The translations under genes and the position numbers were made by a program. From a virus (lineage: Duplodnaviria > Caudoviricetes): a stretch of 64,000 nucleotides of DNA. The notes beneath the pieces are model-generated. The model had not been told where the DNA came from. It did not search any database and worked only from the letters and a program-made list of their open reading frames with translations. Where the stretch lies: IMG/VR virus record IMGVR_UViG_3300005758_000017, positions 1-64,000 of that record; one strand, written 5' to 3'. Shown piece by piece: positions 1 through 64,000 of this stretch (position 1 is its first letter; each line of letters begins with the position of its first letter).

Positions 1-2822
1 ATGTTACCACCGTTGATATCAACTGTAGCAAATGTGCTTGTACCAGAACTTGTAACATCACCAGTTACGTTACCTGTTACGTTACCAGTTAAATCACCTG
101 TTACGTTACCTGTTACGTTACCTGTTAATGGACCAGTAAAGCTGGCAGCTGATAAGCTACCTGTTGTAGAGAAATCACCATTAACATTAACGTCTTTGTT
201 GAAGTCCCAGCTGTCTGTACCACTTGCATAAGTGATAGTAGCATTAGCACCAGCAACTGTAATACCAGCACCATTGGCTGCGGCTGCATTGGCAGCACCA
301 TCAGCAATAGTGATGTTTTTGTCTGTAACTGTTAAGTCAACAGAGTTAATAGATGTTAATGTACCTTGAACTGTTAAGTCACCGCTAACTGTTACATCAT
401 TGAATGTAACGTTGCTTGTTGTGCTAACGTCCTGACCAATTGCAAATACACCAGTTGATTGTGTATAAGTTACACCTGTACCACCACTAACATCAGCACG
501 AGTGCGAGCTGTTGTGTAGTATAGGTTGTTTGCACCTTCGGCTAAGCCGTCTGTGTCTTTGGCAGCAAATGCGCTATCAAAACGAGCTTGTGTATAGTAT
601 AGGTTAGAACCTTCTGTTACATCATCTGTTGTTTTGCCAGCTAGTGCTGTATCAAAACGAGCTTGTGTCCAATACTTGTTTGTTGCACCTTCGCCAATAT
701 CGTCAGTGTCTAGTGTATAACTAGCACCTAAAGAAATTGCGTGACCGTTAACTGTAACATCGCTGTTTGTCAAACTGCTATTTGGAATACTTGCAAGAGC
801 AATTACACCAGTTGAGCTAGAGTATGTAACACCAGTTGCTGTTGTAGCACTTAGTTCGCCACGAATGTTTGCGGCTGTTACTTTGGCAAATGTGAATGTA
901 CCAGAAGCACTATCATATGTTAAACCGCCGTGACCAGTACCACTTGTTGCGGCACTTAATTCACCACGAACATCAGCACTTGTAACTTTAGCGTATGTGA
1001 ATACGCCAGATGTGTTATCATATGTTAAATCACCAAAACCTGTGCCACTTGTTGTAGCACTGAAATGTAGACGAGTCTCGGCTGCGCTTGGACCTGTGTA
1101 TGTGAATACACCTGTTGAGCTATCGTATTGTAAATCGCCATCGCCGCTTGCACGGTATGCGCTTACTGCACCACGGTAGTCAGCATTTGTTGGGCCATCA
1201 TAAGTGAATACACCAGTTGTGCTGTTGTATTGTAGGTTACCATCACCGCTGGCTGCATTAGCACTAACGGCTTGACGATAATCAGCATCATCTGGACCTG
1301 TGTAGCTGAACACACCAGTTGCATTGTCGTAACTGAATGAACCATCACCACTTACTTTAGTTGCGCTAACTGATGCACGAGCACGAGCATCTGTATAGTA
1401 CTGGTTAGTAGCGCCTTCGGCAACATCATCTGTGTCAGGAGTTGTTAATGTAAACTCGCCGCTTGTGCTGTTGTAACTGAATAGGTTCCATCCACCGGTT
1501 GCTGTGCCAACACTTTGACGAGCACGAGCTGTTGTAAAGTACAAGTTATTTGTACCTTCAGCAACGTCATCAGTAGTTTGGCTACCTAGACTGAATGTAA
1601 ATGTACCAGTTGTATTGTCGTAGCTTAATACACTTGCGTTGTCGCTTACTAAACTTACGGCATTACGAACGCGAGCATCTGTGTAGTACTTGTTTGTTGT
1701 ACCTTCTGTTACTTCATCAGTGCTTGGTGCTGTTACAGTGATGATACCACTTGTGCTGTCATAGCTAACGTTGCCCCAGTTTGAAGATAAGCTGATAGCA
1801 TTGCGAGCGCGAGTATCTGTATAATATAAATTATTTGCACCTTCAGCAATAGCGTCTGTGTCAGGTGTTACAAATGTAAATGTACCTGTACCGGTGTTAT
1901 AATTTAAAATGTTACTGTTATCAGTTGTTAAGCTGATTGCGTTAGATGCACGTAGGTTTGTGAAGTATAAGTTTGAGCTACCTTCGCTTACGTCATCTGT
2001 GTTCAATACAACAGTATGAGTTTGACCATTAACACTCCAAACGGCAGCTTGTGTGCTAATGATACCTGTTGATGGGTCATAATCAATATTAGAACCATTG
2101 CTTACGCTATTACGAGCACGAGCTGTAGTAAAGTATTGATTTGTTGCTCCTTCAACAATCTTATCTGTATCTGGTGTTGTCCAAGTGAACGCACCAGTTG
2201 TAGAACTATAACCTAAAATCTGGCTATCGTCACTTGTTAAACTAATGGCATTACGTACACGACTGTCAGTGTAGTACAGGTTTGTTGTACCTTCTAAGAT
2301 ACCATCGCTTAGTGGATGATTGTAGCTTAAAACACCAGTTGTGCTGTTATAGTCTAATACGCTTGTGTTGTCACTTTGTAAAGACCATGCATTACGAACT
2401 CGAGAATCTGTGTAGTATAGATTTAAAGAACCTTCTGGAACATCATCTGTACTGTAGATCATCTGTGCGTTGATCTGAGCATCAACATAACTCTTTGTTG
2501 CGGCGTGCATCAAATTAGATGGATCTGCATGTAGAGTCAAGAAGCCAGTCATTGTGTCGCCGCTTAGGGCAACTTTAGTAGCGATAGAATTGGCAACGGT
2601 AGTTGCAAAATTCTGATCGTCATTAATAGCACTTGCTAATTCAGATAGTGTATCTAGAACAGCAGGTGCGGCGTTAATCAAATCACTAACGGCTCCGCTA
2701 ACGAAAGCTGTAGAAGCGATTTGGGTAGTATTAGAACCTGTACTAGCCGTTGGGGCTGTAGGGGTTCCACGCAAGTCGACGTCATTGACAATCGAGCTTG
2801 ACCTTGCTTTAATTAAAGGCAT
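1..2822 (-). CDS. Long repeat-built tail fibre / adhesin protein (partial; the 3' end runs off the left window edge)
   Basis: Not in the ORF track because it has no stop in the window. ATG at 2822 gives MPLIKARSSSIVNDVDLRGTPTAPTAS..., open for ~940 codons. It has the phage fibre motif AAPAVLDTLSELASAINDDQNFATTV, many TDD(V/I)xEGxxNLY(Y/F)TxARxR repeats, YDxxTGVFTY repeats and TGNV repeats. Confidence 0.8.
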   Translation of the reverse strand, partial: MPLIKARSSSIVNDVDLRGTPTAPTASTGSNTTQIASTAFVSGAVSDLINAAPAVLDTLSELASAINDDQNFATTVANSIATKVALSGDTMTGFLTLHADPSNLMHAATKSYVDAQINAQMIYSTDDVPEGSLNLYYTDSRVRNAWSLQSDNTSVLDYNSTTGVLSYNHPLSDGILEGTTNLYYTDSRVRNAISLTSDDSQILGYSSTTGAFTWTTPDTDKIVEGATNQYFTTARARNSVSNGSNIDYDPSTGIISTQAAVWSVNGQTHTVVLNTDDVSEGSSNLYFTNLRASNAISLTTDNSNILNYNTGTGTFTFVTPDTDAIAEGANNLYYTDTRARNAISLSSNWGNVSYDSTSGIITVTAPSTDEVTEGTTNKYYTDARVRNAVSLVSDNASVLSYDNTTGTFTFSLGSQTTDDVAEGTNNLYFTTARARQSVGTATGGWNLFSYNSTSGEFTLTTPDTDDVAEGATNQYYTDARARASVSATKVSGDGSFSYDNATGVFSYTGPDDADYRQAVSANAASGDGNLQYNSTTGVFTYDGPTNADYRGAVSAYRASGDGDLQYDSSTGVFTYTGPSAAETRLHFSATTSGTGFGDLTYDNTSGVFTYAKVTSADVRGELSAATSGTGHGGLTYDSASGTFTFAKVTAANIRGELSATTATGVTYSSSTGVIALASIPNSSLTNSDVTVNGHAISLGASYTLDTDDIGEGATNKYWTQARFDTALAGKTTDDVTEGSNLYYTQARFDSAFAAKDTDGLAEGANNLYYTTARTRADVSGGTGVTYTQSTGVFAIGQDVSTTSNVTFNDVTVSGDLTVQGTLTSINSVDLTVTDKNITIADGAANAAAANGAGITVAGANATITYASGTDSWDFNKDVNVNGDFSTTGSLSAASFTGPLTGNVTGNVTGDLTGNVTGNVTGDVTSSGTSTFATVDINGGN
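55..131 (-). repeat. 12-bp tandem repeat encoding (TGNV/TGDL)n in the fibre gene
   Basis: The plus strand shows repeated cctgttacgtta/ccagttacgtta, which encodes GPLTGNVTGNVTGDLTGNVTGNVTGDV on the minus strand. Confidence 0.9.
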
Positions 2823-2903
2823 TTTATTTTTTCCCTTGTATTAGGTTTCTCTGAAACCTCAGTTGACATTTTAAGTATGGTGTCAGACCAACATAGAGAA
2901 TAT

Positions 2904-4016
2904 TCAGATAACCAACAACCAGAAGTTTCTCGTTATGTTAACGCTTCCGTTGCTGGCAGTAACGGCAACTTCATATCGACTAGGACTGCTATTATTAGGA
3001 GCAGTTCCTACAATATTTCCGTTGCTAATGGATAGCCATCCAATTGCAGATTCACCTGCATAAGCAGGATCAATTGTAATACTTGTAGCATTATTTACCC
3101 CAAGTACAAAATTAATGGTGTCTCCGGCTGAAAAAGTTCCAATATAGGAATTTGAATTTGTCCAGTAAGGCTTAGACATGCCATAGTTTATTAGATTCGG
3201 AAATACAAATTCATTTCCGCTGGTATCTACCAGTGTCAAGTCTTGTGGAGTATTCCATAAGGAACCACTAACCTGACTTGTCTCTACCATAAGTTGCATG
3301 GTATTAACTGTTGGGTAATCAATACGTGTGATTTCTTGATTACCAATTCTAGCACCAGTGCCATATGTAATGTCTGTTGCTACAATAGAAATTGTTGTAT
3401 AAGGACCAATAGTGCTATAGCTTACACCGGTAACCCTAGGTCTTGCTCTGTCTGTTGAAGTAGTACTTTTTAAAATTTTAACTTGAATACGTGCGCCAGG
3501 TTCTGGCGCTTCGTCAAAACTAACAATGTGCCCATCAGTTAATGTGTAACTGTAAAAGGGTTCTTGTTGAATACCATCAACGCTTACTACTAAATTTTGT
3601 ACACTTCCTACACTTGTAATGATATCAAAATCAAATGCTGTGCCTGTACCAGTAAACAATCTTGTTATAACAGTTAAGGCTTGTGTTTGTGTTCTGAATT
3701 GGCCAAGGTTAGCATCATAAGAGATAACTTGACCATCAGTTGGAGTTGCGCTTTGAACATCAACAAGCTTATCTAATGTAATATTGTTAAGTTCATTGTC
3801 AACATATTCTTTTGAAGTTAGTGTTTGCCATGCTGTACCATCAAAATATTCTGTGGTAGTATTGTTGGTTGCAAAACGAATATAACCACCGACATTGATA
3901 GATGGCCTATCTACTTCACCACCAGCAGGAAGCTTTAAGGCTCCTGTACCTTCAATTTTAAGAACACCAGACTCTGGTGTAAATGATTCCTGCGAGTGGT
4001 TTGTATTAATTGACAT
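2904..4016 (-). CDS. Virion/tail-fibre-associated protein with a C-terminal putative Ig-like domain
   Basis: 370 aa. N-terminal GTGALKLPAG...GYIRF...EYFDGTAW fibre motif, an FTGTGT...VSVDGIQQEP module, and a C-terminal WLSISNGNIVGTAP...VAVTASNG Ig-like segment. Confidence 0.6.
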   Translation of the reverse strand: MSINTNHSQESFTPESGVLKIEGTGALKLPAGGEVDRPSINVGGYIRFATNNTTTEYFDGTAWQTLTSKEYVDNELNNITLDKLVDVQSATPTDGQVISYDANLGQFRTQTQALTVITRLFTGTGTAFDFDIITSVGSVQNLVVSVDGIQQEPFYSYTLTDGHIVSFDEAPEPGARIQVKILKSTTSTDRARPRVTGVSYSTIGPYTTISIVATDITYGTGARIGNQEITRIDYPTVNTMQLMVETSQVSGSLWNTPQDLTLVDTSGNEFVFPNLINYGMSKPYWTNSNSYIGTFSAGDTINFVLGVNNATSITIDPAYAGESAIGWLSISNGNIVGTAPNNSSPSRYEVAVTASNGSVNITRNFWLLVI

Positions 4017-4462
4017 TAACTTTTTCCTGCAATCTTTTCTTGACTACGTCCGTATGCGGCTAAACCTAGAACTGCACCCATTGCAATGTGATACAATCCT
4101 GCGCCTTGTAATGTTAACGGACTCCATTGGCTTGTAACTTGACCACCTTGTAAGGCTTGCAGTACTGACCATAGTACTGGGAAGATAACAAAGTCTGTGG
4201 CACATGTAATCATGTAAATGAACGCCATCATTGGGCGCCATTTGCTGTTGATAAAATTACCAAATTTGTCGTTTGTTTCAAGTGTATTTGTAGCACCTTG
4301 AACTGCTACCTGTGCGGCTGCATCTGCTACGGCTTTTGTTTTTGCGGCTTCGTCGGCTGAACTCCAACCGCCTGCGGCTACCTTAGCATCAATGTTCATT
4401 TGAACTTGCGGGCTCATTGGGCCTGGTTTATCAGTTTGTAAAAATTCGTCTAATTTTGGCAT
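4016..4462 (-). CDS. Holin-like membrane protein (GTA 3TM-holin type)
   Basis: 148 aa, with KWRPMM followed by hydrophobic segments and a GRSQEK tail. GAGG SD and a TAAATA motif lie upstream. Confidence 0.6.
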   Translation of the reverse strand: MPKLDEFLQTDKPGPMSPQVQMNIDAKVAAGGWSSADEAAKTKAVADAAAQVAVQGATNTLETNDKFGNFINSKWRPMMAFIYMITCATDFVIFPVLWSVLQALQGGQVTSQWSPLTLQGAGLYHIAMGAVLGLAAYGRSQEKIAGKS

Positions 4463-4493
4463 ATTGGCCTCCTCTAGGTTATTTACCAGAGGC

Positions 4494-4736
4494 TCATTTT
4501 TTTGGTCCTGCTTCTTTGTTAAAAAGCTTATGTGCCTGATTAGCTACTTCTGCAAATATGTCAGTTCCTGACTCGGTTTTCCCCCATTTTCCTTTTGGGC
4601 ACTCTGTATCTGCCAGCATAACTTTTAAACTAACTAAGCATCCACATTCAGTACATTGTCGGGTACTACGGCGATAATATTCGCACCCTTGGCATAGTTT
4701 TGCTCTTTCGAAGCGTACTTTCATATCTGTGAACAT
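4494..4736 (-). CDS. Small Cys-rich protein (CxxC...CxxCGC...CPxGKW; DUF6171-like)
   Basis: Sequence RAKLCQGCEYY...QCTECGCLVSLKVMLADTECPKGKW. The start is re-placed at ATG 4736, in frame with the track ORF and 4 nt after a TAAGTA motif. Confidence 0.6.
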   Translation of the reverse strand: MFTDMKVRFERAKLCQGCEYYRRSTRQCTECGCLVSLKVMLADTECPKGKWGKTESGTDIFAEVANQAHKLFNKEAGPKK

Positions 4737-4753
4737 ATTATACTTACCCATTA

Positions 4754-4779
4754 GAAAAGGACTCCGGAGAGTCCTTTTC
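4754..4779 (-). terminator. Intrinsic terminator after the major capsid gene
   Basis: GAAAAGGACTC-TCCG-GAGTCCTTTTC, a perfect 11-bp inverted repeat ~30 nt after the gp23 stop. Confidence 0.8.
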
Positions 4780-4806
4780 GTTCTACTTAACTAACCTAGT
4801 TAAAGA

Positions 4807-6012
4807 TTAGATGAAGCTTAGGTTGCCACTATCGATAGCGATTGTGTTAACGTAGTCGGCAGCGTTACCTAGAGAAGATGCGCTGTTGCTTAGTTCAACA
4901 TAACCGTAACGTGTCATGAAGCTGACAGTTGGTTCGAATGTAGCTGGGTCAAGGATAACACCAGAGCTCATCAATGGGATGTATGGGCAATAGAATGCTG
5001 GAGCATCCATTTCGTTAGCACCCTTGTAACCGATTAGGACAGGAGCGTCATCACCGGCGTAGTGGTTAACGTATACACGAACAGAGCTGTTTAGTGTACC
5101 AACGAACTTTGTGTTTGTTGGAGCTTCGAATGTACCTTCTGTTGTACGAGCGAAAGCAGATGTTGTTGCGCTTTGTAGAATTGTTAAAGCTGTTGGGCTT
5201 ACAACAATGTAGTTACCAGCGCCACGACGTGTGCGGCTAGCGATGTCGTTAGCGGCACGGTTGATCAATACTGCAAGAGCGGCGTGTTGGTCACCAACGA
5301 AGTTAGCTGTACCAGATACTGCGCCTTGGTCGTATGTACCGTATGGTGTGCCTGCTAGGTTAACTAGGCTACCAATGATTTCTTGGTCGATTTCAGCAGT
5401 GATTTCTTGTGCTAGAGCGGCCATGATTTCCGCTTCAACGTCAACACCGTGAATGGCTTGAGCGTCTTGAGCGGCTTCAAATGTCCAACGAGCACTTAAC
5501 TTACGGCTCTTAGCTTCAACAGTCTCTTTCAAGATCTGGATGTTCATCTTCTTACCGCCAACACCTTCCATGCTAGCTGTAGAAGCGGCTGTACCAGCGG
5601 CTGCACCAGAATATTGTTGAGCAATCTTGAATGGGCTTAGAGCTTCATCGTTAGCACTTACTGCACCACCGATAACATCACCAGCACCAGCACCTGTCTT
5701 CTCAGCCATTGCTTCAGCGTAGCGAACACGTAAAGTGTGAATCTGGCTAACTGGACCTTGCATAGGTTGAACACCAACTAATTCGTTAGCGATTGTTGTT
5801 GGCATAACGCGACGAATAACTGGTAGAATAACCTTGTTTAGAACAGCAACGTTACCAGATGCTGTAGCACCAGTAGTTGCAGTTTCTGTCAAGTACTTCT
5901 TTGTGTTCTCTAGAACAACTTCCATTGTGGTCTTACGTTGACCTTGTAAGCCTTCTACTAAAGCTTCTTTAGTAGCAGACCAATTTTTAGCTTCAAATAG
6001 AGCTTGTGACAT
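4807..6012 (-). CDS. gp23: Major capsid protein, T4 gp23-like
   Basis: 401 aa. Motifs ILPVIRRVMP..IANELVGVQPMQGPVSQI, VEAKSRKLSARWTFEAAQD, EITAEIDQEII and FYCPYIPL. Confidence 0.97.
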   Translation of the reverse strand: MSQALFEAKNWSATKEALVEGLQGQRKTTMEVVLENTKKYLTETATTGATASGNVAVLNKVILPVIRRVMPTTIANELVGVQPMQGPVSQIHTLRVRYAEAMAEKTGAGAGDVIGGAVSANDEALSPFKIAQQYSGAAAGTAASTASMEGVGGKKMNIQILKETVEAKSRKLSARWTFEAAQDAQAIHGVDVEAEIMAALAQEITAEIDQEIIGSLVNLAGTPYGTYDQGAVSGTANFVGDQHAALAVLINRAANDIASRTRRGAGNYIVVSPTALTILQSATTSAFARTTEGTFEAPTNTKFVGTLNSSVRVYVNHYAGDDAPVLIGYKGANEMDAPAFYCPYIPLMSSGVILDPATFEPTVSFMTRYGYVELSNSASSLGNAADYVNTIAIDSGNLSFI

Positions 6013-6026
6013 AATAGTCTCCTAAA

Positions 6027-7139
6027 TTAAATCTTAATACCAGCGAGTTTACGTAGCTGTTGAATAGTTTCGTCAGCTTCGGCTGGGGCGGCAACAATCT
6101 CAACTTGAGTTTTATTACCTGTAATCACAGTCTTCTGCGATTGTTGTCCTTCAACTAATTGTTTCTTCTCACGACGAACTTCTTCGTTTAGGACTGATGG
6201 CAAGAATTTCTGGAATTGATCTTTTAGCTTAGATGTTTCTGTGCTTTCAAGAAGTTCTTCCATGATGCCACGCTTGTCTTTTGACAATGGGGCACACAAA
6301 TCTTGCATTACGCGAACTCGCTGTGCTTGATCTTCCGCAATGCGCTGACGACGAAGCGACTCGCTAATTTGTTGTTCTTTCTCTTCAATAGTCTTTTGAG
6401 CCTCTTTTAATTGACCTTGGATTTCGACGATTGATTTGTTAAGTTGGCTTACGGCAGTACCGTCTGCAAACTTAGATGCCATAAATTCTGCGGCAAAAGC
6501 TTCCATGATCTTACGACCAAAGTTGTTTTCTTTTGCTTCGCGAATATCTGTTTTAAGCTGAGTGATTTCTTTCTTGAAAGTTTCAGCAACAATGGTGTTA
6601 ACCTTTTCGCTGGCTTTCTTAACAAAAGCACTCTTGGCTTCTTCAATTGCCTTACGACCTTCAGCAACTAGTTTAACGCGAGCGTTTACTAGGCTCTTAT
6701 GATCTTCATGCAATTCGCTTAGTTCACTTGTTAACTTGCGTAAAGCAAATTCTTCAAGTTGAGCAACGGCTGCTTTAGAAGCAGAACGATCAGAACGAAG
6801 TTCAGCAACTTCTTTTGCAAGAGTTTCTGTTACTAATTTTTGTAACAAGGCTGCATCTTCTTTGATCTTGGCAGCATACTTTGTACGCTGTGCAACTGCT
6901 TCTTCACGCAATGTTTTTAAATCTTGTGCGCCAGCATTGATAGTGTCTTGCATTAACTTATCCATTGCTTCAATAAGTTGACCTTTATCATGCTCGTAAC
7001 GTGAAGCAAATTCTTCACGTAGTTCTGCCGTAACTTCTTCACGGCTTTCGGCTAAGTGTTTTTCCCAAGCGGCGTTGATATTCTCACGCACCTCTTCGGA
7101 TAAAACTACCGAACCTAACATTTCTGTAAATTGACTCAT
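6027..7139 (-). CDS. Prohead core scaffolding protein, gp22-like
   Basis: 370-aa Glu/Lys/Ala-rich coiled coil between the protease and capsid genes. Confidence 0.85.
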   Translation of the reverse strand: MSQFTEMLGSVVLSEEVRENINAAWEKHLAESREEVTAELREEFASRYEHDKGQLIEAMDKLMQDTINAGAQDLKTLREEAVAQRTKYAAKIKEDAALLQKLVTETLAKEVAELRSDRSASKAAVAQLEEFALRKLTSELSELHEDHKSLVNARVKLVAEGRKAIEEAKSAFVKKASEKVNTIVAETFKKEITQLKTDIREAKENNFGRKIMEAFAAEFMASKFADGTAVSQLNKSIVEIQGQLKEAQKTIEEKEQQISESLRRQRIAEDQAQRVRVMQDLCAPLSKDKRGIMEELLESTETSKLKDQFQKFLPSVLNEEVRREKKQLVEGQQSQKTVITGNKTQVEIVAAPAEADETIQQLRKLAGIKI

Positions 7140-7149
7140 AGCTTTTTCC

Positions 7150-7791
7150 TCAGACTTTCTTTAGATTTGTAATAAATCTAGTCACCTCGTTTTCAAGGTG
7201 CTTTTGTGCGGACCTATCGTAGGTCGCCGCATAGGCCACATCCATTAGAGCGGCACGTCTACGACTTCCCATTACTCTTTCATAAATTGGTGTTGGATAG
7301 GCTTCTGGAGCACTAGGTTGTGCTACAACGTCAACAGTTACAATTTCAAAATCCGACACGTTACCTGATTCAGTAACATTGCCGGATCCACGACTGCTGA
7401 CACCTAATTTTACACCGCTTTCAAGCAATGTTTTGATAATGTTTCCCATAGGGGTAGGGATAAGTTTTAACTTACCATAACCGTTTGGACCATCCATCCA
7501 CATCTCTGTAACCATATGACTTACGCGGTCAATGTTTACTTGTAGATCGTCTGGGTGATCTGCTTCTCCTAATACAGAGAAACCACTATCTAATCGTTTA
7601 CGAATGCTCTCTACAGCATTTGCGATTTCGTTAACAGGGTATACACGTTGATTGTGATTACGTACACCGCCCTGGATGAAAACGCCTTTCATGTAGAGAT
7701 CCTTACCGCCACTGGCAGAGTCTTTGGTTTCAACAACCATACCTGCTTGATCGAATGTTAAATTTTCTCTTAGTGGCTGTAGGTTCATCAT
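7150..7791 (-). CDS. gp21: Prohead maturation protease, T4 gp21-like
   Basis: Motifs GVFIQGGVRNHNQRVYP, LGEADHP, KLGVSSRGSG and DVVAQPSAPEAY. Confidence 0.95.
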   Translation of the reverse strand: MMNLQPLRENLTFDQAGMVVETKDSASGGKDLYMKGVFIQGGVRNHNQRVYPVNEIANAVESIRKRLDSGFSVLGEADHPDDLQVNIDRVSHMVTEMWMDGPNGYGKLKLIPTPMGNIIKTLLESGVKLGVSSRGSGNVTESGNVSDFEIVTVDVVAQPSAPEAYPTPIYERVMGSRRRAALMDVAYAATYDRSAQKHLENEVTRFITNLKKV

Positions 7792-7794
7792 GGT

Positions 7795-8598
7795 TTAACC
7801 TCGAGGTAATACGTTTGCGCTAGAGCCGCCTTCACGACCAGGTGCTGTACCTGGCTTGGCTACTTTACTAACTGCTGGCTTTGTTGTACCGCCCATGTCT
7901 TGAGACTTAGGTGCTTTGCCAGGGGCTGTGCCGCTAGCTGTACCTTCGCCACTTGTGCTACCACCAAATTGTGTAGCTGGACGAGCCATCATTGGATTAC
8001 GTTTTGCAACTGGGCTTGTTGTATTTGTAGCACCTGTAACGCTATTTGCGCCAGATCCTGCACCAGCTGGGTTACCTTCTGTGTTAGCATCTAAAGAAAC
8101 TTTTTGTAGTTCTAATGCTTCACCGATTTTTGTTTCATCTTCTTCAGGTGGCATTTCGCCCATTTCGGCGTCCATTTCACCTTCTTCACCTGGGGCTTCG
8201 ACTTCTTCGCCGCCAACCATTTCTTCGAATTCTGCTTTTAGTTTTGCTAGGGCAGACTCAACGTCCATCATAGCATCTGCTACATCAGCGGCATCTGCAT
8301 CAACTGGAGCGGCTTCTTCGCCACCCATTTCAGCATCTAGGTCGTCTGTAGCTTCTTCTTCGCCACCCATTTCTGGGGCAAATTCTTCATCACCTTCTTC
8401 TGTTAAATCGGATTCAACTTCATCAACAGCGTTGACGGCTTGTTCAGCTTCGTCTTCGAAGGCAATATCGTCAGCCATAATGTCTTCATAGACTTGACGG
8501 CCAACGCTAACATAGTAATCATGTAACAAAGCGGCGGCTTTGCCTTCTTCTTTATTTAGAAGATGGTCCAACGCTTGTTCTAGTACTGTTTTCGTCAT
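7795..8598 (-). CDS. Acidic low-complexity prohead core-type protein (gp67/gp68 position)
   Basis: 267 aa, very Glu/Asp-rich with a Gly/Ala/Pro/Thr-rich C-terminus; first gene of the head operon. Confidence 0.6.
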   Translation of the reverse strand: MTKTVLEQALDHLLNKEEGKAAALLHDYYVSVGRQVYEDIMADDIAFEDEAEQAVNAVDEVESDLTEEGDEEFAPEMGGEEEATDDLDAEMGGEEAAPVDADAADVADAMMDVESALAKLKAEFEEMVGGEEVEAPGEEGEMDAEMGEMPPEEDETKIGEALELQKVSLDANTEGNPAGAGSGANSVTGATNTTSPVAKRNPMMARPATQFGGSTSGEGTASGTAPGKAPKSQDMGGTTKPAVSKVAKPGTAPGREGGSSANVLPRG

Positions 8599-8652
8599 TT
8601 ATATTTCTCCTTGCGCTAAGGGGCGCACGTAGGAACGTGCTTTACCAATAAC

Positions 8653-8658
8653 TACTTA
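8653..8658 (-). promoter_or_regulatory. Late promoter motif TAAGTA upstream of the head operon
   Basis: The plus strand reads TACTTA, 55 nt upstream of the 8598 start. Confidence 0.5.
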
Positions 8659-8731
8659 CAGATGGCGCAGTTAAAAGGCGGAGAAATGGCAGAAAAAACG
8701 TAGTTTTTACTACGTTAGTAGAGATGATAAG

Positions 8732-8938
8732 TTATGCCGCTGGCGGTCGGGCATACATTTGTTTAACTAACTTTAATCGTTGTTTTGATTCGTAGTCTCG
8801 CAAATCTTTCATTTTTCGAAGTTTATTAACGTGTTCAAGACTTAAACGCTTTCTGCGTAGGTCCCCGAAAAAAGCCACATCGGGGTCTACTTCGTTTTCA
8901 ATTTCATCGTTGATAAGTGTTAAATCGTTGAATCGCAT
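8732..8938 (-). CDS. Small basic hypothetical protein between the portal and head-core genes
   Basis: 68 aa (RRKRLSLEHVNKLRKMKD...QMYARP), with TAAATA 5 nt before the ATG. Confidence 0.7.
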   Translation of the reverse strand: MRFNDLTLINDEIENEVDPDVAFFGDLRRKRLSLEHVNKLRKMKDLRDYESKQRLKLVKQMYARPPAA

Positions 8939-8943
8939 AATGC

Positions 8944-8949
8944 TATTTA
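8944..8949 (-). promoter_or_regulatory. Late promoter motif TAAATA-N5-ATG
   Basis: The minus strand reads CGGTAAATAGCATTATG. Confidence 0.7.
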
Positions 8950-8962
8950 CCGTTATCCTAGA

Positions 8963-10660
8963 TTAAGCGGCTGGTGCGGCTCCGCCGGCTGGGGGAGGTG
9001 TTGCGGCTCCTGGTGCGCCGGCGGCTGGTGCTCCTTCGGCTCCTGCTTCACCTTCAGCTGGGCCTAAATCTAGCCCACCACTTAGATCTAAATCAGCATC
9101 ACTTGGGCCTTTTAAGCCTGTTGCGCCAAAGTCCACAGCTTCTTCATCACCTTGTTGATCAGTGTCAGCATTTTCTTCGCGCCATAGGCGTTCGTTTTCT
9201 AGGATTTCATCGTCAGTTAAGCCCATAAACTTCTTCAACTTGAAACGATGTGCCATATACGGCACTTCTGCTAGCTGTGTGAATACCGCGGCACGAGCAT
9301 TATTCACTTCAATTTCGCGATAACTGCTGAAATTCTGGGGCTCTAGCATGTCCAAATCAAAGCTAGAACTGTCAATATTAACGCCTCTATGCTTTAAGAA
9401 TGTCTTAAATTCCTTGTCAAGATATGGTGCAACTAGCCCCTGTAGGCGTCTGCAATAGCGGTTAAAGCGGAATTCTTGAATAAGAGCTGTACCCATACGT
9501 CCATCAGTGAATTGTACTGCTGTGTCATCTGGACCTGTTGGCAAATAGCTACTTGGGATACGTAAACCACGGAATAGCTTGTTAGTAAAGAACTTTAAGT
9601 CGTCAATCTCACCTAAGTTCTGGCCGCCTGGCAATACTTCAACTTTACTACCACGACCGTCTGCTGTTTGGGCAAAGAAGAAGTCTTCCATAATAGATAG
9701 TGGGTTATAGCTAGCATCCATAACACTGGCGCCGCCGCTACGTGTAGGAATACGTCGTTGGTGAATTTCGTTTTTAACTCGTTCAACGAATGCCATAGCT
9801 TGGTGACTTGGCAAGTTACCTGTGTCAATGTAGAATACACGGCGTTCTGGAGCACGTTGTACACGATAGATAATAATAGCATCTTCAAGCATTTCTTTTT
9901 GCTTGTAAATCTTGAATACGCTATCTAGAATACTTTGACCAAATGGCCAGGCTGCGTCTAAACCTTCGTTTAAGCTAATATGCAGTACGTGTTCGCTATC
10001 AATTGCAATCTCACCTTCTCTGCCTTGATTAGGCTTTGCATAACCACTTGGAATAGAATAAGGGCCAGCGGCCGCAGTAACGTTGCTATTTGCTAATGTG
10101 TTTACGTTATCAATTGGCTTTGTTGCAACTTTTGCACCTAAGTTAGGGTGTACGTTTGTAATAACATACTGCTCAACTGCACGGCCTTCGGCTTCGTTAA
10201 TAACCGCACGTTTTACGTCAATTGAATTGACATAGTATAATTCAAATGTTTCTGGATCACGTAAGAAAAAGTGGTCTCCGTATTTGATAGCATTACGGAA
10301 AGTACGGAAGATACGTTGATCCATTTTGTTAATAGCACACCACTTTTTAAGTGTCTCTGTAACAATTTTACTTTCGCTTTCTGTTGGATCATCTTTCCAT
10401 TTTACAACAAATGGTAAATTGGTTTCTTCGTCGGCTTGTGTACAAAATTCTGCAATAGTATCAAGAGCGGCATTGACTTCGCTGTCCATGTCCATATTAT
10501 CATATTGAACGTAGCGTTCAACGCGGTTTGGTTGGCCAGTATATACGTCCTGTAGCCAACTTGCAAATTTTGAAGTTGCGGCTCCAGGTCCGCCTCTAGG
10601 ACCAGAATCTGTTTTTTCGCCTTGCGGGTCCCAGATTTTAAAATGTTTTCTCCAGCTCAT
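8963..10660 (-). CDS. gp20: Portal protein, T4 gp20-like
   Basis: 565 aa. Motifs EVNAALDTIAEF, MLEDAIIIYRVQRAPERRVFYIDTGNLP, EDFFF...GRGSKVEVLPGGQNLGEIDDL and LRIPSSYL. Confidence 0.96.
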   Translation of the reverse strand: MSWRKHFKIWDPQGEKTDSGPRGGPGAATSKFASWLQDVYTGQPNRVERYVQYDNMDMDSEVNAALDTIAEFCTQADEETNLPFVVKWKDDPTESESKIVTETLKKWCAINKMDQRIFRTFRNAIKYGDHFFLRDPETFELYYVNSIDVKRAVINEAEGRAVEQYVITNVHPNLGAKVATKPIDNVNTLANSNVTAAAGPYSIPSGYAKPNQGREGEIAIDSEHVLHISLNEGLDAAWPFGQSILDSVFKIYKQKEMLEDAIIIYRVQRAPERRVFYIDTGNLPSHQAMAFVERVKNEIHQRRIPTRSGGASVMDASYNPLSIMEDFFFAQTADGRGSKVEVLPGGQNLGEIDDLKFFTNKLFRGLRIPSSYLPTGPDDTAVQFTDGRMGTALIQEFRFNRYCRRLQGLVAPYLDKEFKTFLKHRGVNIDSSSFDLDMLEPQNFSSYREIEVNNARAAVFTQLAEVPYMAHRFKLKKFMGLTDDEILENERLWREENADTDQQGDEEAVDFGATGLKGPSDADLDLSGGLDLGPAEGEAGAEGAPAAGAPGAATPPPAGGAAPAA

Positions 10661-10665
10661 GTTAT

Positions 10666-10671
10666 TACTTA
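10666..10671 (-). promoter_or_regulatory. Late promoter motif TAAGTA-N5-ATG (portal)
   Basis: The minus strand reads GGTAAGTAATAACATG. Confidence 0.65.
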
Positions 10672-10681
10672 CCTTGTTTTA

Positions 10682-13600
10682 TTAGCCTAGCCTTACCGGT
10701 GCGTCAATGCCAGAACTCTTTGTGTTGGATCTAATTGCTGATAGATCGTTGTTCATACCAGATAGGTATGTTAGTACTTGCTGTATAACTTCTGGCGAAA
10801 TTGCTTGTTCACCTTTACCAGGTCCGCCTTCACCGCTTATGTTAATTTCACCACCTGGGTTTACTTCACCAAGATTTGGAAGCTTAATATCTCCTGCTTC
10901 AGCAATTTGTGCAATAGCAGTACCAATCTTAGTTAAGTTTTCAGCAGTTAGCCTCATTTCATCACTTGAACCAGCTTGGGCAAATTCTAGTAGCTTGTCT
11001 TTGAAATTTCCAAGAGCATTATTATCAAGCTTAACAATATTTTCTGATATTGACAGTACGCCTTCGCCAAACGACTTAATGCCTTGTCCAAGTTTACTAA
11101 TTGCATCTGCATAAGGAACAAATTGCATTATCCTGTCTAGTGGACTCTTTGCTCCAAATAAACTCATAATGCCTGTAACAACGCTACCAGCAGTACCAGC
11201 AATCATGCCAGCAGTAAACAGAATCATGCCTGCGCCAATTGCACCCAATCCTACACCAATTGCAATTAAGTTTGCCCCACTAACATTGCCAATGCTTACG
11301 ATAGCGTCCGAGAACATTTGTGCGGCTTTGGCTGCTACCATTGCACCCAATCCAAATACTGCTAGCGATGCACCTAATGCGGCAATAGCAACTGCACCCA
11401 AAGCAATAACAGGTAAGAATCCGCCCATTACTCCGGCAGCTACAGCAAACACGCCTAGTGCAACTGCTCCTTTGGCAATGCCTTCCCAATTTAAATCATT
11501 GAATGTTTGGAAGCCTTTGCCTGCTACCCACATAGCGGCTCCTAGTGCGGCAATTGCCAACGAACCCATTAAGATATTACCTGATAAGTTTCCTAGTAAT
11601 GCGGCAGCACCGCCTAAAATTGTTAAAGCAACTGCTCCTTTAACCAAGCTACCCCAGTTGACTTCATTAAAAGTTTTAAAGCCAATAGCCGATAACAACA
11701 ATGAACCACCAAGTATAGCTATAGATGCCGCACCTTTAAGCATACTTGTACTAGCTTCGCCTACTAATCTAGCCATGCCAATTAGACCGGCAAGTGCAAC
11801 TGTTCCTTTTAACATACCTTCCCACTTGACTTCGCCAAATGTTTTAAATCCGTGTGCGGCAAGTGCTAAAGCACCACCAAGTAATGCTAATGTTCCAGCA
11901 CCTTTAACTGTTTTACTATCTCCTAATGTTCCAAGGAAATCTCCAAAGGCACTCATGCCACTGCTAGCGGCTCCGCCTAATTTGCCTAATGCTCCGCCAG
12001 CACTACTTGCGGCGCCACCAAGTTTATCCATGCCTGGAATTTTACCAAGTAATCCTTTACCTTTGCTTAGTAATCCGCCAAGGCCTTCGGCTAACGCACC
12101 ACCTAATCCTTTGCCGCCACCTAATAATGCGCCAATACCGCCACCTAGTGCTAGTGCTCCAAATGCACCAGTTAGACCAACAATACTAGCCATTAAGCCC
12201 AAGATGACATTACGCAAACTATTCAATGCACCAGTTAGCTGATCCATTGCCTGAATGTTTCCAGCTTCTGTTGTTGTGCCAATGCCTTTAGCTAGTTCTT
12301 TCTTAGCGGCTTCATCACCAGCGTCGGCCCTGGCTTGCAATTCCATTTTCTTAGCAAGTACACCTGCGGCAACACCAGAATCAAATAATCCTTCTGTACC
12401 TTTAGCACCCAAGTCACCACGCTGTCTACTAATTTCTTCAAATGTGCCACGTTGGCCTTGCATGCCTTGAGACATACCCTGAGCTGTAATAGTTCCGCCA
12501 CCTGCTTTACGTGCGGCTTCTGTTGCGGCCGCAACTGCTTGGAAGTTTGCCATTGCTTCAGGAGAAGCGTATGTTGATGCGGCACCAGTTTGACCTTTGG
12601 CCATTAACAAGGCCATTCGGTTTAAATCTTCTTCGTTGTTGCTTACTCCTGCGGCTGCAAGTGCTTGTTTAATTTCTTGTGCGCCAGCAACACCTTGCAA
12701 TTCAGCGGCTTGACCCGATGTACTCTTCTTAAAGTTTTCAATACTCTTTAAGATTTCCTTAGCACTTGTACCAAATGTATTGCTTAGTGTACGTGCAGAA
12801 TCTACTGTATCAGCATACTGTTTAACAAGCTTTTGTTGAGCATCAACTTCGTTTTTAGCAGTCAATGCAATCGTAGAGCTTAATGTTCCCATTAAGCTTG
12901 CTTGGTCTTCTTGAGACAAGCCCATGGCTGCTGTTGCCGCAGCCGCCTTGTTCATCTTCTTAACGTACTCTGGGCCCAGTGCTTTTTGTAAACTACTATT
13001 AATTGAGTAAGAACCTAAACGTAGGCCACGTGCCAAGTCGCTTAAATTCTCTGTTGCCTTTTGACTGTTTGAACCAAATGCTTTAAAGCCGCCGTTACTG
13101 TCAGCAATAACTTTAATAAAGCTATCACCTAACCCTGACATTAATTTGGCTTGTTTTACTGAGCCAATGCTAAACGCACTTAGGTCAGCAAATGCGCCCA
13201 TGTCTTTGGCACTTGCCGCAAAGTTTTCTAGTACGCCTAATGTAAAGCCAAAGCCGGCTGCTAGGCCGCCTAGTGCTTTACCTAGAACATTACTGCTACC
13301 GCTCATGCGCCAGGTTAAATTGTTTAATGCACCTGTTAAATTGCCTTGGCCTAATAGAACATCTTTGCCAAACTCTTTTAATCCCTTACCAACACCTTTA
13401 ATAGAATCAAGTTGCTCGTCCTGTGCTTTATTAACTTCCTTTTGGGTCTTTTGCCAGTCTTCTAATTCTTTGCGGGCACTTTCACTTAATTTTTCGCCAC
13501 GAGCTAATTGGTCAGCATATTTTTTCATGCGGGCATCTAACAAAGACTCAGCTGGGCTTTTTCCTTTGTTGCCGCCGCTGGACTTGTTTTCTGGACGATT

Positions 13601-13702
13601 AGGTTGATTAATACCGCCAGTCTGACCACCTACGCCTCGGCCCATGGCACTGGTTAGTTCATTGAGCTTTTCAAGCAATCGTTCTATTTGTCGGTCATCC
13701 AT
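10682..13702 (-). CDS. Tail tape measure protein
   Basis: 1006 aa, Ala/Gly-rich and helical, with periodic amphipathic repeats (GFKTFxEVxWxxxxKGAVAL); adjacent to the tail chaperone genes. Confidence 0.85.
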   Translation of the reverse strand: MDDRQIERLLEKLNELTSAMGRGVGGQTGGINQPNRPENKSSGGNKGKSPAESLLDARMKKYADQLARGEKLSESARKELEDWQKTQKEVNKAQDEQLDSIKGVGKGLKEFGKDVLLGQGNLTGALNNLTWRMSGSSNVLGKALGGLAAGFGFTLGVLENFAASAKDMGAFADLSAFSIGSVKQAKLMSGLGDSFIKVIADSNGGFKAFGSNSQKATENLSDLARGLRLGSYSINSSLQKALGPEYVKKMNKAAAATAAMGLSQEDQASLMGTLSSTIALTAKNEVDAQQKLVKQYADTVDSARTLSNTFGTSAKEILKSIENFKKSTSGQAAELQGVAGAQEIKQALAAAGVSNNEEDLNRMALLMAKGQTGAASTYASPEAMANFQAVAAATEAARKAGGGTITAQGMSQGMQGQRGTFEEISRQRGDLGAKGTEGLFDSGVAAGVLAKKMELQARADAGDEAAKKELAKGIGTTTEAGNIQAMDQLTGALNSLRNVILGLMASIVGLTGAFGALALGGGIGALLGGGKGLGGALAEGLGGLLSKGKGLLGKIPGMDKLGGAASSAGGALGKLGGAASSGMSAFGDFLGTLGDSKTVKGAGTLALLGGALALAAHGFKTFGEVKWEGMLKGTVALAGLIGMARLVGEASTSMLKGAASIAILGGSLLLSAIGFKTFNEVNWGSLVKGAVALTILGGAAALLGNLSGNILMGSLAIAALGAAMWVAGKGFQTFNDLNWEGIAKGAVALGVFAVAAGVMGGFLPVIALGAVAIAALGASLAVFGLGAMVAAKAAQMFSDAIVSIGNVSGANLIAIGVGLGAIGAGMILFTAGMIAGTAGSVVTGIMSLFGAKSPLDRIMQFVPYADAISKLGQGIKSFGEGVLSISENIVKLDNNALGNFKDKLLEFAQAGSSDEMRLTAENLTKIGTAIAQIAEAGDIKLPNLGEVNPGGEINISGEGGPGKGEQAISPEVIQQVLTYLSGMNNDLSAIRSNTKSSGIDAPVRLG

Positions 13703-13739
13703 TATGGTAATACGGTCCTTTTGCCATTAAAATACCACA

Positions 13740-13779
13740 TAAATAATGTTATGCAATAATAGGCCTATGAACCTATTTA
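13740..13779. promoter_or_regulatory. Face-to-face pair of late promoter motifs
   Basis: TAAATA on + at 13740-13745 points toward the 13798 gene. TAAATA on - at 13779-13774 points toward the tape measure gene. Confidence 0.6.
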
Positions 13780-13797
13780 CCGTTAAGGATTAAGTAC

Positions 13798-14691
13798 ATG
13801 GATAATTCCAACCCACTAAAGAAGCCAATTAAAATGCCAACACCTAACCCGTTGGCGCAATATTACCGCAGACCTGGTACTCACATCGAGTTGCCAAGCG
13901 GTGGCCGTTTTTATAGTAAGCCTCCTAAAATGTCAGATACAAACGAATTAGCCGTTTATCCAATGACAGCAAAAGATGAGCTTGCGCTTAAAAACCCAGA
14001 TGGATTACTAAACGGAGAAGCACTTAAACAGGTACTAGCAAGTGTTTGTCCAGACATTAGTAATGTATCTGAAATCCCTGCACCCGATATTGATGCTATT
14101 TTGGTTGCTATGCGTATGGCCAGCTATGGCGACGATATGGAGTTAGATGTTAACCATAATTGCGAACAAGCAAATGGTAGAAGCCAACGTATTACTGTTG
14201 GCTTAGGTGGCATTTTAGGTACGCTTAAAGCTATCCCCGACGGCATAGGCGATGTTAATCTTGCAAACGGTATTAACGTTAAACTAAAGCCATACACTCT
14301 TGATGCACAAAGTAAATTGCTTCGTATTCAGTTTGTTACTATGCGACAATTACAAGCCGCAGAAGCAAATGAAAACATCACAGTAGATCAAAAAGCTGAA
14401 ATTGCCAACAAAGGCTACAATGAACTAGTGCTATTAAGTCAAGACATATTAGCACAAAGTATATTAAGCGTAACACTTCCAGATGGTGTTGAAGTTACAA
14501 ACCCAGCACACATTTTAGATTGGGTTAAAAACTTAGACCGTGCTACAAATGAACGCTTAGATGCAGAACTAAAACGTTTTGGCGAGTATGGTATTACCAG
14601 AACTGTAGAAGTAAAATGCGAACATTGTGGGGAAACTTACAAGTCAGACATGTTGTTTGACCCAACAAGTTTTTTCGGCGTAGGCTCTTGA
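13798..14691 (+). CDS. Baseplate hub / tail assembly chaperone, T4 gp26-like
   Basis: 297 aa. Motifs IELPSGGRFY, VYPMTAKDELALKNPD, PDIDAILVAMR and CEHCG; ends in SFFGVGS. Confidence 0.75.
   Translation: MDNSNPLKKPIKMPTPNPLAQYYRRPGTHIELPSGGRFYSKPPKMSDTNELAVYPMTAKDELALKNPDGLLNGEALKQVLASVCPDISNVSEIPAPDIDAILVAMRMASYGDDMELDVNHNCEQANGRSQRITVGLGGILGTLKAIPDGIGDVNLANGINVKLKPYTLDAQSKLLRIQFVTMRQLQAAEANENITVDQKAEIANKGYNELVLLSQDILAQSILSVTLPDGVEVTNPAHILDWVKNLDRATNERLDAELKRFGEYGITRTVEVKCEHCGETYKSDMLFDPTSFFGVGS
14670..14676 (+). promoter_or_regulatory. Candidate -1 ribosomal frameshift slippery site T TTT TTC
   Basis: The in-frame codons AGT TTT TTC form an X XXY YYZ heptamer. The -1 frame is open and continuous with ORF 14688-14915. 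Confidence 0.7.
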
Positions 14692-14915
14692 TACTCGGTA
14701 CCGACGTTAAAGGGATACGCCGCTTTATCGAAGGTATAGAAAACGAAGCAAGAGCCTTAGTCAAAGAAGTGACCACCTTAAGCGTATGGGGAGGCATAGA
14801 TCCAGATAGTGTCTGGTTTATGACTTTCCTTGAACGCGAAGTCCTAAGTGAAGTCATTAAAGAAAGAACAGAAGCAATGTACGGCAAGAAGGGCTTTGCT
14901 CGAAGTCGTTTCTAG
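14688..14915 (+). CDS. gp51-like chaperone ORF, probably the C-terminal extension of a frameshift product
   Basis: 75 aa from a TTG with no clear SD; W..MTFLERExL pattern; lies in the -1 frame relative to the upstream gene. Confidence 0.65.
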   Translation: MILGTDVKGIRRFIEGIENEARALVKEVTTLSVWGGIDPDSVWFMTFLEREVLSEVIKERTEAMYGKKGFARSRF

Positions 14916-14934
14916 TCATTTATCATATTCAGTC

Positions 14935-14951
14935 GGGCGAATACTTCGCCC
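14935..14951. terminator. GC-rich hairpin in the convergent intergenic zone
   Basis: GGGCGAA-TAC-TTCGCCC. Confidence 0.5.
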
Positions 14952-14984
14952 TTGAATTTCGCATCGCTTCGCTCTTGCTCATTC

Positions 14985-15011
14985 AGTGTATCTTAGATAC
15001 ACTTTTTTTTT
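14985..15011 (+). terminator. Intrinsic terminator of the gp26/gp51-like operon
   Basis: AGTGTATC-TTA-GATACACT, whose last T begins a T9 run. Confidence 0.75.
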
Positions 15012-15059
15012 GATTTAACACGATAAACTAGAGTAGATACATGTGATTTACATTTTGAT

Positions 15060-15575
15060 TACTTGACACTGATGATTCAGTCACACTTAGCCGTTTTACC
15101 GGCTAAGATTAAAAACTTGACACCGAAGTCCAAGCCACATTTAACTAAAGCAACTCGTTAAAGTTAGGGCGGTCACGCTGTACCCTTTTACGCTCATCTT
15201 ATTGTGACGCTACTGCAAGGCCTAGTTAAAATCGCTTTTGCAGTATGTAGGTTGTAATAGTTCACCAGAGCCTACTCATTTTAGCATTCATATACTTGTG
15301 TCAATTCGTTCCATGCCATGAATTGCGTCCTGTTAAGGATAGTGACAACAAGTCTCCGCTACTGTTCGGAAGTTCCTTCCCCTGTGCAACCCTAGTGCCA
15401 GGTTTTATGGGTGTTTTCCAGGCAACACACGCCTATTTCAGTAGTAATTTGCTTACTAGTGGATTTGCTAATAGATGTTTAAGTTAGAGTTCTACGTTGC
15501 GTAGTGTATTAGCCAAGATGAGTATGTAATAGAATATGTAGTTAGTAGCAGAGCTAGTTGAGTTAAGTGCCGTTG
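15060..15575 (-). ncRNA. Putative large structured non-coding RNA (boundaries approximate)
   Basis: No credible ORF over 660 bp, multiple helices, a C(UUCG)G loop on the minus strand, a possible pseudoknot and an 8-bp long-range pairing (see findings). Confidence 0.5.
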
Positions 15576-16004
15576 TTATAATTTGCCAAGAATATGAGAG
15601 CCATGAACACGAACCTGTATGTGCCCGTTGTAATAATCCATTGATTCAAGAACTTTTCTATCAAATTGTTCTTTAGCTTCTAGGTAAGAACAAGCAGATT
15701 TTGATTTGCAGTAGTGTAGAATTTCCCTCGTGAAGTTTTCTTCACCTAGTAGCTCTACATCTTTGCTCAGTTCAGGGCTAGAACCAAAATAAGTTAGCCA
15801 ATCGCTGTCAATTTTACTGCGAATCTTTTTCTTCTTTTTAACACCGTTCTTTTGTTTGACAACTTTATAGGTAGTCTTAGAGAACTTTGCTAATTTCTTA
15901 CCAACATACTTTCGATTGTTGGTTTTGTTCGTAATCAAATAAACAAAACCAACACAATCTTCTGGTAGTTCCTCAACAATGGTACCGTTATAGTACCATG
16001 TCAT
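15576..16004 (-). CDS. Single-domain GIY-YIG (Seg-like) nuclease with a Lys-rich insert
   Basis: 142 aa. Motifs GFVYLITN...KYVGKK, YFGSS, NFTREIL, YLEAKEQ and YYNG; no C-terminal DNA-binding module. Confidence 0.8.
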   Translation of the reverse strand: MTWYYNGTIVEELPEDCVGFVYLITNKTNNRKYVGKKLAKFSKTTYKVVKQKNGVKKKKKIRSKIDSDWLTYFGSSPELSKDVELLGEENFTREILHYCKSKSACSYLEAKEQFDRKVLESMDYYNGHIQVRVHGSHILGKL

Positions 16005-16005
16005 A

Positions 16006-16194
16006 TTACTTGGTAGCCGCTAATGCTTCTTTTTCAGCAGTAATCTCTTTACGGCGCTCTTTGATAGCTTTGCTCATCTCTTGTAGTGCTTTACGAGCAC
16101 GAGCGGCAGCGGCCTTAACGCCCTTGCCGGCAAACTTTTCGTTTTCGGCTTTGTAAATTTCAAACTGCTCAAGTAGTGTATCGTGGTTTGACAT
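16006..16194 (-). CDS. Histone H1-like (Hc1-family) small basic protein
   Basis: 62 aa with KGVKAAAARARKALQEMSKAIKERRKEI, matching the short Hc1 pattern KGNKAAxxRARKA. Confidence 0.7.
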   Translation of the reverse strand: MSNHDTLLEQFEIYKAENEKFAGKGVKAAAARARKALQEMSKAIKERRKEITAEKEALAATK

Positions 16195-16203
16195 AATGTC
16201 TCC

Positions 16204-17982
16204 TTAGTTTATTTCGTTTATTTGTGTATCAGTGTCAAGCATGGTGAACCCATTTTCCTTGACAACCATGAGAACGTTATTGACACGACTTGCCAACTCA
16301 TCTCTGTGCGAGATTAAGAAGATGTTTCGATTCATTTCTCGTCCCATAGCTTTCAAAACAGACATTGAATTTTCAATGCCCACACTATCCATCCCGGAGT
16401 CTACTAACTCATCAATAAACATTAAGTTCATTGGCTCAGTAAAACTCTCATAGACATCTCTAAAACTCCAGCTTAGTGCTAGAATTAAGCGATTTCTTTC
16501 ACCGCGGCTCAAGTTATCAAAGTCGAAACTTTGGCCTAGTTGACTAATATCAACTTCCAAGTCGCTTTTAAAAGTTACTTGGTGCGGTAATTGTAACTTA
16601 TCTAAGTAGTAGCTTAGTCTGTGATTCAAATAAGCTAAATTTTGCTCAATAATGCGTTTTCGGACAAATGAGTCCTTGCTTGTAAGCAATTTTAGCAAGA
16701 AATCTTGGTGCTCAAGCAGTTTGCTTACCCGATTAATTTCGTCCCAGCTAACTTCGGCTAAGGCCGTTTGCTTCATTGCTTCAATTTGCTCTTGATAAGG
16801 ATCTTCTTCGGCGATCCTTGTTTCAAGTTGCTTCTTGATGTTTTCTAGATTGTTTTTGTGGGCCGCCGCATCTTCAACGTTTGCGTACTTTGTACGTGGG
16901 CGTTCTCCAAGCTCACCAATAGTTCTTACAGCCATATCAGCATGAGCCAACATTCCATGCTCTTCTTTTAGTGCATTGACGGTTAGCTCAACAGCTTCTC
17001 TTGCACTAGCACTCATCTTGTCATGCTGAGCATCATGAACATCTTGGCCGCAACTAGGGCAACGATGTTCTAAAATATCAGCAAGGCTCTTTTGTGCAAC
17101 ATTTAACGCCTCTTGCAATTTTTTAACATTGCTCTGACGAGTAGCTAATTCTTTATTGGCTAACTTTAGGCGACTTTCATTTTCTTTGTAGGTTACAAGA
17201 GCACGATGCGCCTCAAGCTCTGCTTCAATATCAGTGCTTTCAAGTTCAGCAATACCAAGTTCAAGGGCCTTAATATCATCAACTTTCTTGGAGGCCCATA
17301 CACGACTACGGCGTTCGAGGTCGTCGATGCTTGTTTGAACACGAGCATTGCTTTCTTGTAGTGCTTTGATTCTAGAATCTTCGTCTCTGATTTGTTCTTT
17401 GCTGGCTTTAATTTGCTCTTTGAGAATGTCAGCCTTTTCACTTAGCTGTGTAATGCCTAGCAGTTCTTCAATGATGTCACGTTGCTCGCCACTTTTCAAA
17501 CTTAAGAAAGGCTGTGTGTAAGTGTTTAGTGCAACAAGATGCTTGAACATTTCAGCACTCATGCCAACTACACGTTCAATAGCTTCTTGTGTAACACGGT
17601 TCTCACCAGCACCCTCGTCGGTGTTTGCTTCGTTTACTTCGTGGTCGTCGACTAAGAAGCGAAGCAAGTTTGGTTTACGACCTCGTTCGATAGTGTACTT
17701 GGCACCATTCTTTTCAAACTCAACAGTAACAAGCATGTTCTTGCTATTTGTCTTGTTAATCAAGTTTTCTTTGCGAATGTTTGTGAGCGCAGAACCATAG
17801 ATAGCATAGGATAGTGCATTAACCATTGTGGTTTTACCTACACCATTGCGGGCACCATCGCCGCCAAGGTCAAGGTTATTGCCTAAGACAAGTGTTAGTC
17901 CATGTCTATCCATACGTAAGCCTTGGGTAACATTACCCACGCTCATAAAGTTCTTAATTGTAAGATTCTTAAACTTAATCAA
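16204..17982 (-). CDS. gp46: Recombination endonuclease ATPase subunit (gp46/SbcC/Rad50)
   Basis: Walker A NGVGKTT, CPSCGQ zinc hook, LSRGE signature, FIDE Walker B and ISH. Confidence 0.96.
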   Translation of the reverse strand: MIKFKNLTIKNFMSVGNVTQGLRMDRHGLTLVLGNNLDLGGDGARNGVGKTTMVNALSYAIYGSALTNIRKENLINKTNSKNMLVTVEFEKNGAKYTIERGRKPNLLRFLVDDHEVNEANTDEGAGENRVTQEAIERVVGMSAEMFKHLVALNTYTQPFLSLKSGEQRDIIEELLGITQLSEKADILKEQIKASKEQIRDEDSRIKALQESNARVQTSIDDLERRSRVWASKKVDDIKALELGIAELESTDIEAELEAHRALVTYKENESRLKLANKELATRQSNVKKLQEALNVAQKSLADILEHRCPSCGQDVHDAQHDKMSASAREAVELTVNALKEEHGMLAHADMAVRTIGELGERPRTKYANVEDAAAHKNNLENIKKQLETRIAEEDPYQEQIEAMKQTALAEVSWDEINRVSKLLEHQDFLLKLLTSKDSFVRKRIIEQNLAYLNHRLSYYLDKLQLPHQVTFKSDLEVDISQLGQSFDFDNLSRGERNRLILALSWSFRDVYESFTEPMNLMFIDELVDSGMDSVGIENSMSVLKAMGREMNRNIFLISHRDELASRVNNVLMVVKENGFTMLDTDTQINEIN

Positions 17983-19001
17983 TGTGTAAGTCCTTGATAA
18001 ATGCTGGTAAGAATTTGTCGATCAATGACATCAGATTCAATTGCCTGGATCTGATTTAGCACAATAGCATCAACAGATTCAAATTGAATCTCACCGCCCG
18101 TCCATTCAGTTGCATGTTCTTCCTTTTTACCAGGAATAAGACTCAACTCTCGCATATTGTATGCTTCGACCCATTGCTCTTTAACATAACTTGCTTCTTC
18201 GTAGCTGATATCTACGTCGATTGTGATTCGAGCAAACGTTTGTGAATCAAACAGTTCGGCATGTCTATCAATTGCCTGCGTTAGTGTTAGTGTTCTGAAC
18301 TTAGGAGCATTAGGCCAGGATCTAAATTCTGGCTCACCGCCGTACTCTAAGAACATACAACCACGCTCGTCGTCCCACGCATCTGCATAATTGTGTGGGA
18401 AGGGATTTCCTAGGTAAACAACGTTTCCTTTGCGTTGGCGTTTGTGAAAGTGCCCGCTAAACACTAGTTCTTGATTAGGAAAGTGTCCAGCATTAAGTCC
18501 ACCGTGATCTGGCATTTCAACCATAGCATTCATTTTAAAGCTTGGAAGTTCAAAATGTCCAAAGACATAACGACTCTTTAGCTTTTTCATTTCTTCCCAT
18601 TCGTCCCCAACTAACCAGGGAACAATAGTCATGTCACCAATAGTGGTAATTTCATCAATGAGATGTACGTTGTCTAAATAACCACCAAAAGGTAGCGAGT
18701 TAATTTCACGCTTTTCACGATATGCAAGATCGTGATTGCCCATAATAATGTACACTTCTTTAAAGTGTTCAGAAAGATATCTGATATTAGAAGTAGTGTA
18801 GTTTAGTGTGCTTACGTTAACAGTGGATCTATTGTTGTGCCAGTCACCAAGAAAGATGCATGTTTCAGCACCTTCTTTCTTGGCTTCTTCAACCATCCAT
18901 TTGATAAAGTTTTCGCAATCGTCATTGTGGCTTCGACTGTTATTACGCAAGCCAAAATGGATATCTGTAAAGCACACGGCTTTATTGAAAGGTTTAGTCA
19001 T
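17979..19001 (-). CDS. gp47: Recombination endonuclease nuclease subunit (gp47/SbcD/Mre11)
   Basis: Metallophosphoesterase motifs TDIHFG, GDWH, GNHD, GHFE and SGHFH. Confidence 0.96.
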   Translation of the reverse strand: MTKPFNKAVCFTDIHFGLRNNSRSHNDDCENFIKWMVEEAKKEGAETCIFLGDWHNNRSTVNVSTLNYTTSNIRYLSEHFKEVYIIMGNHDLAYREKREINSLPFGGYLDNVHLIDEITTIGDMTIVPWLVGDEWEEMKKLKSRYVFGHFELPSFKMNAMVEMPDHGGLNAGHFPNQELVFSGHFHKRQRKGNVVYLGNPFPHNYADAWDDERGCMFLEYGGEPEFRSWPNAPKFRTLTLTQAIDRHAELFDSQTFARITIDVDISYEEASYVKEQWVEAYNMRELSLIPGKKEEHATEWTGGEIQFESVDAIVLNQIQAIESDVIDRQILTSIYQGLTH

Positions 19002-19004
19002 CAG

Positions 19005-19196
19005 TTATTGTAACATTTCTGCAAGGGTATGTCTACACCTGTTGATTTCATCTTTGATGTAGAGCTTTTTCTTTTTCATTTCTTGAACCGTAAGATTGTC
19101 TTTGTATGTTTCTTCCATGGCCTTGACTTTTCGATCCAAGGTATCATGGAGATGCTCCAAATGACTAATATGATTCTTTAAACTATCAACGTGCAT
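19005..19196 (-). CDS. DUF465/YdcH-like small coiled-coil protein
   Basis: HxxLDxxV...MKKKKLYIKDEI pattern. Confidence 0.65.
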   Translation of the reverse strand: MHVDSLKNHISHLEHLHDTLDRKVKAMEETYKDNLTVQEMKKKKLYIKDEINRCRHTLAEMLQ

Positions 19197-19207
19197 ATTG
19201 AACCTCC

Positions 19208-19618
19208 TTACTTTTTAAGGAAGGGCTCCAAATTCGGAGGAGTCCAACCAACTGGTTTCAACACTTTGCCATCTTCTCGCTTGCGAACCTTGCCAGTTTC
19301 TTTATCAACCTTGGCGAAGTTTGTTTTCATAACTTCTTTCCAGCCACCTTCTCCGTTGAAGCCTGCTGAATGGATAGCACCAATAGTAACAACTAAAATG
19401 TCTAATAATGCATCTAATGTTTCAACAGGATCAGAAGGTCTAATTTGTTCCCCAGTTACTGGATCAATTCCGTGCGCCTCTTGCAACTCGTTAAATTCTT
19501 CTTTGATAAGGTTTAGGTACATCTTAAATTGATCATAGTTTGAACCGTCAACCGATTGGTCGCAGGCTAGCATAAATTTTTCTTGATCGCGGAACGGATT
19601 AGTCATTTGTGGGCTCAC
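19208..19618 (-). CDS. MazG-like / PRA-PH family nucleoside triphosphate pyrophosphohydrolase
   Basis: Motifs LIKEEFNEL, ETLDALLDILVV, EVMKTNFAK and REDGKVLKP.GW.PP. Confidence 0.88.
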   Translation of the reverse strand: MSPQMTNPFRDQEKFMLACDQSVDGSNYDQFKMYLNLIKEEFNELQEAHGIDPVTGEQIRPSDPVETLDALLDILVVTIGAIHSAGFNGEGGWKEVMKTNFAKVDKETGKVRKREDGKVLKPVGWTPPNLEPFLKK

Positions 19619-20552
19619 TATCTTCTACTAGGACTTCTTCTTGACCCTCGGGGGCAACTTCGACATCCTTAAGTGCATTAAGTCTTTCAATTTCTGCAAT
19701 ATGTGCTTGTTGATGTTCCATCTGACGTGTCCAGCTTGGCATTTGACCAGAGTCTTGTAGCAAGTCATCTCGAATATCGCGCTGACGTTTTTCTACGTTT
19801 AGAACACGGGTAAAGGAGTTAGTAACTGCGGCAGTATAATAAGCAAATGGGTTTTGTGATTTGCCTTCGTCAAACTGTAGTGCAATTTGTGTAAGCTGAA
19901 TAAGAGCTTGACCGCGCATTTCGTCTACATAAGAATAGCCACGCCAGTTACTTCGTAAGCTATAGCGTTCGCATAGCTTTAAGAACATGGCACCTAAACG
20001 ATTTGTAATCTGTCCATGGTCAACATCAAATTCGCCTGTTTGTAAATTGCCACGCCAGTGACTACGAAGAACCTCACGCCATGAGCCATCATCGTTTTGT
20101 ACAAAATGCTTGAACGGTGGAAAGTTTACTTTGCTTCTGTGGTCAGCAAGACTCTTGGGATTGTTCTTGCGACCAGGTTCAAGTGGAATATGCTCCCAGG
20201 TCATTAATCTAACAACTAAATCTGTTACAGGAATTTTTTTAGGGTTAACTTCAAATTCGTCTGCTTTTGGTTTAGTACTAGCCTTGCCACCGGTGGCTTC
20301 CCATTCTGCCAATGCCGCTTGGTGCGCCTGTGCTTGTAGTCTTGCGGCTCTTGCTTCTCGGGCCAGGTTAACAGCACCCTCGGGACACGCCTTTGTTTTC
20401 CTATTATGAAAGCTTTTAAGATCAGATACAATGTAGTCGTATTGTTGAAATTCGGGGCTTTCTACCCAACAGTAAGTCATTTTACTTCTGTGAATCTCTG
20501 CAAGAATGTCCTTATTCTTAAGATATATTGTTTTTGTTTTTTCTTCCGTCAC
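19599..20552 (-). CDS. gp55: Late-transcription sigma factor, T4 gp55-like
   Basis: Motifs YLKNKDILAEI, NWRGYSYVDEM and FDEGKSQNPFAYYT...NSF; GTG start with an AAGGAG SD. Confidence 0.88.
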   Translation of the reverse strand: MTEEKTKTIYLKNKDILAEIHRSKMTYCWVESPEFQQYDYIVSDLKSFHNRKTKACPEGAVNLAREARAARLQAQAHQAALAEWEATGGKASTKPKADEFEVNPKKIPVTDLVVRLMTWEHIPLEPGRKNNPKSLADHRSKVNFPPFKHFVQNDDGSWREVLRSHWRGNLQTGEFDVDHGQITNRLGAMFLKLCERYSLRSNWRGYSYVDEMRGQALIQLTQIALQFDEGKSQNPFAYYTAAVTNSFTRVLNVEKRQRDIRDDLLQDSGQMPSWTRQMEHQQAHIAEIERLNALKDVEVAPEGQEEVLVEDSEPTND

Positions 20553-20572
20553 GTGGCTAACTCCTTCTGTTT

Positions 20573-20601
20573 AGTATAGCACGGTTTGACAATCTTGTCA
20601 A
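20573..20601 (-). promoter_or_regulatory. Consensus sigma70 promoter for gp55 operon
   Basis: TTGACA-N17-TATACT. The -35 box lies in the palindrome TTGACAA-TC-TTGTCAA (20586-20601). Confidence 0.85.
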
Positions 20602-20629
20602 CGGTAAAGTACGCAGATAATGAAAACGG

Positions 20630-20635
20630 TAAATA
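20630..20635 (+). promoter_or_regulatory. Late promoter motif TAAATA-N5-ATG
   Basis: Sequence CGGTAAATAGCTATATG. Confidence 0.7.
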
Positions 20636-20640
20636 GCTAT

Positions 20641-21291
20641 ATGAAGATCAATGACCTTAAGCCTAGAGTTATAGCCGTGTATGCCGGCCGTTTCCATCCT
20701 TTTCATCATGGACATGCTGGTGTATTCCAAGATTTGGCCTCTAAATTTGGCATTGACAATACTTACATCACAACCAGTGGCAAGGTTGAGCCAGAAAGCA
20801 GTCCATTTTCTTTTGCAGAAAAGCAGTTGATGATGCAGGCAGCAGGCGTACCAGCTAGTCACGTGATTGAAGAAACGGTGCCATATTCTCCAAAGATTTT
20901 ACCCGGACAATTAGGGCTAGATCCAAACAGAGATGTGCTTGTTTTTGGTGTTGGACAAAAGGATATGACAACAGACCCTAGGTTTTCTTTTGCGCCTTTA
21001 AAAGACGGAACACCTAGTTACTTTCAAAAATGGACAGGCAAAAATCTAATGCCATTTAACAACGGCAAGGCACCAGATGGACAGCGAGCAGGGCATGGTT
21101 ACATCTATCCTGTGGCCGATGTACAGTTTAAGATTGCAGGTAGTACGATTAATAGTGCAAGTCAGATTCGCAATCTTTATAAGTCTGCAACTGACGCAGG
21201 CAAGGAAAGCATTTTGAAAGAGTTATATCCAAATGCCAACGATGCTATTCTAAATCGCATTAAGAAAATTTTTGATAAAAAGTTAGGATAA
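20641..21291 (+). CDS. HIGH-motif (cytidylyltransferase-like) nucleotidyltransferase
   Basis: VYAGRFHPFHHGH followed by a SPFSFAEK pattern. The start is moved to 20641, behind the late motif. Confidence 0.75.
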   Translation: MKINDLKPRVIAVYAGRFHPFHHGHAGVFQDLASKFGIDNTYITTSGKVEPESSPFSFAEKQLMMQAAGVPASHVIEETVPYSPKILPGQLGLDPNRDVLVFGVGQKDMTTDPRFSFAPLKDGTPSYFQKWTGKNLMPFNNGKAPDGQRAGHGYIYPVADVQFKIAGSTINSASQIRNLYKSATDAGKESILKELYPNANDAILNRIKKIFDKKLG

Positions 21292-21294
21292 CAC

Positions 21295-21915
21295 ATGGCA
21301 AATATTTCGGATCAAGTAACACTTACATTTAAGGCGTTTGAAAACATGACAGACGCAAGCGGCAGAATGAATGCCAACAGCGATCCTCGATCAGCAACCA
21401 AGGGAACAATGAATACTATCACTTGGCCAAGCACGCCGAAGATCAGTCAAACGATTGAAGTTAATTATCAAACCTGGGAATTGCAACACACTAACTATCA
21501 ACCAAGTGCATTTGGTAATAGAAGTACACCAACTGTTACAATTTCAGGACAATGGTTTAGCAGGGACGAAGAAGAAGCCAAGCGCACACTAAATGCTATT
21601 CATCTTTTAAGAAGCGCAACAAGCATGTACTATGGCAGAGCAGATAGTAAAAAAGGTACACCGCCACCAATTGGAAGATTGAACGCCTTTGGTTTGTACA
21701 ACAACACCCCTGTAGTTGTAAAAACATTTCAATATGATTTCCCTAACGATGTAGACTATGTTTCGGTAGATATGTTCAATGGCAAACAAGCTGTGCCGGT
21801 CTTGTTTGAAATGAGCGTTTCGTTGATTATTCAAGTCAACAGTATAGAGGCTGTAAAAGAGTATTCATTGAGCAAATTTGTTAGTGGCGACTTGCTTGGA
21901 AAGGGCTACGTATGA
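21295..21915 (+). CDS. Tail tube initiator / baseplate protein (gp48/gp54/P2-U-like)
   Basis: 206 aa. Motifs TVTISGQW, LRSATSMYYG...GTPPP and YDFPNDVDYV; located in the baseplate operon. Confidence 0.6.
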   Translation: MANISDQVTLTFKAFENMTDASGRMNANSDPRSATKGTMNTITWPSTPKISQTIEVNYQTWELQHTNYQPSAFGNRSTPTVTISGQWFSRDEEEAKRTLNAIHLLRSATSMYYGRADSKKGTPPPIGRLNAFGLYNNTPVVVKTFQYDFPNDVDYVSVDMFNGKQAVPVLFEMSVSLIIQVNSIEAVKEYSLSKFVSGDLLGKGYV

Positions 21916-22208
21916 CAACAGGCGTTAACCAATATTCACAAACAGAAATTACAGATTTTTATTTGGACCTAGCAAAACTTCCAACCGCTTCTGAGTTGCT
22001 TGACGGCAGACAAGCTCAATATATAACTGTAGAGCCAAGGTTTCAGTATAGAATGGACCTACTAAGTTACAGCTTGTATGGTAACAGCAAATATTGGTGG
22101 GTCATTGCATTGTTGAACAGGAATCAAATTCAAGATCCTATTAGAGATTTAAAATCAGGAATGGTAATTCGCGTACTAGCCCCTGGCGATATCAAGAGGA
22201 TAGTATAA
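21912..22208 (+). CDS. Baseplate wedge protein, gp53/tail-X-like
   Basis: RMDLLSYSLYGNSKYWWVIALLN motif. Confidence 0.8.
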   Translation: MTTGVNQYSQTEITDFYLDLAKLPTASELLDGRQAQYITVEPRFQYRMDLLSYSLYGNSKYWWVIALLNRNQIQDPIRDLKSGMVIRVLAPGDIKRIV

Positions 22209-22209
22209 T

Positions 22210-24285
22210 ATGGCATTGACCAAACCAACGCATCTGGACGACGTCGGAGTTCCAGATGTTGTTTATAACCCTTTATCAAACTATCGTAATGTTACCTATA
22301 ATACTAGGTTAACAATGATGCCAGTGACTGAGGCAAAAATGTCTAGGCCTCAAAGATCATACGATTACAAAAACGGTTATATTATGTGGGAAACAGGTGG
22401 CACTGGCACTACCTATTTAGAAGAACTGACTATCGAAACAGTTGGAACAGGTAACAAAACAGGAAATTATGCCATGCAACAGCATCACCTGTTTACTGGC
22501 AAGTTGGTTGAACCACTTGGTGGTCGATTCATTGAATCCCTGTCATTGGCTGCAATGGCTAGTGGTTATGAAAATAACGATGGTGCAGTTTATCTTTTAG
22601 AGATCATGTTCAAGGGCTACGAAAGCGATTCAGACACTCCAGTTGACTGTGTTGGTTGGGGCGGCGAGCCTATGCACTTTTGTTACTACGTTCGTATCAA
22701 GACTTTAAAAATGAAACTTGATTATAAAGGTAGTGTGTATGATTTTGAAATGTATCCTGACCTTGGCGCCGCAGGACATAGCGATCATATGAACTTGGAA
22801 CAAGGCTTCCGCATGGACGGTCGCCCTAATACAATTGGAGATTTTTGTAAGCAACTTGAAAAGGCTTTGAATAAGCGTGAAGCAGAAAAAGTTTCTGCAG
22901 GACTTAGAGAAATACCACACCAGTATACAATTACAGCACACAAAGACATTGCTGGTTTAAAATATGAATATAGTTTCTTTAGCGATGTGACACACCTGTG
23001 GGGTATGCGTAAGGGCGAGATTCAAGTTGAAGCAGGAACTACTATTCACGCTTTCATTGGCAATAGCTTGCCTAATAGTCAAGATGTATTAAAATTTTTA
23101 CATAGAGTCAATGATGGTAAAAAAGAATACAACAATCCTGATACTAAAAAGGGAACAATCAATAAGCCAGCAAGACATTTTAGTGTAATCTGTGGTGCCA
23201 AGAATACAGGAAAGTATGACAAGAAGCTTGGTGGTTATGCCGAAGACGTTCACTTTTTCTTGACAACAAAAGAAGATGCTAAAACTGTTATTAGCCCGCA
23301 AGAATACAAAGACGCCACAGAACAAAGTCAACGTGATGGTCGTGTAAACTACTGGATTAGCAAAGGCTTATTGCGTAAAGTTTACAAGTGGATTTACACA
23401 GGCGAAAACACAGAAGTTATTAATTGCGATATTAAATTAGATTACCTGTGGCGAAATGTTCGCCCAATGTGGATTGATGAAGAAGGTAAACCCGTTGGTC
23501 CAATGTCTTCACCTAGAACAGCGCATGAGCCTCCTGCAGGCAGGTCTACAGGACAAACTGGTAAAGGCCAAGGGCCAAAAGGAGCGCAAGGCACAGGCAA
23601 CAGCGGCGGCGGCACAAGTGCTAACTTTTCAAATGTTGGCGGAAAATATGCCGAAGATTTACCTTATAGAAGTAGTGCCCCGACTAGTAAATTCTTCCCT
23701 CACATGCCTCGCTATTATCATATGAACATTACCGTAAACGCTAAATCAGAGCAAGCGGCACTGAACCCAGAGAACGCAATGGAATATAGCATTTACAAAC
23801 AGCTTGGTAATAGCATGGGCGGCGGAGAAGCTGATATGAATACTATTAGCATGGAAGTTGTTGGTGACCCATACTGGCTAATGCAAATTCCAGGAACCCC
23901 ACCTTGGGAAGATGATGTCTGGGAATATGAAGCAGGGTTAACAGAAGAAAAATTAGCAGAGAAGCGTAAAAAGACAGCAAGTCATAACTGGCTACCTTTC
24001 ATATATTTTGAAGCGGTCGTACCGGCAGCCGATTGGGCATCCGACGACACAATGAATATTAGACATAGTGATACAATCTCTGGAGTTTACTCTGCTAAAA
24101 AAGTTGTTAACAGATTTAGCAAAGGAAAGTTTACAACAACATTAGATTGTTTTAGAGACAACCTAAGCAACCCGTACGGCGGCAAGAAATCACAATCAAG
24201 TAGCTTTACACCAGCAAGTAGTGGATCCGCATCTAGTAAGGGACCACAAAATGCTGGCATGAATAGCAATGGAGGTAAGCCATGA
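22210..24285 (+). CDS. Baseplate hub-type structural protein (gp27/late control D-like)
   Basis: 691 aa, with VVGDPYW and SGVYSAKKVVNRFSKGKFTTTL; directly upstream of gp5. Confidence 0.6.
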   Translation: MALTKPTHLDDVGVPDVVYNPLSNYRNVTYNTRLTMMPVTEAKMSRPQRSYDYKNGYIMWETGGTGTTYLEELTIETVGTGNKTGNYAMQQHHLFTGKLVEPLGGRFIESLSLAAMASGYENNDGAVYLLEIMFKGYESDSDTPVDCVGWGGEPMHFCYYVRIKTLKMKLDYKGSVYDFEMYPDLGAAGHSDHMNLEQGFRMDGRPNTIGDFCKQLEKALNKREAEKVSAGLREIPHQYTITAHKDIAGLKYEYSFFSDVTHLWGMRKGEIQVEAGTTIHAFIGNSLPNSQDVLKFLHRVNDGKKEYNNPDTKKGTINKPARHFSVICGAKNTGKYDKKLGGYAEDVHFFLTTKEDAKTVISPQEYKDATEQSQRDGRVNYWISKGLLRKVYKWIYTGENTEVINCDIKLDYLWRNVRPMWIDEEGKPVGPMSSPRTAHEPPAGRSTGQTGKGQGPKGAQGTGNSGGGTSANFSNVGGKYAEDLPYRSSAPTSKFFPHMPRYYHMNITVNAKSEQAALNPENAMEYSIYKQLGNSMGGGEADMNTISMEVVGDPYWLMQIPGTPPWEDDVWEYEAGLTEEKLAEKRKKTASHNWLPFIYFEAVVPAADWASDDTMNIRHSDTISGVYSAKKVVNRFSKGKFTTTLDCFRDNLSNPYGGKKSQSSSFTPASSGSASSKGPQNAGMNSNGGKP

Positions 24286-26468
24286 AATCAAATTCAGCAG
24301 GTGGCCGCCCAGACCACATGAAAGCCGGTAGCGGCGGCTCCAATAAACAACTAGGTATATTTTTAGGAAAAGTAAAAGACAACGTAGACCCAGAAGGTTT
24401 AGGTCGCATTAGAGTGTGGATTGCACAACTAGGATCAGCTAGTGAAGCAGATGAATCTAGTTGGTTTACAATGAGATACTGCCCTCCGTTTGCAGGAGCT
24501 CAAGCTGAAAAGAAAGAATCACGTTCTACATCTGCAACGTCATTGCCTGAAACAAATCAAAGCTATGGTTTCTGGGCAGTTCCGCCCGACAAAGATGTTT
24601 ATGTTATTTGCGGATTTATTAACGGCGAATCGCACCAAGGCATTTGGTGGGCTTGCCTTCCACACGATGGCCACACACATTCATTGCCTGGTATTGCCAG
24701 CGGATCGACACACAAAGGTGAAATTAAAGTTGTAAGCGAAAGAAACCGTTATAACTCAACTGACCCTCAAAAACAAAACAGACCCAAGCACTTCCAACAA
24801 GAAGTATTAGCAAGGCAGGGACTTGAAAAAGACTTGCGCCGTGGACACACTAATGCAGGACCGTTTAGGGATAAAGATAAACACCCAGGCCATGCTTATG
24901 GCTTTGTTTCTCCTGCACAGCATAGTTTACTAATTGACGATGGTCCCAACGGTAAGACTGGTGGCCAGATTAGATTAAGAACACGTTCTGGTAATACAAT
25001 TTTAATGAACAATGACGAAGGCTTTATCTATATGATAAATGCCAATGGATCTGCGTGGTTCCAAATGGATTCCGCAGGAAACGTTGACTTTTATTGCCAA
25101 GGCGATTTTAGCGTACATACTGAAGGAAGCGTAAACTTCCGCGCCGACAACAATATTAACCTTGAAGCCGAAAAGGGCATTAATATGAAGTCAGGCGATG
25201 ACACACGAATGGAGTCAACTGATGGCAAGATGCAATTAACAGGCAATCAAGATGTAAACATTACGTCAGAGAAAAATGTTAATATTTTTGCCGATAGCCA
25301 AATTAAAGAAACTGCACAACGTATCGACTTAAACGGCCCACCGGCTGATAGAGCAGACTGTCCAGGAACTAACTCACTTATTACCAATGCAAAAATTGGA
25401 AAGAGTGTAGCAAGCCGTGTGCCTGAAGCAGAACCTTATGGTGGGCATACTGCACTTAATGGCGGCGAAGCGATTAGTGTCCCGGCAGGAGTTGTTGACA
25501 GTACACTAGGTAATCATCAAATTACCCCAGCAGACATTGAAGGCGACACACCAGGACAGCCAAATGGCGATCCAGCAGTCCCTCCGCTGACAAACGCTGA
25601 AGATTGTGTTCCTGAAGTAACTCAAAGCACTTTAAGCGAAGAAGGCTTTAAGCTAATGAAGAGTCGCGAAGCTTATCGAGGTATGATGTATAGCGATTTC
25701 CAGGGATATAGCGTAGGCTATGGCACACGAGTTGACATCTTTGGACCCGATAATCCAAATAGTAAGATTGACGCCAACTTAAAGAAAGCATTGTTGGCGG
25801 GCCCAAGCGAAGCAGAAGCACGTTTAGCAAGTAGACAAATTGTCGACAGACACATGGCGCCTAGCGTTATTGCCGCCCTGGAAAAAGCAAAAAAAGAAGC
25901 TGGCAGACAGGTGTGTATCACCCAAGCTCAAATTGATGCCCTAATCATGGCAGCATATGGTAGTCCTGTGGTAGCAAGACAAATGGCAGAAGCTTTAGTT
26001 AAAGATGCTGCCGCAAGTCCAGACGGCAAAGCAACTAAACAAGGTATTGCCAAAATTTGGGCAAATGCCGGTTATTCTAATAGTGCTAGCCAACGTAGCA
26101 GTGAAGCAAACTACGCCATATATGGCAAGCCTAATGCTGACGCTAGAAACATGACGCAAGATCAACTTCGAGAAAAAGGTCTAGCATCCGACGAAGCCGC
26201 AGTCAAAACAAATAAAGCTAGAAACCCACAAACTCCTTGGACAAGGTCGCTTGGAAACGGCCCTGGCGGCGGCGAAAGGGTTGATGCCGCATACGGCCCA
26301 CCAACGCCAACACAAGCCGCACAATGGGAAAGAAGTGCTTATTTGAATACTGGTAAAGTACCACATGGTGTAAATTTAACATTACAACAGTTAAAAGACA
26401 AATACGGTCCTCCGCACATTGGAGGAAATTATCCGCCTGGCACACCAGCACCTCCAACACAAGCATAA
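24282..26468 (+). CDS. gp5: Baseplate spike gp5-like protein with a C-terminal lysozyme-like domain
   Basis: OB-fold GKVKDNVDPEGLGRIRVWI, beta-helix region (IRLRTRSG...GNVD) and a GH24-like LSEEGFKLMKSREAY...YSDFQGYSVGYG. Confidence 0.85.
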   Translation: MKSNSAGGRPDHMKAGSGGSNKQLGIFLGKVKDNVDPEGLGRIRVWIAQLGSASEADESSWFTMRYCPPFAGAQAEKKESRSTSATSLPETNQSYGFWAVPPDKDVYVICGFINGESHQGIWWACLPHDGHTHSLPGIASGSTHKGEIKVVSERNRYNSTDPQKQNRPKHFQQEVLARQGLEKDLRRGHTNAGPFRDKDKHPGHAYGFVSPAQHSLLIDDGPNGKTGGQIRLRTRSGNTILMNNDEGFIYMINANGSAWFQMDSAGNVDFYCQGDFSVHTEGSVNFRADNNINLEAEKGINMKSGDDTRMESTDGKMQLTGNQDVNITSEKNVNIFADSQIKETAQRIDLNGPPADRADCPGTNSLITNAKIGKSVASRVPEAEPYGGHTALNGGEAISVPAGVVDSTLGNHQITPADIEGDTPGQPNGDPAVPPLTNAEDCVPEVTQSTLSEEGFKLMKSREAYRGMMYSDFQGYSVGYGTRVDIFGPDNPNSKIDANLKKALLAGPSEAEARLASRQIVDRHMAPSVIAALEKAKKEAGRQVCITQAQIDALIMAAYGSPVVARQMAEALVKDAAASPDGKATKQGIAKIWANAGYSNSASQRSSEANYAIYGKPNADARNMTQDQLREKGLASDEAAVKTNKARNPQTPWTRSLGNGPGGGERVDAAYGPPTPTQAAQWERSAYLNTGKVPHGVNLTLQQLKDKYGPPHIGGNYPPGTPAPPTQA

Positions 26469-26495
26469 GATATAACCCACTTTATTTCTAGCTGG

Positions 26496-26501
26496 TAAAT
26501 A
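26496..26501 (+). promoter_or_regulatory. Late promoter motif TAAATA-N5-ATG
   Basis: Sequence GGTAAATAGGTGTATG. Confidence 0.7.
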
Positions 26502-26506
26502 GGTGT

Positions 26507-26887
26507 ATGGCACGTTTAACATCTACTTTCCGCGGTTATAGTAGCGTAGGGACTAGTTTTATTAGTCCTGTTCGCTATGACTTAGATCTTGCTAGGCAAG
26601 ATTTACTAAACCATTTTAATACCCGTAAAGGCGAACGAATTATGCTACCAGAATTTGGTAGTATCGTTTGGGATATGTTATTTGAGCCGCTAGACGAAAA
26701 GAATAAATCATTAATAGATGAGGATGTTAGAAGTATTATTGGCAATGATCCTCGTTGGACACTTCAAAGTGTAACAATAACAGAAGAGCCAAATGCTCTG
26801 AATATAGAAGCGATTGTAACTTACAATCCATCTGGAGAAACAGTAACATTGCCACTAACATACGATAAAGGAACAACTACAACATGA
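26507..26887 (+). CDS. gp25: Baseplate wedge subunit gp25-like
   Basis: Motifs TRKGERIMLPEFGS..WDMLFEP and DPRW. Confidence 0.93.
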   Translation: MARLTSTFRGYSSVGTSFISPVRYDLDLARQDLLNHFNTRKGERIMLPEFGSIVWDMLFEPLDEKNKSLIDEDVRSIIGNDPRWTLQSVTITEEPNALNIEAIVTYNPSGETVTLPLTYDKGTTTT

Positions 26888-29800
26888 GCCAGACTCGACG
26901 CCTTGGACAGCTTTATGCCGCTGAAAGCTGGTTGAATAGCTATCGCTATCTAGTCAACTCAAACTTTAAAGCATATGACTTTGATAGCCTTCGTACTGCA
27001 TTAATCAATCACGTACAAACAAACTATCCAGAAGATTTCAATGACTTTATTAACTCTAGCGAGTATATTGCTCTTATTGACTTGATTTCATATCTAGGTC
27101 AAAATTTAGCTTTCCGTAGCGATTTAAACCTACGTGAAACATTTTTAGAAACTGCTGAAGTTAGAGGTAATGTTTTAAATCTTGCTCGTCAGCTTGGATA
27201 TAAAGCATATCGTAACGGCGCCGCCACTGGCTTCTTGCGAGTAACAGCAGTCAATACAACTCAAAACGTTTATGATAGTAAAGGTATCAATCTAGCCGGA
27301 CAAACTATTGTTTGGGCAGACCCTATCAACGTTGACTTCTACGAACAATTTACTGTAATTCTTAACGAAGTATTAAGTCGTTCTAATCCTGTTGGTCGTC
27401 CAATGAGTAGCATTACTACTCAAGGGACTGTTCGCCAGTTATATCAAGTAGCAGAACCAGACAACAGAACAATGGTGCAGGCATTCAATTTAAGTGCTAG
27501 AAACAACACAACTTATAGTTGCGAGTTAGTGCCTATCTTTATCGACAACGAAACTAAAGCAGCCGTTGAAAGTACTCCTAACCCTTATGGCTATCAAACA
27601 ATGTTGTTTAACAATGATGGTACAGGGTACGCTAGTTTGAACAACGGATGGTTCTTCTTATTCAAGCAAGGTGTTTTAAAATTTGAAGATTATGTGCTAG
27701 ACACTAAAGTTGAAAACCGTGTTATCGACATCCAAGGTGAAAACATCAACGATACAGATGTTTGGGTACAAAGCATCGATGGTGATGGTCGTGTTTTAGA
27801 AGAATGGGTACAAGTTCCTAGCACAGTTGGCAAGAATATTGCTTTCAACGCTATCGGAAAAGACACACGCAAAGTATATGAAGTTATTACCAGAGCTAAC
27901 GATACAATCTCTATCAAATTTGGTGATGACATTTACTCTGATATTCCAACTGGAAACATTCGAGTATGGTACCGCGAAAGTGCCAATGAAGATTTAACAT
28001 TTACACCTGCTGACGTTGCTGGCAAACAAGTTGCTGTTCGTTACGTTGATTCCCAAGGTTTAGAACAAGATGCAATCTTTACAGTTCAACTTGCAACCAG
28101 CGTAAGCAGTAGCAGTGGTGAAACTATTTCACAAATTAAAAATCGTGCAAGCCGTACTGCCGCAAGCCAAGACCGCATGATTACTGCTAACGACTACAAC
28201 TTATATCCAGAAGGTAAGGTTGCTGGTGTTGACAAAATTAAAGCAATTAACAGAACATACGCTGGACAAAGTATCTTTGCAGATATTCAGGATCCAACTG
28301 GTACATATCGTCCTGTTATTACATTGGCTGGCGATGGCTTCTTATATTCAACAGAAGTAACAGAAGAAAAAACTTTACCGCTAAGTCAAAATAACAATGA
28401 AGTGTTGTCATGGTTCCAAGACTTAATGCTGACCCGTGGATTACATCAGTTATATTACAATGCCTACAACAGCGAATCTCAACGTGTAGAAGCATTACCA
28501 GGCGAAGAATTAACTTGGCACAAGGTTGATTACCTAAACGGTAATACACATGGATATTTCCACTTACGAACAGATCCAGACAAGGTGCCAGTTCGATTAG
28601 GCAAAGGCTCTGTTGTATTAGCCAACCGAGTACTACGCAAAAACTCATTAGCTAACTTTGGTACTCAAGGTTGGGTGAGAGTACTTGACGTATACAGGGA
28701 AGGCTTTGGTGTTGCAGATAACAATGGCAACAATACAGGTCTTCGTGCAAACGGTCAAGGCGCAGTATTCTTAAGCGGATTGATTGCAGACGGTACAGGT
28801 ATTGAATACTGGATGCCTGCAATGCGAACATTGTTTACTGATAATGAAAAGTCAGAAATTGTAAAAGAAATTACAAGCCAAACTAACTTTGGTTTGCGTT
28901 ACGACCACAAAAAAGACCGTTGGATTGTTGTTAAACAAAACGAATTAAATGCAAATGGAACATTAGACTTAACAACCGCTGGCACTTCCAGTGATAGTAG
29001 TTGGCTGATTAGATTTGCTTACAATAGCGGTGTATGGGCCGCAGTTATAAGAAAAGATCAAACTATCTTTGGTAGCGAAAACGAATTGACTTTCCATAAT
29101 CAACGATTTGGTTCTGCATTAGATCAAACAACTCGTCGTGTAATCAAGGATTCTGTTAAGTTCTTGAAAGTTAACACAGGTTTAGTTAAGGACATTGAAT
29201 TGGATGTTGTTGACTATGTTAGATTAGATGATGGTAGATATGATCCAAAACGAGTAATTGTATTGCTTCCTGGTTTAATCGATAATCTAGTCCCTGCTGA
29301 TCCAACCTTAATCAAGTCTGTTATTGGCAATAGCACTATTCAACTTGAAAGAAAAGAATTTTTAGATGCTCTAGGCCAATATACACTAGCGCCTTCTGTT
29401 AATGGAACGCAAACAGTTACAGGTAGGTCATCTATGACTGTACAGTTTAACCATGTGCCTCTACGTGACAACAGAGTAGATCCTACAACAACAAATATTA
29501 TAGATATTTTTGTATTGACCTCTGTGTATAACAGCGCATTTAGAAACTGGATTGCTTCTGGTGCAAAAACAGAATCAAAGCCAGCTCCATTGACTAGCTA
29601 CAGCCTAACTAAGATGATGGAACCTATTGCTCCTTATAAGAGCGTTAGCGATAGCATTGTTTATCATCCAGTCTCTTTTAAAGTATTGTTTGGTGAAGGT
29701 GCAGACAATAGGAACAAAGTTAAAATTAGAGTTACTAAGAGTGATGGCACTCGAATCAGTGACGCTGAGATTAAGTCAAGAGTAATTAATGCAATTAATA

Positions 29801-30039
29801 ATTACTTTGATGTAGGACTATGGGACTTTGGCGAAACATTTTACTTTACCGACATGGCGTCTTGGGTACACCAAAACGTTAGCGGAGTAATTAGTAGTAT
29901 TGCTCTTGTACCACAACAATCTGGTCTTACATCAAACGACATGTTCCAGATCAAATGCGATGAAGATGAAATTTTTATCAGTAGTGCAACAGTCGCAGAT
30001 GTAGAAGTCATTACAAGTCAAGTTGCACCAACAAAATAA
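26884..30039 (+). CDS. gp6: Baseplate wedge subunit gp6-like
   Basis: 1051 aa. Motifs DFDSLRTAL, ETFLETA..R.NVLNLARQLGY and QDRMITANDY. Confidence 0.88.
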   Translation: MSQTRRLGQLYAAESWLNSYRYLVNSNFKAYDFDSLRTALINHVQTNYPEDFNDFINSSEYIALIDLISYLGQNLAFRSDLNLRETFLETAEVRGNVLNLARQLGYKAYRNGAATGFLRVTAVNTTQNVYDSKGINLAGQTIVWADPINVDFYEQFTVILNEVLSRSNPVGRPMSSITTQGTVRQLYQVAEPDNRTMVQAFNLSARNNTTYSCELVPIFIDNETKAAVESTPNPYGYQTMLFNNDGTGYASLNNGWFFLFKQGVLKFEDYVLDTKVENRVIDIQGENINDTDVWVQSIDGDGRVLEEWVQVPSTVGKNIAFNAIGKDTRKVYEVITRANDTISIKFGDDIYSDIPTGNIRVWYRESANEDLTFTPADVAGKQVAVRYVDSQGLEQDAIFTVQLATSVSSSSGETISQIKNRASRTAASQDRMITANDYNLYPEGKVAGVDKIKAINRTYAGQSIFADIQDPTGTYRPVITLAGDGFLYSTEVTEEKTLPLSQNNNEVLSWFQDLMLTRGLHQLYYNAYNSESQRVEALPGEELTWHKVDYLNGNTHGYFHLRTDPDKVPVRLGKGSVVLANRVLRKNSLANFGTQGWVRVLDVYREGFGVADNNGNNTGLRANGQGAVFLSGLIADGTGIEYWMPAMRTLFTDNEKSEIVKEITSQTNFGLRYDHKKDRWIVVKQNELNANGTLDLTTAGTSSDSSWLIRFAYNSGVWAAVIRKDQTIFGSENELTFHNQRFGSALDQTTRRVIKDSVKFLKVNTGLVKDIELDVVDYVRLDDGRYDPKRVIVLLPGLIDNLVPADPTLIKSVIGNSTIQLERKEFLDALGQYTLAPSVNGTQTVTGRSSMTVQFNHVPLRDNRVDPTTTNIIDIFVLTSVYNSAFRNWIASGAKTESKPAPLTSYSLTKMMEPIAPYKSVSDSIVYHPVSFKVLFGEGADNRNKVKIRVTKSDGTRISDAEIKSRVINAINNYFDVGLWDFGETFYFTDMASWVHQNVSGVISSIALVPQQSGLTSNDMFQIKCDEDEIFISSATVADVEVITSQVAPTK

Positions 30040-30048
30040 GGTAGATAG

Positions 30049-33000
30049 ATGGCTAAGAATCCAAAAAAATTAAATCCAGTTTCAACACAGGTAAAAAATT
30101 ATCCTGAACAGCACGACGGCAGTTTTGTCGAGCCTCGTGTTACTGGATTATTGCCAAACGTTTTTAGAACAGATACAAACAAAAAATTACTAAGTGCAGT
30201 CTTGGAAGATTTACTACAACCAAGCGCAATGGAAGACTTGAATTATTCTGTTGGTCGTAGAACTACAAAGACTTTAGTAACAGACTATCTACCTCATGCT
30301 ACTGCAAAAAGACAACTAGAAGCAGGTTCTGTAGTTTTCACAGAAGCAGGTGCTGAAACATTAAGCGCAGATGAAATTGCATCTGCATTGGGATTCAATG
30401 ATAGAACAACAGAACCTAAAGTTCCTGTTAGTATATTAGACTTACCAATTGATCCTGACAAGTTTATCAACTGGGCGCATTACTATTGGATTGAAGAAGG
30501 TATGCCTGTTGTTTATATCAACGGTAGCGAAACTGAAACATTCAGTGTTCAACGTGATATCATTGGCAAATCTTTCTTTACAACTGCACCACAGAAGCAA
30601 CAAGATAACCGCCGCCTTGAATTAAAAGATGGTATGAGAATCGTATTCCGTCAGTTTCCTGGTACATTGCCAATTGACGGTGACCTTGACATTGAATTAA
30701 CTTCAAACGGCTTATCTAGTCAAGCTTTACCTTACGAACTAACAGCATACGATAAAACACAAGTTGGTTTAAGTGTTGACGGCGAGCTTAAAACATTAGG
30801 CGTTGACTTTAGTTTGCTTGGCAGCGAAATTCAATGGAAGACAACCCCGCCAGAATCTGGTAAAAATATCTTTGTTCACCTACCTAATTATTTTATTAAA
30901 ACTGACACAGATAAAACAGTAAGACGTTGGCAGGTAACCGGAGTTGGCAGTATTGATGGCATTAAGCTTTTAGGAAGAACACACCAATATACCAATACCA
31001 CATACAGTAAGGCAACACAAACATTATGGGACAAGACAGCGGTTCCTTGGGAGAGCGTTGAATGGGACGGTATTCTTCGAGGTATTAATGCAAAGCATTA
31101 TGTAACACAACAACCTGGTGCAGAAAATAGAAATGCTAGTAGTAGAGCTAACGTATGGTATCATAAAGATACCATCAGCGAAGTAGCTGAGTTTTTAGGT
31201 ATCCCATTTAGCGATATTGCTACTGGTTCTAATCAGGCTATCCGTCCTATCGTTGAATTTGACAATAGGCTTGAGTTATTCAACCACGGAACACAATTTA
31301 GACAGTGGCCAAATTTAGTAATTAAAAGCGGTGTTTCACAAAACGACTTTTTAAACTTGCCACTTGCAACTGTTTATACAATTAGCAACTCCCTTAAAAC
31401 ACCTATTCTTGCAACGGCATATACATCATTGATGGATAAGCTTCGCTTTGATGTAAGCATTCGCGTAACTGTTAAGTCTGGCTTCAATACACAAACTGCA
31501 ATTAATAAAGCAGACTTCACTGATAGCGAAGTATCTAAATTATACCAAGAAGAGGCAGCAGCCAAAGCGGCAAACAAGCCTTATAAGAAAATTTTATACT
31601 CTGTTGGAAATAATAAAATTAACTGGCTGATTAACCCGCCAGCTAATAACGACATTGTTACTGTTACATACTTTATTAATCAAGTACCATTGTCAATGGT
31701 TAGAATCTTATGGCTAGTCAATGATCAGTATAAAAATAAAATTCTTACTTTATTAAATGATGGTATCAAAACAACAAGCGCAGTATTTGAAACAGCAAAA
31801 GATGGTGATGCAGTTGTTGTTGATACACCAATGGCATCAGACCCTGATTACTTGTTAGAGTATCACTGGAAAAATGGTGTAGCAATAAAAGCTCAAACAC
31901 GAAAGAGTAGAACACAATTACCTACCTTTGAATTGTATGACGCTAATCTTGTTAAGCTAAGTGACAATCCTAAGAAGCCTTTAATCACTAGCTCGACTAT
32001 TATTGAGCCAGTAGAAGGTACTGTAGTTGATCCTGAATCGGGCTTTAAACTAAGCTTCTTACCAAGCCAATTTGATTATATCAGCAATGACAATCCGATT
32101 AAGAATGCAATGTATGACATTATTTTTAAGCATACATTACATGACTACTCATACTATACCGACGGTGATGCAACTAAAACAATTCAAGGTCCTTATAGTT
32201 TTAGAAGAATCAGTGGCGATTTAATAACCAACGAAGTTAGCACTGGATACCAACAAGCATGGTTTAAGTTAAAGAGCTGGGTAGTTAAAACAGTCAAATC
32301 AGTTTCAAATCCAACAGTTGAATTTGATGCGTCAGTATGGCCTACATATAATTGGAAAGTTGAAGTTAGAGAAAACCAATTAGTATCTTTCTCTAAAGAA
32401 GGAATTAAGTCTGGTCATGGCCATAAACGACTAGTTGCCGCAAGGGGAGAAATGTTGCATCTTGATTTGTATATTTCAGATGCAAGTGGTTCTGCAACTA
32501 TTTCAGGACACGGGTTAAGCGATGAAACGCTAATTTTTATCGACCATAAAATTTCTTACCAGATTCCTGAAAACGCACCATCACATTTAACATTGTCAAT
32601 CGATGGCAGAAAGATCAGAATTGATGTTATTGACGTTAAAAAGGATCCAAGAAACTTAAAAGTTTGCATCAACGGAATTCCAACAACCTATACAGCTAAT
32701 AACACAAAGGACAGCAATGGCAACGTAGTGTTAGTATCAATTACTGTTGATGGAGTTGGCGACTTAGAAATTAAACATCAAGGCGATCAATTTGATTCTA
32801 ACGATCACATTACTGCTACACCTGGTGCAGAACTAAATCCTTTCCAACTACTAAGCTTAGGAGAGTTTAGCCCAAGTAGATTGGTAAAAGTCTTAACTGA
32901 TCAAATTGAAACAGCAAGATTGTACGATTCACAATCGTGGATTGATACTGCTAAAGCACCTGCACTAAACGGTGCGTTAATGGTTGACAATAGTTCTATT

Positions 33001-36000
33001 AGAAATACATGGGCAAAACTAAAGTTTGCTCCAAATATCAGCGACATAATGGTAGCAAGATCTTTATCATCATGGAGATGGTACAGAAAGTTCATTGACA
33101 AACTTGAAAGCAATTTTAATTTGCTAGACTATCAAGCGTTTACACCAAAAGAAAATCTTGATAGAATTTTAAATGAAATGCTTGTTGGCATTACATATAG
33201 TTCTGCTGATGCAGTTACTGGCATGGCCGTTCCTACAGATGCAATGAACTATGCCGAGTATCTAGCTAATGGAACAAAAACAAGTTTTAAAATTAACACC
33301 GGTAACAATTCTTTATACACTGGCTTTTACGGACCTGATCTAGTTTACGTTTATGCAGATCACGAATTAGTGTCTAAAGATGATTATTACATACTACAAG
33401 ACAACAACTCTGTTAACTTTGTTTCTGCACCTGCAGAAGGAACAGTTATTGAAGTTTATCATTGCAGTGAAGTAGAAGTTTATTCTAATATCCCTGCAAG
33501 TGCAGCCAAGCTGGGATTTAAGCGTCCAACAAGACCTTTCATTGATGCAGAAACAGTAGGCTCTGAGACAAGAAAAATTATACGCAGACATGATGGCTCA
33601 AAGATTGCAATGTTTGGCATTGAAGAATCTGATCCTAGGAATTTAATCATTCTAGAACTAGAAACTAGAATGTACAACGGATGTACAAGCGTTATGCCAC
33701 TTGAGGGTGATGGCGTAGAAACTAGATTATGGAACGCTAATGCAGTTAGCGCAACAGAATCCGTGACACGAGCACAACTTGAATGGTTCGCACTAAACAA
33801 TATTAATTACAGAGACAGAAATGACTTTGTTAATATTGATCCGTTGACTTGGAACTACAACGGAAGAAGTTGGAAGCGTTTATATGCTGACATGTTCAAC
33901 ACATATGAGCTACATGTTAAACCGTGGGTAGCGTTAGGCTACAACTACTTTAAGCCAGCCTGGTGGGACGCTCACTATAGCTGGACAGATCCAGTTAAAC
34001 GAGTAGCATTAGAAAATGCTTTATACCATGGTATCATCAGTGAGCCCGGTACTCCATTAACAACCAATTCTATCTTTAGCAGAAAATCTGCTATTGAAAG
34101 TGTTAGCGAAAGAACAAGAAGCTTTCCAGTTGATGACAATGGAAACTTAATGGATCCTATGGCATGGGGATATCCTCAGCCTTCCTTTGATGTAGCTAGA
34201 TTGCCTTGGGAAATCGGATCTTGGGGTCCAGCTGAAATGGCTTGGAAAAACAGTATTGCTGGCCAATGGGAAAATGCGTTGCACGCCATTGACAATATTA
34301 GTTTATCTGATGAATTCTTTGATGCAAGCATTAATCCTTACATTAGTCATATTCAAACTGATTCTGTAAGTGCCAAAGGATATAACTCCGTTGCTCCAAG
34401 TCAGTTTACACAAAGCCGACCAAGTATTGGTATTGGCGCATTAATATTTGAAGCATACAGAGAGTTCAATCTAAACGGCGAAACTCCATTAGATGAGTTA
34501 TTATCTATTGATACTAGACTACAATTTGGTCTAGGCGGTTTTGGCGACGGGATTACATCTCTTAAGATGTATCACACCAAGTACCAGTCTGGCAGTTATG
34601 TGCCAGAAGAAGATTTCCTAATGACATTAAGCTCTGGCGTACCAACAAGTCGCCTAAGATATAGTGCCGTTAGAATCGAAAAAGATGATGTAGGTTTTAG
34701 AGTTTACGGCTTTGACCCTGGCCAACGTTATTTTGAAGTTTTAACACCTACTGCAAAAAGTGTTACCTCAAGTTTCCCAAGTAGTCGCAGACCGCTAGTT
34801 ACACCTTATGGTGAATTTGTTGAATACTTAGACTGGAACAGAGAACCAGTAAAAGTTCACTACGGTGATTATATTGAAAACAGCCAAGCACTAATTACTT
34901 TCTTGATGGGCCTAGGCGAATTCCAAGCGTCTCGAGGATTAGTACTAGATTCTATAAATGAAAGAGGAACTATTACTAATTGGAAGCAGGCTGCTCTTGA
35001 TGCACTTCAATGGATCAATGAGTTCTGGGGTAAAGATCACAACTGTATTGTTGGCGTAGCAACTGCTGACGGCCTTAAGTTTATGCACGAACGCGGCATC
35101 CTAGACAGATTAGATGCAGATTTAGGACGTAATGGAAAGATTTTGTTTGGCAATGGCCGAAGCGCACTTGCACAAGACTTATTAATTACACGCGATTACG
35201 AAGAAAACACTGATAAAGTTGTTAGCATCAATGCTGAACAAATTGTTTATGCTGATTTTAGTGTACGTGAATACGACCACGTTGTATTTGTTCGTCGCGA
35301 AACAAAGTTTAATGATTTAATTGTAGATTTACAAACAGGTAACAGACTTGATGTGTTAACTCTTTCTGCAAGACGTACAATGGACTGGACTGGCCGTCCA
35401 CATGCACGTGGTGTCGCACTAACAGAAACAGGGTTACTACCAGGCTTTGACACACTAACATCTGATATTATCAACATTCACAAGCCTGAACAAAATGCTT
35501 TTGATGTAATTAAGTCAAGAATCGCTAAGAGCAACGTTGTTCCATCTAGAGCAACAGTTATCAACGAAGTTATTCAAAACAGAACAATGTCACACTTGTA
35601 CCAACAAGGCTTACAAAGCGCAAGCGGTACGACATTAGCAATTAATGCATTGCTACGAAACGACAATATTGACATACCTGGCAGAAAACAAGATATCCAG
35701 GTTAACGAACAATGGTTGTTTACTACAGGAAACTTTGGTAACCTTCGTAGTTCAAGAGTTTGGGAAGTTGAGCTACACAAGAAGGATTTTAATACTTCTA
35801 AGAAAGTTATTCGCTTTAGCGAAGATAATAGCGAAAACTTAAATGACAACATCATTGAATATAACAAGAAGGACAAGCGTTGGATTACTCGTCCCGCACT
35901 AACCTACGGATTTAGTAGACTAGATAGAACTACATTAGGTCTTGACGATACAACAAACTGGTTGCCAAACGCTGGTATTGCTAATCTAATCGACACTGAT

Positions 36001-39000
36001 ATCCAAGTAGTTAAGATTGGTGATATTACCATTGATTCATTTAAGAACATTGATGAACTATCTAAGCCTATCACCGAAAGTGCAAGTGGCAATCTAACTA
36101 CAGCAGACATTTTTAATACAAATGCATTTAGTCGATATATCAATTACGATCCAGATGATTTAGCATGGAACGAGGGAAAGCTATACAGGTCGACTGCTAA
36201 AATTCAAGGCTCATCAACTAGCGCATTTGATGCAGACCAATGGAACCTTGTTGAAATTGACAACAGACTATTACCATCTGTATGGGTAAGCGACTTTGGA
36301 TATATTGCTAATTCTAGATATAGAGGTGCATGGACCCCAGATGACCAGTATAAAGTCGGTGATCTAGTAGAGTATCAGGGACAAAACTATGTTTGCTCTA
36401 CTGAACATACTGCATCAACATCTTTCATCAATAACAAGTTAACAAGCATTGCTGTGACAGCAGGCGGACAAGACTATAGCAACGGTGAAACTGTTCGCGT
36501 AACCGGTGAGGACGGACAATTTTCCACTGGTAAAGTAAGAATCCGCAATGGCAAAATTTCTAGTATCATCAATGTTGTTGATAACGTAGGCGGATTTGGT
36601 GCCGGAACCACAGTTAAGGTACTAGATTCAAACGGCAACGAACACCCGCTGTCTTCACGAGCATTGTTGGTACCAATAATTTCGCCTAGTGAAGATAGAT
36701 CAACTGCTGGTGCTATAACATCAGTAAGTTTACCATCTAACTTCAACGGTGGAAATAACTATTTTGCCAATAACTTAACAGTTACTATTAACGGAACTGG
36801 CTCGGGCGCAGTAATTGTGCCAGTAATTGCAGACCAAGTAGCAACTACAAGAATTGTTCGTGGCATACTAAAACTAAATCCTGGTGATTTAACAAATAAT
36901 GGTACTGGTTATAAAGTAGGTGATACTTTAACAGCTACCAACGGTGATGGCAACGGCGACTCTGCAATGTTCCAAGTGACATCTGTCCAGACAACAACTA
37001 CAACAACAACTAACTTTGAATTTGTAGGTTCAATTACTGGAACAACATTAACAGTAACAGCAGTTTCTGTTGGTGCAATCGAGTTTGACAAAGAATTAAC
37101 TGGAGCAGGCATAGTAGCAGGTACTAAAATATTGTCCCAGGTTACACCATTGACAGCAGGGGAAACAACAAAAGGTGTTGGTAGATATGTTGTTAGCGCA
37201 AGCCAGACTCTTGCTAGCACTACATTAAAGAACACAACATCTGTTACTAGCGATAACGGTCCTATTACTGGACTAACACCAATGACTAACCCGGTAACAA
37301 ATACTCGAGGCGGCTTTGGTTACGACAGAGGAGTTTCTTATGCTCTAGTTGGCGGCAACGGCACTGGCGCAAGGCTAACTGTTTCTGAAACTATTGAAAT
37401 TGACACAGGCGTTGTAATTTACGACACAGGTGTTATTACAGGATTTACAGTTTCCAACCCAGGTAAAGGGTACAACACTGGCACAACAATTACAATATCA
37501 AGAACAAAACCAAGAGCAACTGCCACAGTAGTCAACGGCATAGTTACTGCTATTACTGTAGACGAACAAGGCCGCGGCAAAAACATGGTTGGTTCAAATA
37601 CCTCTATTCGAATTGTTTCTAATGGAGCATACGGTTCTGGCGCAACAGCTAAGGCAAATATTATCAATGGACAATTAACAACTATTGATGTATTAACAGG
37701 TGGGTCAGGTTACGATTCTGGAGCAAGGGTTATTGTTGATGATCCTGAATGGAAAGAAGCAGTTACTACATCAGTGTCTATTGCAGTAGGCAGCGGATCT
37801 GAAACATTATCAAATGTTGTTACGGCTGTATCCATAATCGACGGCGGCCTTGACTATACTAATGCCGATCGCGTTGTAATCAGTGATCCAAATAGAGATA
37901 GCACATTGCCTGACGCAACAGCTAGCATTGGTAGCTTGATTAATGGCACAATAACAAGTGTTGAGATTGATAATCCAAATACAGCAAACTTCTTTGGAAC
38001 TCCTGTTGTCAGTGTAGATAGTGGAAATAATTCTGCTACATTGGTACCAGTAGTACAATCATTCTGGAATTTAAGGGCTACAGGTTATGGATGGAACGTT
38101 TTACAACTATTCTCTCCAATGTATGTCATTGAAGTATGTCCAAATGCATTAAATCCTGGCCTGAATGAAAGTAAAGTTACATTTGATAACCCACACGGAT
38201 TAACAACAGGCGATTATTTTGTGTTGTCTGGCGGCAATGATGGAAACTATGACAAGGTGCATAGGGTTAAGGCCAAGGTCGATGATTACAACTTGCTAAT
38301 TGAAGCACGTAGCACCAGCGACCAAATTATCTACAACATGGTTGCTTTCAAAATGCAATCAGTAAGATTTGGTTCTAAAGCAGAATACGAAAAGAGCAAG
38401 CTAACATACGACTGGAAACGTGGTATGAAGGCATATATTGATCAGGACCCAACAAGCACAGACTTGCCAGAAGGAAATAGTTTCAACTACGAATTCACTG
38501 AACTAGAATTTGGAACTAACACAGGCGGTACTGACAAAGTTATTAACCACTCAAGTTATTTGATCAATACACCTGCAATTTACAAAGCACTATTGCTAGA
38601 TATAAACAGCCAAGAAATACTGTCAACTCTTGAAGTATACGATCCATTTAAGGGCGTAGTAATTGACGATGTTGGACAATACATTGATTACAAGTCATCT
38701 GTAGATCCTTCTGTTTATAACGTTGACGAATTAGGTATCAAAGACGATACTGTAGCTGAATATTGGGGCAAAGAAAAGCTAGGCACAATATGGTGGGATA
38801 CTAGCAAGATTAGATACATTGAGTATGAGCTTGGTAGCTTAGAATACAGAGCCGAGAATTGGGGTAGAAAATTTGCCGACACTGAAGTTGTTGTTTATGA
38901 ATGGGTATCTAGTTTAGATTTACCTACAGCTGACACCCCTGGTATCAAGCTTGACTACAGCAGTGGTATTGGACAAGTTCGTTACGTTGAAGGAACAGAG

Positions 39001-40791
39001 ATAAATGAGTTCAAGGTTCCTACAACTGTATACTATTACTGGAAGCGCGGCGTTAATACACTAACACCAACAACAAAGAGACCTTATGCAGCCAGTACTA
39101 TTGAACAGGTATTAGATAATCCTGATGCAAATGGAGTTAGCTGGTTGTCACCTGTTGAAGTTACAAATGATTCTGCTTCTATATTAATTTCTAATATCAA
39201 TGATTATTTCTCTACAAGAGATAGTGTAATTTTAAGAATCGAGCAAAACCTACAACCAGAGCAAAAGCACAGTACTGGTGTATTAGTAACTGAAGGATTT
39301 AATGGCGGTGAAGTTCCTGAGTTCTTATACGGACGCCTACGTGACAGTCTAGTAGGCGAGGACAAATACAGAACTATTGAACCTATCAGATACGTTCCTC
39401 CGGGGTCAAGTGCAAATGGAATCAAAGTTAATGACCTAATAACATTTGTTGACTTAGATCAGGTTGAGTTTAGTTTTGTATCTAGCTATAGCGGAAACGA
39501 CTTACCAGTATTAGCAGAAGTCAATGATGAACGTCCAGACGTTAAATTTGTTTGGAAAGACACAGGCGAATCTACATTTGGTGTATATCGTGCAAGGTAC
39601 GATGTAACCAATGGTGAATTACTACATTCTCAGTCTCCTTCACTAAAACGTGTACATGCACCAATTAGTAAGAACGTTCTTAAAGATAATAAGTTCTACG
39701 CTGTAATTGAACGACCAAGGGCAGTACCAGACCCAGCGTTGCATCCGTTGCGCCGCTATGGTAACAATCACGTGCCTAGAGCACAGTCTTGGTTTAAAAA
39801 TGCTTCTAATGCTCGTAGAACATTTATTGATTGCGTCAATGACTTCTTATTGAAAATTGACGTTGTTAGCAAAAACAACTGGGATGAAAACTTAAGAACA
39901 TGGCAACCATTGATGGGCTCTAAAGTATTACATTTAGATCCTGAATGGGCGCCGTTCTATGATCCTAATGACAATCAAAATGGATTTATGCAACTTTGGG
40001 ACTATGCGGATTATAGTCTTAACGGATACGTGCCTGGCAACGAAACAATTAAAATTGCTTCGTTAAGCGACTTGCCTGCGGCATTGGAAGAAACGCCAGA
40101 CTTAACAAGATTTGCCGTAGTAAACTACTTAGGCATTACAACAGAGGTATACGACTATGACAATGGAAACTTGTCAGTTGTTTATCGTAAAAATGGTACA
40201 ATTCAAATTAGAGATTTGGCCGACTTAGCAGGCTGGGACACATCACGTTGGGATTCTAAACTATGGGACCCAACTCGTTGGGACTTGGGACAGATATTAA
40301 AAGCACTACGCGAAAACATTTTTGTTGGGGCTGATGCTGGATATTTCAACTTGCTGTTCTTTGCAATGGTAAAAGAAAGCTTGGCACAGATTCCAATGGC
40401 AGATTGGGTCTTTAAGACAACTTACCTAACGGTTGATCAAAGCTCTAGCAATGACTTACAAAAGGCAGCATTGTACTACGATAAGAAAGACAAGCTAATC
40501 AAAGATTACATCAATGAAGTTAAGCCTTATCATAGTAAACAAATTGATAAGGGTAATTACTCTAACGCACAGCAAGCCGTCCCAGTTAGTATCGACGAGG
40601 ATGTTGTAATTACAGTTACTGAACCAGAATTGCTAGTTACAGGTGTAACCGAAAACAAAGTAATTGATCGACGTCGCAATGGTGAGCCAACAATAGTTGA
40701 AGTAAACCAAAGACTGCTAACACAGGCAAACGAAAGACTAACGGTCAGAGACCACGTCTTAACACAAATTATCGTCACCGAGGAAGGTTAA
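30049..40791 (+). CDS. Giant baseplate wedge/fibre structural protein (3580 aa)
   Basis: A single uninterrupted ORF after gp6. Conserved [11 protein letters not shown] near the N-terminus; [14 protein letters not shown] near the C-terminus; internal CBM-like and GGxxY-repeat region. Confidence 0.8.
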
Positions 40792-40812
40792 AGCGGGTTT
40801 TTTAAAAAACGC

Positions 40813-40818
40813 TAAATA
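40813..40818 (+). promoter_or_regulatory. Late promoter motif TAAATA-N6-ATG
   Basis: Sequence CGCTAAATATTAGATATG. Confidence 0.65.
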
Positions 40819-40824
40819 TTAGAT

Positions 40825-41448
40825 ATGAACACACAAGAAATTCCAGTTAGTGTCGAAGGATTTGTTGTCATCAAAGACTTAACAAATGACAGAGTCCTAT
40901 ACCAAGGCCGCAATGCTATACATCAAGAAAATATGAGTGTAGCATTGGCGCAGGCTCTTAGCCGCGGTGCAGGCTCTTTTGTTAGTGAAATGTGGTTTGG
41001 ATGCGGTGCCGCAATCATTGCAACTGACGGCACAATATCCTATAGAAAGCCAAACGTCAATGGCGTAAATGCTGACTTATACCAACCCACATATTTTAGA
41101 GTTATTGACGAAACAGACTACAATCGAGCGGCAGAATCCACTGACAATGTTACTATCGGGCACGTTGCTGGAACAAACTATGCAGATACTGTAGTAACAG
41201 TAACACTAAGCAACACTGATCCTTTAAAAGGAGCAAGTGAGTTTAACTTATACGATTATACAAATGGTAGCTTAGAAGCTACTGTTTATGACGGTGAATT
41301 TGAGTTCAATGAAATCGGACTAAAGACCAAGGGCGATAGTGGCTTAAAGTCTGGTAAATTGCTAACACATTTTATCTTTCACCCAGTCCAAAAAAGCGCA
41401 GATCAGACTATACAAATTGTGTATACCCTTAGAGTGCGGGCTGGATAA
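40825..41448 (+). CDS. Conserved virion structural protein (baseplate/fibre attachment)
   Basis: 207 aa, ending FNEIGLK...LLTHFIFHPVQKS...IVYTLRV. Confidence 0.6.
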   Translation: MNTQEIPVSVEGFVVIKDLTNDRVLYQGRNAIHQENMSVALAQALSRGAGSFVSEMWFGCGAAIIATDGTISYRKPNVNGVNADLYQPTYFRVIDETDYNRAAESTDNVTIGHVAGTNYADTVVTVTLSNTDPLKGASEFNLYDYTNGSLEATVYDGEFEFNEIGLKTKGDSGLKSGKLLTHFIFHPVQKSADQTIQIVYTLRVRAG

Positions 41449-41500
41449 ACGGATAAAACTAAATAGCATAATGGCAGTTTAGCCAAAAGGATACGAAGAA

Positions 41501-42472
41501 ATGGCATACAATGTAAACAAAAGTGATGGTTATTCGTTACTAACACTACTAGACGGTGAAGTAGATACTTCATACTCTAGCCTAGTACTGTTGGGGAAAA
41601 ACTATCTTGGCTACGGCGAAATTATCGCTGAAAATTTTATCCATCTAGTTGAAAATTTTGCAGGTAAAGACCGCGCAGAATTAAACGCTCTAAATGGTCA
41701 ACTCTATTACAATAGAGCACGTGGCCTGTTGCAAATCAACACAGGTGACGATTATACTACAAACGCTAACGACTGGAAAAACATTGTAGCATTTAACGAC
41801 GGTACTGGATTTGAACAAGCAGATATCAAAGAAAAGAATACAGGAATTTATCACCGTTGTATCAAGATTTTTGTTAAAAACGTTTTAGTTGGTATCCTAA
41901 GCAGTGATGGCGATTTTATACCTGATCCAAGTGAAGGCTTACAAGCTTTCTGCGGTGGCAATGTAGACGGCACAGATGCTAACTTAGGCGAAGGCGACTA
42001 TAACCACACAGGTACCATTGGTAAAGGCTTAAACTTAAACGCAAGTAGCGACTTTAAGATTCGCGGCGTTGCAGTTGAAGCTGAATTTGCCGACGTTGCT
42101 GAAATTTATGTAGGCGATGCAAGCTATGAGCCAGGCACATTAGTAGCACTTGGCGGCGAAGCCGAAGTAACACAAACAACATTAGTAGCAGATACAAACG
42201 TATTTGGTATTGTATCAACTCGTCCTGCTTACTTAATGAATGCAAAGCGTAAAAAAGATAAACATGCTCTTCCAATTGCCGTAGCTGGTCGTATCCCAGT
42301 TAAAGTTGTTGGCGCAGTTAAGCGTGGCGATCGTTTAGTATCGAGCGATATTCCTGGTGTTGCTAAAGCTGCCGTAGGCGATGAACCAGCATGGAGCATT
42401 GTTGGTAGAGCACTAAGTTCATTCTCAGGAACAGGCGTAGGCAAAGTAGAAGCCACAGTCGGAGCAAAATAA
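41501..42472 (+). CDS. Tail fibre protein with a C-terminal intramolecular-chaperone (peptidase G2-like) domain
   Basis: N-terminal LVLLGKNYLGYGEIIAENFIHLVENFA; C-terminal ADVAEIY...VFGIVSTRPAYLMN...GRIPVKV.G.VKRGDRLVSS. Confidence 0.7.
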   Translation: MAYNVNKSDGYSLLTLLDGEVDTSYSSLVLLGKNYLGYGEIIAENFIHLVENFAGKDRAELNALNGQLYYNRARGLLQINTGDDYTTNANDWKNIVAFNDGTGFEQADIKEKNTGIYHRCIKIFVKNVLVGILSSDGDFIPDPSEGLQAFCGGNVDGTDANLGEGDYNHTGTIGKGLNLNASSDFKIRGVAVEAEFADVAEIYVGDASYEPGTLVALGGEAEVTQTTLVADTNVFGIVSTRPAYLMNAKRKKDKHALPIAVAGRIPVKVVGAVKRGDRLVSSDIPGVAKAAVGDEPAWSIVGRALSSFSGTGVGKVEATVGAK

Positions 42473-43518
42473 TGCCAATCAGCCGCAAAGATAAAATCAC
42501 GGCTGAATACTTCAACTCATTAAAAGATAACGTTAATGAGTTGTATGGTGACATGCACGCCGGCGAAGGCCCTAGCAATGATCCATCTGTACAAGATGAT
42601 ATTCGTTGGGGCTGGGGCGGAGAAAATGTACCAGCAGTAGAACCCGGTGATAAAGTCACTGCCGATTACACAAACGAAATTGTTAATCGCATTAACATCA
42701 GTACATTAAGAACAAATAGTTCTGATACAGAATTAGTTGTTGTTGCCAGTGGCGATAAAATTACAGCTGAGTTTTTCAATACAGCAACAAATTTATTAGA
42801 AGGTGCTCGCAACTCTAGAAACGAAGTTGATCCAGCACTTACTACTATTTCAACGTTGGCAACATTTAGCAGTAATGACGTTCCACCTTGGCATACACAA
42901 TTAAGCAATACAATTACTTTAGATTTTGGTGGTTACGAAAGCGCCCGACATTTTTTCAATGCCGGTGGCGATATCCGTTTATCACTTAGCGCATCAGATG
43001 GTTCCAGCGCCGGTTATAGAATTTGGCGTAGTATCTTTGTTGATATGGGAACATTGAAACTAAATGTAGCAGACGCAATTAGCTTAAACAATCGAGGTAT
43101 CACGCAGGGCCGAGGTTTTTCCGAATTAACATACAGTGATGAGCTACTATACACAAGCCCAGCTGGTGGCGGTGGCGGCTATGGTGGTTACGGCGGCTAT
43201 GGTGGTTACGGAGGCTATGGAGGCTATTGTGGTTACGGAGGCTATGGTGGTTACGGTGGCTATGGTGGTTACGGTGGCTATGGTGGTTACGGCGGTGGCG
43301 GCTACGCTTCTAGCCGTTTAAAGCTATTTGGATCTATTCAAGATAACAAGTTAGTCTTGCGTACCTTATTGGATCACCTAGGTTTAGGATGCGTTGTAAA
43401 TGGAAAAGTATACATGACTGTTACAATGAGCCATCCAAATACAGTTACTGAAAACGGTGTTACACTTACACTTCCAACCCCTTCAGTAACACAATCAATT
43501 CCTTGGCACATCGTCTAA
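42472..43518 (+). CDS. Putative fibre/collar structural protein with a (GGY)n insert
   Basis: 348 aa. Three K(I/V)TA(E/D)xxN motifs, ARHFFNAGGDI, and a 47-aa Gly/Tyr tract. Confidence 0.7.
   Translation: MPISRKDKITAEYFNSLKDNVNELYGDMHAGEGPSNDPSVQDDIRWGWGGENVPAVEPGDKVTADYTNEIVNRINISTLRTNSSDTELVVVASGDKITAEFFNTATNLLEGARNSRNEVDPALTTISTLATFSSNDVPPWHTQLSNTITLDFGGYESARHFFNAGGDIRLSLSASDGSSAGYRIWRSIFVDMGTLKLNVADAISLNNRGITQGRGFSELTYSDELLYTSPAGGGGGYGGYGGYGGYGGYGGYCGYGGYGGYGGYGGYGGYGGYGGGGYASSRLKLFGSIQDNKLVLRTLLDHLGLGCVVNGKVYMTVTMSHPNTVTENGVTLTLPTPSVTQSIPWHIV
43165..43305 (+). repeat. 9/18-bp tandem repeat encoding G5Y(GGY)5CGY(GGY)6G4Y
   Basis: Mostly alternating ggNggctat / ggtggttac units with synonymous variation. 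Confidence 0.95.
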
Positions 43519-43545
43519 TTGGTTAGAGTGTATTATATGCGTTGG

Positions 43546-43551
43546 TAAATA
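43546..43551 (+). promoter_or_regulatory. Late promoter motif TAAATA heading the tailoring cluster
   Basis: TTGGTAAATA, flanked by the inverted repeat ATATGCG/CGCATAT (43535-43562). Confidence 0.65.
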
Positions 43552-43584
43552 ACAGCGCATATTATATAATTCTGGAACCAGTGA

Positions 43585-43932
43585 ATGGACGATAAAAAAC
43601 TCAACGAGGCTTTAGCCTTTGCAAATTATAGGCTCACCTTACAGGTACAGCGTCAAAACATTGAGGCTAGAGTTGAAGCGGCTCTATTAGTATCACACAA
43701 CGGTGCCCTTTTTAAATCAACACAACAACTTATTAACTTTGTTGCACTTAGGCTAATGCGACAAGAAGCCATTTTGGTTGAAGATAACAGCAATAATGTT
43801 ATTACTATACAAGATGGTGAAGAATTCTTAAAACTATTGCTGACTGCATACGACTCTGCTATGCAATTAAAGCAAGACGAACAAAAGCGTTTAAAGTCAG
43901 CACGAAGTACGGCTAAAATTGTAGGACTCTAA
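43585..43932 (+). CDS. Hypothetical protein (possible fibre assembly chaperone)
   Basis: 115 aa and helical; first gene of the cluster. Confidence 0.55.
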   Translation: MDDKKLNEALAFANYRLTLQVQRQNIEARVEAALLVSHNGALFKSTQQLINFVALRLMRQEAILVEDNSNNVITIQDGEEFLKLLLTAYDSAMQLKQDEQKRLKSARSTAKIVGL

Positions 43933-43933
43933 A

Positions 43934-44812
43934 ATGAGCAGCCGCGGCTTCATGATGTTCGCTTACAATAACGAACAACTGGACTACACTCAACTTGCAT
44001 TAGTTGCTGCCTATGCTGTAAAAAAGCACATGCCGGATTATCCTGTAGTGCTAGTTACAAATCAACAAAGTTTGGAACATTGTAAAAATACACATGGTCC
44101 ATTGATGATGAAGGCAGCATTTGACGATATCATTCTAACCAACCCAGAATATGAGCGCAACATGCGTTTACACCACGATGGCGCATATCACAGCTTCAAC
44201 GCACAATTTACAAACACAAATAAGCACGACATTTATAACCTAAGTCCGTTTGACGAAACAATTTTAATTGATACTGACTACCTATGCGGCAATGATAACT
44301 TGTCAAAGTTATTTGGTGGACAACATGATGTTGCTATGTATAGAGATGCCCGCAACTTGCGATGCGAAGAACCTTATACAACAGAACGCTGGTTACACTA
44401 TGCCGGTATTCGTATGTGGTGGTCAACAGTAGTGTATTGGCGTAAAAGTGAAGAAGCAGAACATTTTTTTAATATTTGGGCCGCAGTTAAAAAGAATTGG
44501 GAATACTATCGCTTCTTGTACAAGTTTCCAGGCACATTGTATCGTACAGACTACTCCGCCTCTATTGCCGCGCACATGTGCGATGGCTGGGTAGACGGTG
44601 GCTTCATTGGACAGATTCCCAACTTCATGCGCTATCAAGATCAGCGCGATGACATTGTTGAAGTGCTAGGACCTAACCACTGGGTAATGTTAAGCAACTT
44701 ACCCGAAGAGTGGAAGAACATGGTAGTGGAAATTAAAGGCGAAGATGTACATTTAATGAACAAGAGAAGCATACTTCGAAACTATGACAAAATCATGGAG
44801 AACTTAGCATGA
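43934..44812 (+). CDS. GT-A fold glycosyltransferase (DxD)
   Basis: Motifs RGFMMFA, LSPFDETILIDTDYL and MWWSTVVYWRK. Confidence 0.7.
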   Translation: MSSRGFMMFAYNNEQLDYTQLALVAAYAVKKHMPDYPVVLVTNQQSLEHCKNTHGPLMMKAAFDDIILTNPEYERNMRLHHDGAYHSFNAQFTNTNKHDIYNLSPFDETILIDTDYLCGNDNLSKLFGGQHDVAMYRDARNLRCEEPYTTERWLHYAGIRMWWSTVVYWRKSEEAEHFFNIWAAVKKNWEYYRFLYKFPGTLYRTDYSASIAAHMCDGWVDGGFIGQIPNFMRYQDQRDDIVEVLGPNHWVMLSNLPEEWKNMVVEIKGEDVHLMNKRSILRNYDKIMENLA

Positions 44813-45513
44813 CTTTCTTTGTAATTGTTAGACCCGGTGAGGATAGCCTAGCAGAAGTATCTAGATTAGACATTGGCTTTGTTCAACCTGGTGCAAAGGT
44901 AGAGTTAGTTAAAATTGAAAGTATGGATCCTGCGGAACAACTGAAGACGATTGCTTCTTTAAATTTTGAATCTGGTGATGTTTTATGTCTTGCTGGATTA
45001 TGTGTTAGAAGAACAACACTTGATGTTATCGAACTTGCTAAACAATCAAAGTTAAATTATACACCTGGCTATGGTATGGATCATCGTGGCGTTGAGATAC
45101 CACCAGGTAAAATAAGCATTAGACAATCAATAGAAAAAAATTGCCAGTCTACATGGCCCTACTTGTTAGTAGTCGGCGATCCTGAATCAGCTAAACTAAG
45201 TTTTGATTTGTTTCAGCATTTAGATCCAAATGATTACTGGCCTAACTATGTTCCAGACCCTGTTGATTTATTGCATCTCATTGGAGTAGTTGTATCAACT
45301 GGTTATTGGCAATCACCAGACTGGTTTAAACTAGTTGATTTGAGTATCCGCGATTTAGAAATTGCTCCAATAATGTACGCTAGCCATACATGGCACGACT
45401 GGATTGCATTTTATCCAGCTAATGGAAATTTTAAGTTGGAAAACCACAGCCAACTTTCTCCGGTCTGGCTCGCAGGTAGCACAAAGCCACTGGAGCATTG
45501 GAAACGTGGCTGA
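44809..45513 (+). CDS. Hypothetical protein, possibly a divergent glycosyltransferase-like subunit
   Basis: 234 aa, overlapping its neighbours in the operon; no clear catalytic motif. Confidence 0.5.
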   Translation: MTFFVIVRPGEDSLAEVSRLDIGFVQPGAKVELVKIESMDPAEQLKTIASLNFESGDVLCLAGLCVRRTTLDVIELAKQSKLNYTPGYGMDHRGVEIPPGKISIRQSIEKNCQSTWPYLLVVGDPESAKLSFDLFQHLDPNDYWPNYVPDPVDLLHLIGVVVSTGYWQSPDWFKLVDLSIRDLEIAPIMYASHTWHDWIAFYPANGNFKLENHSQLSPVWLAGSTKPLEHWKRG

Positions 45514-46480
45514 CATTCAATTTGAATTACGAAAGCGTAAAAAGGTACGACAAGACTTTTGGTCTATCAAGTACAACGTTCACAATGGCTACATAGAATC
45601 CATTGAGCCTGGAAACAAGCTTTTACCTGATCATTTAGTTGTATCTTATGCTAAAGTAAAAGACATATTAGCAGGCAAGCTAAATCAAAATGATTACCGC
45701 GTTACGTTTAACGAAAAGCTAGGAGCACTAGATTTAGTTGACATAAAGCGACCGACAGAATTTAGAAAAAAGCATGTTTGGGTAGGATGGCTAAGTGCAG
45801 GCGAAGATGAACTAAATGTACTATGCCCTTTAAGAGTTATATTGTTTGCAGATACTGGTATATTACGAGTTGAAGCAAATAGAGAGTGGTCTACAAGTTT
45901 GCGTGAAACTATGGACCGAAAAACAGATCTAGAAGACATACCATTTTTTATTAGCGACATTGAAGATCCGCATCAGTTGTTGGGTCAGGAACACATATCG
46001 TTAGTGGATATAATTGAACGTGGATTTTGGGAAAAGCGTTTGTGGGCGTTTATGGACCATGATAATGTGCAAAGACTATTATATCAAGGCCTACAAATTC
46101 GAATCAACATGCCTCCAGTTGCTAGCGATTTGTCGTTTACTAGGATGAGTCAGTATAGCCCATTCACTGGTATTGTTGAAGAGTCATCAATTATTAGCCA
46201 TATTGGCCGCGGTAGGCATATTTCTGTATTTGCAAAAGATGGAGGCATATGGGCGCAGAGCCACTATGAAAAAGGAAATGCAATTGATCATCTAGTAGGG
46301 AACTTACGAGTAGCTATAGTTCGAGACAATGATCCAGATGCATTTGTAGCATGGGCAGAAATGCCAGCACTAATGTTAAGACAACAGTATCCTTTTGAAA
46401 TACTAACAAATTGGGAGTACCAGAGCCCTCCAAGTTTGTTATATAAGGCTAACAATATCGATATAGGAGTTATTTCTTGA
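45506..46480 (+). CDS. Hypothetical protein
   Basis: Long ORF. The start is re-placed at GTG 45506 (MADIQFELRKRKK), overlapping the upstream stop. Confidence 0.65.
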   Translation: MADIQFELRKRKKVRQDFWSIKYNVHNGYIESIEPGNKLLPDHLVVSYAKVKDILAGKLNQNDYRVTFNEKLGALDLVDIKRPTEFRKKHVWVGWLSAGEDELNVLCPLRVILFADTGILRVEANREWSTSLRETMDRKTDLEDIPFFISDIEDPHQLLGQEHISLVDIIERGFWEKRLWAFMDHDNVQRLLYQGLQIRINMPPVASDLSFTRMSQYSPFTGIVEESSIISHIGRGRHISVFAKDGGIWAQSHYEKGNAIDHLVGNLRVAIVRDNDPDAFVAWAEMPALMLRQQYPFEILTNWEYQSPPSLLYKANNIDIGVIS

Positions 46481-47448
46481 AAACCCCAATTAGTGAATTT
46501 GACGTAGTGTTTATCAGCTACGACGAACCAAATGCAGATGAGAATTATGCAGACTTGCTTGAAAAGTGTCCATGGGCCAAACGCAGTCATGGCGTGTATG
46601 GTAGCGATGCTTGCCATAAAGCCGCGGCAAAGTTAGCCGAAACAGAACGCTTTATTACAATTGATGCTGACAATAAAGTTCGACCAGACTTCTTTGAGCT
46701 CGAACTAGATTTGTCAAGATTTGATCGAAGTGATGTGTTATCTTGGTCGGGTAAGAATGTTATCAATGGACTTGTTTATGGCAACGGTGGTGTTAAACTT
46801 TGGCCTAAAAAAGTTGTAGAACAAATGCGAACACACGAAGCAGTGGATGGCGGTGCTGGCGCAGTTGACTTTTGCTGGGATATTCATTACCATCAGTTAA
46901 ACAACATCTACTCAGATGTTTACAACAACTCGACTCCATATCAAGCATATCGCGCAGGCTTCCGCGAAGGTGTAAAGTTAGCTCTCATCGATGGACGCCC
47001 AATGGACTGGCGTCAAATTGCCGACAAAAACAACTTTAAAAATCATCGTCGCTTGTTGGTATGGATGAGCGTTGGCGCAGATGTACAAAATGGTCTATGG
47101 GCCATGTACGGCGCACGACTAGGTTGCTATCTAACAAACTTACGCAAGGATTGGGACTATACCCTTGTAAGAGATTTTGAATGGCACAATGCTTACTGGT
47201 CAGAAGAAGTTATGCCGCAGTTTGCTGGCACAGAAGTTACTTGTCCTGTTAGCAAGTATTCATACGATACATCCAAGCTATGGGCAGAAACTAAAAAGCT
47301 AGGCAAGGTATTACATCAAGACTTACGTTTAGAAATTGCCGACCTTGACGAAGCAGGCAGCAGATTCTTCAAAGCAAGTTATTTTAACCCACATCGCCTT
47401 GGCCCAACGGTCAAAGAAAGTGATGTAGAACAATTTATTGCGGAGTAA
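46477..47448 (+). CDS. GT-A-like glycosyltransferase, paralog 1
   Basis: Motifs FISYDEPNADENY, ITIDADN, YGNGGVKLW and RAGFREGVKL. Confidence 0.7.
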   Translation: MKTPISEFDVVFISYDEPNADENYADLLEKCPWAKRSHGVYGSDACHKAAAKLAETERFITIDADNKVRPDFFELELDLSRFDRSDVLSWSGKNVINGLVYGNGGVKLWPKKVVEQMRTHEAVDGGAGAVDFCWDIHYHQLNNIYSDVYNNSTPYQAYRAGFREGVKLALIDGRPMDWRQIADKNNFKNHRRLLVWMSVGADVQNGLWAMYGARLGCYLTNLRKDWDYTLVRDFEWHNAYWSEEVMPQFAGTEVTCPVSKYSYDTSKLWAETKKLGKVLHQDLRLEIADLDEAGSRFFKASYFNPHRLGPTVKESDVEQFIAE

Positions 47449-47451
47449 TCA

Positions 47452-48324
47452 TTGCTAGATGTTTTCTTCATTACAATGGGAGAAGAAGGTAGCGATGCTA
47501 ACTGGCATCGCTTATTAGAGTTTGCCCCAAATGCCAAGAAGATAGAAAATGTCAAAGGCATTTACAATGTGCATCGTGAATGCGCTAAACAAAGCACAAC
47601 TAAAAACTTTTGGGTAGTTGATGCAGACGCTTGGATAGTTGATAATTTTTCTTTCGAATGGCAACCAGATGCTAACACAAAACATTGGGGTACACCTGAA
47701 GATGAGTGTGTTATTGTCTTTTCTAGTTTAAATCCAGTAAATGGACTAACATACGGCTATGGTGCTGTAAAGCTTTTCCCAAGGCAACCTTTTTTAGATG
47801 AAAAGAGTTGGCAAATTGACATGAGCTCGTCTATTGCTAAGGTTGTTCTATCTAAAGATATTATCAGTTGCGAAACACGATTTAATTCTACACCAGAGTC
47901 TGCATGGATTGGTGCATTTAGGGAATGTGCTAAATTAGCAAGCCTGTCTATGGTAAAAACTCGCATTCGTAAAATTGTTCAAACAGAAGAACAAGCATTA
48001 AAGGATTTAGAATCATATATCAGATCTCAAAGTTGGGAAGATACCAAAAGATCAAATTATAGAAAAACTCAAACCTTACTAATACAAGAAAGATACAAAG
48101 ACGAAAAAAGTATTTTTACGTACTGGGAAGAAATAGAAACACATAGCCACAGAAGATTAACATGGTGTACACATGGATGGAATCAACATAATGGAAAGTT
48201 TTCTATACTTGGTGCACAGGCTGGTAGTAAATTTGGTTTAGAAAACAGCGATGACTTGAGCACTCTAAATCTTATCAATGACTGGGATTGGTTGAAGAAG
48301 GAATTTAAAAATGTCAATGTTTAA
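47452..48324 (+). CDS. GT-A-like glycosyltransferase, paralog 2
   Basis: Motifs WVVDADAW, YGYGAVKLFP and GAFRECAKL. Confidence 0.7.
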   Translation: MLDVFFITMGEEGSDANWHRLLEFAPNAKKIENVKGIYNVHRECAKQSTTKNFWVVDADAWIVDNFSFEWQPDANTKHWGTPEDECVIVFSSLNPVNGLTYGYGAVKLFPRQPFLDEKSWQIDMSSSIAKVVLSKDIISCETRFNSTPESAWIGAFRECAKLASLSMVKTRIRKIVQTEEQALKDLESYIRSQSWEDTKRSNYRKTQTLLIQERYKDEKSIFTYWEEIETHSHRRLTWCTHGWNQHNGKFSILGAQAGSKFGLENSDDLSTLNLINDWDWLKKEFKNVNV

Positions 48325-49282
48325 AGTAGCCATGAAAAGTCCTGTACGAAATAATACTTTAGCAGATTTCCCTGTAGTATTTTTAAGTTTCGACGAACCT
48401 AATGCAGACAAGCATTGGGCAATGCTTCAAGCAGTTACCCCGCATGAAAATATTGCAAGGGTACACGGTGTTGTTGGATTTGATACTGCACATAAAACAG
48501 CGGCCGCACAATTTCCCAACAGTGAATATGTTATCACAGTTGACGCCGATAACCAAGTTGATTCTAAATTTTTTAAATGCCCGGCACCTGTTGGCATGAA
48601 TGGTAAGGTAAGCTACACATGGGGAGGTCGTCAATACACAAACGGTCTAATGTATGGCAACGGTGGCCTCAAGTTATGGAGTACTGAGCATCTTGCCAAC
48701 ATGAAAAGCCACGAGCTAGCAGATGAAGAACGCGATGCTGTGGACTTTTGTTGGGACGCAAGTCGCTATAAAGAACTACCAGGATGCTGGAGCAATGTTT
48801 ATACAAATGGTAGCCCTTATCAAGCATTTCGCGTAGGCTTTCGCGAAGGTGTAAAACTTTCAATGGATCAAGGAAGGCTACTTTCATTTGATGAGTGGAG
48901 TACTTCAATGCACGCCGCCAACTTTCAACGATTGCTAACCTGGATGACAGTTGGATCAGATGTTGATAACGGTATATGGAGTGTGTATGGAGCACGCCTT
49001 GCAGTATATCTATTACAATATGAAAACTTTGATTTTGTGCAAATTAGAGACTATGATTGGTTTAAAAGTTTCTTTAAACTATATGCTTCAGCAGATCCAG
49101 TAAAGGCTAGCAAGTCTATCGGCAAAAAAATAAGCAACGGTCTGGATTGGATACTTCCAGACTTTGATGCAGAGCAAAGTAATTTTATTAAAATGATACA
49201 GCTACACCCTTCTAAACCGTTAACAAACGAAGATGTAAAGTGGCAAACAAATTTAAGTATGTTTGGATGGTTCAATGGATAA
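48311..49282 (+). CDS. GT-A-like glycosyltransferase, paralog 3
   Basis: Motifs FLSFDEPNAD, ITVDADN, YGNGGLKLW and RVGFREGVKL. Confidence 0.7.
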   Translation: MSMFKVAMKSPVRNNTLADFPVVFLSFDEPNADKHWAMLQAVTPHENIARVHGVVGFDTAHKTAAAQFPNSEYVITVDADNQVDSKFFKCPAPVGMNGKVSYTWGGRQYTNGLMYGNGGLKLWSTEHLANMKSHELADEERDAVDFCWDASRYKELPGCWSNVYTNGSPYQAFRVGFREGVKLSMDQGRLLSFDEWSTSMHAANFQRLLTWMTVGSDVDNGIWSVYGARLAVYLLQYENFDFVQIRDYDWFKSFFKLYASADPVKASKSIGKKISNGLDWILPDFDAEQSNFIKMIQLHPSKPLTNEDVKWQTNLSMFGWFNG

Positions 49283-50447
49283 AAATGCAGAGCTACGTAG
49301 CGCACTAATTTATTTTGTAGATGAAGCGATAGGCTGGCGCAAAAGCCTACATCATTACCAGCGTTGGATTGAGACTGGTGAGCAAGACGAATTAGAAAAG
49401 TTAATCATTGAAGTAGGTAGAGAACATTTCTTTGACTTTTATCCTTTGCTAAATGCAGTAAAGGAAGCAAATGACAAAGAAGGCTTCATAACCATTCACC
49501 ACGCACTTGAAAGAGGAATTTATATTCCTAGCACTTGGCAAGGCCCGGGCGGGAAGAAACTTGAACCTATAAATTTAGAGTTAAGCGATAATTTGTTTAA
49601 TAGCACCGGTAGCTGGTGGCGTTTGCGAGACTGGACTGAAAACAATGTTAAAACACATGGCATAGACGGCCTGTCGGTTATAGCACTAGCATATCAAATT
49701 ATCATTGATGCACGATCTAATTTTTTTAGACTGTTTGACTTATTTGAAATTCTATTAGGTAGTAATACTTTACTATCATGTATTACAAACACAGACATTG
49801 GTAAGTTTGGAAATGCAGTTGCTACATATTATCCGTTGCAAGCCAAACACATTAACAAGTTAGCAACAGCAGTTAGCAACAATCAGAATTTAAATTGGAA
49901 AGATGCTTTAAGCAGAAATCAGGTTAAAAGTAAACTATGGCTAATAGACCAGCTCGAAGAGTTAAAACTTTACCCTTCAAAAAGAAAAATAACAGATCCG
50001 GAGCACACTACATTTATTGTTGGAGGATGGGTCGGACTGCTTCCTTTCTTAGCTTCAATGAAGGGTAAGTATTTTGATACTATAGTTAACATCGACATTG
50101 ACAAATCAGTTCATCCGGCCGCTGATGAACTTAATTTAGGTTTGTTCCCAAAGTTTAAAAACTTATCCGACGATGTTAGAACTATTGACTTTGGAAAATT
50201 TAAAAATGCACTCATTGTTGATACAATAGTAGAACATTTTGAAGACCATAGCGCCTGGGTAAAAACTTTACCCAAAACAGTTAATATTGTACTTCAAGGA
50301 AATGATATGTTCCACGTGCCTGATCATGTTAATTGTCATGGTTCGTTAGAAGAATTTGAAAAGTCATGTGGACTTACGGACATTAAATGGTATGGAGAAC
50401 TATCGTTGTTTAAATGTAATCGGTACATGGCTATAGGTAAAGTATGA
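49275..50447 (+). CDS. Class I SAM-dependent methyltransferase-like protein with an N-terminal extension
   Basis: IVGGWVGLL (motif I-like), NIDID and NTxxEH-like DTIVEH. The start is placed at ATG 49275. Confidence 0.6.
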   Translation: MDKNAELRSALIYFVDEAIGWRKSLHHYQRWIETGEQDELEKLIIEVGREHFFDFYPLLNAVKEANDKEGFITIHHALERGIYIPSTWQGPGGKKLEPINLELSDNLFNSTGSWWRLRDWTENNVKTHGIDGLSVIALAYQIIIDARSNFFRLFDLFEILLGSNTLLSCITNTDIGKFGNAVATYYPLQAKHINKLATAVSNNQNLNWKDALSRNQVKSKLWLIDQLEELKLYPSKRKITDPEHTTFIVGGWVGLLPFLASMKGKYFDTIVNIDIDKSVHPAADELNLGLFPKFKNLSDDVRTIDFGKFKNALIVDTIVEHFEDHSAWVKTLPKTVNIVLQGNDMFHVPDHVNCHGSLEEFEKSCGLTDIKWYGELSLFKCNRYMAIGKV

Positions 50448-50959
50448 GTAGACGTGCAGAAAAAACTCCCGTTAAGATAGATCTAGAGCGCCTCATCGAA
50501 GAAGCGTTAAAACTAACCTGGGACGAAGTAAACCAAAAAACAATAACCCAAGTTGCAATACAAAACGGGGGTGTTGATGATTGGGCCGAAGGCACCGGGT
50601 CTAGACCGAATACTTCAGAGACTCAATGGGATAAACTACATCCTAGTTTAGCAGGAACATGGTGGGAAACTGACTTCTTCCCTAGCTTGCCGTGGAAGGT
50701 ATATCGCACTCGCATTATGACAATGGAAGGTCGTCGTTGCTATAGTATTCACAAAGACGATAATCCTAGATTGCATATTGCATTAAAAACTTCAGGCCAA
50801 GCTAGATTTATTTTTACTAACCCTCCAGAAATCATACACATACCAGCAGACGGGCATGTCTGGTGGGTTGATACAAGAAATGAGCATACTGCAATAAATG
50901 GATCAATTGAGCCGCGTGTACATTTATTAATGAGCTTGGTTAGCAACGACACAGATTAA
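50444..50959 (+). CDS. Cupin / Asp-Asn beta-hydroxylase-like Fe(II) oxygenase
   Basis: Motifs RTRIM...YSIHKD, RLHIAL and VDTRNEHTAING..PRVHL. Confidence 0.75.
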   Translation: MSRRAEKTPVKIDLERLIEEALKLTWDEVNQKTITQVAIQNGGVDDWAEGTGSRPNTSETQWDKLHPSLAGTWWETDFFPSLPWKVYRTRIMTMEGRRCYSIHKDDNPRLHIALKTSGQARFIFTNPPEIIHIPADGHVWWVDTRNEHTAINGSIEPRVHLLMSLVSNDTD

Positions 50960-50974
50960 TGGCTACATACAAGT

Positions 50975-51637
50975 ATGAGTCTATATGTTAAAACTACCAA
51001 TGCTGACGAGTTCAAAGATTGTCGTGCAGACTATATTGTCTTTTTAAAAAAGATAGCCAGGCTAAAAAGCCCTGCATTTGTCAATATGGGTCCACAGATG
51101 CCAATGGGATTCTTGCATTTAGTTGATAACTTAAAAAGGTGGCGCAAGGACCAGGGAGAAATTGGCTTATTGTATGATAACACTTCTGGATCAGTTGTTG
51201 GTATCAGTGCAGTTGAGCATTGCCCATTATCCTCAGAATTAAGTTCAGGTGGCAATCGTTGTTGGATACTTCCAAAGTACAGGCAGAACAATGAAATCAC
51301 AAAGTATCTGTTAAAGTCTAACTTGGATTGGTCTAGAACTAATAACAAAGCTGGAATGTTGTTAACATTCAACGAATACAACAAATGGATCTATGATACA
51401 GTAGTTAAGTTATCTACTAATTCAGGAGCCACTTTAGGTACCGTATGGAGCGACTGGTGGGACGATTGCATTGCACTTCCTAGGATGGTAAGATTACATA
51501 ATACCCCACAATGGGCAATTATCAAACCTATTGATGAGTCTCGTTGCAAAGAAATGGTAGAAGAGATAGACAAAAAATATGGCGTTAGAGATAAGCCTTT
51601 TATTACAACATCCGTGAAAAATGTCCAATATCGTTAA
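50975..51637 (+). CDS. GNAT-like acyltransferase-fold protein
   Basis: VVGIS...GNRCWILPKYR resembles GNAT motif A. Confidence 0.5.
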   Translation: MSLYVKTTNADEFKDCRADYIVFLKKIARLKSPAFVNMGPQMPMGFLHLVDNLKRWRKDQGEIGLLYDNTSGSVVGISAVEHCPLSSELSSGGNRCWILPKYRQNNEITKYLLKSNLDWSRTNNKAGMLLTFNEYNKWIYDTVVKLSTNSGATLGTVWSDWWDDCIALPRMVRLHNTPQWAIIKPIDESRCKEMVEEIDKKYGVRDKPFITTSVKNVQYR

Positions 51638-52574
51638 TACAGAAAACAACTATCTCATTTATTATTACAACGATGACGTCAATCAGTATTGGCGTTATGA
51701 TAAGCATGACACTACTCATATGCGAGTCGGTGGATGTACCCGTAAACCTTTTTCGTTTAAAACTGAAATCATTAGGACTGCAAGATCGCTAATGGAAATA
51801 TATCCCAATCTAACAGTTTTTATGAGTGGTGGTCTAGACAGCGAAATAGCATTGCGAGCGTTTCTTGCCGCAGGACTTCGCCCCAAATTAGCAACTGTTA
51901 GATTCCCCAATGGTGCTAACGACCACGACATTGGACCAATGTTAAAAATGATTCAAGGGATGGGACTTCAATGTCAAATCATTGATTTTAATATTGAAAA
52001 GTTTGTTGAAACAGGTGAATGTTATGAAATTGCCAAACGTTATCAGGCATATAGTTTATACCAGCAAATGTTATTGCGTGTAGCAGAAGGTTATGCCGCA
52101 CCAATGATCACTGTCGACGAAGTTGAACTTGAAAAGATACCTAGTATAGATTGGGATACTGGTAAGAGCACTCAACAATGGTACTTTCTTAAAAAAGAAG
52201 ACCAAGATGGCGTATGGAGAAGATTTAATAAGATATCAGGTATTCCAGCTCTAAACAACTTTTACACATACAGCCCAGAATCTATGTTAGCATTTTTAGA
52301 TTTGCCAACAGTCGATGATTTAATCAACGACAGAATTTATGGGAAACTAGGATGGACTAGCAGTAAGATACAAATTTATTCGCATACAGGTTTTCAATTT
52401 AGGCCTCGTCCAAAGTTTACAGGCGTAGAAAATTATATGCACCTTTGGAACCAAGTACAGTATAACATACACGAACATCTTGGAGAAATGTTACCGCGTG
52501 GTTACGGAATACCAGCGTTAGAGTTGAGGGATAATCTTAGAGCAGGGAAAGAATCATTATGTCATATAATTTAA
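51621..52574 (+). CDS. PP-loop (N-type ATP pyrophosphatase / Asn synthetase-like) enzyme
   Basis: VFMSGGLDSE PP-loop. Confidence 0.7.
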   Translation: MSNIVNTENNYLIYYYNDDVNQYWRYDKHDTTHMRVGGCTRKPFSFKTEIIRTARSLMEIYPNLTVFMSGGLDSEIALRAFLAAGLRPKLATVRFPNGANDHDIGPMLKMIQGMGLQCQIIDFNIEKFVETGECYEIAKRYQAYSLYQQMLLRVAEGYAAPMITVDEVELEKIPSIDWDTGKSTQQWYFLKKEDQDGVWRRFNKISGIPALNNFYTYSPESMLAFLDLPTVDDLINDRIYGKLGWTSSKIQIYSHTGFQFRPRPKFTGVENYMHLWNQVQYNIHEHLGEMLPRGYGIPALELRDNLRAGKESLCHII

Positions 52575-53197
52575 AACCATTAGACGAACACGACATTGAC
52601 CTTATGGTCAATACCGCTGTTGAAATTTACAATAACAGTGATCCAGACAAGTATCCAGACTTTAAAATTACCAATGATGTTGATAGGGAAACAAGGTTTA
52701 AAAAGTTCTTTAGACTTTTTGTAATGCCTGCTAGATTTAACAACCATAATGTACGCAAGGCATTTGGATTATTCAAAGACGACGAATGTGTAGCACTTGT
52801 GGGAGTGCGCCGCTGGGGCCATATGCCAAGCTGGAGCATTAGCTGGTTACTGAGCCCAAGCATTGGACCACGCTTTATTCCTATGTTTAGAATCATAGTT
52901 GCAGAGCTATGCAAGTTCCACGAAGAAGCTGGTATGAACGAGTTCTTTGTTACATACCCAAGCGATAGAGAAAGTGCTTATAGCAGAATTATGGCACCTG
53001 TGCGTGAACGCTATTACACGTTTGTTGAATGTACTGTAGCAAAAGGTGAGCGCCACCCATATGGATTTATACACGAGCTAATGGGAGGCGTACTGCATCC
53101 ACACGACATGAGTTTAAGAAGATATATACTTCGTCGAGAGAACACAGAACCGTTAAATGCTGGCGGGAAAATAACTAGGATCAAAGAGAACAAATGA
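52559..53197 (+). CDS. GNAT-like fold protein
   Basis: AFGLFKDDECVALVG...W.ISW...AGMNEFF topology; weak call. Confidence 0.45.
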   Translation: MSYNLKPLDEHDIDLMVNTAVEIYNNSDPDKYPDFKITNDVDRETRFKKFFRLFVMPARFNNHNVRKAFGLFKDDECVALVGVRRWGHMPSWSISWLLSPSIGPRFIPMFRIIVAELCKFHEEAGMNEFFVTYPSDRESAYSRIMAPVRERYYTFVECTVAKGERHPYGFIHELMGGVLHPHDMSLRRYILRRENTEPLNAGGKITRIKENK

Positions 53198-54102
53198 CAG
53201 TAGCAACATGGCTTGATACCCAAAAAGAATTATATCGTAAAACGCACCAAGTTCCATACATTTTAGCTGTATGGATTCCTTATCATTTGGCAGCTATAGT
53301 TGCTATTATTTGGGCAATCGCCACCGGATGGTCGTGGTGGTACCTTGTATGGGCAATCGCTGGTTGGGTACTACTAGACGGAATTGGAAACAATCTAACA
53401 CTACACCGCTGGTTAAGTCATAAGTCATGGAAGCCATATAAGATAGTAGAACCGTTTTTATTATGGGCAAGCGTTATGGTAGGCGAAGGTAGCCCATTAT
53501 GGTGGGCGGCACTACACCGCGGACATCATCATAAAGTAAGCGATCAACCTGGCAAGGACATTCATACACCAGTAGAAAACGGCTGGCTTTGGAGTTACAT
53601 GGCATGGCAGTTCCATATCAAACAAGATAGTGTAAGTTTCCGCTATGCTGTAGATCTTTTAAAAGATAAGCGAGTGGTATTCTGTCATGAAAACTATAAC
53701 AAGATTATTTTGGTTACTTTGTTGTTAAGTACATTCTTCTTTGGCTTAGCATTTACAGTTTGGTTCTTTATTGTCGGTAGCTTAATGAGCTTACATGCAG
53801 ATGGCCTTGTTAACACGTTTGGTCATGTACCTGCCGCAGGATATAAAAACTTTGATAACAAAGACCAAAGTACAAACGTCTGGTGGATTGGCTACTTCCA
53901 CTGGGGTTCGGGTTGGCATAACAACCATCATAGAGAAGCAAGTAGCTTTGACTTTGGTACTACTGTTAGTGGCCGCCCACATGAATTTGATCCTTGTATG
54001 CTTTTAATGATTCCTTTTGCACCTCCTTCGGAAGTAAAACGCTTGTGGCAGAAAAGAAAAGATGCTATAATTGCTAGAGATACTTCCAAGGAATCAACAT
54101 GA
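53194..54102 (+). CDS. Membrane fatty-acid desaturase (delta-9 / DesC-OLE1 type)
   Basis: His boxes HRWLSH, HRGHH and WHNNHH, plus VNTFGH and transmembrane segments. Confidence 0.93.
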   Translation: MTVATWLDTQKELYRKTHQVPYILAVWIPYHLAAIVAIIWAIATGWSWWYLVWAIAGWVLLDGIGNNLTLHRWLSHKSWKPYKIVEPFLLWASVMVGEGSPLWWAALHRGHHHKVSDQPGKDIHTPVENGWLWSYMAWQFHIKQDSVSFRYAVDLLKDKRVVFCHENYNKIILVTLLLSTFFFGLAFTVWFFIVGSLMSLHADGLVNTFGHVPAAGYKNFDNKDQSTNVWWIGYFHWGSGWHNNHHREASSFDFGTTVSGRPHEFDPCMLLMIPFAPPSEVKRLWQKRKDAIIARDTSKEST

Positions 54103-54764
54103 ACGTTAAACTATTATCATACTCACAACCTACAAAAGAATTTGCCGATTTGGGAATTAGCGATGCACAAGAGCTGATTGCTTATTGTGCTCGCGTATCC
54201 AATCCTAGCAATCAATTCAACACAGAAACATCTGAAAAACTTATTCGATATCTGATCAAGCACCAACACTGGTCTCCACTTGAGATGGTGTCGGCTTGTA
54301 TAGAAATTGAAACTACTAGAGACATTGCTCGACAGATATTAAGACACCGTAGTTTTAGCTTCCAAGAGTTTTCTCAACGCTATGCTGATCCAACAAAAGA
54401 TCTTAATTTTGTTATACGCGAAGCTAGACTACAAGATCTAAAGAATAGACAGAATTCTGTTGAAACAAATGACGAACGCCTACAAAGAGAATGGGAACTT
54501 TGTCAAAACAATGTTATTACTGAAGCACGTATGGCTTATCAATGGGCCATTGAGAATGGTATTGCCAAAGAGCAGGCTCGTGCAGTATTACCAGAAGGAC
54601 TTATTGAAAGTCGCTTGTACATGAACGGAACATTGCGTTCATGGATTCACTTTATTGAATTACGTAGCGCCAACGGTACACAGAAAGAGCATCAAGAAGT
54701 TGCAAAAGCTTGTGCCGAAGTCATTGCTACAGTTTTCCCATTAGCAGGTAGCCTAACACAATGA
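54099..54764 (+). CDS. thyX: Flavin-dependent thymidylate synthase
   Basis: Motifs HWSPLEM, RHRSFSFQEFSQRY and KEQARAVLP. Confidence 0.97.
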   Translation: MNVKLLSYSQPTKEFADLGISDAQELIAYCARVSNPSNQFNTETSEKLIRYLIKHQHWSPLEMVSACIEIETTRDIARQILRHRSFSFQEFSQRYADPTKDLNFVIREARLQDLKNRQNSVETNDERLQREWELCQNNVITEARMAYQWAIENGIAKEQARAVLPEGLIESRLYMNGTLRSWIHFIELRSANGTQKEHQEVAKACAEVIATVFPLAGSLTQ

Positions 54765-55540
54765 TTAAAACTATCAACAACCAACCTTGGATAAGCTTTG
54801 ACAAGCATGTAGACATAGATGCGCTTAACGCATTGAAGATTGAAACCTGTAAAGGCTTTGCACAAAGTTGGTCTGTTGGCCATGTGCTACCTAGCGTTGC
54901 AGGTATTGGTCCAAATTGGCCAAATGGTACAGGTGCATTACCTAAACCTGTCGGAAGAGAATTAGTTGATATTATGCACGAAACTAAGCGTAATCCAAAT
55001 GCTCTTGGACACCATGAATTAATAGAACTTACCAAGGATATTAATTCATATGGTTATATGTTTTTGAAGTTGATTGGTGATAACTTAGGCATTGGTTATA
55101 ACTTATACCTACGTGCGCCTACTACACAAGACTATAACGACAAGCACTTAGAAAGCAAAACAACTTGGACAAAGGCTGCGGCAAACTTTAAGCCACTTAT
55201 TAAGTGGGTACACGATCAGGGTATTTTTAGTGAGATTGGCCGAGTAGTTGTATTCTTTAACGACCAAGACCAGCATTGCTTAATGCACAGGGACCGTAGC
55301 GATCTAAATCCAGTCCCTACACCTGACAACTTTATCTGGATTAACTTGTTTCCTGATCGTAAACAGTTTTACATTTATGATGGGGAGACAGGCGAAGAAC
55401 ATCCTATTACTAGTCAAGTAGCTTGGTTTGATACTGAAAACTGGCATGCTAGTAAAAGCAGTCCGTTCGCTGCCTTTAGTGTTCGCTTTGATGGTGTCTT
55501 CACTGACGAATGGAAGGCCCGTACAGGCCTTTCCATTTAA
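54761..55540 (+). CDS. Cupin/2OG-Fe(II) oxygenase-like protein
   Basis: Motifs LMHRD, IWINL, AWFDTENWH and FSVRFDG. Confidence 0.6.
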   Translation: MIKTINNQPWISFDKHVDIDALNALKIETCKGFAQSWSVGHVLPSVAGIGPNWPNGTGALPKPVGRELVDIMHETKRNPNALGHHELIELTKDINSYGYMFLKLIGDNLGIGYNLYLRAPTTQDYNDKHLESKTTWTKAAANFKPLIKWVHDQGIFSEIGRVVVFFNDQDQHCLMHRDRSDLNPVPTPDNFIWINLFPDRKQFYIYDGETGEEHPITSQVAWFDTENWHASKSSPFAAFSVRFDGVFTDEWKARTGLSI

Positions 55541-56604
55541 GCTGAATAAGATTTAGTAGCGGTTAGCTTGCCGCTCTCATCTTCCCATAAGAATCCCCAA
55601 GCATTGTTATACCTGGTGATAGTAGGAAGACTAGGCCACTTTGTCTTAAACTTAAAGTAGTTGTCATTTGGCCAAATTTCATTGATTAATTTCTTAGCTG
55701 GTAGCTTGTAAGTATTCCATCTGCCGCCAACCTTTTCTTCTTTAGTATACAGAGCCCAACGTTGATAGTCTTCACTATCAAAGAAGTTGATAACATTAGC
55801 TGCCATATACTCTGCTTGTTCAGCAGTAGGCGAGTGCATACTCATACGATACTTAACAGCTTGCCACTTCATAGCAAAATTTAACCACCACAGGAAGTCA
55901 TGGTTTGATTCAATAGGAATAGGTGCGGCATTGACTAAATCGTAAAGCATTTGCTCACGTTCATCCCTGTGGTCTTCTACTTTATCTAACAACCATATCA
56001 AACTTTCAGTTTCCCAGTTGCTGTGAATCGATTTGTAGTCTCTGGTATAGTCCATATAACTTTTTAAAGTTAAACTACCAAACAGGTTATCAGCACATTC
56101 GCCAGTAATACATAGGTAATCTGGGTTTGTAACAATGCTGTAAAAATGATTGCTCGATATTAAGTTATGTCCAAAGTTTGGAAGAATCATTTCATAGAAG
56201 AAATCTGGGTTCTCTACTTGACTGTCTTCGTTGAACGCTAGTAGCACTTTGTCCTTAATTCTTCCCCAACCCGGATGACTTACCAATAAGCACACAATAA
56301 GAGTAGAATCAATACCACCGGAGTACAAAACAACAAGATTCTTTTTATCCGATGATTCAAATTTTTTAACAATATCATCTATTCTTTTGTAACTGCAACT
56401 GTCAAAAGTTTCAACATGGGCAAGTTCTGGTATAGGGCTATTGTTAAAAACAGGAACGCCAGGTATATCTAATGTACCTGTCCTATCACTTAGACTAATC
56501 CAAGGATTAAACATTTTTAGAAAACTTCTATGTACAGGTGAGACTTCAATAGATGCATCGTTTAATAAACGATGTGGGATATAGTATAGTAATTTTTTCA
56601 TCAC
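55537..56604 (-). CDS. Asparagine synthetase C-domain-like PP-loop enzyme, with no glutaminase domain
   Basis: Motifs VLYSGGIDST and ITGECADNLFGS (compare AsnB GEGADE). Confidence 0.75.
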   Translation of the reverse strand: MMKKLLYYIPHRLLNDASIEVSPVHRSFLKMFNPWISLSDRTGTLDIPGVPVFNNSPIPELAHVETFDSCSYKRIDDIVKKFESSDKKNLVVLYSGGIDSTLIVCLLVSHPGWGRIKDKVLLAFNEDSQVENPDFFYEMILPNFGHNLISSNHFYSIVTNPDYLCITGECADNLFGSLTLKSYMDYTRDYKSIHSNWETESLIWLLDKVEDHRDEREQMLYDLVNAAPIPIESNHDFLWWLNFAMKWQAVKYRMSMHSPTAEQAEYMAANVINFFDSEDYQRWALYTKEEKVGGRWNTYKLPAKKLINEIWPNDNYFKFKTKWPSLPTITRYNNAWGFLWEDESGKLTATKSYSA

Positions 56605-57221
56605 ATTAACATGCTTAAGAATGAGTCCTCTTCCATAGCGGCTCTAATTTTTGTCATATCATCTTTATCAACAGCTTGACGAATTGCATGTTGATGCTTG
56701 AGTCTAATAAACTCAAGCTTACGAATAAGGCCTTCTTGGTTATCGTGTTTAACTTTAATAACCTTTGCAGCCGTTAATAGGTCAGATCCAATTACAGATG
56801 CGTAATCTTCTACCATACCCGTGTCTCCTGGTAGCCCTTGGATTACTCTATCTGCTTGCTCTGCTTTAATTTTATATGCTTCCTGTTGCCACGGTACCAT
56901 ATCGTTAAAACGTTTGTACCCATGTGCAATTCGCATATCAAGTTCAATGATCAAATTGACTTTTGCTTGAAGTTGCATAGAAAGGATCTTAATATCCTTT
57001 GTTCTTTCTTCTTTAATGAATTCTGTTGTTCTTGCGTTTTTAAATTTAAGAACGTAGTCTAGATTGTTTTTCTTAAGGTCTTCTGCAACTGAATCTTCTA
57101 CAGAATAGACACGACAAATGGCTCTAAATTCTCCGCCACATGCACTTTCTAAAACAGCTAAACTTTCGTTCCACGCAAGAAGTTCGCCTTCGGCTGTACA
57201 CGCCAATGCTAACCAATGCAT
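56601..57221 (-). CDS. Hypothetical protein with a C-terminus resembling phage fibre-assembly chaperones
   Basis: QQEAYKIKAEQA...A..IKVK...LEFIRLKHQHAI pattern. Confidence 0.5.
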   Translation of the reverse strand: MHWLALACTAEGELLAWNESLAVLESACGGEFRAICRVYSVEDSVAEDLKKNNLDYVLKFKNARTTEFIKEERTKDIKILSMQLQAKVNLIIELDMRIAHGYKRFNDMVPWQQEAYKIKAEQADRVIQGLPGDTGMVEDYASVIGSDLLTAAKVIKVKHDNQEGLIRKLEFIRLKHQHAIRQAVDKDDMTKIRAAMEEDSFLSMLM

Positions 57222-57242
57222 AACTAACTCCTATGTTGTTAA

Positions 57243-57818
57243 TTAGTTATCGGGTGTAAGTGGGGTAGGTAATACCAGATCCGGGGTAAATCTAATGCTT
57301 AACATTAGTCTATGTTTATCTGGGTGGCGGTTCTCTACATTGTGTGGCAAGTTTACTTTTACAATAGTTGGAACATCAATGATAGTTTGCTCGATAATTT
57401 CTGGATCACAATTCCAATGTATTTTTAAAAGGCCTAAACCTTCAGCTGTCTTTGTTTCGCTCAATGTATGCTCGCCACCGTACCAATTCATATAGCCTTG
57501 TTCGCAGTTTTGTATAGGAATGTTCAATGCAAAGTTGCTTGCATTTTTTCTTTCAAGCGAATACCCGTCTATATGTATTCCGTAAGATTTGGCCGGATCA
57601 GATCCAAATAAAATTGCACCTTTTGGAATCCTATTAGGGAATCCATACGATGCTAAAGGATCTTTTAAAACCCTATAAACTAATGCCATGAACTCTTTAT
57701 CGTTTACACCAAAGAGTCTGCTTTGTAGATTTTTTGGCTCATGCGGCATTACTCTGTTGAGTATGAAATTTTGTATTTCTTGCCAGCCGCTACCTAGATC
57801 AATTTTCTGATAAAGCAT
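57243..57818 (-). CDS. Cupin/2OG-Fe(II) oxygenase-like protein
   Basis: Motifs IHIDG, FALNIPI, LPHNVEN and RLMLSIRF. The start is re-placed at ATG 57818 (TAATG overlap). Confidence 0.65.
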   Translation of the reverse strand: MLYQKIDLGSGWQEIQNFILNRVMPHEPKNLQSRLFGVNDKEFMALVYRVLKDPLASYGFPNRIPKGAILFGSDPAKSYGIHIDGYSLERKNASNFALNIPIQNCEQGYMNWYGGEHTLSETKTAEGLGLLKIHWNCDPEIIEQTIIDVPTIVKVNLPHNVENRHPDKHRLMLSIRFTPDLVLPTPLTPDN

Positions 57819-58282
57819 TATGTTCTTACCTTGTGAGATTTGTATGTGCCAAACAATAAGTCCCAAATGGGAATGAAAAGCCCAAAGTTAACCTTGTTGT
57901 TGTAATGATGAACCAAGTGCCATTTGCCACTTGTTAAAAACGGGAAAAGGTCAAACTTTGGATTGTGCTCGATTATTTCTTGAACAAAAGCCGCCCATAG
58001 ATAGTAAAATACGCTAACCCACCATTGTCCTGTAACCCAACTAAAGATTAATGTGGGCACAACTTCTGTAATCCATAGATCTAATGTGCTCATCCAGGTG
58101 TCGTTAAACAAGAACAAGTTATTCCAATGCCAAGTTGTTTGCTCGTGTGTGTTGATGTACTTGTGATGATCAGCGTGAGCATTAAATGCTACGGGAAAAA
58201 AGCGTAACCCAACAGAGTGGATTACGCGGTGAATAATGTAAAGGTATAAAGTCCAGATTATAAAAACAACAATGTAGTCCAT
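57818..58282 (-). CDS. Sterol desaturase / fatty-acid hydroxylase superfamily membrane enzyme
   Basis: His boxes HRVIH, HADHH, EH and HLVHH, plus NFG and WDLLFGT. Confidence 0.85.
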   Translation of the reverse strand: MDYIVVFIIWTLYLYIIHRVIHSVGLRFFPVAFNAHADHHKYINTHEQTTWHWNNLFLFNDTWMSTLDLWITEVVPTLIFSWVTGQWWVSVFYYLWAAFVQEIIEHNPKFDLFPFLTSGKWHLVHHYNNKVNFGLFIPIWDLLFGTYKSHKVRT

Positions 58283-58286
58283 GAAC

Positions 58287-58292
58287 TACTTA
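58287..58292 (-). promoter_or_regulatory. Late promoter motif TAAGTA-N4-ATG
   Basis: The minus strand reads GATAAGTAGTTCATG. Confidence 0.55.
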
Positions 58293-59060
58293 TCATGTTT
58301 TTAAGTCTTGCTCGCCTTCGTTTCCTAGTTTGTATATCTTAGAAGATTTCCCAGTTCTTTCAGTCCACTCGTAAAACTTACGAAATGCTTGATTGGGCTT
58401 ATCGCTGTGTAGCATTGTAACGGTAGGCCATACATCCCACCAATGTCTACTTGTAGTTTTTAGTTGTTCTACATAAGAAATATTACAAGGATGTAGTCGT
58501 AATCCGTTGATTGTATTATCTGGGCCAAAATAAACTTGGCTTGGCCCGTTTATAACTTTATGGTCGTCTAAAAACGCTGTAACCATTTCAGCTATATTAG
58601 CCCATTGTTCGGTTTCCAAATCCTTTTCAACTTGAATGCCGTTAACAAACTTAATGCATTGTACAATAACATGACGACCATTGTAACTTAAACTCTCTAC
58701 AATAAAATCGCCCGGCTTAGGCTTATCCTTATAGTAATGTTCCATTCGAATTGGATTGAACTCGACATTGTTTAAAAGGATTTGAGATTGGTGGTCTTCG
58801 ATAAAACTTTGACCAGTTAAATTATACGCAAGAGCCGAAGTAAATTTTACTTCTGAATCCCATGTATCTTGTTTTAAGTCTATTAGCTTTGCATTATATG
58901 CCTTTTCAAATTCCAAAGCACTGGGAAATTGTGTTTGGTAATCTGGTGTTGTGGCAATAGTAATTTCGAACTTTTCCCCAGTCTTAGTTTCTACACCTGG
59001 CTTTACAAGGCGCAATACCATTTCTGACGGGTTAAGAATTAAAAGATGATTTTGAGCCAT
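58293..59060 (-). CDS. Divergent ATP-grasp-like protein
   Basis: GDFIVESLSYNGRH and VINGPSQVY resemble the ATP-grasp C-domain. The start is re-placed at ATG 59060. Confidence 0.45.
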   Translation of the reverse strand: MAQNHLLILNPSEMVLRLVKPGVETKTGEKFEITIATTPDYQTQFPSALEFEKAYNAKLIDLKQDTWDSEVKFTSALAYNLTGQSFIEDHQSQILLNNVEFNPIRMEHYYKDKPKPGDFIVESLSYNGRHVIVQCIKFVNGIQVEKDLETEQWANIAEMVTAFLDDHKVINGPSQVYFGPDNTINGLRLHPCNISYVEQLKTTSRHWWDVWPTVTMLHSDKPNQAFRKFYEWTERTGKSSKIYKLGNEGEQDLKT

Positions 59061-59061
59061 G

Positions 59062-59364
59062 TTATTCCTGGTTAAAATGTGTAGCAAGTAATGCACCAAC
59101 AAATCTTGTTACCCTGGTTTTGATTAGTTCACTGTTCATCATAACTTCAAAGTCAACAATACGATCTAAGTACTGCTCAAGAGACTTAATACCAAGTAGT
59201 TCTTTACTAGTCTTAATATCAGTTAGTTCACTTTGTTTAAAAACAATTTCTGTACCATCATCGAGATAAACTTTAATCCAATCAATGTATTCGACCGGAA
59301 CTTCTTCAACATGTATTTCTCTTAACATGTTTTCGAAGCTTCGGTCCTTCTTACGAATACTCAT
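59062..59364 (-). CDS. Hypothetical protein
   Basis: 100 aa; GGAG SD before MSIRKK. Confidence 0.65.
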   Translation of the reverse strand: MSIRKKDRSFENMLREIHVEEVPVEYIDWIKVYLDDGTEIVFKQSELTDIKTSKELLGIKSLEQYLDRIVDFEVMMNSELIKTRVTRFVGALLATHFNQE

Positions 59365-59407
59365 TACTTGCTCCAAAACATTTTGATTTTCTTTAGTAGT
59401 CCTATTT

Positions 59408-60067
59408 TTAGGCCGCTACTTTCTTTGATGGTCGTCCTCGGCCCCTCTTCGCTTCGGTCGCTGGCGATGGGGACGACTTTTCTTGGACGGCCGCGACCAC
59501 GCTTTTTGGGTCAAGCTTTTCCGCCTCCTCACGCAATCTACGAGCTTCGGCTTCAAAGCTATTTGCTTGCGCTCTAAACTTAGCGGCTAATTGAACATCG
59601 TCAATTACACCAGGTGGATTCCTAGTAGGTTCCGGTTGGGGTTGCTGTTGGCTAGGTGCATTTGTTGCAATGTCGCTTGAACGTGTAGCACCAGAAGAAG
59701 CCGCCTGCTCGTTGCTTAGTTGTTTCAACTCGCGATTTAAATCAACTAAGTTAATATTAACCCCTGGGCGAGGAGTCATTACAACAGACTTAGTTGGCAC
59801 CTTTACCATCCATCCACGCTGGTGGATAGTGTTTAGCATATTTGTACCATCATGAAAACTTTGACGGAACAAAAACTCGCTAGGATCTAAGCTAGCTTGG
59901 CAGTTAGTGCTTTCGATTGCACGAATCAAATCATCATGATATAATTGCGGCAAGTTGTCTGTTGGAATAACCAGCGCAGAATCTGAGTCGTTAGGTACTT
60001 CTCTAAATACCACAACAACCTTTTTCTGGTTGCCGTTTACGCCTACGTGTTTAATAAATTGTGCCAT
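59408..60067 (-). CDS. Hypothetical protein with a C-terminal AT-hook
   Basis: 219 aa, ending KRGRGRPSKK; AAGGAG SD. Confidence 0.7.
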   Translation of the reverse strand: MAQFIKHVGVNGNQKKVVVVFREVPNDSDSALVIPTDNLPQLYHDDLIRAIESTNCQASLDPSEFLFRQSFHDGTNMLNTIHQRGWMVKVPTKSVVMTPRPGVNINLVDLNRELKQLSNEQAASSGATRSSDIATNAPSQQQPQPEPTRNPPGVIDDVQLAAKFRAQANSFEAEARRLREEAEKLDPKSVVAAVQEKSSPSPATEAKRGRGRPSKKVAA

Positions 60068-60084
60068 AGCGGCTCCTTTCTAGT

Positions 60085-60327
60085 TTAAGCCTGCTCTGCG
60101 GTAACTTCTGCACTAGGCGCTTCTTCGCCTGTTGCTTCGTCGGCAGGTTGCTGTGGCTCGTTAGCTTTTAAGAAGGCGGCTAACTTGTTATACGTTGCAC
60201 CAATGATCTCCATTTCGGGTGCGCGGTAACCACCGCGTTGGGCTCCTAATTCAACCGCACCAGCTAACACTTTTAGATCTTGTAGTGTTAAGCCAATTGG
60301 TTGTTGAGCTTGTTCTTGTTGTTCCAT
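60085..60327 (-). CDS. Small acidic hypothetical protein
   Basis: 80 aa with an AGGAG SD; TAAGTA lies upstream at 60367-60372. Confidence 0.7.
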   Translation of the reverse strand: MEQQEQAQQPIGLTLQDLKVLAGAVELGAQRGGYRAPEMEIIGATYNKLAAFLKANEPQQPADEATGEEAPSAEVTAEQA

Positions 60328-60398
60328 TTGTTTCTCCTAGGTTATAGAACGGATTACATCCGCAAATACTTATAAGCAGAATCACCTAAGATTTAACC

Positions 60399-60426
60399 AA
60401 AAAAAAAACGCTCCCGAAGGAGCGTT
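60399..60426 (-). terminator. Intrinsic terminator ending the early AAA/VWA operon
   Basis: AACGCTCC-TTCG-GGAGCGTT followed by a T run on the minus strand. Confidence 0.9.
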
Positions 60427-60452
60427 AAAGGAGCAAACACCTACCACCCAAA

Positions 60453-61673
60453 TTAATGACGACTACGTCCAGAAGGAACATAGTTAGCAGTGATACCAAA
60501 CGGTGCTGTGATCTCGTTACTGCCATGCACAACAAACAGCGTGTCGCAGTAGTCTGGGTCACCCCAGCTACCACAAGGGTAGCCGTCTGTAAACATAACA
60601 AGTTGATGCGGTTGGATTTCGTTGTCTTTCATCCATTGCCACACACATTCGAAGCTAGTACCACCGCCTCCGGTAACTTCATACTCACCCATGCTTCGAC
60701 CGTCATCACCAGTAAAGGTGTCTTCATTATAAACGTCAGTATCAAATGTGATGATACGAACCTTATAAGAAGTAAACTGATCCAATGCACCTTGTACCAT
60801 GCCCAAGAAGTCCATAATCATGTCGTTGCCAATAGAGCCAGAAGCGTCTAATGCTACAACAATGTCAAGTTCCTCACCAGGCAACTGTCCGGGCATAACT
60901 GCACCAGTGTGCCACGCCTTACGATTAGGACGCATCCAAGTGTAGTCGCTCTTGACAGAACCAGAGAATTGAATACGCAACAGGTCCTTCAAGTCCATTA
61001 CAGGGGCAGTAATGTCCTTAACCAAACGTTGAATAGCACCAGGGGTGTTACCAGCACCTGCGTTTTTTGCGGCCTGGATAACAGCCTCACGCCATTCGTC
61101 GCGCAGAGCTTTCTTTTCTTCTTCAGTTAGCTTCTTGAACTTGGGCTTACCCTTGCCGTCCTTGTTGCCGTCCTTGCTGTCGCCATCGCTATCGCCTTCA
61201 CCATCGTCGTCACCGTCCATCTCCAAGTGGTCGTCGAGGGTCATCTTAATGACAGTAGCATTCTTCATCAGCTCGTCATAGACTTCGTCGGCTGTCATGC
61301 CTTCGTACTTACGATCTGCCAGGATAGGTACAGTAGTAATTGCGGTACCAACGCCTTCACGGATCAACATGTTGTTGATGACATAGTCGCCTGCCATGTT
61401 CCACACACCAGGGTCACGGTCCCCACGGCGTGTCATGTGATCAAAGATAATGTGGCCTAGTTCGTGTCCGAAGCCAAAGATCATCTCACCGTCAGACAGT
61501 TTAGAAACGAAGTCTGCATTGTAGTAAAACTTGCGGCCGTCTGTTGCAATAGTCTTGCACCATTCGACTTCTTCCAACTTTAGACGTGCCGCCAAAGGAC
61601 CCCAAAAGGGGTACTTCAACAACATAGCAACACGGCTTTTGACTAGCTTATCACGTGCGGGCATTTTAGACAT
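60453..61673 (-). CDS. DUF2201-type metallopeptidase-like + VWA domain protein
   Basis: TDGRKFYYN, HELGH (HExxH), MIDAS-like DASGS, GGGGTSF and FTDG. Confidence 0.9.
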   Translation of the reverse strand: MSKMPARDKLVKSRVAMLLKYPFWGPLAARLKLEEVEWCKTIATDGRKFYYNADFVSKLSDGEMIFGFGHELGHIIFDHMTRRGDRDPGVWNMAGDYVINNMLIREGVGTAITTVPILADRKYEGMTADEVYDELMKNATVIKMTLDDHLEMDGDDDGEGDSDGDSKDGNKDGKGKPKFKKLTEEEKKALRDEWREAVIQAAKNAGAGNTPGAIQRLVKDITAPVMDLKDLLRIQFSGSVKSDYTWMRPNRKAWHTGAVMPGQLPGEELDIVVALDASGSIGNDMIMDFLGMVQGALDQFTSYKVRIITFDTDVYNEDTFTGDDGRSMGEYEVTGGGGTSFECVWQWMKDNEIQPHQLVMFTDGYPCGSWGDPDYCDTLFVVHGSNEITAPFGITANYVPSGRSRH

Positions 61674-61705
61674 TTGGTGGCTCCAATTTGTTTCTTTATG
61701 TATCT

Positions 61706-61734
61706 ATTATACTACTCTTTGATCTGAAGGTCAA
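61706..61734 (-). promoter_or_regulatory. Early sigma70 promoter
   Basis: TTGACC-N17-TATAAT. Confidence 0.85.
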
Positions 61735-62062
61735 CCGTTTTTGTAGGTTTTTCTTTTGGACCTGACAAGTCCCATATCATTGCTACTTGTGGGTCTCTAA
61801 ACCAAACATGCTGTCTTGGTACAAAGTCCCAGTCCAATCTCTTTAAACCTTGTTCTCTGGCCCACTTGGTAACTTCATTAATTGTGGCTCCTTTGGGGTA
61901 GGTTCGGACGGACCAGCTCTTCCTTTGTTCGCGGAGCCACTCGCTAACATCAGAGGGGGTTGGTGGCTGGTCCGTCCAGACCTGTCGAGCTTCTGGGCCG
62001 TACATCATTTCAAGTACAGCCCAGTCTCTTGACCGCTTACTCGTCTGTGAGCAAGTTAGCAT
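61712..62062 (-). CDS. Hypothetical early protein (start uncertain; possibly ATG 62008)
   Basis: Trp-rich ORF between the AAA and VWA genes. Confidence 0.6.
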   Translation of the reverse strand: MLTCSQTSKRSRDWAVLEMMYGPEARQVWTDQPPTPSDVSEWLREQRKSWSVRTYPKGATINEVTKWAREQGLKRLDWDFVPRQHVWFRDPQVAMIWDLSGPKEKPTKTVDLQIKE

Positions 62063-63137
62063 AGCGTTTGAAGAACTCTGGGAAGTTGGTCATCTTCTTG
62101 CGATCAAACACAACCTTATAGTTCTTCAACACGGTGTGAGCACCCATGATAACCATTTCGGGTTCGAAATTAGCCATCATAAAACCCAACCAGTTGTCTG
62201 CACTCTTGTTGAACTCGTCCAACTTACCAGTACGCTTGCCTTCTTCGTAGCGAGTACGGAGTTCATAGCACAGGCTGGTAACCAGAGCGTATGCGGCAGA
62301 CACTTCCTTAGACTTGAAAGTGGTAACTTTGCCAGACAACACATCTGCAGGGTCGGGCAAGTCTGCGGCGTGCTTACGATGCGCCATAAACTTAATAGCC
62401 ATACCCTCACCAACCAAGCCAGACACCATATCGGTGTTAGCAGAGTCAGGCATGTCGTCATCCAACATGTCGCTTACGAAGCTCCAGGTACGCGGAGTAG
62501 CAAAAGCGCGGTCATGTTGCGTAGGATCAAAGTTGTACAGGTCACCTTTGAACTGCTTCAAGAAGCCTACCACGTGCGGATGCACCTGGTTCATAATAGC
62601 CCATTGTTCCCAGTCTTCAAAGTCCACACGGATTTCCAAGTGCATGAAGCGGTTAGCCAACGGACTAGGCATACGATAGGTAACACCCTTATCGCCCATA
62701 CGGTTACCTGCGGCAATCAGTGCCACGTTGTCAGGCAAAGTATACTGACCCACCTTGCGGTTAAGAATCAGCTGGTAAGCCGCGGCTTGAACAGCGGGAG
62801 GAGCAGAGTTCAGTTCGTCCAAGAACAAGAACACTACATCATGTTCCTTAGCAAATTCTGCGGTAGGCAGTTCTGAAGGGGTAGCCCACTTCATAGTGTT
62901 ATCGCCGGCGCTGTAATAAGGCACGCCTTTAATGTCAGTAGGGTCCATAAGCGCCATACGCAAATCGATAACTGCGGAGTTCGGGAACTCGCTGGCAACT
63001 TGGTTCACCATGTCAGACTTGCCAACACCGGGAGGACCCCAAATAAAGAGAGGACGGCGCTTTGCAACGGCACGTCGGAGAATAGGTTTGCACTCGCTAA
63101 TCTTTACGGTGCGGGTTTCGACAGTATTTTTTCCCAT
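62037..63137 (-). CDS. MoxR/dynein-related AAA+ ATPase
   Basis: Motifs WGPPGVGKS, FLDELN, AAGNR, PLANRF and ATPRTW. Confidence 0.92.
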   Translation of the reverse strand: MGKNTVETRTVKISECKPILRRAVAKRRPLFIWGPPGVGKSDMVNQVASEFPNSAVIDLRMALMDPTDIKGVPYYSAGDNTMKWATPSELPTAEFAKEHDVVFLFLDELNSAPPAVQAAAYQLILNRKVGQYTLPDNVALIAAGNRMGDKGVTYRMPSPLANRFMHLEIRVDFEDWEQWAIMNQVHPHVVGFLKQFKGDLYNFDPTQHDRAFATPRTWSFVSDMLDDDMPDSANTDMVSGLVGEGMAIKFMAHRKHAADLPDPADVLSGKVTTFKSKEVSAAYALVTSLCYELRTRYEEGKRTGKLDEFNKSADNWLGFMMANFEPEMVIMGAHTVLKNYKVVFDRKKMTNFPEFFKRYANLLTDE

Positions 63138-63173
63138 GGTGGCTCCTACTAAGGGTTTGGTTGATAAAAACTT

Positions 63174-63202
63174 ATTATAGCATAGGGTGAGGCATCTGTC
63201 AA
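63174..63202 (-). promoter_or_regulatory. Early sigma70 promoter
   Basis: TTGACA-N17-TATAAT. Confidence 0.9.
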
Positions 63203-63220
63203 TACCTCACCCCGTTGTAT

Positions 63221-63589
63221 TTAGGCAACAGCCTCGGTAACTTCAGCAGGCTTGACCTGAGCGACAAATTCGCTAGCATCAATCTGCTCCTTGGTCATCG
63301 GGCTAGGAAGCTCAACGAACTTGACATTAGTGCAACCTGCACGGACAAGGGTACGAGTACGGCGCTTGTCGTTGGTGTAGCGAAGTGCGCCACGGCCCTT
63401 TTTATCGACAGCATAGCCGACAAAAGTAAAAGTCTCGCCAGCGGCAACTTCTGCGATAGCGGCTTCAACAACGGCGGGTGCCACAACAGGCGCGGCAACT
63501 ACCATTTCCATGACACCAGCGGCTTTGGCACGAGCACGAGCCTCACGCTTACGGATGGCATCGGGGGTTTGCGAAAGAACTTTAGACAT
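63221..63589 (-). CDS. Hypothetical early protein (122 aa)
   Basis: The start is re-placed at ATG 63589 (MSKVLSQ) with a GGAG SD; Ala/Val-rich linker and a small C-terminal domain. Confidence 0.7.
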   Translation of the reverse strand: MSKVLSQTPDAIRKREARARAKAAGVMEMVVAAPVVAPAVVEAAIAEVAAGETFTFVGYAVDKKGRGALRYTNDKRRTRTLVRAGCTNVKFVELPSPMTKEQIDASEFVAQVKPAEVTEAVA

Positions 63590-63647
63590 AAAAACTCCAA
63601 TTTGTGTGTTGAGTGTGTTTATTGCAGAACCGTTCCGCAATAGTGTT

Positions 63648-63676
63648 ACTATACTACAGACCCAGATCCTTGTCAA
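63648..63676 (-). promoter_or_regulatory. Early sigma70 promoter
   Basis: TTGACA-N17-TATAGT. Confidence 0.85.
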
Positions 63677-63818
63677 CCTCTTTCTGGTTCTTAGCGTGTC
63701 GTTTATATGCAACACGACTCTTCTCAACACGGCCCTTAAAAGGGGTGTCAGCAGAGTACAGTTCCACACAACGGCGCTTAGGACGCTGAAGTTTGATTGT
63801 GATAGTAGTCCGTTTCAT
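63654..63818 (-). CDS. 54-aa basic peptide resembling alternative ribosome-rescue factor ArfA
   Basis: Below the track cutoff: MKRTTITIKLQRPKRRCVELYSADTPFKGRVEKSRVAYKRHAKNQKEVDKDLGL. It lies directly behind a consensus promoter. Confidence 0.6.
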   Translation of the reverse strand: MKRTTITIKLQRPKRRCVELYSADTPFKGRVEKSRVAYKRHAKNQKEVDKDLGL

Positions 63819-63827
63819 AGTGTATGT

Positions 63828-63856
63828 ATTATACCGCTTTTTGAGCCTGCGGTCAA
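63828..63856 (-). promoter_or_regulatory. Early sigma70 promoter
   Basis: TTGACC-N17-TATAAT, 9 nt before ATG 63818. Confidence 0.88.
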
Positions 63857-64000
63857 CCGGTTTTTGAAGTTTTTTGGCTCTTTTTTAGCCCAAAAAGTGT
63901 TGTTTTTTAACAACATTGCTTAAAAAATAGACAAATTAGTACTTTTTAGTACTTTGCTAGGTCCCTAGCATAGCGTAGCACCATGCTCATACGCCTAAAA

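What the first reader, a model, noticed from the sequence alone, without database searches (positions are those of the whole stretch)
14916..16004. Candidate large structured ncRNA directly behind a stand-alone GIY-YIG nuclease domain (possible RNA-protein system)
Seen: the only long ORF-free stretch of the window (660 bp) starts at the stop of a 142-aa GIY-YIG gene. Helices (plus-strand coordinates): CTTAGCCG/CGGCTAAG (15086-15107); a C(UUCG)G-capped hairpin that reads as such only on the minus strand (15116-15134); TTTAAC/GTTAAA (15140-15162); TACTGCAA/TTGCAGTA (15211-15245); GTAGG/CCTAC (15247-15275); a 10-bp bulged stem 15294-15303/15343-15353 enclosing small hairpins; CTACTG/CAGTAG (15359-15444) closing a multi-hairpin domain; a possible H-type pseudoknot (GTCAC 15172/GTGAC 15204 crossed by AGGGC 15166/ACCCT 15182); and a perfect 8-bp long-range pair, 15193-15200 with 15515-15522. 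The 5' ~130 nt are G-poor and nearly unstructured. The protein keeps the GIY/YIG, Glu and Asn motifs, has no DNA-recognition domain, and carries a Lys-rich insert (KVVKQKNGVKKKKKIRSK). Established: IscB/HEARO-omegaRNA shows that a small nuclease beside a large RNA can be RNA-guided. Inference: an undescribed phage RNP, either a guided nuclease or an RNA processed or bound by this protein. I do not recognise the RNA as a known family. Helices of 5-8 bp can arise by chance.
Basis: partly seen in the sequence, partly recalled or inferred. Interest (0 to 1): 0.82.

Follow-up and report, generated by a model that had tools for sequence, protein, structure and literature searches.

The report
Extended Polynucleobacter-1 twin-box phage RNA
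The gene-free stretch behind a small nuclease gene of this uncultured T4-like phage encodes a real, multiply knotted RNA of about 390 bases. Its first third is the catalogued orphan motif Polynucleobacter-1, the nuclease looks like a fixed neighbour rather than a partner, and the RNA's job is still unknown.

Summary

**What is there**
- Window 15294-15433 (minus strand) is a full-length match to Rfam RF01718, Polynucleobacter-1 RNA (88.6 bits, cut-off 37).
- Conservation and compensatory base changes continue about 240 nt further 3', to about 15055, and 12 nt further 5'. This gives an RNA of about 390 nt with at least three pseudoknots.
- One 9-mer occurs twice ("twin boxes"), at 15123-15115 and 15069-15061.
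The local TTTAAC/GTTAAA hairpin and the 15193/15515 long-range pair are not conserved.

**The link to the nuclease**
- Weinberg et al. (2010) already noted that this RNA lies downstream of PSSM2_218-like genes. PSSM2_218 is a homologue of this GIY-YIG protein.
- The link is conserved gene order, not dependence. The module sits at one fixed genome position.
- Some phages carry an unrelated PD-(D/E)XK nuclease in the same slot. Others have an extra ORF between the nuclease gene and the RNA.
- Close GIY-YIG homologues (phage Melnitz, cyanophages) have no such RNA.
- Polynucleobacter chromosomes carry the RNA between a DUF6641 gene and a 188-aa tyrosine recombinase, with no nuclease nearby.

**Verdict**
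This is a stand-alone structured RNA of unknown function. An RNA-guided GIY-YIG particle is unlikely (about 4%). This scan has found the same family many times on other DNA.

The parts
15055..15445 (-). Full-length structured RNA (about 390 nt; the ends are inferred from where conservation stops, not mapped)
   Evidence: Conserved blocks and compensatory changes across 20-95 relatives. An nhmmer profile finds it behind 52 of 73 GIY-YIG loci that have enough flank.
15294..15433 (-). 5' domain: Rfam RF01718, Polynucleobacter-1 RNA
   Evidence: 88.6 bits against a gathering score of 37, E 7.5e-19, model positions 1-141 of 141.
15359..15444 (-). Pseudoknot PK0: 5' leader 15444-15439 pairs with the hairpin loop 15364-15359. 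The leader lies outside the Rfam model.
   Evidence: Many different complementary word pairs at a roughly constant position in relatives. Longest complementary run averages 5.0 nt, against 4.3 nt with shuffled leaders.
15247..15275 (-). Hairpin Ha (15275-15271 with 15251-15247)
   Evidence: Present in all clades with different complementary stem sequences (by eye). 71% of cells paired on alignment A1; 2 of 5 pairs change on both sides.
15211..15245 (-). Hairpin Hb (15245-15238 with 15218-15211). Its loop carries the 5' strand of PK1.
   Evidence: Different complementary stem words in different clades (by eye). Only 53% of cells paired on alignment A1, which I put down to misregistered columns.
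15140..15230 (-). Pseudoknot PK1: loop 15230-15223 pairs with 15147-15140
   Evidence: 6 consecutive columns at 91-98% standard pairs, each with 2-4 pair types, in 95 non-redundant RNAs.
15166..15208 (-). H-type pseudoknot: 15208-15204/15176-15172 crossed by 15186-15182/15170-15166. It holds the invariant GGTAC.G....ACCGCC block (15184-15168).
   Evidence: Both helices are 100% paired in 20 sequences, with compensatory changes. The block is found in 109 of 117 RNA loci.
15086..15107 (-). Central hairpin between the twin units
   Evidence: 92% of cells paired; 4 of 8 pairs change on both sides.
15115..15123 (-). Twin box 1 (GTGTCAAGT). In this subclade it forms the 3' strand of the UUCG hairpin 15134-15116.
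15061..15069 (-). Twin box 2 (the same 9-mer)
   Evidence: An identical word of 7 nt or more occurs twice in 87 of 95 RNAs, against 15 of 95 shuffles.
15446..15575 (-). Spacer specific to this subclade, between the nuclease stop codon and the RNA. It holds a small hairpin at 15504-15492.
   Evidence: Conserved only in the closest relatives (L003, L004, L025, L079). In most relatives the RNA starts -1 to 37 nt after the stop codon.
15576..16004 (-). SegE-like GIY-YIG gene, catalytic domain only (142 aa)
   Evidence: PF19835, E 1.1e-32, residues 3-129. phrog_447, which is named 'NAD synthetase'. Motif residues are invariant.
14935..15003 (+). Two terminator-like hairpins that end the convergent plus-strand baseplate genes
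   Evidence: 14935-14951, and 14985-15003 followed by a run of T.
14957..14974 (-). GCGAAGC-type mini-hairpin words downstream of the RNA
   Evidence: Read. Related hairpins with GAGCG..AGCGAA loops follow the RNA in other phages and in the bacterial islands. Their role was not tested.

Best explanation
Window 15055-15445 (minus strand) encodes a stand-alone structured non-coding RNA, the full-length form of the orphan Polynucleobacter-1 family.

**Shown**
- The RNA has a 5' domain (the Rfam motif) closed by a leader-loop pseudoknot.
- It has an uncatalogued 3' domain with two more pseudoknots.
- The 3' domain ends in two tandem homologous units. Each ends in the same short word, which differs between relatives.

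**Inferred**
- The RNA is made as the tail of the gp47-gp46-Hc1-nuclease transcript, or from a promoter of its own, and acts in trans.
- Its rigid knotted core displays the two identical 7-nt boxes to a partner that reads the same word twice. That partner could be a dimeric protein or two copies of one nucleic-acid sequence.
- The GIY-YIG gene is an inherited neighbour. It is not needed for the RNA, and the RNA is not needed for it.

**Unknown**
The biological role is unknown, whether sponge or decoy, assembly scaffold, or regulator.
For: - Full-length Rfam match.
- Conservation extends beyond the Rfam model, and the helices and pseudoknots show compensatory changes.
- Twin boxes occur in 87 of 95 RNAs against 15 of 95 shuffles. 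The identity is sharply 7 nt long, next to flanks that are conserved but differ between the two units. The boxes are also present in the bacterial island copies.
- The RNA is independent of the nuclease:
  - A PDDEXK_15 nuclease sits in the same slot.
  - In 8 loci an ORF of 257-283 aa lies between the nuclease gene and the RNA.
  - Melnitz, a cyanophage and ACP17 have the protein but no RNA.
  - Polynucleobacter islands have the RNA between DUF6641 and a 188-aa recombinase, with no GIY-YIG or PDDEXK match.
- Gene order is fixed. gp46 lies upstream in 60 of 73 loci and the baseplate genes lie convergent in 69 of 79.
Against: - No transcript data are available.
- The RNA's ends, promoter and terminator are not defined. 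No minus-strand terminator or promoter was found.
- No partner for the boxes was found. There is no general complement within the RNA, no enrichment of the word in the window, and no fixed extra copy in the islands.
- Among phage RNA loci with enough upstream sequence, none was seen to lack a nuclease gene just upstream (two upstream ORFs have no family match), so some functional tie to a nuclease cannot be excluded.
- Single-sequence folding energy is not better than chance.
Confidence: 0.6

Rival explanations
1. RNA-protein system: the domain-only GIY-YIG nuclease binds this RNA and is guided by it, or processes it.
For: - The RNA starts -1 to 37 nt after the nuclease stop codon in most relatives.
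- About 105 of 119 RNA loci have the GIY-YIG gene upstream.
- The protein has no DNA-binding domain and carries a Lys/Arg-rich stretch.
Against: - The same RNA follows an unrelated PD-(D/E)XK nuclease.
- The RNA occurs with no nuclease in the bacterial islands.
- Close homologues with the same Lys-rich stretch have no RNA.
- The pair sits at one fixed genome position, so the many adjacent copies are one inherited arrangement.
- No variable guide-like end segment was seen.
- Small GIY-YIG enzymes can be sequence-specific on their own (Ssn family, PMC11893778).
Confidence: 0.04
2. Cis-acting replication or recombination signal. The transcript forms a primer or R-loop (as ColE1 RNA II or T4 oriF/oriG do), and the downstream DNA mini-hairpins start the other strand. 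Bacterial islands carry it so that they are copied.
For: - It lies next to the recombination nuclease genes gp46/gp47.
- An AT-rich tract and GCGAAGC-type hairpin words follow the RNA in phages and in islands.
- There is one copy per record.
Against: - A primer RNA does not need three covarying pseudoknots and invariant single-stranded blocks.
- Base composition and skew show nothing beyond gene orientation.
I did not re-test that.
Confidence: 0.12
3. The nuclease genes are free-standing homing endonuclease genes parked beside a conserved RNA gene, which is their cleavage target in rival phages, as T4 SegB sits beside the tRNA genes.
For: - Two unrelated nuclease families alternate in the same slot.
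- The Pfam and PHROG neighbours of the protein are SegE and homing endonucleases.
- In a cyanophage the homologous gene lies next to a tRNA cluster.
Against: - No empty site (RNA without a nuclease gene) was seen in phages.
- The protein lacks a DNA-binding domain.
- The gene is near-universal and fixed in position, unlike sporadic homing genes.
Confidence: 0.1
4. Cis-regulatory RNA: a 3' UTR element for stability or processing in phages, or a leader or antitermination element for downstream cargo in the islands.
For: - It is the 3' end of an operon in the window.
- In the islands, and in some phages, genes follow on the same strand.
Against: - The upstream and downstream genes differ completely between phages and islands.
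- Its size and knotted core exceed those of known 3' stabilisers.
Confidence: 0.08

Closest known systems
Polynucleobacter-1 RNA motif (Rfam RF01718; Weinberg et al. 2010, PMC2864571)
   Same: The 5' 140 nt match the whole model at 88.6 bits. The genomic setting is the same, downstream of PSSM2_218-family genes. The habitats match: freshwater or estuary samples and Polynucleobacter.
   Different: - The catalogued motif is 141 nt. Here it is one domain of an RNA of about 390 nt.
- A leader-loop pseudoknot, a conserved 3' domain, two further pseudoknots and the twin boxes are not in the Rfam model, and Rfam lists no family for that part.
- The 2010 note did not identify the upstream gene as a GIY-YIG nuclease.
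HEARO / IscB omega-RNA and TnpB reRNA (OMEGA systems)
   Same: A small nuclease gene lies directly beside a large structured RNA. HEARO comes from the same 2010 survey.
   Different: - The nuclease family differs (GIY-YIG or PD-(D/E)XK, not RuvC/HNH).
- RNA and protein each occur without the other.
- No guide segment or transposon ends were seen.
Large ornate RNAs of unknown function (GOLLD, ROOL, OLE, raiA)
   Same: These are RNAs of several hundred nucleotides with pseudoknots, found in phages and mobile DNA, with no known job. Some assemble into RNA-only complexes (bioRxiv 10.1101/2024.12.08.627333, title and abstract seen).
   Different: There is no sequence or model match. Twin identical boxes are not a described feature of those families. 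Self-assembly was not tested here.
T4 SegE / I-TevI type GIY-YIG homing endonucleases
   Same: The protein matches PF19835 over the full domain and keeps the motif residues.
   Different: It is only 142 aa with no C-terminal DNA-binding domain. It is conserved at fixed positions in hundreds of phages, where it is often mislabelled 'NAD synthetase'.

Membership tests
Rfam RF01718 Polynucleobacter-1 RNA | Covariance-model score at or above the gathering cut-off, over the whole model | tested here: met
   88.6 bits against 37; model positions 1-141 of 141; minus strand 15294-15433.
Rfam RF01718 Polynucleobacter-1 RNA | Lies downstream of GOS11034 / PSSM2_218-like genes (Weinberg 2010 supplement) | tested here: met
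   The upstream ORF is 39% identical to PSSM2_218, E 3e-21.
Rfam RF01718 Polynucleobacter-1 RNA | Model helices kept by compensatory change | tested here: met
   First hairpin: 88% of cells paired, 4 of 5 pairs changed on both sides. The other model helices align.
SegE-like GIY-YIG domain (PF19835) | HMM match above the cut-off, with the GIY / YIG / Arg-Glu / Asn motif residues | tested here: met
   113.3 bits against 25. F20, V21, Y22, Y33, G35, R93 and N126 are invariant and E94 is nearly so, in 11 homologues.
Free-standing GIY-YIG homing endonuclease (SegA-G, I-TevI) | A separate DNA-binding domain joined to the catalytic domain | tested here: not met
   The protein is 142 aa and the catalytic-domain model covers residues 3-129. 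No other Pfam domain matches.
Free-standing GIY-YIG homing endonuclease (SegA-G, I-TevI) | Sporadic presence or absence at variable genome positions | tested here: not met
   Fixed gene order in 60 of 73 and 69 of 79 loci. The protein is found in 622 phage records.
OMEGA-type RNA-guided nuclease (IscB-HEARO, TnpB) | RNA and nuclease always occur together | tested here: not met
   The RNA occurs with PDDEXK_15 and with no nuclease in the islands. The nuclease occurs without the RNA.
OMEGA-type RNA-guided nuclease (IscB-HEARO, TnpB) | A variable guide segment at one end of a conserved scaffold | tested here: inconclusive
   The ends are poorly conserved but show no defined guide. The only short variable words are the internal twin boxes.
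Group I intron | Match to the intron core model; flanking exons | tested here: inconclusive
   No Rfam intron match up to E 10 in 14000-17000. The element lies between convergent genes, so there are no exons.
RNA-primed origin (ColE1 RNA II, T4 oriF/oriG type) | The transcript forms a persistent hybrid and primes DNA synthesis | not testable with these tools
   Only indirect features are available: downstream hairpin words and an uninformative skew profile.

The most novel reading that the evidence does not exclude
The twin 7-nt boxes are two reading heads of a bridging RNA. Each pairs with the same core word in one of two DNA (or RNA) partners, bringing them together for strand exchange or cutting by whatever small enzyme the element carries. 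That enzyme would be the 188-aa tyrosine recombinase, which is little more than a catalytic domain, in Polynucleobacter islands, and the GIY-YIG or PD-(D/E)XK nuclease with gp46/gp47 in phages. Seven nucleotides falls within the usual 6-8 bp of a tyrosine-recombinase crossover region (from general knowledge).
Probability: 0.03. Interest if true: 0.9.

Novelty: new variant of a known kind. Interest (0 to 1): 0.55.

Why it matters
Polynucleobacter-1 has sat in Rfam since 2010 as a 141-nt orphan. Here, and in hundreds of related contigs, it is only the first domain of a roughly 390-nt pseudoknotted RNA. That RNA is carried by large aquatic T4-like phages and by small recombinase-bearing islands in Polynucleobacter.

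Large conserved RNAs without a known function are rare, and they have repeatedly led to new biochemistry. HEARO, from the same 2010 survey, became the omega-RNA of IscB.

The twin boxes are identical within an RNA and different between RNAs. They offer a direct experimental handle: change one box, or both. Polynucleobacter strains that carry the island can be grown in culture.

For annotation, the result also corrects two labels:
- The 'NAD synthetase' genes of many cyanophage records are GIY-YIG nucleases.
- The Rfam model covers only about a third of the RNA.

Tried and rejected
- **Known families for the 3' domain.** An Rfam E-value search of 14000-17000 and a gathering-threshold search of the whole window found nothing besides RF01718.
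- **tRNA or tmRNA.** None found in the window.
- **DNA similarity to isolated phages.** No match.
- **RNAalifold on the MAFFT alignment.** It recovered only 24 pairs, because variable hairpins are misregistered. For the same reason helices Hb and PK1 score poorly, so I used a column scan on 95 sequences and an alignment-free check instead.
- **Folding energy.** It is not above shuffles on the RNA strand.
- **A cis partner for the boxes.** The window's UUCG stem pairs with box 1, but other clades have no equivalent. tRNA anticodon-loop complementarity, CsrA-type GGA sites and stop-codon readings each fit only part of the box vocabulary (reasoned from the list).
- **Box word frequency in the window.** 4 copies against 2.2 expected.
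- **Box word as the island attachment core.** There is no fixed extra copy in 12 island loci of up to 8 kb, though the island ends may lie outside them.
- **DUF6641 as a hidden nuclease.** The AlphaFold model is good (pLDDT 81.6), but Foldseek found nothing at E of 0.001 or below, and the best VIA-align score was Z 5.5 on coiled or helical parts. This is inconclusive.
- **Other island genes.** Pfam found only a GNAT acetyltransferase.
- **A second copy of the RNA elsewhere.** None in five GIY-YIG contigs that lack it downstream, but those are fragments.
- **Promoter or terminator on the minus strand.** None found by the consensus scan.
Full report
**Setting**

The window is the first 64 kb of a 75.5-kb IMG/VR viral contig that CheckV rates as about 23% complete. 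Its genes mark a T4-like phage:
- a T4 baseplate-family protein at 13798-14691 on the plus strand;
- on the minus strand, a gp47-like phosphoesterase (17979-19001), a gp46-like SMC/AAA protein (16204-17982), an Hc1 histone-like protein of 62 aa (16006-16194), and the 142-aa ORF at 15576-16004.

The 142-aa ORF matches PF19835 (SegE_GIY-YIG) over residues 3-129 at E 1.1e-32. It also matches phrog_447, whose name 'NAD synthetase' is plainly a propagated mislabel. The stretch 14916-15575 lies between convergent gene ends. Two plus-strand terminator-like hairpins (14935-14951, and 14985-15003 followed by a T run) close the baseplate genes.

**Check of the observation**

A search of 14000-17000 against Rfam gave one strong hit. 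Positions 15294-15433 on the minus strand match RF01718, Polynucleobacter-1 RNA, at 88.6 bits (gathering score 37), E 7.5e-19, over the whole model. It is the only Rfam family in the window. No tRNA or tmRNA was found.

Single-sequence folding energy is not better than shuffles on the RNA strand (z = -0.36).

**The RNA is longer than the Rfam model**

I collected 80 loci that encode relatives of the GIY-YIG protein. RF01718 lay just downstream, on the same strand, in 24 of the 40 loci scanned.

In those loci another ORF-free stretch of roughly 270-380 nt usually follows the Rfam hit, whatever the next gene is. Alignment shows that this stretch is conserved. It contains an invariant GGTAC.G....ACCGCC block (window 15184-15168) and several hairpins whose stems differ between clades but stay complementary.

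On the 20-sequence alignment A1:
- Helices 15208-15204/15176-15172 and 15186-15182/15170-15166 are each 100% paired with compensatory changes.
- The hairpin 15107-15100/15093-15086 is 92% paired, with 4 pairs changed on both sides.
- The whole set exceeds all 500 shuffles in covariation score and all slid controls.

One pair is U-G in all 20 sequences, which fixes the strand as minus.

On 95 non-redundant sequences, a column scan found the long-range helix 15230-15225/15145-15140. It has 91-98% standard pairs and 2-4 pair types per column. So the loop of hairpin 15245/15211 pairs with 15147-15140.

It shows many different complementary word pairs in relatives at a roughly constant position, although the alignment-free excess over shuffled leaders is modest (longest run 5.0 against 4.3 nt). 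It joins a leader outside the Rfam model to a hairpin loop inside it, which makes a third pseudoknot.

- On the RNA strand it is 7 bp.
- L025 keeps it, but L003 and L004 lose it without compensation.
- The 130-nt spacer 15446-15575 that holds its 5' strand exists only in the closest relatives.

This is also not the only long ORF-free stretch of the window.

**Twin boxes**

While reading the alignment I saw two tandem units that change in parallel rather than in complement. Each has a UGUGAC-like word, about ten bases, and then a short box.

In the window the 9-mer GTGTCAAGT occurs at 15123-15115 and 15069-15061. Across 95 RNAs, an identical word of 7 nt or more occurs twice, 35-120 nt apart, in 87. 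The same holds for 15 of 95 shuffled sequences. The identity is most often exactly 7 nt, next to flanks that are conserved but differ between the two units.

I found no general complement within the RNA, no enrichment of the word in the window, and no fixed extra copy near the island copies. What reads the boxes is unknown.

**Is the nuclease a partner?**

Searching IMG/VR for a conserved 18-mer of the RNA gave 119 loci.
- About 97 have the GIY-YIG gene ending 10-170 nt before the RNA.
- Eight have one more ORF of 257-283 aa in between, with no Pfam or PHROG match.
- At least five have no GIY-YIG. Instead they carry a 173-188-aa PF24608 (PDDEXK_15) nuclease in the same slot, after gp46 and a small ORF. 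Four of them were scanned against Pfam; L161 is inferred from identical ORF sizes and gene order.

Searching from the protein side gave a different picture.
- An nhmmer profile of the full RNA found it behind 52 of 73 GIY-YIG loci with enough flank. In many marine loci only the 3' domain matched.
- The cultured Methylophilales phage Melnitz (58% identical protein), a Synechococcus phage and Acidovorax phage ACP17 have the protein but no RNA anywhere in their genomes. The Lys-rich stretch is present there too.

The module sits at one genome position in phages. gp46 lies upstream in 60 of 73 loci and the baseplate genes lie convergent in 69 of 79. The many adjacent copies therefore reflect one inherited arrangement.

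In bacterial genomes the 18-mer hit several Polynucleobacter chromosomes and other freshwater MAGs. About half of the 33 hits are expected by chance for a word of this length. The real ones were confirmed with the profile. There the RNA lies between a divergently transcribed DUF6641 gene and a same-strand 188-aa tyrosine recombinase about 500 nt downstream, with no GIY-YIG or PDDEXK match. These copies keep the 3' domain and the twin boxes, with other words.

Every independent rearrangement I could find breaks the RNA-nuclease pair. That argues against an obligate RNP. The one point in its favour is that, among phage loci with enough upstream sequence, none was seen to lack a nuclease gene just upstream; two upstream ORFs (L171, L179) have no nuclease-family match.

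**What was already known**

The supplement of Weinberg et al. 2010 states that most Polynucleobacter-1 RNAs lie downstream of GOS11034 genes 'with possible homology to PSSM2_218' of cyanophage P-SSM2, and that none was found in a purified phage. PSSM2_218 is a 145-aa protein, 39% identical to the window's GIY-YIG (E 3e-21). The adjacency is therefore not new, although the gene was not recognised as a nuclease.

No other paper in the library mentions the motif, and none mentions DUF6641. Small GIY-YIG enzymes can be sequence-specific without a guide or an extra domain (the Ssn family, PMC11893778).

**Earlier notes of this scan**

After my own analysis up, I looked up earlier notes. The scan has met this family on many other genomes. 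Those agents report an extended Polynucleobacter-1 RNA of about 400-540 nt with twin 7-letter boxes, no dependence on the nuclease, nuclease-free Polynucleobacter islands, and an unknown function. One proposed a replication signal and another found no support for that. My results agree with them, and I reached the twin boxes, the PDDEXK swap and the islands independently. To my knowledge the DUF6641 neighbour and the PSSM2_218 check are additions.

**Mechanism**

The best-supported reading is a stand-alone, trans-acting structured RNA whose knotted core presents two identical boxes to a reader of both (confidence 0.6).

The rivals are:
- a cis-acting primer or origin element (0.12);
- homing nuclease genes parked beside a conserved RNA gene (0.10);
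- a cis-regulatory 3' or 5' element (0.08);

None of these can be settled without expression and binding experiments.

**Side tests that led nowhere**

These are listed under Tried and rejected. The main ones are the DUF6641 structure model, which has no informative fold match, the Pfam scan of other island genes, and the composition profile.

Noticed in passing
window 370-996, 1742-2281, 2474-2903, 44813-45403, 57867-58292: Five other stretches of 426-627 bp without an ORF of 45 aa or more. None has an Rfam match at gathering score.
   Followed up: partly
window 16006-16194 (-): A 62-aa protein matching PF07432, the Hc1 histone H1-like protein known from Chlamydia (E 3e-13). It sits between gp46 and the GIY-YIG gene of a phage. 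A homologue lies upstream of the RNA in only 12 of 73 related loci.
   Followed up: no
L100:3963-4484, L130:8819-9385, L132:9985-10506 (-), L096:10497-11018 (-): In some related phages a PF24608 PDDEXK_15 nuclease (phrog_244, named 'RusA-like resolvase') occupies the slot of the GIY-YIG gene, directly before the same RNA.
   Followed up: partly
L097:10375-11148, L103:6141-6959, L139:1262-2113, L169:5687-6487 (-): An ORF of 257-283 aa lies between the GIY-YIG gene and the RNA in 8 loci. Those tested have no significant Pfam match (one weak hit below the cut-off) and no PHROG match.
   Followed up: partly
L226:3626-5640, L234:2287-4299 and other Polynucleobacter loci: A bacterial island cassette: DUF6641 (divergent), the RNA, about 500 nt of non-coding or cargo sequence, then a 188-aa tyrosine recombinase that is little more than the catalytic domain. 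Two strains (MWH-HuK1 and Latsch14-2) carry two copies each.
   Followed up: partly
L082 (RNA 3' domain): A variant with a single unit. About 80 nt, including the 3' strand of PK1, unit 1 and the central hairpin, are missing. This is probably a decayed copy.
   Followed up: no
L048, L121, L138 (after the ACCGCC block): AT-rich insertions of 60-100 nt with repeated TGTACAA-like words sit at one variable site of the RNA.
   Followed up: no
phage records; L202:2980-3411; L237:16712-17149: The GIY-YIG family is annotated 'NAD synthetase' in many cyanophage and rhizobiophage records. In cyanophages it lies downstream of nrdA/nrdB (directly after them in SynMITS9220M01, several genes further on in P-SSM2), and in SynMITS9220M01 it comes just before a tRNA cluster.
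   Followed up: partly
window 14957-14974 (-), and after the RNA in L015, L020, L224 and others: Hairpins with GAGCG..AGCGAA loops, or GCGAAGC-type words, follow the RNA in phages and in islands. They could act at the DNA level, but their role was not tested.
   Followed up: no
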